Notes under the pieces: model-generated
Database searches by the model: none
What the model saw: the letters and a program-made list of their open reading frames with translations, nothing else
What the model was told of the DNA's origin: nothing
In this document: positions 1-8,206 of the stretch, piece after piece
How positions within the stretch are numbered: the stretch's first letter is position 1
How the letters are laid out: each line of letters opens with the position of its first letter
Translations under genes and position numbers: made by a program
Virus record (IMG/VR): IMGVR_UViG_2585427776_000003
Length of the DNA stretch: 8,206 nucleotides
Source of the DNA: a virus
Taxonomy: Duplodnaviria > Heunggongvirae > Uroviricota > Caudoviricetes
Direction: 5' to 3' (one strand)

Positions 1-759
1 GCGCAGCGCGATGACTGGCTGAAGAAAGAGATACAGCGCGTATACGATGAAAATCACAAGGTATACGGTGTGCGTAAAGTCTGGCGTCAGTTGTTACGGG
101 AAGGTATCAGAGTGGCCAGATGCACTGTGGCACGTCTCATGGCGGTTATGGGACTTGCCGGTGTTCTCCGGGGTAAAAAGGTCCGTACGACCATCAGCCG
201 GAAAGCCGTTGTCGCAGGCGACCGCGTAAACCGTCAGTTCGTGGCAGAACGACCTGACCAGCTGTGGGTGGCTGATTTTACTTACGTCAGCACATGGCGG
301 GGCTTCGTCTATGTGGCGTTCATCATTGATGTGTTTGCCGGATACATCGTGGGGTGGCGGGTCTCATCGTCCATGGAAACGACATTCGTGCTGGATGCAC
401 TGGAGCAGGCGTTATGGGCCCGTCGACCGTCCGGCACGGTCCATCACAGTGATAAAGGTTCTCAGTATGTATCGCTGGCCTACACACAGCGGCTTAAGGA
501 AGCCGGATTACTGGCATCAACAGGAAGTACAGGCGACTCGTATGACAACGCGATGGCGGAGAGCATCAATGGTCTTTACAAAGCGGAGGTAATACACCGT
601 AAGAGCTGGAAAAACCGTGCAGAAGTGGAACTGGCCACACTCACGTGGGTGGACTGGTATAACAATCGACGATTGCTGGAAAGGCTGGGCCATACTCCTC
701 CGGCAGAAGCAGAAAAAGCTTATTATGCTTCCATCGGAAACGATGATCTGGCAGCCTGA
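1..759 (+). CDS. IS3-family transposase OrfB (DDE/rve integrase domain), 5'-partial, IS629-like
   Basis: Frame 1 is open from the window edge (AQRDDWLKKEIQRVYDENHKVYG...) to TGA at 757-759. DDE signature seen: WVADFTYV, HHSDKGSQY and YDNAMAESINGLYKAE with the conserved K/R downstream of E. The 70..759 ORF in the track is this gene with a spurious internal GTG start. Confidence 0.93.
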   Translation, partial: AQRDDWLKKEIQRVYDENHKVYGVRKVWRQLLREGIRVARCTVARLMAVMGLAGVLRGKKVRTTISRKAVVAGDRVNRQFVAERPDQLWVADFTYVSTWRGFVYVAFIIDVFAGYIVGWRVSSSMETTFVLDALEQALWARRPSGTVHHSDKGSQYVSLAYTQRLKEAGLLASTGSTGDSYDNAMAESINGLYKAEVIHRKSWKNRAEVELATLTWVDWYNNRRLLERLGHTPPAEAEKAYYASIGNDDLAA

Positions 760-801
760 GTTCACAGATAAAACACTCTCCAGGAAACCCGGGGCGGTTC
801 A
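1..801 (+). mobile_element. IS3-family insertion sequence, right-hand portion (IS629/IS1203-like); left end lies upstream of the window
   Basis: The orfB transposase frame is open from nt 1 to the stop at 757-759. The following 42 bp end in AACCCGGGGCGGTTCA at 801 (reverse complement TGAACCGCCCCGGG, which I recall as the IS629-type terminal motif). NinB-like coding sequence resumes in frame directly after 801. The left inverted repeat is outside the window, so the repeat pair cannot be confirmed here. Confidence 0.7.
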
Positions 802-1202
802 GTCAGCAGCTCCAGCCTTATCTGGAGGACGGCAAGTGCTTCCGCATGGTACTGAAGCCATGGCGCGATAAGCGCAGCCTGTCTCAAAATAGCTTAAGCC
901 ACATGTGGTACACCGAAATCAGCGAATACCTCATCAGCCGGGGTAAGACTTTCGCTACGCCAGAGTGGGTGAAGGATGCTCTGAAACACACTTATCTCGG
1001 TTATGAAACCAAAGAACTGGTTGATGTCGTAACCGGTGATATCACCACTATCCAGTCGTTACGCCATACCTCCGATCTTGATACCGGAGAGATGTATGTC
1101 TTCCTGTGTAAGGTTGAAGCCTGGGCGATGAATATTGGTTGCCACCTGACTATTCCGCAGCGCTGCGAGTTCCAGCTGCTGCGCGACAAGCAGGAGGCGT
1201 AA
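802..1202 (+). pseudogene. ybcN: NinB-family recombination protein (YbcN-like), 5' end removed by the IS insertion; residual ORF from ATG 846
   Basis: Frame 3 is open from 747 to TAA 1200-1202 but has no ATG/GTG/TTG before ATG 846. Translated QQLQPYLEDGKCFRMVLKPWRDKRSLSQN aligns by eye with lambda NinB ...VQQILPDPTKPIVVTIQERNRSLDQN, which lies about 20-40 residues into NinB. The native N-terminus should therefore lie upstream of 802, where the sequence is IS-derived. Confidence 0.7.
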
Positions 1203-1372
1203 TGGCTACACCGCTTATTCGTGTCATGAACGGACACATCTACAAAGTACCAAATCGTCGTAAGCGTAAACCTGAGCTGAAGCCATCCGAAATACCAACT
1301 CTGCTCGGATATACCGCCAGCCTGGTTGATAAAAAATGGTTGCGACTGGCAGCAAGGAGGAATCATGGCTGA
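1202..1372 (+). CDS. ninE: NinE-family protein (56 aa)
   Basis: ATG at 1202 overlaps the ybcN stop (TAATG) and is preceded by CAGGAGG at 1191-1197. Product MATPLIRVMNGHIYKVPNRRKRKPELK... is basic, like lambda NinE. The track ORF 1139..1372 is the same frame with an upstream alternative start. Confidence 0.85.
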   Translation: MATPLIRVMNGHIYKVPNRRKRKPELKPSEIPTLLGYTASLVDKKWLRLAARRNHG

Positions 1373-1655
1373 TTTGAGAAAAGCAGCGCGTGGTCGGGAA
1401 TGCCAGGTAAGAATCCCTGGCGTATGTAATGGCAATTCTGAAACGTCTGTACTGGCACATATCCGGCTGGCTGGATTGTGCGGTACCGGTATCAAACCGC
1501 CAGACCTGATTGCCACCATTGCATGTTCTGCCTGCCACGACGAAATCGACCGCCGCACACATTTTGTCGATGCTGCATATGCAAAAGAATGCGCGCTGGA
1601 AGGTATGGCGAGAACACAGGTTATCTGGCTGAAAGAGGGGGTTATTAAGGCGTGA
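1365..1655 (+). CDS. ybcO: YbcO-like protein (DUF1364, Cys/His-rich putative nuclease), 96 aa
   Basis: ATG at 1365 is preceded by AGGAGG at 1355-1360 and overlaps the ninE 3' end by 8 nt. Product [23 protein letters not shown]...CSACHDEID carries Cys/His clusters. The track ORF 1326..1655 is the same frame. Confidence 0.85.
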
Positions 1656-2014
1656 ATACCTACAGCATCACATTACCCTGGCCTCCGAGCAATAATCGCT
1701 ATTACCGCCATAATCGCGGGCGCACGCACATCAGCGCAGAAGGGCAGGCATACCGCGATAACGTCACCCGAATCATTAAAAACGCAATGCTGGATATCGG
1801 CCTGGCTATGCCAGTGAAAATCCGTATTGAGTGCCACATGCCGGATCGCCGTCGCCGTGACCTGGATAATCTGCAAAAAGCCGCTTTTGACGCACTCACC
1901 AAAGCAGGTTTCTGGCTGGATGATGCTCAGGTCGTTGATTACCGCGTTGTGAAGATGCCTGTTACCAAAGGTGGGAGGCTGGAACTGACCATCACCGAAA
2001 TGGGGAATGAATGA
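1652..2014 (+). CDS. rusA: RusA Holliday-junction resolvase (120 aa)
   Basis: GTG start at 1652 overlaps the ybcO stop (GTGA). Product [24 protein letters not shown]...[28 protein letters not shown] matches the RusA family, including the acidic catalytic region. Confidence 0.9.
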
Positions 2015-2151
2015 TGTTTGAGTTTTATATGGCAGAACTTCTTCGCCACCGCTGGGGGCATCTGCGCTTATATCGTTTCCCCGGTTCTGTTTTGACCGAT
2101 TACCGAATACTGAAGAATTACGCCAAAACCCTGACAGGAGCAGGAGTATGA
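2011..2151 (+). CDS. ylcG: small protein YlcG-like (46 aa)
   Basis: ATG at 2011 overlaps the rusA stop (ATGA). Translation is [46 protein letters not shown]. It is below the 60-aa cut-off of the ORF track but sits at the conserved position between rusA and Q. Confidence 0.6.
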
Positions 2152-2236
2152 AGTCAGAGATAACAATCAACTAATACTGTTTTGTTGATTTTTGCTTGTA
2201 ATTGGCGTTCTGGTCTGATTTTTGTGGAGTAAGTTG

Positions 2237-2620
2237 ATGCGTGATATTCAGATGGTTCTTGAGCGTTGGGGAGCGTGGGCGGCTAATAATCATGAAGATG
2301 TGACCTGGTCGTCCATTGCCGCCGGTTTTAAGGGATTAATTACTTCAAAAGTAAAATCTCGCCCGCAATGTTGTGACGATGACGCGATGATTATTTGCGG
2401 GTGCATGGCCCGTCTGAAAAAGAACAACAGCGATTTGCACGATTTATTAGTAGATTATTATGTAGTCGGTATGACATTCATGTCACTGGCAGGTAAGCAT
2501 TGCTGCTCTGATGGTTATATCGGGAAAAGGTTACAGAAGGCTGAGGGCATAATTGAAGGGATGTTAATGGCATTAGATATCCGGTTAGAGATGGATATCG
2601 TTGTTAATAACTCTAATTAA
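2237..2620 (+). CDS. quuD: late-gene antiterminator Q-like protein (127 aa)
   Basis: ATG at 2237 with GGAG at 2226-2229 (7-nt spacing). Product [22 protein letters not shown]... has a Cys-rich segment ([16 protein letters not shown]...HCCSDG) and sits at the Q position immediately upstream of the late region. The track ORF starts at an upstream TTG (2222). Confidence 0.85.
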
Positions 2621-2653
2621 TATGCCAATTGTTTACTAAAAATTATTAAAAAT

Positions 2654-2671
2654 GGGGCGTTGCAACGCCCC
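2654..2671. repeat. perfect 18-bp palindrome GGGGCGTTGCAACGCCCC; followed on the minus strand by a U-rich tract (candidate leftward intrinsic terminator or protein-binding site)
   Basis: Read directly: the sequence equals its own reverse complement. The minus-strand RNA would be hairpin + AUUUUUAAUAAUUUUU; the plus-strand RNA has no U-tract after it. Confidence 0.6.
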
Positions 2672-2759
2672 CAAAAATAAAGGGTAATATATAACAGAAG
2701 GTTTATATAGTTAGAAGCAAGGTTGTGCTCCTAAAGGAAGTGGCTTGAGGGAGCCACTT

Positions 2760-2798
2760 ATATGTTGGGGAGGCAAAGCCTCCCGCAACATATCTTTT
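2760..2798 (+). terminator. candidate rho-independent terminator (tR'-like) downstream of Q
   Basis: 15-bp stem ATATGTTGGGGAGGC / GCCTCCC-g-CAACATAT with AAA loop and one bulge, followed by CTTTT. A second 8-bp hairpin (AAGTGGCT...AGCCACTT, 2738-2759) lies just upstream. Located about 140-180 bp after the quuD stop and just past the nmpC stop on the other strand. Confidence 0.55.
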
Positions 2799-2808
2799 AG
2801 TAATCAAA

Positions 2809-3891
2809 TTAGAACTGGTAAACCATACCTACAGCAACGATATCATCGGTAGCAACGCCAGATGCTTTCGTGAAATCGCTCTTATCAATCAGGTTGATTT
2901 TGTAATCAACAAAAGTGGACATATTTTTGTTGAAGTAATAGGTTGCACCTACATCAATATATTCAACCAGGTCCTGATCACCCCACGCACCCAAGTCTTT
3001 TCCTTTAGATTGCAGGTAAGCAACGGACGGACGCAGACCGAAGTCGAACTGATATTGTGCAACTACTTCGAAGTTTTGTGCTTTGTTGGCAATATGGTTA
3101 TTACCAAAAACAGTCATGTTCTGGGTTTCAGAATAGGTGGTAGCCAGATAGATGTTGTTCGCATCATATTTCAGACCAGCTGCCCATACTTCAGCATTTT
3201 GACCAGATGCATTCAGGCTGTTGTTACCGTAGATAACCTGATTATTAGTGCGGTCAGATTTAGCATAGGTTGCACCTACACCGAATCCTTCATACTCATA
3301 AGTAGTGGAGAAACCGAAACCATCACCATTAGCTTCAGTTACGTCAGTGCGGTCATTTTTACCCTGATACTGAGCAGCAAAGTTCAGACCATCAACCAGA
3401 CCAAAGAAGTCGTTGTTACGATAAGTTGCAACACCAGTGGTGCGACCAGTCATGAACACATCTGTTTGGGTCCAGGTATCGCCACCGAATTCTGGCAGAA
3501 CGTCAGTCCACGCACCGATGTCATATGCTACACCGTAGTTACGGCCGTAATCGATTGAGCCGTAGTCCCCGAATTTCAGGCCTGCAAATGCAAGACGGGT
3601 TTTGTCTTTGGAGGAGCCTTGAGATTCAGCGCGGTTGCCTTTGAATTCATATTCCCACTGACCGAAACCAGTCAGTTGATCGTTGATTTGGGTTTCACCT
3701 TTGAAGCCAAGACGGGCATAAGTAGTATCACCATCATCTGCATCATTAGAGGAGAAGTAGTGCTTGGCATTAACTTTCCCATATAGATCCAGCTTGTTAC
3801 TGTCTTTATTATAAATTTCAGCTGCCTGAGCAGACATCGCCATCAGTACTGATGCAGCTACAGCAGAAATTGCCACTGTTAATTTTTTCAT
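2809..3891 (-). CDS. nmpC: OmpC/OmpF/PhoE-family general porin (NmpC/OmpD-like), apparently intact
   Basis: Signal peptide [23 protein letters not shown], then mature N-terminus [17 protein letters not shown]. Aromatic/Gly-rich beta-barrel pattern and C-terminus ...GMVYQF with the terminal Phe typical of OMP barrels. Start taken at ATG 3891 (complement); the track ORF to 3951 adds 20 unlikely residues. Confidence 0.93.
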
Positions 3892-4478
3892 CGTGAGCCC
3901 TTTTTTTGAACTATTATTAAAAAATGATGTCACTGCGCGATAAATATTCATCTAATCAATGTGATTATTTCAAGATGTAAGTTTTAGTTTCTCATTTAAT
4001 TTGTGAAGTAGATCTCTATTTTTATCTGAACTTTTTCTATCGAAACCTATTTGTGGCTCTTATTTGAACAAAAGTAAACCTATTAGCTAATTTATATTAA
4101 TAGTTGTTATTTATGGAGGCTCTATAATTCGGCAGTTTAATTTAAATCAACTAAAAATAACGCCTGAAATTATTTATTGGTTATTTGTTGAGGTTTTCTT
4201 ATGTATTTGTGGTGGTGTTTTGAACACTCGGTAGCATTCTCATAAATATCATTCAGTGGTTTACGTACGTAAAAAATTGGTTATGCTGTTAAGAGTGGTT
4301 ACTTCGTCACACAGCTTAAACCCGCCGTCGAGCTGGTTTTTCCATTTTCTGAGTCTCGATATTAGCTGATAACTCAATACCTGAGTTATTCACTGACTCC
4401 GAGTCTGTTACGTTTCTGCTTTTTTGCGATACGTTGTATTCCCTCAATTTACACCCGCTTTGTCTGCGAGGTGGGGTT
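3892..4478. promoter_or_regulatory. AT-rich intergenic region (~590 bp) upstream of nmpC on the minus strand and upstream of the lysis cassette on the plus strand; promoter(s) not resolved
   Basis: Visibly AT-rich with many A/T runs (3900-4260 especially) and no convincing ORF. The minus strand contains GGTTTACTTTTGTTCAAATAAG (plus-strand complement around 4059-4080), which resembles OmpR-box half-sites of porin promoters. Confidence 0.4.
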
Positions 4479-4694
4479 ATGAAATCCATGGATAAGTTAA
4501 CAACGGGTGTCGCCTATGGCACCTCAGCAGGTAGTGCCGGTTACTGGTTTTTACAGCTGCTCGATAAAGTCACGCCCTCACAGTGGGCAGCAATAGGTGT
4601 GCTGGGTAGCCTGGTATTTGGCCTGCTGACGTACCTGACAAACCTTTATTTCAAGATTAAAGAAGATAAGCGCAAGGCTGCGAGAGGTGAATAA
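4479..4694 (+). CDS. essD: class II holin of the phage-21 S21 pinholin type, dual-start (antiholin from Met1, holin from Met4)
   Basis: ATG AAA TCC ATG GAT gives MKSMDK. Two hydrophobic segments ([18 protein letters not shown] and [18 protein letters not shown]) and a basic C-tail [11 protein letters not shown]. The track ORF from 4434 adds an upstream in-frame ATG. Confidence 0.9.
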
Positions 4695-5191
4695 TGCCTC
4701 CATCATTACGAAAAGCCGTTGCTGCTGCTATTGGTGGCGGAGCAATTGCTATAGCATCAGTGTTAATCACTGGCCCAAGTGGTAACGATGGTCTGGAAGG
4801 TGTCAGCTACATACCATACAAAGATATTGTTGGTGTATGGACTGTATGTCACGGGCATACAGGAAAAGACATCATGCTCGGTAAAACGTATACCAAAGCA
4901 GAATGCAAAGCCCTCCTGAATAAAGACCTTGCCACGGTCGCCAGACAAATTAACCCGTACATAAAAGTTGATATACCGGAAACAACGCGCGGCGCTCTTT
5001 ACTCGTTCGTTTACAACGTGGGCGCTGGCAATTTCAGAACATCGACGCTTCTTCGCAAAATAAACCAGGGCGATATCAAAGGCGCATGTGATCAGCTACG
5101 TCGCTGGACATATGCTGGCGGTAAGCAATGGAAAGGTCTCATGACTCGTCGTGAGATTGAGCGTGAAATCTGTTTGTGGGGTCAGCAATGA
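4694..5191 (+). CDS. rrrD: SAR endolysin (T4-lysozyme-fold muramidase, phage 21 R21 / P1 Lyz type)
   Basis: ATG at 4694 overlaps the essD stop (TAATG). N-terminal Gly/Ala-rich weakly hydrophobic SAR segment [20 protein letters not shown], followed by the catalytic triad positions E35, D44, T50 (GLEG...KDIVGVWTV). Confidence 0.93.
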
Positions 5192-5649
5192 ACAGAGTAA
5201 CCGCGATTATCTCCGCTCTGGTTATCTGCATCATCGTCTGCCTGTCATGGGCTGTTAATCATTACCGTGATAACGCCATTACCTACAAAGCCCAGCGCGA
5301 CAAAAATGCCAGAGAACTGAAGCTGGCGAACGCGGCAATTACTGACATGCAGATGCGCCAGCGTGATGTTGCTGCACTGGATGAAAAATACACGAAGGAG
5401 TTAGCTAATGCGAAAGCTGAAAATGATGCTCTGCGTGATGATGTTGCCGCTGGTCGTCGTCGGTTGCACATCAAAGCAGTCTGTCAGTCAGTGCGTGAAG
5501 CCACCACCGCCTCCGGCGTGGATAATGCAGCCTCCCCCCGACTGGCAGACACCGCTGAACGGGATTATTTCACCCTCAGAGAGAGGCTGATCACTATGCA
5601 AAAACAACTGGAAGGAACCCAGAAGTATATTAATGAGCAGTGCAGATAG
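5188..5649 (+). CDS. rzpD: Rz inner-membrane spanin (i-spanin)
   Basis: ATG at 5188 overlaps the rrrD stop (ATGA). N-terminal TM segment [18 protein letters not shown], then a coiled-coil-like, charge-rich periplasmic domain ending ...INEQCR. Confidence 0.9.
5408..5590 (+). CDS. rzoD: Rz1 outer-membrane lipoprotein spanin (o-spanin), embedded in the +1 frame of Rz
   Basis: Strong SD AAGGAG 7 nt upstream of ATG 5408. Lipoprotein signal [20 protein letters not shown] with lipobox VVGC, and a Pro-rich mature part ([15 protein letters not shown]). Lies wholly inside rzpD. Confidence 0.85.
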
Positions 5650-5680
5650 AGTTGCCCATATCGATGGGCAACTCATGCAA

Positions 5681-5974
5681 TTATTGTGAGCAATACACAC
5701 GCGCTTCCAGCGGAGTATAAATGCCTAAAGTAATAAAACCGAGCAATCCATTTACGAATGTTTGCTGGGTTTCTGTTTTAACAACATTTTCTGCGCCGCC
5801 ACAAATTTTGGCTGCATCGACAGTTTTCTTCTGCCCAATTCCAGAAACGAAGAAATGATGGGTGATGGTTTCCTTTGGTGCTACTGCTGCCGGTTTGTTT
5901 TGAACAGTAAACGTCTGTTGAGCACATCCTGTAATAAGCAGGGCCAGCGCAGTAGCGAGTAGCATTTTTTTCAT
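5681..5974 (-). CDS. borD: Bor/Iss-family outer-membrane lipoprotein
   Basis: Product MKKMLLATALALLITGCAQQTF... has a lipoprotein signal with lipobox LITGC. 97 aa, opposite strand immediately after Rz, as for lambda bor. Confidence 0.9.
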   Translation of the reverse strand: MKKMLLATALALLITGCAQQTFTVQNKPAAVAPKETITHHFFVSGIGQKKTVDAAKICGGAENVVKTETQQTFVNGLLGFITLGIYTPLEARVYCSQ

Positions 5975-6107
5975 GGTGTTATTCCCGATGCTTTTTGAAG
6001 TTCGCAGAATCGTATGTGTAGAAAATTAAACAAACCCTAAACAATGAGTTGAAATTTCATATTGTTAATATTTATTAATGTATGTCAGGTGCGATGAATC
6101 GTCATTG

Positions 6108-6172
6108 TATTCCCGGATTAACTATGTCCACAGCCCTGACGGGGAACTTCTCTGCGGGAGTGTCCGGGAATA
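6108..6172. repeat. 10-bp inverted repeat TATTCCCGGA ... TCCGGGAATA separated by 45 bp, in the borD-ybcV intergenic region
   Basis: Read directly: 6108-6117 and 6163-6172 are exact reverse complements. The spacer is GC-rich with CCC/GGG runs (CAGCCCTGACGGGGAAC...GCGGGAG). Confidence 0.5.
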
Positions 6173-6264
6173 ATTAAAAACGATGCACACAGGGTTTAGC
6201 GCGTACACGTATTGCATTATGCCAACGCCCCGGTGCTGACACGGAAGAAACCGGACGTTATGAT

Positions 6265-6675
6265 TTAGCGTGGAAAGATTTGTGTAGTGTTCTGAATGCT
6301 CTCAGTAAATAGTAATGAATTATCAAAGGTATAGTAATATCTTTTATGTTCATGGATATTTGTAACCCATCGGAAAACTCCTGCTTTAGCAAGATTTTCC
6401 CTGTATTGCTGAAATGTGATTTCTCTTGATTTCAACCTATCATAGGACGTTTCTATAAGATGCGTGTTTCTTGAGAATTTAACATTTACAACCTTTTTAA
6501 GTCCTTTTATTAACACGGTGTTATCGTTTTCTAACACGATGTGAATATTATCTGTGGCTAGATAGTAAATATAATGTGAGACGTTGTGACGTTTTAGTTC
6601 AGAATAAAACAATTCACAGTTTAAATCTTTTCGCACTTGATCGAATATTTCTTTAAAAATGGCAACCTGAGCCAT
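6265..6675 (-). CDS. ybcV: YbcV-like protein (DUF1398), 136 aa; function unknown
   Basis: Open frame with the best RBS (GGAAGG, 8-nt spacing) ahead of ATG at 6675 ([13 protein letters not shown]...). In-frame upstream alternative starts at 6717 (ATG) and 6798 (GTG) lack an SD. Codon usage is visibly AT-rich compared with neighbouring phage core genes. Confidence 0.8.
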
Positions 6676-6960
6676 TGGTAAAACCTTCCATGTGATACGA
6701 GGGCGCGTAGTTTGCATTATCGTTTTTATCGTTTCAATCTGGTCTGACCTCTTTGTGTTTTGTTGATGATTTATGTCAAATATTAGGAATGTTTTCACTT
6801 AATAGTATTGGTTGCGTAACAAAGTGCGGTCCTGCTGGCATTCTGGAGGGAAATACAACCGACAGATGTATGTAAGGCCAACGTGCTCAAATCTTCATAC
6901 AGAAAGATTTGAAGTAATATTTTAACCGCTAGATGAAGAGCAAGCGCATGGAGCGACAAA

Positions 6961-7167
6961 ATGAATAAAGAACAATCTGCTGATGATCCCTCCGTGGATC
7001 TGATTCGTGTAAAAAATATGCTTAATAGCACCATTTCTATGAGTTACCCTGATGTTGTAATTGCATGTATAGAACATAAGGTGTCTCTGGAAGCATTCAG
7101 AGCAATTGAGGCAGCGTTGGTGAAGCACGATAATAATATGAAGGATTATTCCCTGGTGGTTGACTGA
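6961..7167 (+). CDS. ybcW: YbcW-like small protein (68 aa); function unknown
   Basis: ATG at 6961 with GGAG 8 nt upstream. Product [68 protein letters not shown] has no TM segment and is predicted mostly helical. Confidence 0.7.
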
Positions 7168-7331
7168 TCACCATAACTGCTAATCATTCAAACTATTTAG
7201 CCTGTGACAGAGCCAACACGCAGTCTGTCACTGTCAGGAAAGTGGTAAAACTGCAACTCAATTACTGCAATGCCCTCGTAATTAAGTGAATTTACAATAT
7301 CGTCCTGTTCGGAGGGAAGAACGCGGGATGT

Positions 7332-7526
7332 TCATTCTTCATCACTTTTAATTGATGTATATGCTCTCTTTTCTGACGTTAGTCTCCGACGGCAGGCTTC
7401 AATGACCCAGGCTGAGAAATTCCCGGACCCTTTTTGCTCAAGAGCGATGTTAATTTGTTCAATCATTTGGTTAGGAAAGCGGATGTTGCGGGTTGTTGTT
7501 CTGCGGGTTCTGTTCTTCGTTGACAT
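7332..7526 (-). CDS. ylcI: YlcI-like small basic protein (DUF3950), possible ribbon-helix-helix-type DNA binder
   Basis: 64-aa ORF MSTKNRTRRTTTRNIRFPNQMIEQINIALEQKGSGNFSAWVIEACRRRL... has a basic N-terminus, then a short beta-like segment (RNIRFP) and a helix, a pattern reminiscent of Arc/MetJ/CopG folds. Convergent with ybcW; its start lies about 200 bp from cosN. Confidence 0.7.
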   Translation of the reverse strand: MSTKNRTRRTTTRNIRFPNQMIEQINIALEQKGSGNFSAWVIEACRRRLTSEKRAYTSIKSDEE

Positions 7527-7725
7527 GAGGTTGCCCCGTATTCAGTGTCGCTGATTTGTATTGTCTGAAGTTGTTTTTACGTTAAGTTGATGCAGATCAA
7601 TTAATACGATACCTGCGTCATAATTGATTATTTGACGTGGTTTGATGGCGTAGATGCACGTTGTGACATGTAGATGATAATTATTATCATTTTGCGGGTC
7701 CTTTCCGGCGATCCGACAGGTTACG

Positions 7726-7737
7726 GGGCGGCGACCT
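7726..7737 (+). other. cosN 12-nt cohesive-end sequence GGGCGGCGACCT (terminase nicking site)
   Basis: Exact match to the lambda 12-nt 5' overhang as I recall it, flanked by lambda-like cosQ-side sequence (CGACAGGTTACG). Confidence 0.85.
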
Positions 7738-7775
7738 CGCGGGTTTTCGCTATTTATGAAAATTTTCCGGTTTAA

Positions 7776-7890
7776 GGCGTTTCCGTTCTTCTTCGTCGTA
7801 ACTTAATGTTTTTATTTAAAATACCCCCTGAAAAGAAAGGAAACGACAGGTGCTGAAAACGAACTTTTGGGCCTTTGTCGTTTCCTTTCT
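7776..7890 (+). other. cosB: gpNu1 binding sites R3 (about 7776-7791), R2 (about 7838-7853, inverted), R1 (about 7875-7890), with an AT-rich IHF-type bend site between R3 and R2
   Basis: Three copies of the CGTTTCC core (GGCGTTTCCGTTCTTC; GGAAACGACAGGTGC on the opposite strand; TTGTCGTTTCCTTTCT) in the lambda arrangement. Exact site boundaries are approximate and from memory. Confidence 0.7.
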
Positions 7891-7914
7891 CTGTTTTTGG
7901 CCGTGGAATGAACA

Positions 7915-8206
7915 ATGGAAGTCAACAAAAAGCAGCTGGCTGACATTTTCGGTGCGAGTATCCGTACCATTCAGAACTGGCAGGAACAGGGAATGCCCGT
8001 TCTGCGAGGCGGTGGCAAGGGTAATGAGGTGCTTTATGACTCTGCCGCCGTTATAAGATGGTATGCCGAAAGGGATGCTGAAATTGAGAACGAAAAGCTG
8101 CGCCGGGAGGTTGAAGAACTGCGGCAGTCCAGCGAGGCAGATCTCCAGCCAGGGACTATTGAGTACGAACGCCATCGACTTACGCGTGCGCAGGCCGACG
8201 CACAGG
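7915..8206 (+). CDS. nohD: terminase small subunit, lambda Nu1 type, 3'-partial (runs off the window)
   Basis: ATG at 7915. Product MEVNKKQLADIFGASIRTIQNWQEQGMPVLRGGGKGNEVLYDSAAVIRWYAERDAEIENEKLRREVEELRQ... has the winged-HTH N-terminus of lambda gpNu1. No stop before the window end, which is why it is absent from the ORF track. Confidence 0.93.
   Translation, partial: MEVNKKQLADIFGASIRTIQNWQEQGMPVLRGGGKGNEVLYDSAAVIRWYAERDAEIENEKLRREVEELRQSSEADLQPGTIEYERHRLTRAQADAQ

Follow-up and report, generated by a model that had tools for sequence, protein, structure and literature searches.

The window, that is, the whole stretch of 8,206 nucleotides analysed here, begins inside an insertion sequence and passes from it directly into a prophage gene, and all features described below lie on the plus strand. 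Positions 1..801 hold the 3' 801 bp of an IS629-group element of the IS3 family (IS nt 510-1310 of 1310), as assigned by identity with a full copy. A 1310-bp element of E. coli WP8-S17-ESBL-12 (L012, 692-2001) ends in 801 nt that match these bases at 100% identity. Window base 1 therefore corresponds to IS nt 510, and by the same alignment the remaining 509 bp of IS629 lie upstream of it. The copy that is identical over the 801 bp, 1310 bp long in full, is annotated with a programmed frameshift. Frame 1 is open from base 1 up to the TGA at 757-759, and its translation gives the C-terminal 252 codons of the transposase OrfB plus the stop (1..759), with HTH_21 and DDE/rve domains recognized by Pfam and NCBIfam. 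Against the NCBIfam model NF033516 (transpos_IS3, cut-off 160 bits), the 252 residues scored 282.7 bits (E 5e-84) over model positions 130-369 of 369, covering the C-terminal two-thirds of this IS3-family transposase model, while Pfam returned rve (97.6 bits, 5.9e-28), HTH_21 (66.1 bits, 3.3e-18) and rve_3.

The right terminal inverted repeat (TCTCCAGGAAACCCGGGGCGGTTCA) occupies 777..801 and ends in CA-3', as is typical of the IS3 family; its final bases, ...GGCGGTTCA, close at 801, and it agrees at 23 of 25 positions with the left inverted repeat taken from the identical full copy (L012). Four aligned full copies with four different flanks share the common end point ...CCCGGGGCGGTTCA, which places the right terminus of the IS exactly at 801. 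The sequence-only reading of this DNA had put both boundaries where we find them, with a transposase frame running from the window edge to 759 and an element ending at 801; the opposing case that it named, an IS end at or before about 760 with a native start codon upstream of 846, fails with this terminus.

Directly after the element lies the remnant of ybcN (802..1202), which extends from nt 56 of the 456-nt gene through the stop that ends at nt 456, is identical to positions 3001-3401 of locus L001, and shows no mismatch with the corresponding part of the intact ybcN of strain 504239. The IS is positioned between ybcN nt 55 and 56, in codon 19, and the first 55 nt, amounting to 18 codons plus 1 nt, are absent from the remnant; the N-terminal loss had been estimated at about 20 codons, slightly more than this exact extent. 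In strain 504239, the gene has 456 nt, encodes 151 aa and begins with a GTG that has a GGAGG 5 nt upstream and lies in a 4-nt overlap with the stop of the 33-codon ylcH, and the insertion costs ybcN this native start, the well-spaced GGAGG and the overlap with the ylcH stop. Within the window, the translated ybcN frame is open back into the IS end (747..845), from a stop at 744-746 inside the element, and contains no ATG, GTG or TTG before ATG 846. The sole ORF with a canonical start in this frame (846..1202) encodes 118 aa and begins at Met34 of the 151-aa YbcN, with the nearest GGAGG ending 17 nt upstream, which makes for a poorly spaced Shine-Dalgarno sequence. An ATA lies in frame at 768-770, and its equivalent serves as the PGAP 'start' in strain CRE287 (L002, 3768). 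A scan of the plus strand from 600 to 1600 for sigma-70-like promoters returned no site.

The first residue of the RSLSQN motif is residue 10 of the 118-aa ORF and residue 43 of intact YbcN, and the motif of lambda NinB begins at R41. The earlier description of ATG 846 as the only start, 9 residues ahead of an R-S-L-x-Q-N motif that in lambda NinB is preceded by about 40 residues, is accurate in each part. Beyond ybcN, the genes ninE, ybcO, rusA, ylcG and quuD (1202..2620), identified from ORFs, colinear loci and Pfam labels, follow intact and in the same orientation as the IS; rusA encodes a Holliday-junction resolvase and quuD is an antiterminator gene. The prophage early region of IS-free relatives contains a cI-like repressor gene, O, P, a PRTase-like gene, a NADAR gene and ylcH. 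IS629 interrupts the 5' end of ybcN, as exact matches to known sequences demonstrate, and the arrangement is no chance pattern.

Identity and host range of the element

The designation of the element as IS629-like and of the IS3 family, first proposed from the letters of the sequence, is borne out by the transposase model match and by two GenBank Stx-phage records (LC567824 and LC567828) that are 99.5% identical over the 801 bp and carry the label 'IS3 family IS629 / IS629 transposase OrfB'. A plasmid copy at 99.4% identity is named IS629 family by PGAP, and the name IS629 as used here rests on near-identity to such depositor and PGAP labels. The copies of O157, which PGAP names IS1203, are 95.6-95.9% identical to the window element, and the chromosomal copy of O55:H7 CB9615 is 94.1% identical. 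This gap agrees with the description of three IS629 subtypes that lie 4-5% apart, IS1203 and IS3411 being isoforms (Rump et al. 2011, PMC3271280).

Copies with at least 99% identity occur in 1541 records, among them ESBL isolates from wastewater, strains of avian and extraintestinal origin, and plasmids, and an IS629-group copy that spans at least 80% of the query is present in 3071 of the 5426 complete E. coli genomes. Judged by these sequence comparisons, the window's IS629 type is widespread and is no marker of a STEC/O157 host. The hint of a STEC/O157 background that had been drawn from the element is not supported, given the very diverse E. coli in which its closest copies are found and the lower identity of the O157 IS1203. 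The companion statement, that IS629 is not K-12-like, is correct, as K-12 has no copy of IS629 (bioRxiv 10.1101/2023.06.07.543989).

Native YbcN and the 118-residue product

Homologues of YbcN are 151 aa long, with 100% query coverage and identity down to 62%, and are present in Escherichia, Salmonella, Klebsiella, Citrobacter, Enterobacter, Cronobacter, Pantoea and Phytobacter. An alignment of homologues (n=18) shows nearly invariant N-terminal residues G7, L10, H11, N14, F15, G19, L26, G29 and R33, and in the same alignment position 34 is Met in E. coli alleles only and Leu elsewhere, so Met34 is not a conserved internal start. The NCBIfam model PRK09741 (cut-off 164 bits) matched the intact protein with 277.9 bits over residues 1-151 (E 2e-83) and the 118-aa ORF with 214.2 bits over 34-151; PHROG 72 'NinB/Orf' (E 4.7e-53) gave 180.6 bits for the intact protein versus 150.8 bits for the truncated one. 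The K-12 protein, moreover, was cloned and studied in its 151-aa form, with ssDNA and SSB binding (Curtis et al. 2014, PMC4118853). Based on homologue lengths, the conserved N-terminus, model coverage and the biochemically studied form, native YbcN is the 151-aa protein. The sequence-only reading had named intact orthologues of 118 aa beginning at MVLKPW as an outcome that would overturn it; the curated orthologues have 151 aa and a conserved N-terminus.

Had the 118-aa ORF from ATG 846 been a genuine, functional short YbcN, the insertion would lie outside the real gene, upstream of it. Gene callers do give exactly this 118-aa protein on several contigs without the IS, and it is deposited in nr as a 118-aa product titled 'MAG TPA: protein NinB [Caudoviricetes sp.]' (DAZ28842.1). 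However, the IS-free contigs with this call have lost 4 nt from the 5' part of ybcN, a frameshift that forces the short call, and the public 118-aa calls come from frameshifted or interrupted copies of the gene. Conservation at the protein level extends to the 33 upstream residues in eight genera, Met34 is replaced by Leu in most homologues, the PRK09741 and PHROG 72 models both cover the N-terminus of YbcN, and ATG 846 has no well-spaced Shine-Dalgarno sequence. A functional short form is thus very improbable, and this reading of YbcN is effectively refuted.

The N-terminal beta1-alpha1-beta2 (RAGNYA) segment of Orf has been described as part of the dimer interface (Curtis et al. 2014, PMC4118853). 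A product initiated at ATG 846, lacking the first 33 residues and with them the beta1-alpha1-beta2 module, is probably dead. We infer that ybcN::IS629 is a null allele, because the dimer-interface module is gone, no well-spaced ribosome-binding site is left and no promoter-like site lies upstream.

The relation of YbcN to lambda NinB is real but distant. The Pfam NinB model (PF05772) scored 20.5 bits for the truncated and 20.7 bits for the intact protein, both below its cut-off of 23.8, and searches of PDB sequences, both with one YbcN sequence and with a YbcN profile, returned nothing. An hhalign comparison of the YbcN alignment with lambda NinB gave an E of 0.17, colinear from residue 11/13, in which RSLSQN of YbcN pairs with RSLDQN (R41-N46) of lambda NinB, the R-x-L-x-Q-N channel motif being kept. 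When the AlphaFold model of a 151-aa orthologue (pLDDT 86.2) was compared with known structures in Foldseek, 1PC6 supplied the top two PDB matches, with weak scores (E 6e-3, probability 1.0, TM 0.42-0.47). YbcN has been described as a highly diverged member of the Orf family, about 16% identical and classed apart from PF05772 (Curtis et al. 2014, PMC4118853). The earlier assignment to the 'NinB family' therefore stands in a wide sense, through the motif, the colinearity and PHROG 72, but not by the PF05772 threshold, the proper family being PRK09741/YbcN.

These results bear on annotation. In CRE287, PGAP reports a 148-aa 'YbcN family protein', a fused CDS that starts at the ATA inside the IS end. 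Both this fused CDS and the 118-aa 'NinB' or 'YbcN family' calls should be treated as pseudogenes.

The junction and the far side of the element

The exact IS/ybcN junction is present, base for base, in two independent ENA metagenome assemblies (L008 and L009; ERZ27294788 and ERZ27280846), the contig L009 beginning inside IS629, and the junction is thus no artefact of one assembly. The same right junction had 0 matches in GTDB representative genomes, IMG/VR and JGI metagenomes, and it was found neither in the 5426 complete E. coli genomes nor in the phage collection; in view of its absence from those complete genomes, it constitutes a rare lineage marker. IS copies are classic misassembly sites, and L008 has a chimeric look in the DNA that precedes the final 57 bp of the IS, both of which would suit an assembly chimera in the window's source. 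Such a chimera is nevertheless extremely improbable, given that the junction is identical to the base in the two other assemblies and that the break coincides exactly with the canonical end of the IS.

We consider it very probable that an insertion of IS629 into ybcN of a DLP12-like prophage knocked the gene out. In this process, IS629 (IS3 family, 1310 bp, copy-out-paste-in) would have transposed into ybcN codon 19, between nt 55 and 56, and its target would have been the gene for YbcN, an Orf/NinB-like recombination mediator of a DLP12-like defective lambdoid E. coli prophage. If the event was a simple insertion, one would expect, about 0.5 kb upstream of the window, a 5' fragment of 55 nt together with a duplication of 3-4 bp (GTC or GTCA), with ylcH and the NADAR gene preceding them. 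The left joint is predicted to read ...GGTAACTTCACCGCTATCGGTC(A) / TGAACCGCCCCGGGAATCC..., that is, ...CACCGCTATCGGTC(A) would be joined directly to TGAACCGCCCCGGG. IS629 is known to generate 3-4 bp duplications at targets of no strict sequence (Rump et al. 2011, PMC3271280), and the related copies carry TAT (L012) and TCAT (CRE287). A pattern scan for the predicted left junction, AACTTCACCGCTATCGG-N(0-6)-TGAACCGCCCCGGG, gave 0 matches in JGI metagenomes and GTDB genomes, and no collection searched contained the left end of the window's IS, its target duplication or the 5' fragment of ybcN. We regard a simple insertion, with the 5' fragment on the far side, as the probable arrangement.

Alternatively, the IS may mark the boundary of a deletion or rearrangement that removed the 5' end of ybcN and may have taken the entire left arm of the prophage with it, either by IS-mediated adjacent deletion or by recombination between two IS629 copies; no ybcN would then lie beyond the IS. 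A precedent exists in strain Z1323PEC0008 (L010), in which an IS of the same type adjoins ybcN at about nt 157, with the ybcN remnant on its right and, on its left, intD beside an HTH remnant. This state is an IS-associated deletion, which makes a deletion boundary possible for the window IS as well, and adjacent deletions by IS629 are known (PMC9330008). In L008, the last 57 bp of IS629 are joined to DNA of a different locus, known from E. coli 042 and 55989, which could reflect recombination between IS copies; however, L008 may be a plain chimeric metagenome assembly. Against a boundary also stand CRE287 (NZ_CP166757), in which an IS of the same type and orientation forms a clean simple insertion 12 bp further upstream with the ybcN 5' fragment and ylcH kept, and the IS-free contigs matching the window (L004-L007), which retain ylcH, NADAR, the PRTase-like gene, P and O upstream. 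Weighing these points, we consider a deletion boundary with loss of the ybcN 5' end rather unlikely, and a simple insertion more likely.

The contig L008 was itself weighed as evidence for what lies beyond the IS and was set aside. No more than the terminal 57 bp of the IS are present on it, and E. coli 042 and 55989 have this tail and the DNA upstream of it as one unit at another locus, which points to a chimera or to IS-IS recombination.

With regard to the genes downstream, we infer that the IS cuts ninE-ybcO-rusA-ylcG-quuD off from the prophage early promoter, and their expression would need read-through from the IS or antiterminated transcription. Read-out from IS629 might even activate silent downstream genes, especially rusA, by analogy with the IS2 and IS10 suppressors of ruv in K-12, in which either IS upstream of rusA in DLP12 activates the gene (PMC1636454). 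The IS is co-oriented with ninE-ybcO-rusA, and a scan of the plus strand from 600 to 2200 returned no terminator-like site. Yet the insertion lies about 850 bp upstream of rusA, the scan detected no outward sigma-70-like promoter at the IS end, and no outward promoter of IS629 was reported in the literature examined. Because no outward promoter was found, activation of rusA appears improbable.

A four-nucleotide deletion in IS-free relatives

Four IS-free metagenome contigs (L004-L007), drawn from distinct samples and from assemblies of different names (ERZ27287510, ERR13242974, ERZ4567306 and ERZ28615053), encode the same 118-aa product. In their ybcN, CGCTA[TCGG]TCAGCAG is changed to CGCTATCAGCAG by a 4-nt deletion that shifts the frame, and the Prodigal call that had suggested a native 118-aa form on these contigs was rejected, the contigs being frameshifted. 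The deletion abuts the 801/802 junction of the window and is flanked by TC..TC microhomology. From 803 to about 4800 the contigs match the window without a single difference; beyond that they differ at 3-6 sites. They show no other indel in 7.4 kb and still carry the ybcN 5' end and the upstream genes. The closest intact allele among complete genomes, that of strain 504239, differs from the window already at 2427, and the 4-nt deletion was found in no complete E. coli genome searched. An insertion of the IS into the deletion allele was rejected, as window G802 is missing from that allele.

We see about even chances that the deletion is the scar of an imprecise, IEE-type excision of IS629 from the window's own insertion, guided by TC microhomology. 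With a GTC duplication, the TC of TATCGG would join the TC of the right-hand GTC, removing 1317 bp and yielding exactly the observed sequence. Published work offers a framework for such an event: one model for the loss of copy-out-paste-in IS elements is joining at microhomologies of 2-4 bp (bioRxiv 10.1101/2023.06.07.543989), and in IEE-promoted IS629 excision of type (a) the IS is lost together with 1-7 flanking bp (PMC9330008). Independent slippage between the two TC dinucleotides remains as the alternative. That the only indel in 7.4 kb should fall within a few bases of the junction has a chance of about 1 in 1000, a coincidence that favours, but does not prove, descent of the deletion allele from the occupied one. 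A scar, if that is what it is, would imply that the 5' end of ybcN was still present in the occupied ancestor, in support of a simple insertion.

If excision did occur, gut E. coli populations keep one and the same IS site in empty, occupied and scarred form, all on a single prophage haplotype. The locus would then offer a case of natural imprecise IS629 loss, and small frameshifts in prophage genes could be the footprints of a departed IS. The possible scar in these sister sequences is a modest curiosity. As an event, the insertion is an ordinary knock-out of a cryptic-prophage gene by IS629, of a kind already known; its value lies mostly in annotation hygiene and strain typing, with no bearing on an open biological question.

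Comparison with known systems

The window element is the same as the IS629 of O157:H7 and STEC prophages in its length of 1310 bp, its TG...CA ends and its orfA/orfB programmed frameshift, as judged from the identical full copies. It also shares their prophage location, 62% of the O157 copies being situated in prophages (PMC3271280). It differs from them in its distance from the IS1203 subtype and in an insertion site that is missing from the complete E. coli genomes. The insertion in CRE287 resembles that of the window in IS type, orientation and location in the ybcN 5' end, whereas the two differ in an insertion point 12 bp apart, in a ybcN allele that is about 89% identical, and in the upstream neighbourhood; by reason of these three differences, they are independent events.

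The rus-1 and rus-2 alleles of K-12 DLP12 (IS2 and IS10) likewise place an IS in the same nin-region operon, upstream of rusA and co-oriented with it (PMC1636454). Unlike the window IS, which has no detected outward promoter, they are known activators of rusA and belong to other IS families. The 4-nt deletion in the IS-free contigs resembles IEE type (a) excision in lying at the junction and in having a size within the published range (PMC9330008; bioRxiv 10.1101/2023.06.07.543989), with the distinction that its descent from the occupied allele is putative. As for the interrupted protein, it is diverged from lambda Orf and scores below the Pfam NinB threshold, and the window copy lacks the first 18 codons. 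Like lambda Orf (1PC6) and the YbcN of DLP12, however, this PRK09741 orthologue carries the R-S-L-x-Q-N channel motif and occupies the nin-region position.

Repeated IS629-type insertions in the 5' part of ybcN

The small gene ybcN has been hit by three independent IS629-type insertions, each co-oriented with it and none lying beyond its first ~160 nt: at nt ~46 in E. coli CRE287, at nt 55 in the window, and at nt ~157 in E. coli Z1323PEC0008. IS629 may have a local preference for the 5' part of ybcN, a reading based on tiny numbers (two of 5,426 complete genomes, plus the window). The PGAP annotation of CRE287 includes a 'YbcN family protein' of 148 aa at L002 3768-4214, which corresponds to window 768-1202; its start codon is an ATA within the right end of IS629. 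This CDS is an annotation artefact, in which IS-derived codons are fused onto a truncated ybcN.

Variants at the IS junction

In the four IS-free metagenome contigs sharing the haplotype of the window (L004-L007), ybcN carries a 4-nt deletion, TCGG, located exactly at the IS junction of the window (798-803; L004 5780-5790, L005 9953-9963, and 4636-4646 in both L006 and L007). The deletion is flanked by TC..TC, it was found in none of the complete E. coli genomes, and it may represent the scar of an imprecise IS629 excision. In a further metagenome contig, L008, the truncated ybcN is joined to just the last 57 bp of IS629 (2545-3195). The identical 57-bp tail, together with identical upstream DNA, occurs at another place in E. 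coli strains including 042 and 55989, adjoining a type I restriction-enzyme remnant. Either L008 was assembled chimerically, or it arose by recombination between IS629 remnants.

Rearrangement and prophage state in relatives

In E. coli strain 504239, the closest relative with an intact ybcN, the ybcO-to-rrrD segment is inverted with respect to the window (L001 3564-4160 versus window 1365-5190), and both ybcO and rrrD are left as truncated pseudogenes at the break points. In the IS-free relatives (L004 13417-16162), the gene for a terminase-A-like product of 405 residues, with GpA_ATPase and GpA_nuclease matches, is directly followed by tail-fibre and tail-fibre-assembly genes. Gene calling placed neither head nor tail-shaft genes between the terminase-A-like and tail-fibre genes in this interval, which suggests that the prophage of these relatives is defective.

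Porin and lysis genes compared with known lambdoid loci

An intact OmpC/NmpC-like porin gene (window 2809-3951, minus strand; 360 aa, beginning MKKLTVAIS) lies between the lysis cassette and the antiterminator gene quuD. At the corresponding place, ~400 bp downstream of quuD, the K-12-like DLP12 locus (L003) instead carries an annotated IS5 transposase gene. On the plus strand, the spanin pair consists of an Rz-like gene (5176-5649) and, nested inside it in a different frame, a 60-aa Rz1-like lipoprotein ORF (5408-5590), the same layout as the classic lambdoid arrangement.

Follow-up and report, generated by a model that had tools for sequence, protein, structure and literature searches.

Convergent genes in lambdoid prophages raise the question of which of the two neighbors a structured spacer belongs to, and the ~189-nt spacer at positions 2621-2808 of the DNA analyzed here (the window, a stretch of 8,206 nucleotides) is such a case, as it separates the Q antiterminator gene quuD from the porin gene nmpC. 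A sequence-only reading of the window had proposed that this spacer holds overlapping terminators, one per direction, with the rightward one in the place of tR', and that the late promoter of the phage should lie between the Q stop codon and this terminator. Our analysis leads to a different assignment: very probably, the hairpin cluster is the minus-strand 3' UTR of nmpC, the locus of the known small RNA IpeX, with the late promoter located elsewhere. The spacer element is thus already known, and what has apparently been overlooked is a lead within it, namely a pairing match to the translation start regions of host porin genes.

The quuD-nmpC spacer and its hairpins

The whole window is a DLP12-type lambdoid prophage of Escherichia coli and matches many other DLP12-type prophages of this species with 100% identity. 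Its gene order, with rusA, ylcG, quuD (+), nmpC (-) and then essD/rrrD/rzpD from position 4479 (+), is the same as in the DLP12 prophage of K-12. The sequence-only reading had correctly recognized the flanks of the cluster as a Q homologue and a porin gene (Table 1). QuuD distantly matches Q21 as solved in 6jnx/6p18 (E 8e-7) and is 77-78% identical to the Q proteins of Stx phages (78% for that of the Stx2c phage 06-3462). The porin gene is intact in the window; the K-12 copy is interrupted by IS5, 58 nt from its 3' end. The same Q-porin-lysis module is also present in the temperate phages PhiR34_1, ev099 and mEp332, and a 434 recombinant carries a module of this kind acquired from K-12.

Table 1. 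Genes, RNA structures and regulatory elements of the window, with putative elements marked as such
Feature	Position	Strand	Basis or property
quuD, Q antiterminator (127 aa), Q21 family	2237..2620	+	Pfam PF06530, E 3.5e-53; RefSeq annotation
Rho-independent terminator of nmpC/IpeX (stem-loop 2654-2671, T-run 2640-2653)	2640..2671	-	terminator scan
nmpC 3' UTR = IpeX locus, ~167 nt	2642..2808	-	ends inferred from geometry
Predicted IpeX seed, nt 105-137 (AAACCUUCUGUUAUAUAUUACCCUUUAUUUUUG)	2672..2704	-	complementary to ompC/ompF translation-initiation regions
Hairpin D, weak, 7 A-U pairs, loop ACCUUCUG	2688..2709	-	-1.3 kcal/mol
Hairpin C, 9 bp, 6-nt loop	2711..2734	-	folding
Hairpin B, 8 bp, 6-nt loop CCCUCA	2738..2759	-	folding
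Hairpin A, 15 bp, one bulged C/U, 3-nt loop	2760..2793	-	-22.2 kcal/mol
nmpC (lc-type) porin, intact	2809..3891 (RefSeq 360-aa form; ORF to 3951)	-	Pfam Porin_1, E 3.7e-153
Probable pR' (-35 TTTACG 4260-4265, -10 TATGCT 4282-4287)	4260..4302	+	homology to Stx phage pR'
Promoter-proximal hairpin + T-run, candidate tR'	4319..4348	+	alignment to the 'possible rho-independent terminator' annotation in Stx phages
essD, phage-21-type holin, first late (lysis) gene	4479..4694	+	Pfam PF04971, E 2e-35; RefSeq annotation

The structural elements that had been read from the letters are all present at the places given for them. The 18-bp palindrome GGGGCGTTGCAACGCCCC at 2654-2671 is perfect, has a T-run on the minus strand only, and folds into a 7-bp stem with a 4-nt loop (-12.5 kcal/mol) that is followed on the minus strand by the T-run ATTTTTAATA. 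The 8-bp hairpin AAGTGGCT/AGCCACTT (hairpin B) and the long hairpin (hairpin A), with CTTTT on the plus strand at 2794-2798, were found as described, and so were -10-like hexamers at 2685-2693 and 2704-2709. Folding added two further hairpins, C and D, the latter weak and consisting of A/U only. Taken as a whole, the structure of the spacer is far above chance: none of 200 dinucleotide shuffles folded as well as the spacer on either strand, and the fold z-score was -9.5 for the minus strand versus -5.8 for the plus strand. The RepRanger table has a REP element label; inspected by eye, the spacer hairpins contain no canonical REP sequence.

A consensus terminator scan of positions 2400-4700 called two sites, the palindrome being the sole one in the spacer. 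On the minus strand this terminator has a 7-bp stem (6 GC), a loop of 4 and the tail AUUUUUAAUA, with a TransTermHP-like tail score of -3.50. We also considered the palindrome as a bidirectional single-hairpin terminator and rejected this option, since its plus-strand tail is A-rich and scores -1.53 versus -3.50 on the minus strand. The side of the T-run, the scan and the tail scores all support the original suggestion that it serves the minus strand only. For the plus strand, the tail of hairpin A (CUUUUAGU) gave a TransTermHP-like score of -3.18 (-3.46 for the K-12 copy), with an A/U-rich stem base; wrong-strand readings of the spacer terminators scored between -1.5 and -1.7. The plus-strand T-run of hairpin A spans just 3-5 positions and differs between copies (CTTTT, CTTTTT, CTTTG). 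The proposal of one terminator per direction is reasonable as far as the predicted stops are concerned (-3.50 minus, -3.18 plus), but the role of tR' assigned to the rightward one is not supported. As judged from its sequence, hairpin A followed by CUUUU may instead stop rightward transcripts coming out of quuD and, in doing so, reduce antisense transcription into nmpC. When a strong terminator was added to the quuD-nmpC spacer of K-12, no measurable change resulted, which the authors explained by intrinsic terminators that already block read-through (PMC11677980). The K-12 Term-seq supplement contains no entry for ipeX, quuD or nmpC, and the supplements of the RepRanger, Term-seq and chromatin papers list neither coordinates nor 3' ends for ipeX.

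Identity, variation and inheritance of the spacer

The spacer is 96.8% identical to the quuD-nmpC spacer of K-12 DLP12, the differences being a 1-nt indel and five substitutions, two of which render the terminator loop self-complementary. IpeX has been described as a 167-nt DLP12 RNA (PMC12197685) that is synthesized within the porin transcript and represses OmpC and OmpF (PMC12197685, PMC5069750, PMC3333887). Counted from the nmpC stop codon (2809-2811), the T-run ends (~2642) after 167 nt, which equals the reported length of IpeX. There is no annotation for ipeX in RefSeq NC_000913.3, though micC and micF are annotated there, and an Rfam scan of the whole window (E<=1) gave zero matches. We propose that transcription from the nmpC promoter would run through the porin gene and stem-loops A to D into the GC-rich hairpin with its U-run, and that IpeX, presumably by processing of this transcript, would comprise the tail up to the 'palindrome' terminator, ending ~20 nt short of the quuD stop codon. 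This tail of ~167 nt would be the segment to which the reported decrease of OmpC and OmpF is due, and the phage porin would thereby replace the host porins. Promoter, porin, structured tail and terminator would together form a self-contained lysogenic-conversion cassette (a 'moron') placed between Q and the late promoter.

Sequence variation among copies of the spacer points to an RNA element. We collected 31 distinct spacer versions from 86 loci and aligned the 17 clean ones on the minus strand, all copies being at least 90% identical. Variation was seen in 45 of the 190 spacer columns, yet only 8 of these 45 belong to the 92 that are paired (Fisher p = 2e-6). In the 17 variants, the stem of the terminator does not change, save for one G-U in one variant, while its loop occurs in five forms (UGCA, CUCA, UUCA, UGAC, UUCC), with a sixth (UUCU) in E. 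albertii. Five loop forms over an invariant stem imply that the perfect 18-bp palindrome of the window is incidental, and that an RNA stem rather than a protein-binding palindrome is conserved. In hairpin A, 14 of the 15 pairs are invariant in the 17 variants and the changes affect the bulge and the first loop base; in E. albertii, a single sequence, the apical pair shows a compensatory change from C-G to U-A. Six of the eight pairs of hairpin B are invariant, with just the two apical pairs varying. Hairpin C, the loop of which also varies among copies, has two pairs that switch between A-U/U-A and G-U/U-G and are therefore paired on the minus strand only, giving C·A mismatches on the plus strand. 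Hairpin D is broken in several variants. The 17-variant alignment contains no double compensatory changes within E. coli, for which the divergence is too low. Stem sites that keep pairing on one strand only number 4 for the minus strand versus 1 for the plus strand when hairpin D is left out, and 4 versus 3 when it is counted, so that the strand signal from these one-sided changes is modest. Together with the side of the U-run and the fold z-scores, the stem changes that preserve pairing on the minus strand alone suggest that this is the functional strand.

Comparison of related loci indicates that the structured-tail module travels with the porin and not with Q. Porin and tail are kept in two E. 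coli strains whose Q region is deleted, and in E. albertii they adjoin non-phage genes, with homology ending right after the T-run of the terminator. Conversely, in phage ev087, which has a Q gene 85% identical to quuD, homology breaks off within the 3' end of Q, and what follows is another reverse-oriented cargo gene (lipocalin) and no porin tail. When one genome per species was searched by porin, the tail was found after nmpC of E. coli and E. albertii only; the chromosomal porins of Citrobacter, Enterobacter and Salmonella, at 76-79% identity, were not followed by it. The spacer did not show the co-inheritance with the Q gene that is expected of a late cassette.

Probable position of the late promoter

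A search with the nmpC-essD spacer revealed that positions 4259-4341 match a stretch in ~300 Stx phages; in those with an annotated Q, the stretch lies at and immediately beyond the end of this gene. In phage 06-3462 the matching stretch is annotated as pR' with a possible rho-independent terminator, and positions 4260-4302 are also homologous to Sakai Sp5, SfII and WGPS2. The start of the Sakai PR' has been mapped by dRNA-seq, and its 258-nt transcript was identified by Term-seq (PMC7547250). A Sakai RNA of 258 nt that ends in the terminator T-run would start 2-7 nt after the -10 element aligned to 4282-4287; the predicted pR' start of the window (~4292-4294) lies inside the invariant block TAAGAGTGGTTAC (4290-4302), a conserved motif of the early transcribed region. 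Among 80 loci with the same Q, TAAGAGTGGTTAC occurs exactly once in 76, 1668 nt or more beyond the Q stop codon and never in the Q-porin spacer; the remaining 4 end short of its position. The Q-based search of viral contigs that gave these loci returned only 100%-identical Q genes, and the numbers are usable as counts and not as a measure of diversity. In SfII and Stx2a_WGPS2, which carry a more distant Q (45-47% identity), the layout is Q, two reverse-oriented cargo genes, the promoter element and then the late genes.

The candidate tR' downstream of this promoter has a hairpin of -3.6 kcal/mol in the window versus -10.6 kcal/mol in K-12, weakened by T4334, and its stem is polymorphic among loci. 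In K-12, a regulated lysis-cassette promoter directly upstream of essD has been studied as a fragment, and its control was attributed to a Q-like factor (PMC7918800). Altogether, homology places the Q-dependent late promoter and a promoter-proximal terminator probably at ~4260-4348, between nmpC and the holin gene. A promoter scan called zero sites in the quuD-nmpC spacer, but it also missed the pR' homologue at 4260-4287 and is thus insensitive.

These results bear directly on the sequence-only reading, according to which the spacer is a plus-strand QuuD late cassette, with promoter and Q-utilisation site between the Q stop codon and the long hairpin, and with this hairpin and its CUUUU acting as tR'. 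On its way to the lysis genes, late transcription would then have to cross nmpC in the antisense direction. Such an arrangement has a precedent in the canonical Q cassette, where pR' directly follows Q (bioRxiv 10.1101/651190), and in ev087, which seemingly has a promoter-like site and a tR' homologue after Q and before the minus-strand cargo; moreover, the plus-strand tail of hairpin A is acceptable for a terminator and the -10-like hexamers do exist. However, the spacer gives no significant local alignment with the post-Q/pR' regions of either Stx phages or ev087. The pR' homologue is single-copy at 4259-4341, and the spacer is retained with the porin where Q is deleted and absent beside a close Q homologue. 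The -10-like hexamers are explained as the complement of an invariant A/U-rich segment of IpeX, the predicted seed described below, and of hairpin D. The lysis promoter fragment of K-12 was likewise taken directly upstream of essD (PMC7918800). A late promoter downstream of nmpC was the very finding that the sequence-only reading had named as incompatible with its proposal, and this is where homology to the mapped pR' puts it. We therefore regard the pR'/tR' model of the spacer as largely refuted in silico and as having only a very small residual probability.

Predicted pairing with ompC and ompF and comparison with known systems

We then return to IpeX and its targets. According to a 2013 review, IpeX differs from MicF and MicC in acting without base-pairing to ompC or ompF (PMC3617542), and the effect of IpeX on ompC has been described as Hfq-independent (PMC8313858). 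Our calculations nevertheless predict a seed in IpeX that is complementary to the translation-initiation regions of both mRNAs. The original abstract on IpeX from 2006 is said to report the same lack of base-pairing to ompC/ompF, and that OmpA is unaffected. The predicted seed spans the loop and 3' arm of hairpin D, and is thus partly inside this hairpin, together with the single-stranded linker that precedes the terminator. Its central 24 columns are invariant in 17 of 17 variants, whereas the other loops vary. Full-length RNAduplex calculations of IpeX against the leaders produced unrealistic whole-length duplexes and were dropped in favor of the 33-nt seed window and cofolding.

With the seed window, RNAduplex gave -26.4 kcal/mol for ompC, -18.8 for ompF, -9.6 for ompA and -12.5 for the start region of nmpC itself. 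The validated pairs MicC-ompC and MicF-ompF, scored identically as controls, gave -22.5 and -27.1 kcal/mol. As background for the seed, 65 real start regions had a mean of -11.1 (lowest -20.9) and the lowest value among 3996 random windows was -21.7; the predicted seed-ompC duplex is hence stronger than all 3996 random windows, all 65 start regions and the MicC-ompC control. When intramolecular structure was counted by cofolding, the ddG values were -17.2 (ompC), -13.8 (ompF), -8.9 (ompA) and -5.0 (nmpC). The predicted contact on ompC covers leader positions -32 to -7 in two paired blocks around a small (5x1) internal loop, where 15 pairs fall on AUAUAACAGAGGGUU, the block with the Shine-Dalgarno sequence, and 9 on AAAUAAAGG. 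Compared as DNA, seed and targets share exact matches of at most 9 and 10 nt. Matches of this length are missed by BLAST at its default word size of 11, from which we infer that the earlier negative statement is understandable. The predicted ranking of ompC over ompF over ompA agrees with reviews that name OmpC and OmpF as repressed.

Based on this model, the invariant and weakly structured stretch of IpeX would pair with ~24 nt of the ompC leader, Shine-Dalgarno sequence included and at a site that is shared with MicC, and with the corresponding Shine-Dalgarno region of ompF, while the start region of nmpC itself would offer no site. It is tempting to speculate that IpeX is a prophage-borne functional analogue of MicC, which swaps porins by antisense occlusion, against the view of the 2013 review; we put the chances of this at about even.

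Highly structured 3' UTR RNAs can be protein ligands, and it is conceivable that IpeX acts without base-pairing, either by protein titration or by an indirect envelope-stress route, the complementarity being fortuitous. Both the denial of base-pairing in the 2013 review (PMC3617542) and the Hfq-independent effect on ompC (PMC8313858) speak for such a route, which we consider a serious contender, though with a probability somewhat short of one half. It would leave to coincidence that the ompC duplex exceeds all background and the MicC-ompC control, that the ranking of the targets fits those named in the literature, and that the seed is the most conserved weakly structured part of IpeX. Stem-loops at mRNA 3' ends also commonly shield transcripts from exonucleases, and the cluster might be chiefly a two-way stop and mRNA stabilizer, in which the palindrome ends nmpC transcripts, hairpin A ends quuD transcripts and nothing in the spacer acts in trans. 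The presence of one terminator-like element per direction fits this simple scheme, as does the lack of a measurable effect of an additional terminator in the K-12 spacer (PMC11677980). Yet it accounts neither for the three extra hairpins, nor for an invariant, weakly structured stretch of 24 nt amid variable loops, nor for a match to the ompC/ompF start regions far above background. The plus-strand T-run of hairpin A, on which the rightward stop would depend, varies in length among copies, and published genetics place porin repression in the spacer segment (PMC12197685, PMC5069750, PMC3617542). A mere two-way stop is thus unlikely. Assignment of the spacer to IpeX leaves it ordinary in terms of annotation, with pairing to ompC and ompF as one testable new idea on how IpeX acts, which is at present a prediction only.

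For annotation, the spacer should read nmpC 3' UTR/ipeX plus terminator, an entry that is missing in RefSeq and Rfam. The late promoter of DLP12-type prophages should be annotated upstream of essD, where a reverse-oriented cargo cassette of 1.6 kb parts it from the Q gene. This layout of Q and promoter matters for predicting Q-dependent expression of cargo, and in Stx phages the toxin genes hold the equivalent place downstream of pR'. If the predicted pairing is true, an odd exception among porin-regulating small RNAs would disappear, and the replacement of porins in lysogenic conversion would have a simple explanation.

Among known systems, IpeX of the cryptic prophage DLP12 (and the lc 3' region of phage PA-2) corresponds to the element of the window in locus and strand, with near-identical sequence. 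The differences from IpeX as published are that nmpC is intact in the window and that the pairing mechanism proposed here departs from the published view. The predicted IpeX site on ompC (-32 to -7) overlaps the MicC site, and that on ompF overlaps the MicF site over the Shine-Dalgarno sequence; the 5' end of MicC (GUUAUAUGCCUUUAUU) has blocks in common with IpeX GUUAUAU...CCUUUAUU. In silico, IpeX shares with MicC and MicF a conserved accessible seed directed against the initiation region of the target. MicC and MicF, however, are free-standing genes of the core genome with the seed at the 5' end, whereas IpeX is prophage-borne, derived from a 3' UTR and has its predicted seed internally, before the terminator.

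The short pR'-to-tR' transcripts, lambda 6S RNA and StxS, resemble the element in being short structured RNAs near Q with an intrinsic terminator. Their counterpart in the window would start at ~4293; unlike them, the cluster at 2621-2808 has no promoter homology, appears to function from the opposite strand and is inherited with the porin. The arrangement is more reminiscent of phage morons, in that nmpC with its own promoter, tail and terminator is inserted in reverse orientation between Q and the late promoter, with sharp homology edges, which lie within the 3' end of Q in ev087 and immediately beyond the terminator in E. albertii. Unlike usual morons, the nmpC cassette has a 3' UTR that contains a regulatory RNA as well.

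Predicted pairing of IpeX with porin leaders

The porin gene nmpC, whose 3' UTR on the minus strand corresponds to the 167-nt sRNA IpeX, is intact in the window, whereas the K-12 copy is interrupted by IS5 after codon 346. Its open frame extends to an ATG at 3951, giving 380 aa, and the RefSeq form of 360 aa starts at 3891. An invariant and weakly structured stretch of IpeX, hereafter the predicted seed, is complementary to the ompC leader, with a predicted duplex energy of -26.4 kcal/mol, which is stronger than that predicted for the known antisense sRNA MicC on ompC when both are scored in the same way. The Shine-Dalgarno region of ompF is likewise predicted to be complementary to the seed, and no such complementarity was found in predicted duplexes with ompA or with the start region of nmpC itself. 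Base-pairing by IpeX was denied in a 2013 review (PMC3617542). The RefSeq K-12 annotation carries no ipeX feature at NC_000913.3 574340-574528, although micC and micF are both annotated in the same record, and no Rfam family for ipeX was found.

Coordinates of the features discussed
Feature	Locus	Coordinates	Strand
nmpC	window	2809-3951	minus
Predicted IpeX seed	window	2672-2704	minus
Hairpin A of IpeX	window	2760-2793	minus
tR' candidate hairpin	window	4319-4348	plus
ipeX locus	K-12 (L001)	4341-4529	
Post-Q site	Lambda_ev087 (L004)	3379-3510	
First hairpin and U7	Sakai Sp5 (L008)	860-890	
Second-terminator region	Sakai Sp5 (L008)	1075-1103	
Porin tail	E. albertii (L114)	2504-2690	
Spacer remnant	E. 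coli JB2 (L096)	2001-2064	

The porin tail in other genomes

Escherichia albertii carries an nmpC-like porin (88% identity) together with the IpeX tail, adjoining non-phage genes, and the homology stops immediately 3' of the terminator T-run. The apical pair of hairpin A has undergone a compensatory change in this copy, from C-G to U-A, and its seed carries a C-to-U substitution that would still leave a G-U pair in the predicted pairing with ompC. In E. coli JB2 the spacer gives way after its first 64 nt, just past the terminator, to the IS5-family element ISKpn26, which stands in place of the remaining tail sequence and most of the porin.

Late promoters and terminators

The promoter block TAAGAGTGGTTAC is absent from phage Lambda_ev087 (L004/L091), although its Q shares 85% identity with QuuD. 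Directly past Q come a site resembling a promoter and a homologue of the Stx tR' terminator, followed by a reverse-oriented lipocalin gene. Late promoter sequences thus appear to differ among close Q relatives. Within the window, T4334 is a G-to-T change (GCTGG for GCGGG) in the 3' arm of the tR' candidate, the promoter-proximal hairpin past the probable pR'; it weakens the hairpin from -10.6 to -3.6 kcal/mol and could allow more Q-independent read-through into the lysis genes. The stem is polymorphic among the fetched loci (about 55 GCGGG, 24 GCTGG, 4 GTGGG and 1 GCAGG). Stx phages conserve a first hairpin with U7, approximately 30-55 nt past the PR' start, which resembles a strong terminator. 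Their published PR' transcript is nevertheless 258 nt long, with its 3' end at a second terminator (PMC7547250). No second terminator ahead of essD is present in window 4319-4478. Relative to this stretch of the DLP12-type window, Stx phages carry a 160-nt insert that the window lacks.

Follow-up and report, generated by a model that had tools for sequence, protein, structure and literature searches.

Organisation of the locus

The window analysed here is a stretch of 8,206 nucleotides of DNA from a virus of the Caudoviricetes (IMG/VR record IMGVR_UViG_2585427776_000003), to which all coordinates refer unless another record is named. It contains a porin gene that lies between the late-gene antiterminator gene Q and the holin gene. 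The features of this region, from left to right, are the following.

2237-2620, + strand: late-gene antiterminator Q (quuD type, 127 aa; Pfam Phage_antitermQ, E 4e-53)
2640-2671, - strand: Rho-independent terminator of the porin/ipeX transcript, with a stem at 2671-2654 followed by a U run
about 2645-2808, - strand: structured 3' UTR of the porin mRNA, the ipeX region, of about 165 nt (from fold and conservation)
2738-2799, + strand: two hairpins, a candidate terminator for transcription leaving Q (from fold; function putative)
2809-3891, - strand: porin coding sequence, lc/nmpC allele (from ORF scan, Pfam, NCBIfam and identity to Lc and NmpC)
2812-3822, - strand: mature porin, with the stop codon at 2809-2811
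3823-3891, - strand: porin signal peptide, 23 aa, following the annotation of the PA-2 record
3892-4090, - strand: porin 5' UTR and promoter region, PnmpC (from conservation and the K-12 literature)
about 3999-4019: CRP site in PnmpC, annotated in the PA-2 record and mapped through the alignment
3908-3940, + strand: putative sigmaE-type promoter directed towards the lysis cassette (from primer mapping and consensus)
4259-4302, + strand: predicted late promoter pR' (from homology to the VT2-Sakai pR' region and invariance in nine alleles)
4312-4341, + strand: promoter-proximal hairpin with U5, which aligns with the first annotated terminator of VT2-Sakai; candidate tR'
4479-4694, + strand: S21-type holin/antiholin gene essD with the dual start MKSM (Pfam Phage_holin_2_1, E 3.5e-35)

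The gene order is hence Q (+), ipeX and then the porin (-), the sigmaE-type promoter (+), pR' (+) and the holin (+). An initial annotation of this DNA had described the porin as a moron carried between Q and the lysis cassette on the strand opposite to the late operon. The ORF scan and the Pfam matches to the two neighbours bear out this position and orientation of the porin, which would be a self-contained cargo gene.

Q is annotated quuD in matching genomes and gives a distant match to the solved Q21 (E 7.6e-7). Its product shares 78% amino acid identity with Q of VT2-Sakai, and the DNA homology to the Stx-phage Q extends over the first 333 nt. The holin is annotated essD in matching genomes, and the record of phage 434B annotates both the antiholin and the holin starts. 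To the right of the holin are found the genes for lysozyme, Rz/Rz1 and Bor. A tRNA scan returned zero tRNAs, unlike the Q-stx interval of Stx phages.

At the left end, positions 1-803 are occupied by a fragment of an IS3-family transposase (IS1203/IS629-like, with rve domains), which reaches to about 803 and has eliminated the 5' end of ybcN; similarity to other genomes sets in at 802-804. Because this fragment cuts the ybcN/nin region, the early side of this prophage copy is rearranged or defective. Beyond the lysis genes, bor (5681-5974, encoding a serum-resistance lipoprotein) and the DUF1398 gene ybcV (6265-6798) are both antisense to the late operon. The ybcV frame is open for 177 codons here, as against the 136 codons annotated in K-12.

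The porin gene and its product

The ORF scan returned one open frame on the - strand, 2809..3951, within which the start chosen in the initial annotation is at 3891. From that start the porin consists of 360 codons, among which the scan found neither a frameshift nor an internal stop, and it ends in ...VYQF followed by TAA at 2809-2811. Residues 29-360 match positions 1-337 of the 337 in the Pfam model Porin_1 (PF00267) with an E value of 3.1e-153. With the NCBIfam 'porin OmpC' subfamily model the protein scores 518 bits, for which the cutoff is 484; it does not reach the equivalog cutoffs of the PhoE and OmpF models, and the OmpC model, which has the rank of a 'subfamily', is the only one passed. 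The translation displays a signal peptide, then AEIYNK, the loop-3 motif PEFGGD and the C-terminal ...VYQF. Residues 24-360 align from first to last with the mature chains of the solved 16-strand porins OmpK37, OmpC, OmpK36, PhoE and OmpF (E 1e-137 to 1e-116), and the protein is accordingly read, by homology only, as the complete 16-strand barrel that the initial annotation had anticipated.

The window porin is 90% identical to the Lc protein of phage PA-2, 90% identical to NmpC of K-12 over the first 346 codons and 61% identical to OmpC of K-12, figures that confirm the assignment to the OmpC/OmpF family made previously. By these identities the gene at 2809-3891 (-) can be assigned as an intact allele of lc/nmpC, the porin gene of lambdoid phages and prophages, and its product as a general porin of the OmpC/OmpF/PhoE family that forms a putative outer-membrane pore. 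The lc/nmpC gene, its prophage position, the IS5-split copy of K-12, the ipeX tail and expression from a prophage are all already known from the literature.

The lc gene of PA-2 (GenBank J02580), which encodes the Lc porin or 'protein 2', occupies the same position in the same orientation between Q and the lysis genes. The likeness amounts to 91% at the DNA level, from the end of Q to the start of the holin, and to 90% at the protein level, and it includes the same signal peptide, the same 3' UTR and the same spacer with the pR' block. The window porin is five residues shorter than Lc and differs from it mainly within residues 181-265, which should correspond to surface loops, as suggested by a general rather than residue-by-residue comparison with the solved porins. 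In the DLP12 (qsr') prophage of K-12, the gene is nmpC (b0553) and the shared neighbours are quuD, essD, rrrD, rzpD/rzoD, borD, ybcV, ybcW and ylcI. IS5B interrupts the K-12 copy after codon 346 whereas the window copy is intact, and DLP12 differs further in being without 16 nt at 4416-4431 and in having G rather than T at 4334. The chromosomal porins OmpC, OmpF and PhoE belong to the same Porin_1 family and have the same PEFGGD loop-3 motif and C-terminal YQF but, unlike them, the window porin is phage-borne and differently regulated. The locus displays the features of an Lc/NmpC module, namely 90% identity, a position between Q and S21-type lysis genes, the opposite strand, and ipeX with its terminator.

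The ends of the porin transcription unit

In K-12, PnmpC is an active sigma70 promoter that is contained within -199..-1 and has a start site confirmed by 5' RACE; activation by Crp and repression by OmpR, IHF and MprA are also cited (PMC11677980). Within the window the block that corresponds to the porin promoter and 5' UTR, at 3899-4060, is almost invariant among nine alleles. The terminator of the porin unit was found by the scan, and its promoter is documented for the K-12 allele, with none called here by the consensus scan. That scan covered 2400-4700 and called only the - strand terminator at 2671-2654 along with features inside Q; it missed PnmpC, pR' and a bulged + strand hairpin.

The lysis cassette of DLP12 is reported to be controlled by a Q-type antiterminator and by RpoE, and the RpoE-regulated promoter was cloned for reporters as a fragment described as '-121 to +650' (PMC7918800). 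The forward primer from that study maps to 3821-3838, inside the codons of the porin signal peptide and pointing right, and on this basis the +1 position is placed near 3940. The published fragment covers about 3819-4590 and is wholly on the holin side. A sigmaE-type promoter may be recognised here as tGAACTa at 3908-3913, a spacer of 16 nt, TCAcT at 3930-3934 and, after 5 nt, an A, with +1 at about 3940; the apparent fit of 3908-3940 to the sigmaE consensus is our own reading of the sequence. The sigmaE-like promoter is located within the porin 5' UTR region, about 540 nt ahead of the holin start.

At the other end of the unit is the region assigned to ipeX. The published ipeX is a 167-nt RNA of DLP12 and PA-2 that originates from the porin promoter within the porin transcript, and it lowers OmpC and OmpF according to reviews. 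As in DLP12 and PA-2, the region begins immediately past the porin stop codon and extends as far as an intrinsic terminator, with a length of about 165 nt here against the 167 nt published, and its sequence is nearly identical to those of K-12 and PA-2 with no notable difference (97% mean column identity). The predicted fold has an MFE of -63.2 kcal/mol (z -8.8 against shuffles) and comprises four hairpins and the terminator. An Rfam scan of the whole window at E up to 1 gave zero matches, ipeX being without a curated model, and the region can be assigned as ipeX by its position and sequence identity. The terminator, GGGGCGTTGCAACGCCCC followed by ATTTTTAATA, was called by the terminator scan and folds at -13.9 kcal/mol; the stem is invariant across nine alleles and the variation is confined to the loop. 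It is situated about 140 nt past the porin stop codon rather than at it, and it ends next to the stop codon of Q.

The gap between Q and the porin is 188 bp (2621-2808) and is the only place in which transcription is convergent. On the + strand the pair of hairpins at 2738-2799 folds at -36.2 kcal/mol (z -6.3). The second of these (2760-2793) is followed by CUUUU, and in most alleles the stem is followed by CTTTTT; this hairpin (2760-2799) ends just ahead of the porin stop codon. Each strand of the gap has its own terminator, the candidate at 2760-2799 on the + strand and that at 2671-2640 on the - strand, each beyond the other. The convergent layout proposed in the initial annotation is retained within the gap and is given up for the porin gene itself. 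A Q transcript that ends at about 2799 and a porin/ipeX transcript that ends at about 2645 would be complementary over about 130-150 nt.

Just past Q, at 2631-2643, is a short sequence, GTTTAC..TAAAAAT, that resembles the -35 region of pR' (GTTTACgtacgTAAAAAAT) at 4259-4276. The idea that 2631-2643 is a scar left by insertion of the porin module into an ancestral Q-pR' junction was considered and is unsupported, no empty site having been seen: in 0 of the 5,426 E. coli genomes are the two halves, the 3' end of Q and pR', adjacent at the shared GTTTAC.

The predicted late promoter and the leader of the lysis genes

The position of the late promoter decides how the locus is to be read. When the segment of VT2-Sakai that contains its pR' (L006 1880-2230) was aligned with the whole window, one significant match was returned, at 4259-4341 (63/83 identical, E 2e-11), and in the same alignment the Q-porin gap at 2621-2808 had no match to the VT2-Sakai pR' region. 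The predicted promoter consists of a -35 element TTTACG at 4260-4265, a 16-nt spacer, a -10 element TATGCT at 4282-4287 and a start at about 4294, and is followed by TAAGAGTGGTTAC. This 13-mer is exact in all of the porin-bearing loci and in Sakai. Within the porin-holin spacer of nine alleles, 4257-4390 is invariant apart from one site and 4060-4256 varies; pR' itself (4259-4302) is 100% invariant. In Sakai the start of pR' was mapped by dRNA-seq in the StxS paper to 258 nt upstream of tR', a distance that fits L006 positions 1957 to 2214; the coordinates in that paper belong to an older version of the record and the distance was used in their place. The promoter is placed here by homology to the promoter of a related Q, of which 22% of the residues differ, and the 'qut' segment as annotated in Sakai is different in the window (ACTTCGTC here, ACATTGCC there).

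The motif TAAGAGTGGTTAC was also sought in Lambda_2E9, a phage with a related Q, where it is absent and a different pR'/tR' directly follows Q. In Lambda_2E9 (L005 2879-3559) the related Q is succeeded by pR' and a Sakai-like tR' and then by an antisense lipocalin (Blc) gene. This Blc gene is an antisense cargo that is truly downstream of the late promoter.

In the window pR' (4260-4294) is 185 nt ahead of the holin. The hairpin at 4312-4341 folds at -15.1 kcal/mol with the G allele, which gives CCCGC/GCGGG and U5 as in VT2-Sakai, and at -9.5 kcal/mol with the T allele of the window. Position 4334 is T in the window, strain 504239, PA-2, Turner and E. coli B, and G in K-12, Perceval, ev243 and JKHS006. 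Scanning and folding of 4294-4479 yielded no convincing intrinsic terminator, the sole candidate being weakened by T4334, and for this reason the Q-dependence of lysis-gene expression in this copy remains putative. The effective tR' of Sakai is further downstream than the first annotated terminator, according to the StxS paper. The 16 nt that K-12 DLP12 is without, at 4416-4431 of the holin leader (CTGCTTTTTTGCGATA), are present in all the other alleles examined.

The porin thus probably lies with Q on one side and pR' on the other, and its transcription diverges from that of the late operon. As both the known and the inferred promoters of the lysis genes are on the holin side of the porin, they would fire away from it. 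The initial annotation had put the porin in the slot where Stx phages carry stxAB, and the comparison does not sustain this. The stxAB genes of 933W and VT2-Sakai are likewise cargo between Q and the lysis genes, beside a related Q (78%), but they follow pR' and tR', have the orientation of the late operon and depend on Q; the late promoter of VT2-Sakai overlaps the end of Q, with terminators, tRNAs and stx2A after it. The window porin, unlike stx, is upstream of pR', on the opposite strand, and has a terminator and, presumably, a promoter of its own. A position downstream of the late promoter and co-transcription with the late genes define the stx slot, whereas here the counterpart of pR' (4259-4341) is past the 5' end of the porin, which is on the opposite strand. 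The genes bor and ybcV, unlike the porin, would be crossed by late transcription.

Distribution, disruption and selection

The interval 2600-4450, which reaches from the Q end to the holin start, is covered to at least 80% in 2,466 of 5,426 complete E. coli genomes, with a best identity of 99.7% and the annotations quuD, 'porin OmpC' and essD. Among phages it occurs in 36 records, one of which is the PA-2 lc record of 1986 (91% identity). The DNA identity of the whole porin module across genomes and phages is 91-99.7%. Known carriers of the lc/nmpC module include PA-2, DLP12/qsr', 434B and Perceval, among others, and in strain STEC17-190 the module is inside a complete-looking lambdoid prophage. 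In phages that have the same holin without the porin, homology is seen only from about 4463 on, and in phages with related Q genes it is lost at about 2569-2596; from these two breaks it follows that 2597-4462 travels as one module.

The annotation of K-12 MG1655 lists nmpC (b0553) as a pseudogene, with IS5B inserted after codon 346; the disruption by IS5 had been stated in the initial annotation. The laboratory phage 434B has the same IS5-split copy, also after codon 346. IS1 is present in the porin gene at two other sites, in E. coli B (C43(DE3)) and in JKHS006. The insertions in the porin, of IS5 and IS1, are at 4592-5786 in locus L003, 366-1560 in L004, 3049-3746 in L011 and 2807-3504 in L012. 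Such repeated and independent insertion shows the porin to be dispensable in some hosts. A 131-nt probe over the K-12 IS5 site, at the 3' end of the porin, matched without interruption in at least 1,519 of the 5,426 complete E. coli genomes; this probe is blind to IS insertions elsewhere in the gene. Porin copies that are uninterrupted at the IS5 site are common in E. coli.

Comparison of the window porin with five alleles gave pN/pS values of 0.02-0.15 at a synonymous divergence of up to 0.35. Codons 1-180 contain 13-21 synonymous differences and 0-2 amino acid changes, and codons 181-275 are far more diverged, with pS up to 0.68. The only differences in the STEC17-190 allele are synonymous and lie in the first half of the gene; their confinement to that half indicates intragenic recombination and mosaic porin alleles. 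On these ratios the porin is under purifying selection and is functional rather than decaying. NmpC of the prophage Perceval, the module of which is 91% identical to that of the window, is expressed 10-fold above background in lysogenic LF82.

Proposed transcription and role of the porin unit

The window is best explained as carrying an intact lc/nmpC allele that forms a self-contained - strand lysogenic-conversion unit, flanked by Q and pR' and with transcription that does not depend on phage late control, and this explanation is held to be highly likely. The unit would have three parts, which are the promoter and 5' UTR (3892-4090), the porin coding sequence (2809-3891) and the ipeX 3' UTR that runs to the terminator (2640-2671). 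By analogy with what is described for other alleles, it would be transcribed in the lysogen apart from phage late control, and its ipeX tail would lower host OmpC and OmpF, such that the porin set of the outer membrane is swapped for a phage-encoded one. The late promoter (4260-4294) would fire away from the porin, its activity in this copy being presumed, as is that of the sigmaE promoter. Phage PA-2 adsorbs to OmpC and, given this receptor, the swap would also be expected to exclude related phages.

Since pR' lies beyond the 5' end of the porin and is directed to the holin, late transcription is not expected to cross the porin gene. Only polymerase that reads on past Q could transcribe the porin in the antisense direction, and the strong + strand hairpin at 2760-2799 stands in its way. 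A possible though less favoured outcome is that induction does give rise to antisense RNA over the porin, made not from the Q-dependent late promoter but by N-antiterminated early transcripts from pR that run on through Q without stopping at the 2760-2799 hairpin. In lambda, N-modified transcription from pR is established to extend beyond Q, the same module is preceded by an early region in related complete prophages, and the + strand terminator in the gap is of the ordinary intrinsic type that an antiterminated polymerase can ignore. In this copy, however, the nin region is cut by the IS3-family element at about 803, no link to an early promoter is visible in the window, and neither N nor nut elements are found within it.

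A more speculative and rather improbable extension concerns the overlap of the two transcripts in the gap. Base pairing with Q mRNA, or with antiterminated read-through, could on induction eliminate IpeX and the porin mRNA 3' end; in a related manner the overlapping porin and sigmaE-type promoters could exclude each other. Neither the pairing of Q mRNA with IpeX nor the exclusion between the porin and sigmaE promoters is described in the literature consulted. If true, such pairing would tie the porin swap of the lysogen to the lytic switch.

The layout assumed in the initial annotation, in which pR' directly follows Q, the porin occupies the stx slot, and Q-modified late transcription runs antisense through the porin and collides with porin transcription, is very unlikely. 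In lambda-like phages, VT2-Sakai and Lambda_2E9, pR' does immediately follow Q, and the gap has AT-rich -10-like sequences (TAATAT, TATAAC and TATAGT, at 2685-2711), + strand hairpins and the short GTTTAC..TAAAAAT at 2631-2643 that is reminiscent of the -35 region of pR'. Against this, the Sakai pR' region is unmatched in 2621-2808 and has its unique match at 4259-4341, the promoter scan is empty in the gap, the GTTTAC copy at 2631 is without a -10 element at a usable spacing, and the published reporter fragment of the lysis cassette is confined to the holin side. The antisense late transcription deduced from that layout is probably wrong. Least probable of all is that the porin is an inert remnant with no role for phage or host, its frame intact only since the prophage is recent; the independent IS5 and IS1 disruptions in K-12, 434B, E. 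coli B and JKHS006, and the argument that nmpC is not useful to E. coli (PMC11677980), are outweighed by the low pN/pS at such synonymous divergence, the near invariance of the promoter, 5' UTR and 3' UTR, the presence of the gene in free-living phages and its expression in lysogenic LF82.

Significance

The useful outcome of the analysis is a correction, which places the porin outside the Shiga-toxin position. The porin separates Q from the late promoter and is insulated by terminators. Because the porin is upstream of pR' and insulated in this way, induction-dependent antisense interference by late transcription is not expected. For the host of a prophage with the self-contained porin unit described here, the intact copy means that it may make a third major porin, and less OmpC and OmpF. 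An additional porin, or less OmpC and OmpF, bears on sensitivity to phages and colicins and on permeability to antibiotics.

Follow-up and report, generated by a model that had tools for sequence, protein, structure and literature searches.

Back-to-back control modules between the porin and holin genes of a DLP12/PA-2-type lambdoid prophage: a porin promoter and a putative homologue of the Stx-phage late promoter

Among the Stx-type phages, the late promoter pR' of the Sakai prophage Sp5 has a start determined by dRNA-seq, and its transcript is cut by RNase E at +173 in GU/AUU and gives a 258-nt product (PMC7547250, Sy et al.). For the K-12 prophage DLP12, the segment described as 'Q, late promoter and lysis' sustains phage 434B (PMC9119081), which shows that this segment works as a late-gene switch. 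The promoter of the porin gene nmpC has already been described: its K-12 start is a G by 5' RACE in a 2024 study, with CRP activating at two operators and OmpR, IHF and MprA repressing (PMC11677980).

We analysed a stretch of 8,206 nucleotides of caudoviricete DNA (IMG/VR record IMGVR_UViG_2585427776_000003), called the window here. Judged by its genes, it is the late region of a DLP12/PA-2-type lambdoid prophage, with the gene order quuD, nmpC (minus strand), essD, rrrD, rzpD:

70-759, an IS3-type transposase fragment
846-1202, a ybcN-like gene
1326-1655, ybcO
1652-2014, rusA
2011-2151, ylcG
2237-2620, plus strand, quuD, a Q antiterminator of 127 aa (Pfam PF06530, E 3.5e-53)
2809-3891, minus strand, the porin gene nmpC/lc (Pfam Porin_1, E 3e-153; annotated as porin/OmpD in SE11, ev099 and PA-2)
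4479-4694, plus strand, essD, an S21-type holin (Pfam PF04971)
4694-5191, plus strand, rrrD
5176-5649, plus strand, rzpD
5681-5974, minus strand, bor/iss

The region of interest is the whole gap from the nmpC/lc start codon (CAT at 3889-3891, minus strand) to the essD ATG at 4479, that is, 3892-4478. At 587 bp it is the longest gene-free stretch of the window, the remaining gaps all being shorter than 300 bp, in agreement with a first-pass annotation of this DNA, made from the letters alone, that had described a non-coding gap of about 590 bp between porin and holin. The same annotation called the region AT-rich, which holds for its left ~365 bp and fails for the remainder. GC content is 0.337 over 3892-4478 and 0.460 elsewhere in the window; only 3892-4255 has low GC (0.28-0.30, and 0.275 across 3961-4255), and 4256-4478, at 0.43, is like the phage genes. 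The composition changes where the late-promoter block (see below) begins, at ~4256-4260. No credible ORF lies in 3892-4478. A 57-aa minus-strand ORF at 4316-4489 was rejected, a 16-bp indel shifting its frame in 32 of 78 related loci, as were the small ORFs, including those annotated in ev099, which show no other sign of coding.

The region or a close relative was matched in 3168 of 5426 complete E. coli genomes, and its identity is 98.3% to phage ev099, 93.5% to PA-2 and 89.6% to 434B, which carries K-12 DLP12 DNA. Variation was assessed over 56 distinct haplotypes, up to 11% divergent. The published ChIP and TSS data for the homologous locus come from K-12, a member of another haplotype lineage than the window, and are given in U00096.2 coordinates (offset to U00096.3, 777). 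TSS mapping, which had been suggested as a check, could in this way be drawn from related strains, with K-12 starts at the equivalents of 3936 (minus), 3924 (plus) and 4294 (plus).

We read the region as two independent control modules set back to back by the insertion of a moron, the porin gene, and consider this reading quite likely. The region combines elements of known kinds, and its parts are otherwise textbook. We found no earlier explicit assignment of the late module to this position; by alignment, it is a plain homologue of the Stx-phage pR' cassette. Its features are as follows:

4260-4265, plus strand, pR' -35 hexamer TTTACG, followed by a 16-bp spacer (aligned to the annotated late promoter of VT2-Sakai and 24B)
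4263-4270, palindrome ACGTACGT followed by an A-tract, a candidate Q-binding element
4282-4287, plus strand, pR' -10 hexamer TATGCT (same alignment)
4290-4310, plus strand, TSS A4294 with the conserved initial transcribed block TAAGAGTGGTTACTTCGTCAC (homologues in Cappable-seq and dRNA-seq)
4318-4341, plus strand, putative pR'-proximal intrinsic terminator AAACCCGC / GCtGGTTT with T-run, +25 to +48
4312-4335, plus strand, alternative hairpin CAGCUU/GAGCUG, possible only with T4334 (MFE fold)
4342-4478, plus strand, late leader to the holin, with a hairpin at 4368-4390 and a 16-bp indel site at 4415-4430
4454-4475, plus strand, hairpin predicted to sequester the Shine-Dalgarno sequence of essD (fold; 4452-4471 invariant)

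About 300 Stx-type phages match the window only at 4259-4341, with 76-77% identity. In VT2-Sakai and 24B the matching stretch is annotated as 'putative late promoter', 'Q-utilization' and 'rho-independent terminator', with its beginning still within the last part of the Q gene. The late-operon signals that the first-pass annotation had expected upstream of the holin are found in this pR'-qut-terminator block at 4260-4341. A prophage, PPyecE_EH1910, matches at 94.5% over 4287-4341, its block starting 38 bp past a 126-aa Q gene. Among the 56 haplotypes, 4272-4311 has no variable column, and TAAGAGTGGTTACTTCGTCAC occurs once in the window and in none of 200 shuffles. One prophage carries an IS1 placed exactly between the -35 and -10 of pR'.

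The transcript start has been mapped in related strains. A K-12 Cappable-seq TSS, U00096.2 576452(+), falls on the base homologous to A4294 with an RRS of 1.7 (cut-off 1.5). The set holds 16,359 clustered TSS over 9.3 Mb of strand, giving an exact chance coincidence of about 0.002, and its strand and coordinates were checked on the thrL, talB and dnaK starts, all of which were reproduced. The three Sakai figures given above fit only a start at the A where TAAGA meets GTGG in VT2-Sakai, and the homologue of this nucleotide is again A4294. By way of K-12 and Sakai, the block thus has a constitutive sigma70 promoter with a mapped start. Promoter prediction, also suggested earlier, did not recover it: a generic sigma70 scan of the region flags no promoter, and both pR' hexamers score 4/6. 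Because these hexamers are weak, such a scan is uninformative here.

K-12 has another plus-strand start beside the porin gene. The Cappable-seq TSS U00096.2 576081(+), with an RRS of 90, comparable to dnaK P1 and P2, corresponds to A3924, 7 nt past TATTAT. This start converges on the nmpC start G3936(-), 12 bp away, and a strong rightward promoter at A3924 would converge on the nmpC promoter. A sigmaE-type promoter, essDp, has been published for nearly the same position; we rebuilt its coordinates from the primers used and the stated span of '-121 to +650':

3908-3940, plus strand, rightward promoter with -10 TATTAT at 3912-3917 and TSS A3924 (K-12 Cappable-seq TSS 576081(+))
3908 to ~3940, plus strand, reconstructed essDp with -35 GAACTA at 3908-3913, -10 TCACT at 3930-3934 and +1 at ~3940 (PMC7918800)

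It is therefore conceivable that the lysis genes are driven by this upstream promoter (~3924-3940, essDp) and that 4260-4341 is an inactive pR' relic, which we consider unlikely. The K-12 signal at the 3924 equivalent is about 50 times stronger than that at the 4294 equivalent (RRS 90 versus 1.7), and a reporter fragment over the whole region, with +1 at ~3940, has been used in the literature as 'the DLP12 promoter region'. Q(DLP12) and RpoE are also said to raise essDp transcription, reportedly in work by Rueggeberg from 2013 and 2015. However, the reporter fragments also include 4260-4341, so these data do not discriminate between essDp and pR'. A relic would not be expected to keep 40 bp invariant while its flanks diverge by ~10%, and the block has a TSS mapped at the homologous nucleotide. 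Moreover, Q proteins of quuD's family act solely at their own promoter-proximal site, and the sole copy 3' of quuD is the 4260-4341 block. Transcripts from 3924 would have to pass through 370 nt of untranslated DNA bound by H-NS, followed by the terminator.

We thus continue to read 4260-4341 as the late promoter block. Its first transcribed nucleotides have previously been interpreted in another way: PA-2 record J02580 (1986) labels the inverted repeat GTGGTTACTTCGTCAC (4295-4310) a CRP binding site, and as a second such site it could make the porin or the lysis genes subject to catabolite control. Its right half is a perfect TCACA, but the left half, TGGTT, matches at 2 of 5 positions, and a CRP pattern search with 2 mismatches misses the repeat. 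It lies ~360 bp from the nmpC TSS, and phages lacking a porin gene also conserve its block at +1 to +17 of pR'. We find a CRP function highly improbable and take the 1986 'CRP site' to be where the late transcript begins. The -10-like pause hexamer in this block (TACTTC or TTACTT) is a poor match; the 933W version, TACATT followed by GCC, is better.

Downstream of this block, the first-pass annotation had noticed a weak hairpin with a T-run. The hairpin is present and real (CAGCT at 4312-4316, AGCTG at 4331-4335, T-run at 4337-4341), and what looked like weakness is a lineage-specific allele of a normally strong terminator. T4334, a G in K-12, introduces a C.U mismatch into the terminator stem. 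A terminator scan flags the K-12 allele (AAACCCGC/GCGGGTTT) and passes over the window allele, and the fold of a 52-nt transcript gives -13.9 kcal/mol with the G allele and -8.4 with the window allele (z = -0.07), the MFE fold of the latter including the alternative CAGCUU/GAGCUG stem. As a feature, the hairpin with T-run is far above chance: it stands at the homologous place in 44 of 52 distinct family members, with 14 stem variants, and in 12 of 2080 shuffled controls (0.6%).

Of the 78 loci, 28 have T4334, among them the SE11 prophage and the phages PA-2 and ev099, both viable; K-12 and 434B are among the remaining 50. This T is no private mutation: in complete linkage, it distinguishes one of two deep lineages from the other. 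Compensation between T4334 and T4374 was considered and rejected, the two sites being in complete linkage in these lineages. The Sakai RNA has its 3' end at a second terminator at +258 (PMC7547250), so the first hairpin is at most partial there. The terminator scan finds no second terminator in DLP12-type leaders, and the K-12 RNA 3'-end data (PMC7815308 supplements) hold no entry for the region's coordinates. Because of the C.U mismatch, the terminator block is probably leakier in the lineage of PA-2, ev099, SE11 and the window.

That the ~48-nt pR' transcript (4294-4341) is itself a regulatory small RNA like StxS of the Stx phages is hardly credible: its 48 nt are homologous to the first 48 nt of the Stx-phage counterpart, which is processed to an Hfq-binding sRNA (PMC7547250), but functional StxS is the 3' 74 nt of the 258-nt RNA, a part without counterpart here, where homology ends at the T-run, and an Rfam search of the whole window with E up to 1 gave no match. 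A terminated RNA of 48 nt may be under-sampled by Cappable-seq, in which the pR' TSS signal is weak.

Beyond the terminator, the leader folds at -52 kcal/mol (z = -3.06 against shuffles) and reaches essD, which is the first late gene; the lysis and later genes on the plus strand 3' of pR' comprise essD, rrrD and rzpD (4479-5649). essD has dual starts, Met1 at 4479 and Met4 at 4488, and antiholin and holin starts are annotated in 434B. A structure covering the Shine-Dalgarno sequence, comparable to that predicted before essD, has been described for S21.

The putative regulator of pR' is encoded upstream of it, also on the plus strand. QuuD shares 78% identity with the VT2-Sakai Q (933W type) and matches the solved Q21 structure weakly (32 bits). 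Between quuD and pR' lie 1.67 kb filled by nmpC and its promoter, a separation that results from insertion of the porin moron between the two. A pR' directly after quuD (2621-2808) was rejected; that stretch lacks the late motif and contains the terminator of nmpC on the minus strand. We scanned IMG/VR for the initial-transcribed motif and found 120 loci. Every locus with a detected Q (~100) has a PF06530 Q upstream on the same strand, and the rest are mostly truncated contigs. Q-to-site gaps range from 21 to 2468 bp: 21 bp in the 933W type, 42-61 bp, or 0.6-2.5 kb, with 1672-1691 bp where nmpC is present. The window's promoter does not directly follow Q, and many relatives are also gapped by 0.6-2.5 kb; contiguity of Q and promoter is not universal in the Q21/Q933W class. 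On homology, quuD is predicted to be the cognate Q of the late promoter at 4260-4294.

In 68 distinct family sequences the -10 keeps the form TAnnnT, and a palindrome of 8-10 bp followed by an A- or T-tract stands between -35 and -10. The palindrome varies by Q clade: it is ACGTACGT or ACGATCGT with QuuD/Q933W, GCGGTCCGC or GCGTACGC with PPyecE-like Qs, and TCGTTACGA or TGGAATTCCA with more distant Qs. Since Q21 and lambda Q bind within the promoter, the palindrome at 4263-4270 is a candidate Q-binding element.

The right module (module B, 4260-4478, of normal GC) may then work as a plus-strand late-gene switch built on a weak constitutive sigma70 pR' with its TSS at A4294. Without Q, transcripts would stop at the +25 to +48 terminator. 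QuuD, made 1.67 kb upstream, may bind the palindrome between -35 and -10 and load onto RNA polymerase paused in the +1 to +17 block, a candidate for a sigma70-dependent pause, and the modified polymerase would pass the terminator into essD-rrrD-rzpD and later genes. Translation of the holin would be further limited by the hairpin over its Shine-Dalgarno sequence.

A more far-reaching proposal, which we offer tentatively and regard as rather doubtful, is that in the PA-2/SE11 lineage the sole terminator is crippled and Q-independent read-through sets basal holin and endolysin, while the Q-to-site junction serves as a cargo slot. If so, read-through from both pR' and the 3924 promoter would set the basal level of holin and endolysin, and silencing would rest with H-NS, the weak promoter and the Shine-Dalgarno hairpin, not with termination. 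The junction between Q and its site would keep antisense, AT-rich, H-NS-coated morons (the porin here; elsewhere candidate defence genes) off the late transcript.

The left module (module A, 3892 to ~4255, AT-rich) serves the minus strand as an ompD-homologous, sigma70-type porin promoter starting at G3936. The K-12 literature ascribes to it activation by cAMP-CRP from a class-I-like site (4002-4017), repression by OmpR over the -35 and a coat of H-NS. Its features are as follows:

3936 to 3892, minus strand, nmpC 5' UTR, 45 nt from TSS G3936 (5' RACE and OmpR ChIP-exo table)
3949 to 3944, minus strand, nmpC -10 GAATAT (ompD promoter alignment)
3973 to 3968, minus strand, nmpC -35 TTGAAA, with an 18-bp spacer to the -10 (ompD promoter alignment)
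3949-4009, equivalent of the K-12 OmpR ChIP-exo peak (PMC5438342 supplementary table)
4002-4017, CRP site TGTGAagtagaTCTCT, centred at ~-73.5 of the nmpC promoter (annotation of PA-2 record J02580)
3972-4324, equivalent of the H-NS-bound K-12 'promoter island' 576129_354 (PMC3661553 Table 1)

The minus-strand porin promoter that the first-pass annotation had placed in the gap is confirmed by the K-12 5' RACE start (PMC11677980) and by alignment to ompD. The proposed comparison with porin upstream regions was productive: ompD promoters from 17 species (Salmonella arizonae, Citrobacter, Enterobacter and others) can be aligned to 3892-4020 read on the minus strand. The TSS implied by the OmpR ChIP-exo table, U00096.2 576093, converts to window position 3936 (G opposite C3936) and agrees with both the ompD alignment and the RACE result, and 3932-3951 is invariant in the 56 haplotypes. 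With its -35 and CRP half-site in ompD register and its TSS mapped, the element has the make-up of a CRP-activated ompD/nmpC promoter. The CRP site at 4002-4017 is kept in position with the TCACA half-site of ompD promoters; taken by itself, its match to the CRP pattern is no better than chance.

Published ChIP data at the homologous locus, another suggested check, show both OmpR and H-NS on the K-12 homologue (PMC5438342, PMC3661553). The OmpR ChIP-exo peak in MG1655 lies at U00096.2 576106-576166, in repression mode at a distance of 43 to the TSS (PMC5438342), so that OmpR as a repressor spans -13 to -73 relative to the nmpC TSS. An OmpR-like 20-mer, CTTACATCTTGAAATAATCA (minus strand, 3981 to 3962), lies inside the equivalent span and overlaps the -35; it is not statistically significant. 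Tandem 20-bp OmpR sites of the ompF/ompC type, abutting the -35 (~-100 to -40), are not found at nmpC. The OmpR box that the first-pass annotation had proposed did not hold up. Its segment, GGTTTACTTTTGTTCAAATAAG, is present on the minus strand at 4059-4080, -123 to -144 from the nmpC TSS, outside the equivalent of the ChIP-exo peak (3949-4009); it reads GATTTATTTTTATTCAGCCAAG in K-12 and PA-2, a degenerate form, and varies more than any other part of the region does, and an OmpR consensus searched with up to 3 mismatches finds no site anywhere in the window. We judge the resemblance to be due to chance. The box shares its first half with the ompF F1 site, which is a lead and not a test.

The idea of H-NS targeting fared better, as the K-12 homologue is H-NS-bound in published ChIP-chip: its promoter island is one of 78 and is bound in all three studies compared (column H, 'A'; PMC3661553). 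The module has the composition of such an island (GC 0.28), with occupancy documented for the K-12 homologue. Site prediction, suggested for H-NS as well, gave a high-affinity motif count at chance. The H-NS, CRP and OmpR scans were all at or below chance, and the regulator claims get no support from motif matching alone.

Taken together, the first-pass annotation was right about the porin promoter and the late signals and mistaken about the extent of the AT-richness and the OmpR box; the complete pR'-qut-terminator module had gone unrecognised. The putative late promoter at 4260-4294 indicates where the DLP12/PA-2 lysis cassette switches on. This may conflict with the published essDp assignment and bears on studies of DLP12 lysis genes in vesicle production and biofilm.

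Compared with described systems, the porin module shares with ompD of Salmonella, Citrobacter and Enterobacter the -35 TTGAAA, the AAACTTA element, an equidistant CRP half-site TCACA and the overall order. The -10 region and 5' UTR differ (45 nt in nmpC, longer in ompD), similarity is absent upstream of the CRP site, and the nmpC element is phage-borne and faces a late promoter. The essDp of DLP12 shares the intergenic region and the downstream operon and lies within 16 nt of the strong K-12 TSS. It lies ~355-370 bp before the pR' homologue, and dependence on sigmaE has been proposed for it. The other Q933W-type phages examined lack a counterpart of essDp.

The PA-2 lc region (J02580, Blasband et al. 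1986) and K-12 DLP12 nmpC-essD hold the same element between the same flanking genes. K-12 belongs to the other haplotype lineage, with G4334 (intact terminator), a 16-bp leader deletion and IS5 in nmpC. The PA-2 record reads the initial transcribed block of pR' (+1 to +21) as a CRP site, and the 434B record annotates only ribosome-binding sites in the region. Phages 21 and 82 work by the logic proposed here, with a Q-binding element placed within the promoter, pausing close to the promoter and a terminator beyond it. In phage 82 a G+C triplet follows the -10-like element, as in the window, although the hexamer is poor here. The element bound by Q21 consists of two 8-bp subsites in direct repeat, whereas the candidate in the window is a palindrome, and Q21 is distant (32 bits).

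The late module of the window resembles that of the Stx phages 933W and Sp5 (VT2-Sakai) in the TTTACG-16 bp-TATnnT geometry, the position of the palindrome, the homologous start nucleotide, a near-identical +1 to +20 and the hairpin with T-run at ~+25 to +48, and the Q proteins are 78% identical. In the Stx phages Q and its site overlap, whereas here they are 1.67 kb apart. The Stx-phage cassette also continues into the StxS segment and a second terminator at +258, both absent from the window, where the stem is mismatched and the late leader reaches an S21-type holin after 185 nt.

In all 80 related IMG/VR loci retrieved (L008-L087), the Q antiterminator protein is identical to that of the window, and the intergenic region between the porin gene nmpC and the holin gene essD falls into two linked lineages, with identity ranging from 89% to 99%. 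This combination indicates that recombination occurred between Q and the late promoter. Two of these loci, L086 and L087, are DLP12-type through the terminator of the late promoter pR' and Stx-phage-type thereafter, which places a putative recombination break right at the terminator.

One prophage (L042) carries a 768-bp IS1 at 6046-6813 of its locus, flanked by an 8-bp target duplication, AAAATTGG; the insertion point corresponds to window positions 4273-4280 and splits pR' precisely between its -35/palindrome and its -10. The IS1 should disconnect the late promoter in this prophage. The late leader, between terminator and holin, contains the 16-bp segment TCTGCTTTTTTGCGAT (4415-4430), with a short direct repeat flanking it. 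K-12 is among the 32 of 78 related loci that lack this segment, and without it the leader loses its only other T-run.

At the porin end of the intergenic region (3912-3949), the minus-strand start of nmpC, G3936, faces a plus-strand start, A3924, at a distance of 12 bp, so that the two converge; A3924 is strong in K-12 Cappable-seq (RRS 90). Open complexes at the two starts should be mutually exclusive, which suggests that porin expression and rightward transcription interfere with each other at the promoter level. Beyond the nmpC stop codon lies one further set of features:

2621-2808, minus-strand features in the 188-bp gap that separates the stop codon of nmpC from quuD (the Q gene): three hairpins and a terminator

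The terminator is strong (2671..2654, minus strand; GGGGCGTTGCAACGCCCC followed by a T-run). We take the nmpC/lc 3' UTR in this gap to be the ipeX RNA, which reduces OmpC and OmpF. IpeX is named among the regulators of ompC in the SdsR paper.

Two features lie at the left end of the window:

70-759, IS3-family transposase ORF with an rve domain (E 4.5e-28)
846-1202, shortened ybcN/NinB-like ORF, abutting the transposase ORF

It is therefore likely that, upstream of the late region, the prophage copy in the window is defective.

Other phages of the same Q family have a gap of 0.6-2.5 kb between Q and pR' (GC 0.31-0.42) that holds one or two genes, as seen at loci L092, L094, L096, L107, L108, L126, L131, L135, L139 and L196. 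Of 13 gap classes examined, 12 carry their genes on the minus strand; the exception is L096, with a plus-strand ORF. Candidate defence families were matched by two of ten tested: PDC-S20 (KAP NTPase-like; E 1e-177) and PDC-M68A (HNH). Across this family of phages, the junction between Q and pR' looks like a cargo slot.

Follow-up and report, generated by a model that had tools for sequence, protein, structure and literature searches.

The lambda gene ybcV (lambdap78) in a DLP12-like prophage: a DUF1398 cassette and candidate host-benefiting moron

Results

A lambda gene in a DLP12-like prophage

The window, by which we mean the whole 8,206-nucleotide stretch of DNA analyzed here (IMG/VR record IMGVR_UViG_2585427776_000003), is a DLP12-like lambdoid prophage of Escherichia coli; its features are collected in Table 1. 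Positions 5600-7725 match the right end of phage lambda up to cos (lambda 46378-48502) at 99.4% identity. The identity ends at about 7725, which corresponds to cos, and ybcV, ybcW and ylcI all lie inside the bor-to-cos interval. Lambda and the window have the gene order Rz - bor - p78 - p79 - ylcI-like ORF - cos in common, whereas the window differs from lambda in being a chromosomal prophage of DLP12 type, with rusA, quuD and an nmpC-type porin gene upstream. The neighboring bor is a known lysogenic-conversion gene. An Rfam scan of the window returned no match, and for the DUF1398 frame NCBIfam gave only a sub-threshold chance match.

Table 1. Features in and around the ybcV cassette, in window coordinates
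Feature	Position	Strand	Remarks
IS3-family transposase fragment, then rusA, ylcG, quuD			Left part of window, in this order
nmpC/ompC-type porin gene		-	After quuD, before lysis cassette
Lysis cassette essD-rrrD-rzpD			Between porin gene and bor
bor lipoprotein gene	5681..5974	-	Same strand as ybcV; Pfam Lambda_Bor, E 1.9e-30, and annotation
Terminator-like hairpin and T-run	6174..6208	-	Downstream of ybcV; consensus scan and minimum-free-energy fold
GC-rich stem-loop	6228..6256	-	Starts 9 nt after stop; conserved in ybcV and ydfO types
ybcV / lambdap78 CDS	6265..6675	-	136 codons plus TAA stop (6267-6265); DUF1398, YdfO-like fold
Conserved 80-bp upstream block	6676..6755	-	Travels with gene; probably promoter, operator and 5' UTR
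In-frame extension, 41 codons	6676..6798	-	GTG 6798, ATG 6717; judged non-coding
Shine-Dalgarno GGAAGG	6684..6689	-	8 nt before ATG 6675; annotated RBS in lambda imm21
Candidate weak sigma-70 promoter	6709..6737	-	-35 TTGAAA 6737-6732; 17-nt spacer; -10 CAAACT 6714-6709
PdhR-box-like palindrome ATCTGGTCTGACCTCTT	6737..6753	+	Centered 70 nt upstream of start codon
ybcW / lambdap79, 68 aa	6961..7167	+	Divergent from ybcV; phrog_657 and annotation
ylcI (YlcI/YnfO family, DUF3950)	7332..7526	-	PF13132, E 1.9e-20; NCBIfam NF041551
nohD	start 7915		Right end of window

The gene under study lies in a 534-nt open reading frame at 6265-6798. It counts 177 codons from a GTG placed immediately after a TAA of the same frame, and ATGs in frame at 6717 and 6675 would give 150 and 136 residues. 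The frame is on the minus strand, which the initial annotation had left out of its description. It matches Pfam DUF1398 (PF07166) with 157-158 bits against a gathering cut-off of 22 (E 2.6e-46), over profile positions 1-119 of 119, and matches YdfO of the Qin prophage (PDB 2HH8) with E 1e-71. In near-identical E. coli genomes PGAP calls the same gene 'ybcV, DUF1398 domain-containing protein', at 411 nt. As its surroundings match the lambda right end at 99.4% identity, the frame is lambdap78, named ybcV in DLP12. The lambda copy (NC_001416 47042..47575, complement) is the same gene, with a protein 99.3% identical (135/136 residues) and a flanking 2.1 kb that is 99.4% identical. The gene was thus already known and the observation of the frame is confirmed: the initial call of a ybcV-like DUF1398 gene is borne out by Pfam, while the lambda right end and lambdap78 had gone unrecognized.

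By base composition ybcV stands apart from its surroundings. Its GC content is 0.324 (0.307 at third codon positions), against 0.474 (0.410) for rrrD, 0.506 (0.532) for rzpD, 0.548 (0.567) for the part of nohD present and 0.451 for the whole window, in agreement with the AT-richness relative to the lysis and terminase genes first described for it. The bor-to-cos slot had also been described as variable, and it is, since the flanking 2.6 kb occurs in 304 phage records but a YbcV relative in only 43 of 50,697.

The start codon and the upstream frame

The frame is indeed open for 41 codons upstream of the 136-aa start, from GTG 6798 to ATG 6675, as the initial annotation had reported. Comparison of 17-31 homologs fixes the start nonetheless. 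In all other paralog types, in-frame stops close the extension at -7, -15, -17 or -20 codons, and every full-length homolog, even at 21% identity, starts with the corresponding Met. The Shine-Dalgarno sequence before ATG 6675 has a purine-rich counterpart at the equivalent place in 17 of 17 aligned homologs, and direct reading of the sequence found none before ATG 6717 or GTG 6798. Likewise, neither the family profiles (Pfam, PHROG) nor the 2HH8 construct starts more than 5 residues away from the 136-aa Met. Given the upstream stops of the paralogs, the shared Met and the Shine-Dalgarno sequence 8 nt before ATG 6675, the product is almost certainly the 136-aa form, which had been the preferred start from the outset.

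The N-terminus had nevertheless been called ambiguous, a description that no longer holds: stops interrupt the frame upstream in all other paralog types, and the DNA there is conserved as non-coding sequence, a published PdhR box included. A real or additional product of 150 or 177 aa could draw on the open frame in lambda-type and DLP12-type sequences and on the RefSeq lambda record, which annotates the 177-aa form. That record (NC_001416) gives only 'Predicted by GeneMark' for its 534-nt gene, and the curated annotation of lambda imm21 (CPT) gives the 411-nt form a ribosome-binding site and includes the ylcI-like ORF as well. With stops in every other paralog type, no Shine-Dalgarno sequence of its own, an overlap with conserved non-coding DNA and family profiles that start at the shorter form, a longer isoform is highly improbable.

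The upstream block, its regulation and the cassette boundaries

Between the lambda and ycgX types, the 80-bp upstream block has 53 identities in 83 positions (64%), equal to the coding sequence (64%), while the region from -180 to -81 is at the background of 23-28% identity. Synonymous sites are saturated between these types (dS 1.6-2.3). Judging by these alignments, the extension is conserved as DNA and not as protein. In Qin-type prophages the 3' end of ynfO occupies part of the block, and because of this overlap some of its conservation could be a coding relic instead of a regulatory signal. A structured RNA leader in the block was considered and rejected (RNAalifold -1.76 kcal/mol, no covariation, single-sequence z-score +0.82).

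The block contains a PdhR-box-like palindrome, a 17-mer with one exact match where zero are expected by chance, and its half-site GACCAGAT is invariant among the paralogs. In K-12, SELEX is reported to have identified the same sequence, lying between ybcV and ybcW, as a site for PdhR, and the mRNAs of both genes are down about 10-fold in a pdhR mutant (PMC7660256). Overproduction in BL21(DE3) of T4 MotB, a protein that interacts with H-NS and counteracts it, raises ybcV and ybcW mRNAs more than 1000-fold. Invariant alignment columns suggest a weak sigma-70 promoter within the block; the candidate matches 7 of 12 consensus positions, which is below the promoter-scan threshold. The ATG of the 150-aa form (6717-6715) would fall inside its spacer.

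Downstream of the gene lie two hairpins. In the GC-rich stem-loop 87.5% of cells are paired and one compensatory change (U-A to C-G) is found, and its conservation is not significant, with 98 of 500 shuffles scoring as well. The terminator-like hairpin is conserved in the lambda-type, L032 and L034 sequences and is absent from the Qin type. Homology among the paralogs begins about 80 bp upstream of the coding sequence and ends about 60 bp downstream of it. From these boundaries, ybcV is almost certainly a self-contained cassette of about 550 bp, made up of the upstream block, the coding sequence and a 3' hairpin.

The protein and its fold

At 136 aa, YbcV has the single-domain length of DUF1398 (about 130-140 residues), and it belongs to the YdfO fold solved in 2HH8. 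AlphaFold run on the single sequence gave an unusable model (pLDDT 40), and the model used instead was built with a 31-sequence alignment (pLDDT 86.9, pTM 0.80). Its predicted topology is helix-helix-strand-strand-strand, twice. Profile comparison aligns the first half with the second in register (E 0.0034), and for this reason the fold looks like an internal duplication. In the model, YbcV is built of two tandem alpha-alpha-beta-beta-beta repeats that form a pseudo-dimer.

Structure prediction had been put forward as a route to the function of this protein. That proposal has in effect been answered, since the structure of the 80%-identical YdfO was already solved in 2006 (2HH8). Foldseek against the PDB and against the predicted viral structures of BFVD found nothing beyond that entry, and when PDB sequences were searched with a profile only 2HH8 came up. 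With no informative neighbors of the fold in the PDB and BFVD, structure comparison cannot suggest a function. The MHC class I-like alpha1-alpha2 platform (ULBP6, MICA and viral mimics) gave a marginal score at 6-13% identity, but its order of strands and helices differs and only half of YbcV aligns; we treat the likeness as a geometric resemblance and not as homology.

Thirteen positions are listed as invariant or near-invariant: R15, L27, Y35, T41, N43, A96, A98, G99, V100, W103, R112, Y114 and E125. The set carries no catalytic signature, and the conserved aromatic and basic residues of the strands, as read from the alignment columns, would be compatible with a binding surface. Since the highest 19-residue Kyte-Doolittle mean is 0.81, YbcV has no membrane segment. 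The absence of both a membrane segment and a catalytic motif had been noted at first reading and stands. With a pI of 9.2, YbcV is a soluble, basic, cytoplasmic protein.

Distribution, selection and genomic context

The gene and its upstream block are present at 80% identity or more in 2,996 of 5,426 complete E. coli genomes, at 1 to 5 copies each. In a survey of one genome per species, genuine homologs were found in Enterobacteriaceae only, in Escherichia, Shigella, Citrobacter, Klebsiella, Kluyvera, Raoultella and Pseudocitrobacter, and in Salmonella diarizonae. Profile searches for distant relatives did not widen the family: near-identical E. coli sequences dominated the second, and the third returned only 21 proteins. 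An exhaustive phmmer search yielded 254 representatives, mostly fragments, and a scan of viral contigs found only copies 99-100% identical.

ybcV is under purifying selection, with dN/dS of 0.16-0.36 among the ybcV and ydfO types and 0.04-0.07 among the ycgX types. Two defective prophages still carry the gene, DLP12 as ybcV and Qin as ydfO. YdfO of the Qin cryptic prophage (NESG target ER251) is 80% identical to YbcV. Unlike ybcV, ydfO directly follows ynfO, which lies 120 nt upstream on the same strand and in frame; it has neither ybcW nor bor as a neighbor, both being absent from Qin-type loci, and lacks the long open upstream frame.

YcgX of K-12 and the stand-alone DUF1398 genes of other enterobacteria are 21-53% identical to YbcV, with the same length and start position, and the ycgX type also has the upstream block. 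They differ from ybcV in lying outside prophages: ycgX adjoins bluR, the neighbors of the others include yedEF, umuDC and cynT-like genes, and none is common to all. Lone chromosomal copies at unrelated sites occur in Escherichia, Citrobacter, Klebsiella, Kluyvera, Raoultella, Pseudocitrobacter and Salmonella diarizonae. A Pseudocitrobacter subclade carries a hydrophobic N-terminal extension. A context survey had been proposed in the initial annotation. In lambdoid prophages a ylcI/ynfO gene is always near the DUF1398 gene, and the diverged homologs are all lone genes, with yedEF, bluR, umuDC, a diguanylate cyclase gene, transporter genes, an adhesin gene and others beside them and no conserved partner gene across their loci.

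Published phenotypes

CRISPRi knock-down of lambdap78 leaves an efficiency of plating of 1.3-1.9, and the gene was scored non-essential (PMC10695390). On the host side, ydfO is induced by ionic liquid, and YdfO overexpression is cited as raising oxidative-stress resistance. Genome-wide screens give weak signals for ybcV: its overexpression alters glycogen content, and its transposon mutants are depleted under colistin. The gene also appears in a transcriptome screen for sabinene tolerance. The literature naming DUF1398, PF07166, COG5562 or lambdap78 assigns no function, in keeping with the initial view that the function is unknown. Both a y-ome review of 2024 and an in-silico study of 2025 continue to list ydfO and ycgX among the uninterpretable genes.

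Discussion

The identity of ybcV, its start codon and the extent of its cassette can be stated with near certainty. What the gene does is a matter of weighing probabilities, and we favor, at roughly 60%, a reading in which ybcV is an autonomous, moron-type gene that works to the advantage of the host. A moron, in the usage of Juhala and Hendrix, is an autonomous accessory unit. Two marks of such units are found at this locus. The base composition is deviant (GC 0.324 against 0.47-0.55), and the gene is present or absent between otherwise adjacent genes, both among phage records, 304 of which match the flanks but only 43 of which encode the protein, and in Qin-type loci, which have ydfO without bor or ybcW. 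By analogy and not by homology, ybcV would resemble the morons bor and lom in being a small autonomous unit of deviant composition between conserved late-region genes, oriented against late transcription, dispensable to the phage and variable among related phages. Bor and Lom differ from YbcV in that they are outer-membrane proteins with known lysogen phenotypes, whereas YbcV is cytoplasmic.

In the model we propose, a cassette of foreign, AT-rich composition has entered the interval from the lysis genes to cos, antisense to the late operon, an arrangement that is classic for morons and is seen in the neighboring bor. It would have a weak, regulated promoter of its own, used in the resident prophage. 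Published work suggests H-NS silencing of this promoter and a need for PdhR. YbcV would take no part in virion assembly or lytic growth. Instead, it may act alone, binding a host macromolecule through the patch of conserved Tyr, Trp, Arg, Thr and Asn residues seen in the alignment, with a modest benefit to the host that most likely concerns stress or envelope physiology. A benefit to the host is favored because the gene is dispensable to lambda, runs antisense to the late transcript and is under purifying selection in defective prophages and at phage-free sites. Its persistence at chromosomal sites without phage genes further argues for a function that needs no other phage component.

An anti-phage role had been suggested in the initial annotation, and YbcV could in principle protect the lysogen as a single-protein factor, by superinfection exclusion or abortive infection. 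Its gene occupies a variable accessory slot in temperate phages, next to the lysogenic-conversion gene bor and against the direction of late transcription, and its cryptic-prophage and domesticated copies are under purifying selection, as are many prophage defense genes. However, none of the 5,027 PADLOC models (PADLOC-DB 2.0) matches YbcV, the best being Csx23 at E 0.12, and there is no conserved partner gene. The protein lacks a membrane segment, a nuclease or NTPase motif or any other effector-like motif. The literature on DUF1398, ybcV, ydfO and ycgX reports no phage phenotype; the sole link, a gene loss listed for APEC mutants resistant to phage, points in the opposite direction. We therefore consider an anti-phage role unlikely.

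Could YbcV instead serve the lytic cycle, as an anti-defense or host-takeover accessory that is dispensable only in laboratory hosts? Phage counter-defense proteins are typically small and non-essential with folds lacking known relatives, a description that fits YbcV, and prophage genes including ybcV are strongly induced once silencing is lifted. The gene nevertheless lies antisense to the late transcript and far from the early operons, and only 43 of 50,697 phage records carry it. Moreover, purifying selection has kept it in prophages that have long been defective and at chromosomal sites outside prophages, where a function serving the phage alone should be lost. A lytic role is, on this evidence, quite unlikely.

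The constant proximity of ylcI or ynfO in lambdoid loci raises another idea, that YbcV and YlcI/YnfO (DUF3950, a suspected ribbon-helix-helix regulator) form a two-gene module resembling a toxin-antitoxin or regulator-effector pair. The Qin-type arrangement, in which ynfO precedes ydfO by 120 nt in the same orientation and frame, would suit it. In the window, however, ybcW on the opposite strand separates ylcI from ybcV; none of the diverged homologs has a YlcI relative; and YlcI/YnfO occurs without DUF1398 in phage satellites. Pfam and PDB searches matched YlcI to no ribbon-helix-helix family or structure, and YdfO overexpression is reported as protective, not toxic. Measured against type II toxin-antitoxin systems, the genes are non-adjacent, the partner is missing beside diverged homologs and no ribbon-helix-helix match is found, and we regard such a module as very unlikely. 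Proteins that appear to fuse DUF3950 to DUF1398 (P0278 and P0124) are gene-calling artefacts, since the DNA has a TGA stop where the proteins have Trp.

Database labels would make YbcV a virion or envelope protein ('head protein' for the 177-aa ORF in RefSeq lambda and for phrog_413, 'phage envelope protein' derived from COG), but the RefSeq basis is the GeneMark prediction alone, the protein has no signal peptide or membrane segment, the gene lies on the strand opposite the late morphogenesis operon, knock-down does not lower plating, the gene is non-essential for plaques and lone chromosomal copies lie far from phage structural genes, so that the probability of such a role is negligible. The labels failed every test applied and are unfounded. 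Other phage records label the gene 'putative envelope protein'.

It is tempting to speculate further that the YdfO fold represents an unrecognized small host-modulating effector, a pseudo-dimeric binding module carried by temperate coliphages on a cassette silenced by H-NS and metabolically gated by PdhR, and repeatedly domesticated by enterobacteria. We hold this to be doubtful. If it were true, the protein might protect its host by excluding phages, or by re-tuning envelope or oxidative-stress physiology through a specific host target.

None of these results would surprise a specialist, and ybcV is a reasonable, ordinary candidate gene. Our analysis adds the 136-aa start, the boundaries of the cassette, an upstream control block with a published PdhR site and the correction of misleading labels. 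In a broader context, ybcV is among the few genes without a function left in lambda, the best-studied bacterial virus, and about 55% of complete E. coli genomes have it or a close paralog. That prevalence, together with purifying selection, argues that the gene does something, and the plausible roles now narrow to a stand-alone function that would benefit the host.

Origin of the homologous sequences

Among the genome contig matches, 71 species-representative loci carry a ybcV that is 97-100% identical, and 28 of these come from taxa outside the enterics, such as Pseudomonas, Kitasatospora, Brevibacillus, Arcanobacterium, Cohnella and Pedobacter. Seven contigs of ~3.5 kb, from unrelated assemblies, carry exactly the same span of lambda with foreign sequence of 40-70 nt at both ends, and therefore represent a single identical lambda amplicon. 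The likeliest identity of this amplicon is the DNA control strand used in nanopore sequencing. The amplicon also accounts for the error-laden proteins that 3.5-kb ENA contigs contributed to the homolog searches. Some such contigs were deposited as plasmids, among them CP136411.1 from Arcanobacterium hippocoleae, which has been treated as a plasmid in published work (PMC11171008). MW057783.1, the 48,361-bp "Campylobacter phage CJLB-4" (hit H70), encodes a YbcV 99.3% identical to that of lambda; its DNA is probably that of lambda and not of a phage of Campylobacter.

An apparent DUF3950-DUF1398 fusion, represented by the 233-aa protein P0278, whose cluster has 761 member sequences, and likewise by P0124, was rejected as an artefact of gene calling. 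At the position of a Trp in the protein, the DNA carries a TGA stop; these short AT-rich contigs were thus called with a genetic code that reads TGA as Trp. In a Pseudocitrobacter subclade of DUF1398 proteins (P0307-P0311; 21-25% identity), the usual start position lacks Met, and a 17-residue hydrophobic N-terminal extension (MLTLISIIVTIAIIII) is present that may be a membrane anchor.

Coordinates of features in the window and in homologous loci
Feature	Window	Other coordinates
Porin gene (nmpC/ompC-type)	2809-3951	
AT-rich intergenic DNA	3900-4300	
Lambda amplicon	~4264-7711	lambda 45,042-48,488
Non-enteric ybcV loci		L006-L027, L029, L036-L040
ynfO stop / ydfO upstream block (Qin-type)	6732-6755 (equivalent)	L030:5710-6001
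ybcW (lambdap79)	6961-7167	
ylcI	7332-7526	
Inverted repeat	7834-7890	
DUF3950-DUF1398 "fusion" (P0278)		L155:1274-1975
Pseudocitrobacter DUF1398 genes		L070:5941-6393, L073:5938-6405

Neighboring genes and sites

The porin gene is intact, with 380 codons counted from the first ATG (1083 nt in the PGAP annotation), and the intergenic DNA on its upstream side has an extremely high AT content (GC 0.25).

The lambdap79 gene (ybcW) is known to be dispensable. Because ybcW points in the direction of the late transcript, and that transcript has to continue across cos to reach the terminase genes, its "essential" score probably reflects a polar block. That rating comes from a CRISPRi screen of lambda (PMC10695390), and RNA-seq of K-12 lists ybcW-ylcI as a convergent "excludon" (PMC12288877). 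Read by eye, the YlcI sequence (..RNIRFPNQMIEQINIALEQKGSGNFSAWVIEACRRRL..) resembles a strand-helix-helix DNA-binding motif; Pfam and PDB sequence searches did not confirm a ribbon-helix-helix relationship.

Between the end of lambda identity at cos (~7725) and the start of nohD (7915) lies a 26-nt inverted repeat, 81% complementary with a 5-nt spacer, which presumably belongs to cosB, the region bound by terminase.

In Qin-type prophages, ynfO lies 20 codons upstream of ydfO and in frame with it, and the ynfO stop codon (TGA) falls within GACCAGATTGAAG, an invariant stretch of the block upstream of ydfO. The lambda-type block retains a relic of the ynfO C-terminus (..VRPD-stop), and therefore part of the conservation of the upstream block may be historical in origin.

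Follow-up and report, generated by a model that had tools for sequence, protein, structure and literature searches.

ybcW of a DLP12-like prophage, the counterpart of phage lambda lambdap79, is an accessory gene that assorts independently of ybcV

The 68-codon open reading frame at 6961..7167 on the plus strand of the 8,206-nucleotide stretch of DNA analysed here (the window) is ybcW, the form that phage lambda gene lambdap79 takes in DLP12-type prophages, and it is a genuine accessory gene. Its minus-strand neighbour ybcV (lambdap78) is a separate, optional insertion and not a functional partner of ybcW, and the divergent layout of the two genes is a mosaic junction of independently assorting blocks, not a two-gene module. 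Overall, the findings are probably best explained if ybcW is a genuine but non-essential accessory gene of the late operon, with ybcV as an independent neighbour, that comes under host regulation in the silent prophage.

Gene map, identity and coding status of ybcW

The window, judged by its gene content, is a segment of a DLP12-like lambdoid prophage. An IS3-family transposase fragment at the left end is followed by ybcN, ninE, ybcO and rusA in that order, by quuD, which encodes a Q-type antiterminator (plus strand), by an intact porin gene (minus strand) and by the lysis genes for holin, lysozyme, Rz and Rz1 (plus strand). Next come the lipoprotein moron bor (5681..5974, minus strand; Pfam Lambda_Bor) and then ybcV (6265..6675, minus strand), which encodes a DUF1398 protein of 136 amino acids (Pfam match over residues 8-126 with an E value of 1.5e-46) and has a homologue, YdfO, with a solved structure (2HH8). 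Beyond ybcW, and convergent with it, is ylcI (7332..7526, minus strand), assigned to DUF3950 by Pfam and to YlcI_YnfO_N by NCBIfam; ybcW and ylcI have been described as a convergent excludon (PMC12288877). The GC content is 33-42% across positions 6000-7200, versus 45-55% in the lysis genes. The first-pass annotation had assigned ybcV and ybcW to a phage accessory slot, and they are indeed located in low-GC DNA between the lysis cassette and the cos/terminase region.

From 6200 to 7330 the window is 99.7% identical to positions 46977-48107 of phage lambda, the annotation of which identifies ybcV as lambdap78 and ybcW as lambdap79. YbcW does not differ from its lambda counterpart at any residue (100% identity), and the same protein is present in 80 viral contigs. 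Residues 1-68 of 68 match PHROG 657, for which no function is known (E value 7.5e-48), and the protein has no match in Pfam, NCBIfam, PADLOC or, by sequence, the PDB; PADLOC likewise returned nothing for YlcI and only a marginal match for YbcV (E value 0.001). The gene is therefore not new: the annotations of lambda and of E. coli K-12 already contain it, and its PHROG family is assigned. Both lambdap79 and the YbcW of K-12 DLP12 (b0559) have the identical protein, 99.7% identical DNA, the same orientation and the same neighbours as in the window (bor, ybcV/lambdap78, ylcI and cos). There is no substantive difference, the prophage of the window being set apart by its intact porin gene and its left-end IS3-family element.

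The identities of the two genes, their divergent layout and a spacer of 285 bp (6676-6960), all given by the first-pass annotation, are confirmed by the open reading frames, by Pfam and by the lambda annotation. This spacer is measured from the start codon of ybcV at ATG 6675. In the program-made open reading frame, ybcV begins at GTG 6798, which would reduce the spacer to only 162 bp, and lambdap78 is annotated in lambda as 534 nt, a 177-amino-acid form that likewise reaches GTG 6798. The 177-amino-acid form is unsupported: homology to ybcV-only loci ends at window position 6754, which is 79 bp upstream of ATG 6675, and most of the extension is deleted in the E166 allele. Because the extension is not conserved and ybcV is annotated as 411 nt in E. 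coli RefSeq, 285 bp is the better figure.

The window contains 84 open reading frames of 30 or more amino acids, so a bare open reading frame of 68 codons is unremarkable in itself; ybcW is accepted as a real gene because it is conserved in frame. The good Shine-Dalgarno sequence ascribed to it earlier is present as GGAG at 6950..6953 (plus strand, read from the sequence), 7 nt before ATG 6961. In an alignment of 12 sequences of the module, 14 of the 15 columns in the bin 6950-6964 are invariant, and the conservation of the Shine-Dalgarno region is visible also in an upstream alignment of 10 sequences. An alternative start at M20 was rejected, as it has no Shine-Dalgarno sequence whereas ATG 6961 and its Shine-Dalgarno sequence are invariant.

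The variants of ybcW that were compared came from E. coli genomes, Escherichia phages and E. ruysiae. Matches in two very large protein searches were mostly error-containing copies on ENA contigs of approximately 3.5 kb which, from their size and frameshift-type differences, look like the nanopore lambda control fragment, and few genuine variants emerged from them. The family is tiny: a search of 1.84 billion proteins gave 199 representatives at E values of 1e-3 or less, mostly noise, and a scan of genome contigs gave 36 matches, most of them the identical lambda allele in unrelated taxa, which is apparent contamination with lambda DNA. True ybcW diversity in the contig scan is limited to Escherichia.

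There are 14 distinct ybcW coding sequences and all 14 have 68 codons. Within this small and recombinant sample of alleles, for which dN/dS values rest on few substitutions, the pairwise omega of codons 18-68 (the core) is 0.13-0.30 by the Nei-Gojobori method, and the variable sites of the core are 12 synonymous and 10 non-synonymous where 22% would be expected to be synonymous (binomial p = 8e-4), corresponding to an omega of approximately 0.23. For codons 1-17, the Nei-Gojobori omega is approximately 1.4 versus diverged alleles (0.83 for L124 and 0.46 for L126), and the count of variable sites gives approximately 0.85 (p = 0.46), which is indistinguishable from neutral evolution. In the PhiR30_1 allele, identity steps from 100% in the first 17 codons to 94% over the remaining coding sequence, indicating a recombination breakpoint within ybcW. 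A homologue with 54% identity, P0198, resides in a different, non-lambdoid mobile element with AlpA and Zn_ribbon_11/DUF7828 genes; between it and ybcW the core has a pS of 0.76 (saturated) and a pN of 0.22. When P0198 was used as the query, no further relatives were found, and it is a singleton. The dN/dS test thus bears out conservation of ybcW at the protein level: ybcW evolves as a protein, and purifying selection is confined to its core.

Independent assortment of ybcV and ybcW

The co-occurrence of the two genes was counted in 5,426 complete E. coli genomes. DNA resembling ybcW is found at 2160 places in 2009 genomes, and DNA resembling ybcV at 3868 places in 3025 genomes, while the 1131-bp segment with both genes is at least 80% covered in 1402 genomes. 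Approximately 32% of ybcW loci are without ybcV, having the arrangement gnsB-ybcW-terminase, and roughly 60% of ybcV-like loci (more than 2000 places) are without ybcW, having the ynfO-ydfO arrangement of Qin type. A direct junction of gnsB to ybcW at 95% identity or better is present in approximately 640 genomes, in agreement with the 637 records in which the ybcW allele has 80-90% nucleotide identity; the allele with 99% identity or better accounts for at least 950 records. ybcV is absent from each of the seven loci sampled in the 80-90% allele class (L121 and L126 among them), and alleles with 91% or greater protein identity are all accompanied by ybcV. In Qin-type loci, the ybcV paralogue ydfO is located on the same strand as the ylcI paralogue ynfO, 57 bp downstream of it, and there is no ybcW.

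These arrangements resolve the region into blocks, with boundaries at 6754, 6802/6843, 7313 and 7364. The ybcV-associated block (6246..6754, minus strand), which is common to the ybcV-only (ydfO-ynfO) loci, includes the 79 bp upstream of the ybcV start codon; its blastn boundaries are 6246-6754 versus L130 and 6090-6754 versus L131, and the megablast end point of ybcV homology is at query position 555. The ybcW-associated block (6802..7313, plus strand), which is common to loci without ybcV, consists of approximately 155 bp upstream, the coding sequence and approximately 146 bp downstream; its blastn boundaries are 6802-7313 versus the ybcW-only locus L121 and 6843-7313 versus L126. Between the two blocks is a 47-bp junction segment (6755-6801) that is present only where ybcV and ybcW both occur. 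The shared spacer is therefore not kept wherever the genes occur, being a junction of two blocks plus this segment. Homology to Qin extends over window positions 6246-6754 and 7364-8206, and lambda/DLP12 differs from Qin by positions 6755-7363, which carry ybcW. The flanks of ybcW diverge by 18-24% versus a dS of approximately 0.25, i.e., at about the synonymous rate, indicating no constraint beyond shared ancestry.

Transcription of ybcW and alternative explanations

ybcW shares the plus strand with Q and with the genes for holin, lysozyme, Rz and Rz1. No other plus-strand gene separates it from terS in any of the lambdoid loci examined; the non-lambdoid P0198 is the exception to this position between lysis genes and terS. 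A scan of the window found no terminator-like site on the plus strand between Rz and ybcW, and none downstream of ybcW before 7486. Phage lambda fails to plate under a dCas12a roadblock in p79 though the gene is non-essential, an effect that the authors attributed to polarity on the late transcript; the same treatment of bor or lambdap78 is without effect (PMC10695390). The late-strand position of ybcW, together with Q, the lysis genes and the terminase genes, suggests that during lytic growth it would be made from the Q-antiterminated late transcript, which is supported in lambda and would extend by identity to this prophage. ybcW is most readily understood as a gene carried along in the Q-dependent late operon, and bor and ybcV as opposite-strand insertions. 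The late operon as the main context of ybcW transcription did not feature in the first-pass annotation.

In the silent prophage, ybcW may be transcribed weakly from a putative promoter in the AT-rich spacer under the control of FNR, ArcA and PdhR. A scan for the sigma-70 consensus found no promoter in the spacer (6676-6960), and -35/-10 candidates picked by hand near 6909-6935 were rejected for poor spacing and a poor -10 element. In K-12, an FNR ChIP-chip peak has been assigned to ybcW along with an FNR-dependent change in transcript (PMC1802558). The site proposed in that study is an FNR-like box, ATGAT-TTAT-GTCAA, with two mismatches (6766..6779, centre 6772.5), inside the junction segment. 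FNR-type sites with two mismatches number 7 in the window versus 6.6 expected, which by sequence alone is not beyond chance. Part of the ybcW signal could also come from a perfect FNR box at 7587-7600, which has a ChIP peak of its own at a distance of only 530 bp from that of ybcW. A class II FNR promoter is possible from the geometry of the site, with transcription starting at approximately 6814-6815, the centre of the box approximately 41.5-42.5 bp upstream, and TAGTAT (6803..6808, plus strand) as the candidate -10 hexamer; this hexamer was not picked up by the consensus promoter scan. As for ArcA, ybcW is down 2.6-fold in an arcA mutant of K-12, indicating activation, with the peak located in ybcV, and the supplement of that study records "no TSS" for ybcW (PMC3798270).

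Such effects would be expected if ybcW were mainly a moron of lysogenic conversion, expressed from the prophage through FNR and ArcA in the anaerobic gut to the benefit of the host. This explanation, which is unlikely, would also account for the low GC content that ybcW has in common with bor and ybcV, and for its intact state in the defective DLP12 prophages of many lineages, including the records at 99% identity or better. However, about one third of all ybcW loci, those without ybcV, do not have the proposed FNR box, and in them a terminator-like hairpin after gnsB precedes ybcW. The effects on expression are also small (1.8-fold in microaerobic growth and 2.6-fold in the arcA mutant), no transcription start was recorded in the ArcA study, and the protein is clearly made in lytic infection by lambda vir, where it is sensed by the Vulcan defence system. 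bor, lom and ybcV/ydfO resemble ybcW in being small, low in GC, non-essential and located in the region from lysis genes to cos, and all of them are kept in cryptic prophages with some host-regulated prophage expression. The classic morons bor and ybcV, however, are opposite to the late operon and autonomously transcribed, whereas ybcW runs along the late operon everywhere. Although its base composition is unlike that of the neighbouring phage genes, a terminator of its own was not found, and ybcW does not fit the full definition of a moron.

The third regulator, PdhR, affects both genes. In K-12, a SELEX peak and a PdhR box that matches at 10 of 14 positions were reported in the spacer at position 578887, and in a pdhR mutant the mRNA of ybcV is down 10.0-fold and that of ybcW 8.9-fold (PMC7660256). 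This position maps to 6745 in the window, where a PdhR-like box, ATCTGGTCTGACCTCTT, can be read at 6737..6753; it is a weak match that was not recovered by a consensus scan allowing three mismatches. ybcV and ybcW of K-12 also rise together in microaerobic growth (1.7-fold and 1.8-fold, respectively) and upon expression of T4 MotB. Joint responses of this kind, and the preservation of layout and spacing in lambda, in DLP12, in 80 of 80 viral contigs with the identical allele and in approximately 1400 E. coli genomes, would be in keeping with the proposal that ybcV and ybcW are a divergent module, co-regulated from back-to-back promoters and acting jointly. That proposal is nonetheless improbable. 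Descent that is nearly clonal (99-100% identity) accounts for the preserved layout, and the PdhR and FNR boxes fall outside the ybcW block: ybcW-only loci lack them, and E166 has lost them by deletion but retains both genes. In Qin-type loci it is ynfO/ylcI that accompanies ybcV on the same strand as its natural partner, and no match to ybcV was found near the distant homologue P0198 in the 4.5 kb fetched, of which only 272 bp are upstream before the contig ends.

Since these boxes do not belong to the ybcW block and are found neither in ybcW-only loci nor in E166, the control of prophage expression by host regulators seems to belong to the lambda/DLP12 junction and not to ybcW as such. The earlier expectation of regulation from the spacer thus holds in part: the effects of FNR, ArcA and PdhR in the K-12 literature speak for it, while the missing sigma-70 consensus and the location of the boxes speak against it. 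Likewise, the reading of the two genes as a divergent pair receives weak support from shared regulator effects in K-12, but the small regulatory or cargo module that the first-pass annotation had envisaged fails because ybcV and ybcW occur independently of each other.

A role of ybcW as an accessory factor for DNA packaging or cos, though compatible with its constant position before terS and its late timing of expression, is very improbable: ybcW occurs beside two unrelated types of small terminase (Nu1/NohD and DUF1441), is non-essential in lambda, where deletion escapees still form plaques, is lacking from Qin-type phages with the Nu1-like nohA, and has a homologue in a non-lambdoid element.

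RNA structure was considered on both sides of the gene. Rfam gave no match at the gathering score in the window and none at E values of 1 or less in 6600-7400. The 5′ leader of ybcW in the window folds better than shuffled sequences (z -2.8), but as a structural element it was rejected, since the consensus of the alignment reaches only -6.95 kcal/mol with little covariation; a perfect 9-bp inverted repeat at 6887-6912 is not kept in other alleles. The 3′ flank contains the inverted repeat GTGACAGA-N12-TCTGTCAC, the stem of which is invariant. Folding was near that of shuffled sequences both for the whole flank (z -0.5 on the plus strand and -0.4 on the minus strand) and for the 51-nt hairpin segment (z -0.9 and -0.95, respectively). 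This hairpin too was rejected as an element, as it has no T-run and no folding signal and its flank diverges at the synonymous rate, which points to shared ancestry. The idea that the open reading frame is non-functional as a protein and that a cis-acting RNA or DNA element is conserved instead, for which the leader and the 3′ stem might be cited, is the least probable of all in view of these results, the excess of synonymous change in a fixed frame of 68 codons, the protein-level conservation versus P0198 despite saturated synonymous sites, and the ability of the synthesized gene alone to trigger Vulcan.

The YbcW protein and its significance

The YbcW protein is acidic (pI 4.9), not hydrophobic (GRAVY -0.11) and predicted to be helical, the AF2 model being a three-helix bundle of moderate confidence (pLDDT 72). 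The first-pass description of a soluble, helical-looking product with no identifiable motif agrees with these properties and with the lack of a profile match. Structure searches gave nothing specific, and Foldseek no significant match; three-helix bundles of the staphylococcal protein A Z-domain type have 13% identity or less to YbcW and a very common fold, so that the resemblance is one of shape only. Taken with the pattern of selection, the model suggests that in YbcW a conserved core of three helices follows an N-terminal tail that evolves freely and is presumed to be disordered.

Expression of lambdap79 alone activates the Vulcan NADase defence, and co-expression of the two is toxic; a synthesized lambdap79 gene is sufficient, Vulcan senses the lambdap79 product during infection by lambda vir, and lambda vir escapees of Vulcan delete lambdap79 through recombination with Qin (bioRxiv 10.64898/2026.09.04.749371). 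The published deletion fits the flanks of Qin homology in the window (6246-6754 and 7364-8206). Other phages blocked by Vulcan are without lambdap79 (bioRxiv 10.64898/2026.09.04.749371), so lambdap79 is only one of several triggers. Switching on the Vulcan NADase abortive-infection system by its expression alone is the only demonstrated activity of YbcW. In this it is like other trigger proteins of abortive infection, which are likewise small, dispensable phage proteins whose expression activates an effector and whose deletion allows escape; the Vulcan effector activated by lambdap79 is an NADase with a NIR domain.

By analogy, YbcW might tentatively be regarded as a small protein-binding factor aimed at a component of the host or of its defences. 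The idea of a protein binder or counter-defence factor draws on size, charge, a generic fold and analogy. A more elaborate scenario, which is rather unlikely, would make YbcW a late effector of counter-defence or host takeover: the core would bind a host target, the tail (omega approximately 0.85-1.4) would owe its rapid change to an arms race in which Vulcan and similar sensors are the opponents, and the FNR/ArcA-responsive junction would be a secondary gain that allows use by the prophage under anaerobic conditions.

The main value of this analysis is to clear the finding: ybcW is a known gene that has already been touched by studies of CRISPRi, ChIP, SELEX and the Vulcan system. Four points are added: the blocks of ybcV, ybcW and ylcI/ynfO assort independently of one another; within this region ybcW is the member on the late strand; purifying selection acts in the core of YbcW only; and the published regulator sites fall in a junction specific to one lineage. 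What lambdap79 normally does is a small question in the best-studied of phages, and one that the trigger phenotype in the Vulcan system has now made experimentally approachable.

Gene order around ybcW

In Qin-type loci, ynfO and ydfO (paralogues of ylcI and ybcV, respectively) lie side by side in the same orientation with 57 bp between them (L130 2520-3221; L131 2567-3268), an adjacency which suggests that they form a transcription unit that is split in lambda and DLP12 by the block containing ybcW. Such a split fits the published description of ybcW and ylcI as a convergent excludon (PMC12288877).

The ylcI gene of the window (7332-7526), encoding a DUF3950 protein, has a 100% identical counterpart in lambda, on the minus strand at 4113-4304 of the lambda locus L001 (approximately 48112-48303 of the lambda genome); the annotation of NC_001416 does not include this orf. 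The lambda homolog of YbcV, lambdap78, is annotated as a 177-residue "head protein" or "putative envelope protein," and PHROG 413 is likewise labeled "head protein." The length of 177 residues is probably an annotation artefact, because the DUF1398 domain is consistent with a 136-residue form and the N-terminal extension (window 6676-6798) is not conserved.

Alleles and a distant homolog of ybcW

The leader of ybcW in the window contains a 9-bp perfect inverted repeat, TCAAATCTT (6887-6895) and AAGATTTGA (6904-6912), that drives the good predicted fold of this leader; the repeat is not retained in the other ybcW allele classes. From upstream of the gene through codon 17, the allele of phage PhiR30_1 (L127 2501-2707) is 100% identical to the window; identity then falls to 94% in the core (codons 18-68) and 82% downstream, a change that indicates a recombination breakpoint inside ybcW. 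A 63-residue homolog with 54% sequence identity to YbcW (P0198, a singleton cluster) is encoded by a non-lambdoid element (L128/L129 273-464). The neighbors of the homolog include AlpA, a weak match to REP_ORF2-G2P and two DUF7828/Zn_ribbon_11 genes, which points to a possible satellite or integrative element.

Other features of the window

On the minus strand at 2809-3951, the prophage carries an intact porin gene (nmpC/ompC-like, Porin_1); the K-12 copy is interrupted by IS5. At the left end, an IS3-family integrase-core orf (70-759, plus strand) adjoins the NinB-like ybcN orf, which is shortened (118 residues versus 151 in L002, a comparison locus). The stretch from ylcI to the nohD start contains a perfect FNR consensus, TTGATGCAGATCAA (7587-7600), corresponding to the published nohB/nohA target of FNR ChIP, for which reported fusions showed little transcriptional effect.

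Probable lambda DNA in sequence databases

The genome of "Campylobacter phage CJLB-4" (MW057783.1; 48,361 bp) matches window 6200-7330 over its full length with 99.7% identity, and its genes are arranged as in lambda; rather than a phage of Campylobacter, this is probably lambda itself. Assemblies labeled, among others, Pseudomonas, Streptomyces, Enterococcus, Cohnella and Flavobacterium (L083-L118) also carry an exact copy of the right end of lambda with ybcW, and this right end recurs in thousands of ENA contigs of approximately 3.5 kb with frameshift-like errors (proteins P0001-P0120). These copies in unrelated assemblies and short contigs look like contaminating lambda control or spike-in DNA, which makes the ybcW family appear larger and its host range wider.

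Follow-up and report, generated by a model that had tools for sequence, protein, structure and literature searches.

A small gene beside cos in a DLP12-type prophage encodes a predicted ribbon-helix-helix protein of the YlcI/YnfO family

What is the role of a small gene that lies directly beside the cos site of a lambdoid prophage, on the strand opposite to the packaging genes? An earlier note on this DNA had pointed to such a gene, had compared its 64-aa product to ribbon-helix-helix (RHH) DNA binders, and had suggested that the protein could modulate packaging or act as a regulator. We followed these suggestions by computational analysis of the gene, its product, its upstream region and its relatives.

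Identity of the gene beside cos

The DNA analysed (8.2 kb in its full length, referred to as the window) comes from a DLP12-type lambdoid prophage of E. coli, of which it forms the right arm. A transposase-like ORF of 229 aa at the left edge (70-759, +), taken from the ORF list only, lies upstream of the nin-region genes and is followed by ybcN, ninE, ybcO, rusA, ylcG and quuD. Between quuD and the lysis genes essD-rrrD-rzpD (with Rz1) the other strand carries an uninterrupted OmpC-like porin ORF of 380 aa (2809-3951, -; ORF list only), whose K-12 counterpart nmpC is disrupted by an IS element. Then follow bor (-), ybcV (-), ybcW (+), ylcI (-), cos and the start of nohD. Gene names were taken from a near-identical E. 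coli record. No RNA family was detected by an Rfam scan of the window. Between 7170 and 7900 the sequence agrees to 98% with lambda's right end and cos. When 5426 complete genomes were compared with a 1.3-kb query that reaches from ybcW through ylcI and cos into the start of nohD, 4824 had matches, 1008 of them with at least 80% of the query covered, and several phages have nothing but the ylcI and cos segment in common with the window.

The 64-aa ORF that the earlier note placed beside cos on the opposite strand was confirmed, with an ATG as start codon (Table 1). Its product (MSTKNRTRRTTTRNIRFPNQMIEQINIALEQKGSGNFSAWVIEACRRRLTSEKRAYTSIKSDEE) matches Pfam family DUF3950 (PF13132; E=1.9e-20, 72.8 bits, cut-off 25), the NCBIfam model NF041551 YlcI_YnfO_N (E=1.6e-9, 37.6 bits, cut-off 30) and phrog_949 (E=2.5e-35). 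RefSeq names the gene ylcI in near-identical E. coli prophages, with the product 'YlcI/YnfO family protein'. Members of this family in K-12 are ylcI in DLP12 and ynfO in Qin; the window gene does not differ from ylcI and is found at the same place, between ybcW and nohD. The protein is also 100% identical to the product of an ORF of phage lambda (NC_001416, complement 48109..48303), which is left without annotation in both lambda reference records. The gene as such is therefore already catalogued. Pfam, NCBIfam and PHROGs assign neither fold nor function to the family, a y-ome survey of 2024 lists ynfO as still uncharacterized, and in the literature searched we found no phenotype or experiment for any member, ylcI appearing only in mutation tables.

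Table 1. Positions of ylcI, the parts of its product and the neighbouring elements in the window
Feature	Positions	Strand	Basis or remark
ylcI ORF, 64 aa + stop, ATG start, DUF3950 / YlcI-YnfO family	7332..7526	-	HMM matches, lambda identity, purifying selection
Basic Thr-rich N-terminal arm MSTKNRTRRTTT, codons 1-12	7491..7526	-	sequence; unstructured in models
Predicted ribbon strand RNIRFP, codons 13-18	7473..7490	-	models, alignment
Helix A (predicted), codons 19-32	7431..7472	-	AlphaFold2 models
G-S-G-N loop and conserved part of predicted helix B (NFSAWVIEAC), codons 33-52	7371..7430	-	conservation, models
Variable C-terminal tail, codons 53-64	7335..7370	-	comparison of YlcI, YnfO and Stx-type proteins
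ylcI-to-cosQ spacer, presumed ylcI promoter region	7527..7695	-	weak SD-like GGGG 7 nt before ATG
Inverted pair ATCAATTA-N17-TAATTGAT, candidate operator only	7596..7628	.	70-102 bp upstream of ATG
Perfect 7-1-7 Fur-box core TGATAATTATTATCA (TGATAATnATTATCA)	7675..7689	.	sequence scan and literature
cosQ (GGGTCCT, 7696-7702) to cosN cohesive end (7726-7737)	7696..7737	+	context boundaries, outside gene
Start of nohD, Nu1-type small terminase subunit	7915..8206	+	divergent from ylcI; runs off window end

In order to see whether this ORF is a true gene, its different types of copies can be compared. Copies from Stx-converting phages and a related prophage have 81-86% of residues 1-52 in common with YlcI, and the tail after residue 52 differs among YlcI, YnfO and the Stx-type proteins. 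Homology between lambda-type and Stx-type copies starts exactly at the ATG, the DNA upstream of it being unrelated, and the Stx-type copies have a strong Shine-Dalgarno sequence (GAGGAAAGAAA-ATG). For codons 1-52 of the two types, dN/dS was 0.04-0.13, with dS values from 0.8 to beyond saturation. Low dN/dS values, unrelated flanks, homology that sets in at the ATG and the strong Shine-Dalgarno sequence of the Stx-type copies together identify ylcI as a true coding gene that is under strong purifying selection, and not as a chance ORF.

Transcription was addressed in published data sets. RNA-seq of K-12 revealed a convergent overlap of the ybcW and ylcI transcripts (PMC12288877), and in W3110 the read counts of ylcI and ynfO are very low (PMC10164565 supplement). 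These low counts, the missing lambda annotation, and the weak Shine-Dalgarno sequence and lack of a consensus promoter in the lambda-type copy would fit a spurious or decaying ORF that makes no protein and is conserved merely as a neighbour of cos, but this reading is by now effectively refuted by the flank comparison and by dN/dS at saturated synonymous sites, the protein motif being moreover retained by members from other genera and contexts with as little as about 35% identity, and we give it next to no chance.

The YlcI family is narrow. A search of 5.8 billion sequences gave 1165 clusters at E<=1e-3, only 142 representatives were left at 50% identity, mostly frameshifted reads of lambda DNA, and an exhaustive search of representatives left no more than about two dozen true and divergent homologues for use. 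Proteins P0001-P0120 and most of P0121-P0259 comprise hundreds of ORF 'variants' on contigs of about 3.5 kb, some labelled Staphylococcus, Veillonella or Campylobacter and many frameshifted or extended. The contigs seem to be lambda DNA, in the form of reads or assemblies, that had served as sequencing control, and their size fits a right-end lambda amplicon, as we infer. Such entries inflate the apparent diversity of the family.

A predicted ribbon-helix-helix fold

The succession of basic arm, strand and helix that had been noticed before is indeed present in YlcI. Five of residues 1-13 are K or R, and an extended NIRFP segment follows. In two AlphaFold2 runs the monomer was extended from 13 to 18 and then formed helix A (19-32), a four-residue loop and helix B (37-62). 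Structure prediction thus yielded the strand-helix-helix topology of about 45 residues expected for an RHH-like fold, at moderate confidence only (pLDDT 64 and 69, pTM 0.33-0.37). The models are of monomers, in which the intersubunit ribbon that defines the fold is not formed.

The most strongly conserved residues lie in the predicted strand and helices. The family motif K-x-IRFP...NFSAWVxEAC is present in the window protein; among 24-27 diverse members I15, R16, F37 and V41 are invariant, and F17, I25, S38, W40, A44 and C45 are conserved in at least 90%. In a profile of 37 sequences that includes a second subfamily described below, R16 is the sole residue invariant in both subfamilies. When YlcI is aligned to the Arc repressor, its N14-I15-R16-F17-P18 falls on N11-L12-R13-W14-P15 of Arc, and R16 is presumably the counterpart of the base-contacting Arg13.

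To compare the family with known RHH proteins, the 37-sequence profile was aligned by hhalign with single reference sequences, those of Arc, Mnt, NikR and CopG having been checked against the PDB. Arc was matched with 69.7% probability (P=4e-5), and Mnt (P=0.006), the N-terminal domain of NikR (P=0.007, 39 columns) and CopG (P=0.02, 33 columns) were also matched, all four in the expected register. For seven non-RHH controls (Cro, Xis, Rop, Nu1-N, HU, AbrB-N and cII) P was 0.2 or higher. Structural similarity to solved RHH domains was found as well, among them HP0222, VapB12, SvtR, PcfF, XACb0070, HicB, Omega and AmrZ. The Foldseek lists for the PDB and for the viral models of BFVD are also rich in RHH proteins, with no single hit being significant. 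A PHROG search with YlcI returned a weak HicB-like match. HMMER searches of PDB sequences with YlcI and two family profiles gave nothing significant, and a search of Pfam with YlcI gave no match besides DUF3950. When the 37 members of the alignment were run against Pfam at a relaxed threshold, no consistent RHH family emerged, only two weak matches to PSK_trans_fac and one to RHH_6 being obtained.

Considering models and alignments together, we regard an RHH fold of YlcI as highly probable, at the moderate confidence of the models, and the predicted ylcI product is very probably an RHH DNA-binding protein. YlcI can be filed with the RHH superfamily by predicted structure, with marginal support from sequence. 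The closest likeness is to the Arc-type proteins Arc and Mnt of Salmonella phage P22, but the similarity is marginal (70% in hhalign, to a single Arc sequence), and Pfam keeps YlcI outside the Arc family. Unlike Arc and Mnt, YlcI has in helix B a signature of its own, NFSAWVxEAC with a near-invariant Cys, and whereas Arc and Mnt have defined operators in immI, YlcI has a candidate site only. It also differs from RHH proteins of the CopG, NikR, PutA, ParD and HicB types, as it carries a short variable tail in place of an effector or toxin-binding domain and has no consistently adjacent partner gene.

We propose that YlcI works like repressors of the Arc, Mnt or CopG type. Two subunits would pair their RNIRFP strands to form an antiparallel ribbon that reads the major groove of the DNA, and the DNA backbone would be held by the basic N-terminal arm and by Ser38, which caps the N-terminus of helix B.

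The region between ylcI and cos

The earlier note had put the start of the gene at about 200 bp from cosN. This distance proved correct: given the positions of cosQ and of the 12-nt cohesive end (GGGCGGCGACCT), the ATG is separated from cosN by 200 bp and from cosQ by 170 bp. As the function of cos is defined by its subsites cosQ, cosN and cosB within about 200 bp (PMC4669245), the ylcI ORF lies outside cos, which argues against a part of the gene in packaging.

The spacer between the gene and cosQ was scanned for regulatory sites. The earlier note had expected the promoter region of the gene to overlap the cosQ side of cos; no sigma-70-like promoter was detected on the ylcI strand. The inverted pair listed in Table 1 is a candidate operator: ATCAATTA occurs in three copies in the window against 0.51 expected, all within 280 bp of ylcI, the third copy (7349-7356) being located inside the 3' end of the gene. 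The inverted pair is kept in lambda, Qin and Kati and absent from the Stx-type copies. No operator signal was obtained from the upstream regions of 77 lambda-type loci, which are uninformative because they are almost invariant. Lambda-type and Stx-type copies have identical strand residues, and their flanks had no motif in common beyond chance (11 common 9-mers versus 7.2 expected, 2 common 10-mers versus 1.95 expected).

The sole promoter-like site in the spacer is on the other strand (7663-7690, +; GTGACA-16-TATCAT, 10/12 matches). It faces cos and nohD, and a perfect Fur-box core contains its -10 element. If this site is a promoter, it would be an iron-repressible one that directs transcription rightward from just upstream of cosQ.

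The Fur-box core occurs only once in the window (0.01 expected by chance). Its distance from cosQ is 6 bp, and it precedes the ylcI ATG by 149 bp and, measured from its centre, nohD by 233 bp. Identical perfect cores are present in K-12 DLP12 and in Qin (L095 2095-2109; L096 1594-1608) and in lambda at 48452-48466. A Fur site at -233 of nohA was selected in vivo and bound Fur in gel shift experiments in vitro, and a Fur cluster was predicted for nohB (PMC2189734). The box in Qin, which is identical to that of the window, is the published nohA site (PMC2189734). The Fur site is therefore already known under the name of another gene; it has been credited to nohA/nohD in the literature, yet it is equally within the upstream region of ylcI.

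In CFT073, a Fur ChIP-exo peak on the homologous sequence was assigned to the nohD unit and to a divergent leftward unit, the genes of which were increased by 2.3-2.9 log2 in a fur deletion strain, whereas the tiny ylcI and ynfO counts of W3110 fell rather than rose upon fur deletion (PMC10164565 supplement). The CFT073 prophage has the same block of Fur box, cosQ, cosN and Nu1-type gene, with another leftward gene and without ylcI. In this prophage (L094 1655-2665) the place of ylcI is taken by an ORF of 106 aa that contains an internal start resembling a signal peptide (MKIRNILAISLATSSFSCLA...), and a gene for a 'TonB family protein' is close by; both adjoin the Fur-bound site.

Relatives of ylcI and the proposed role of its product

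The copies of ylcI in lambdoid phages are without exception on the strand opposite to the late operon, directly before the first packaging gene. It is found beside Nu1-type terminases in lambda, DLP12, Qin and Kati, and in Stx-type phages beside an HNH-TerS(Terminase_2)-TerL module, with the start codons 41 bp apart. A different setting is seen in PICI-like satellites (with integrase, AlpA, primase and capsid/TerS genes), which have one or two YlcI-like members each. Their genes are divergent from that of a 67-aa protein of a 'transcriptional repressor' PHROG, which heads the primase/packaging operon. Among them is a second subfamily (MATGSTNNKSQQLNARFPHDVV...GESKAQFIVTAVKGEIKRRQRRK), also called YlcI/YnfO by NCBI, and phrog_949 spans the phage copies and both satellite subfamilies.

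One satellite (L085 5545-5589) carries two copies of a perfect 12-bp palindrome, TGGTACGTACCA, placed 33 bp from each other on either side of a TATAAT. The second copy directly adjoins the start codon of a YlcI-like gene for a 60-aa protein, from which the 67-aa repressor-type gene diverges. By its sequence, this stretch looks like a textbook divergent switch region. Other satellites have three copies of GTG[CA]ATCGCAC or three of GTGCACAAACAC upstream of their YlcI-like genes. As far as can be read from the DNA, this layout is that of an autoregulated small repressor. Long CDSs annotated as 'hypothetical protein' or 'transcriptional repressor' run antisense across YlcI-like ORFs in LR881103 (L083 8578-9552) and OR544138 (L084 4435-5109) and look over-extended; only their common C-termini (..VFAG[KR][IL]P..) may resemble short Icd-like proteins.

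From the satellite relatives, which are placed in a divergent regulatory slot with palindromic operators in front of them, we infer that YlcI dimerises, binds DNA and functions as a regulator. On balance, we favour the view that YlcI is a small sequence-specific RHH transcriptional regulator, probably a repressor, encoded by an accessory gene outside the packaging machinery. It would be a moron-like gene at the lysis/packaging junction, with low transcription of its own from the strand opposite to the late operon. The satellite genes share with the divergent switches of PICIs and temperate phages (cI/Cro-like, Stl/Str-like) a divergent small repressor and palindromic operators in between. Unlike these switches, ylcI of the window lies at the junction of late operon and packaging genes and not in an immunity or early-control region, and it has no divergent regulator as partner, its divergent neighbour being the terminase gene.

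The position of the gene suggests another role, in which YlcI would bind close to cos and adjust the access of terminase, the cleavage of cos or the termination of packaging. In agreement with this, ylcI lies on the opposite strand directly before the first packaging gene in three types of modules (Nu1/A, HNH-TerS-TerL and that of the L085 prophage), and for some phages ylcI and cos are all that they share with the window. Furthermore, two independent and complete proteins combine a YlcI-like domain with no more of Terminase_2 than its first ~53 profile positions (P0255, 120 aa, L085 6001-6363, +; P0198, 129 aa, L089 4714-5103, +), and their TerS part is 64% identical to TerS of the resident prophage and 53% identical to the satellite's own TerS. 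We take these ~53 positions to be the DNA-binding domain of the small terminase. Against a function at cos, the CFT073 prophage keeps the same cos arrangement without ylcI, the upstream DNA is unrelated in the Stx-type phages although the DNA-reading residues are conserved across phage types, and divergent members are encoded beside TonB-receptor, cytochrome bd, cdtABC, fimbrial and ICE genes, in operons that do not belong to phages. Moreover, packaging of lambda DNA in vitro is known to require terminase, IHF, gpFI and proheads only.

The proximity of ylcI to cos is better explained by a mosaic junction, and YlcI does not qualify as a cos accessory factor. Of the two roles envisaged in the earlier note, that of a regulator is thus the best supported one, through the satellite relatives, and that of a packaging modulator is not borne out. 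For the phage copies position is the only link to DNA packaging, and we consider a packaging role unlikely. The recurrence beside three kinds of packaging modules and the TerS fusions keep a weak link to packaging alive, albeit a doubtful one.

The genes of both fusion proteins take up the regulatory slot in PICI-like satellites, and upstream of the fusion gene in L085 there are four or five repeats of the GTTTAACAC type. This satellite (CP027459.1; L085 8040-8881, 6641-7876) appears to be located inside a resident Stx-like prophage, directly following an N-terminal fragment (93 aa) of the prophage's terL. The terS gene of the prophage lies just upstream, in two pieces of 61 and 89 aa. An insertion of the satellite in terS was considered and rejected: according to the PHROG matches terS is merely split, and the insertion is after the terL fragment. 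Satellite insertion would disable the prophage's own packaging.

Since phrog_949 covers phage copies and both satellite subfamilies, and satellite copies sit in a regulatory slot, YlcI of phages could also be a cross-talk factor that represses or triggers satellites at their operators, or a captured gene of satellite origin. One of the satellites lies inside a prophage that has its own ylcI copy, and an inventory of cf-PICIs from E. cloacae includes YlcI/YnfO proteins (PMC13612085). The strand residues, however, differ between the phage and satellite subfamilies, so that common operators are unlikely, and no satellite-type palindrome was seen near the phage gene. We see a slim chance for such cross-talk. 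A broader scheme appears equally improbable to us: RHH proteins of the YlcI family might be a regulatory currency shared by lambdoid helpers and cf-PICI-type satellites, the satellite switch sensing or interfering with the packaging start of the helper and the phage copy being its counterpart. If this were true, satellites would use YlcI-type proteins either alone or fused to a TerS-like DNA-binding domain, and the phage copy at the lysis/packaging junction would cross-regulate satellites or guard the region near cos.

It was further considered that YlcI regulates the DUF1398 protein (YbcV/YdfO), in the manner of an antitoxin or as its specific partner, and that the two form a two-gene module. 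In Qin, ynfO is directly followed by the DUF1398 gene ydfO (L096 1757-2458), and in Kati a co-oriented DUF1398 gene likewise follows. The genes ylcI and ybcV (DUF1398) are separated by ybcW (6961-7167, +, in the window) in lambda, DLP12 and the window, which suggests that ybcW was inserted into an ancestral ylcI-DUF1398 unit. Adjacency is, however, limited to Qin and Kati; in the window the two genes are parted by the oppositely oriented ybcW and no co-oriented toxin gene is adjacent, the Stx-type and satellite copies have no DUF1398 neighbour, and no defence or toxin-antitoxin model of PADLOC matched YlcI, YnfO, YbcV, YdfO or YbcW. DUF1398 proteins are not known to be toxic. YlcI does not qualify as an antitoxin, and a dedicated module with DUF1398 is hardly to be expected.

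The most divergent members of DUF3950 are found outside phages: one comes after a TonB-dependent receptor gene and is accompanied by DUF2946 and CopC, another follows cytochrome bd genes, and others are located next to cdtABC, within a fimbrial/restriction island or in an ICE-like region. Two of these genes (L097 and L102/L103) are in chromosomal clusters that both contain DUF2946, one together with the TonB-dependent receptor and CopC, the other with cytochrome bd subunits and DUF2474. The family may have a metal-related regulatory niche outside phages. Metal sensing by YlcI itself was considered in view of the Fur box, the near-invariant Cys45 and the TonB-receptor, CopC and DUF2946 neighbours of two divergent members. 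It was not adopted, as the lambda-type protein lacks the His19 of many relatives and has no ligand domain.

For the window, our results are mostly a clarification, ylcI being ordinary in kind. The lambda reference annotation lacks a gene that is conserved and annotated in thousands of E. coli prophages. Assigning DUF3950 and the YlcI/YnfO proteins to the RHH fold provides a testable hypothesis, namely that of a small regulator acting on a short operator, and the regulatory slot of the satellites together with the fusions to the N-terminal part of TerS are starting points for studying how PICI-like satellites switch.
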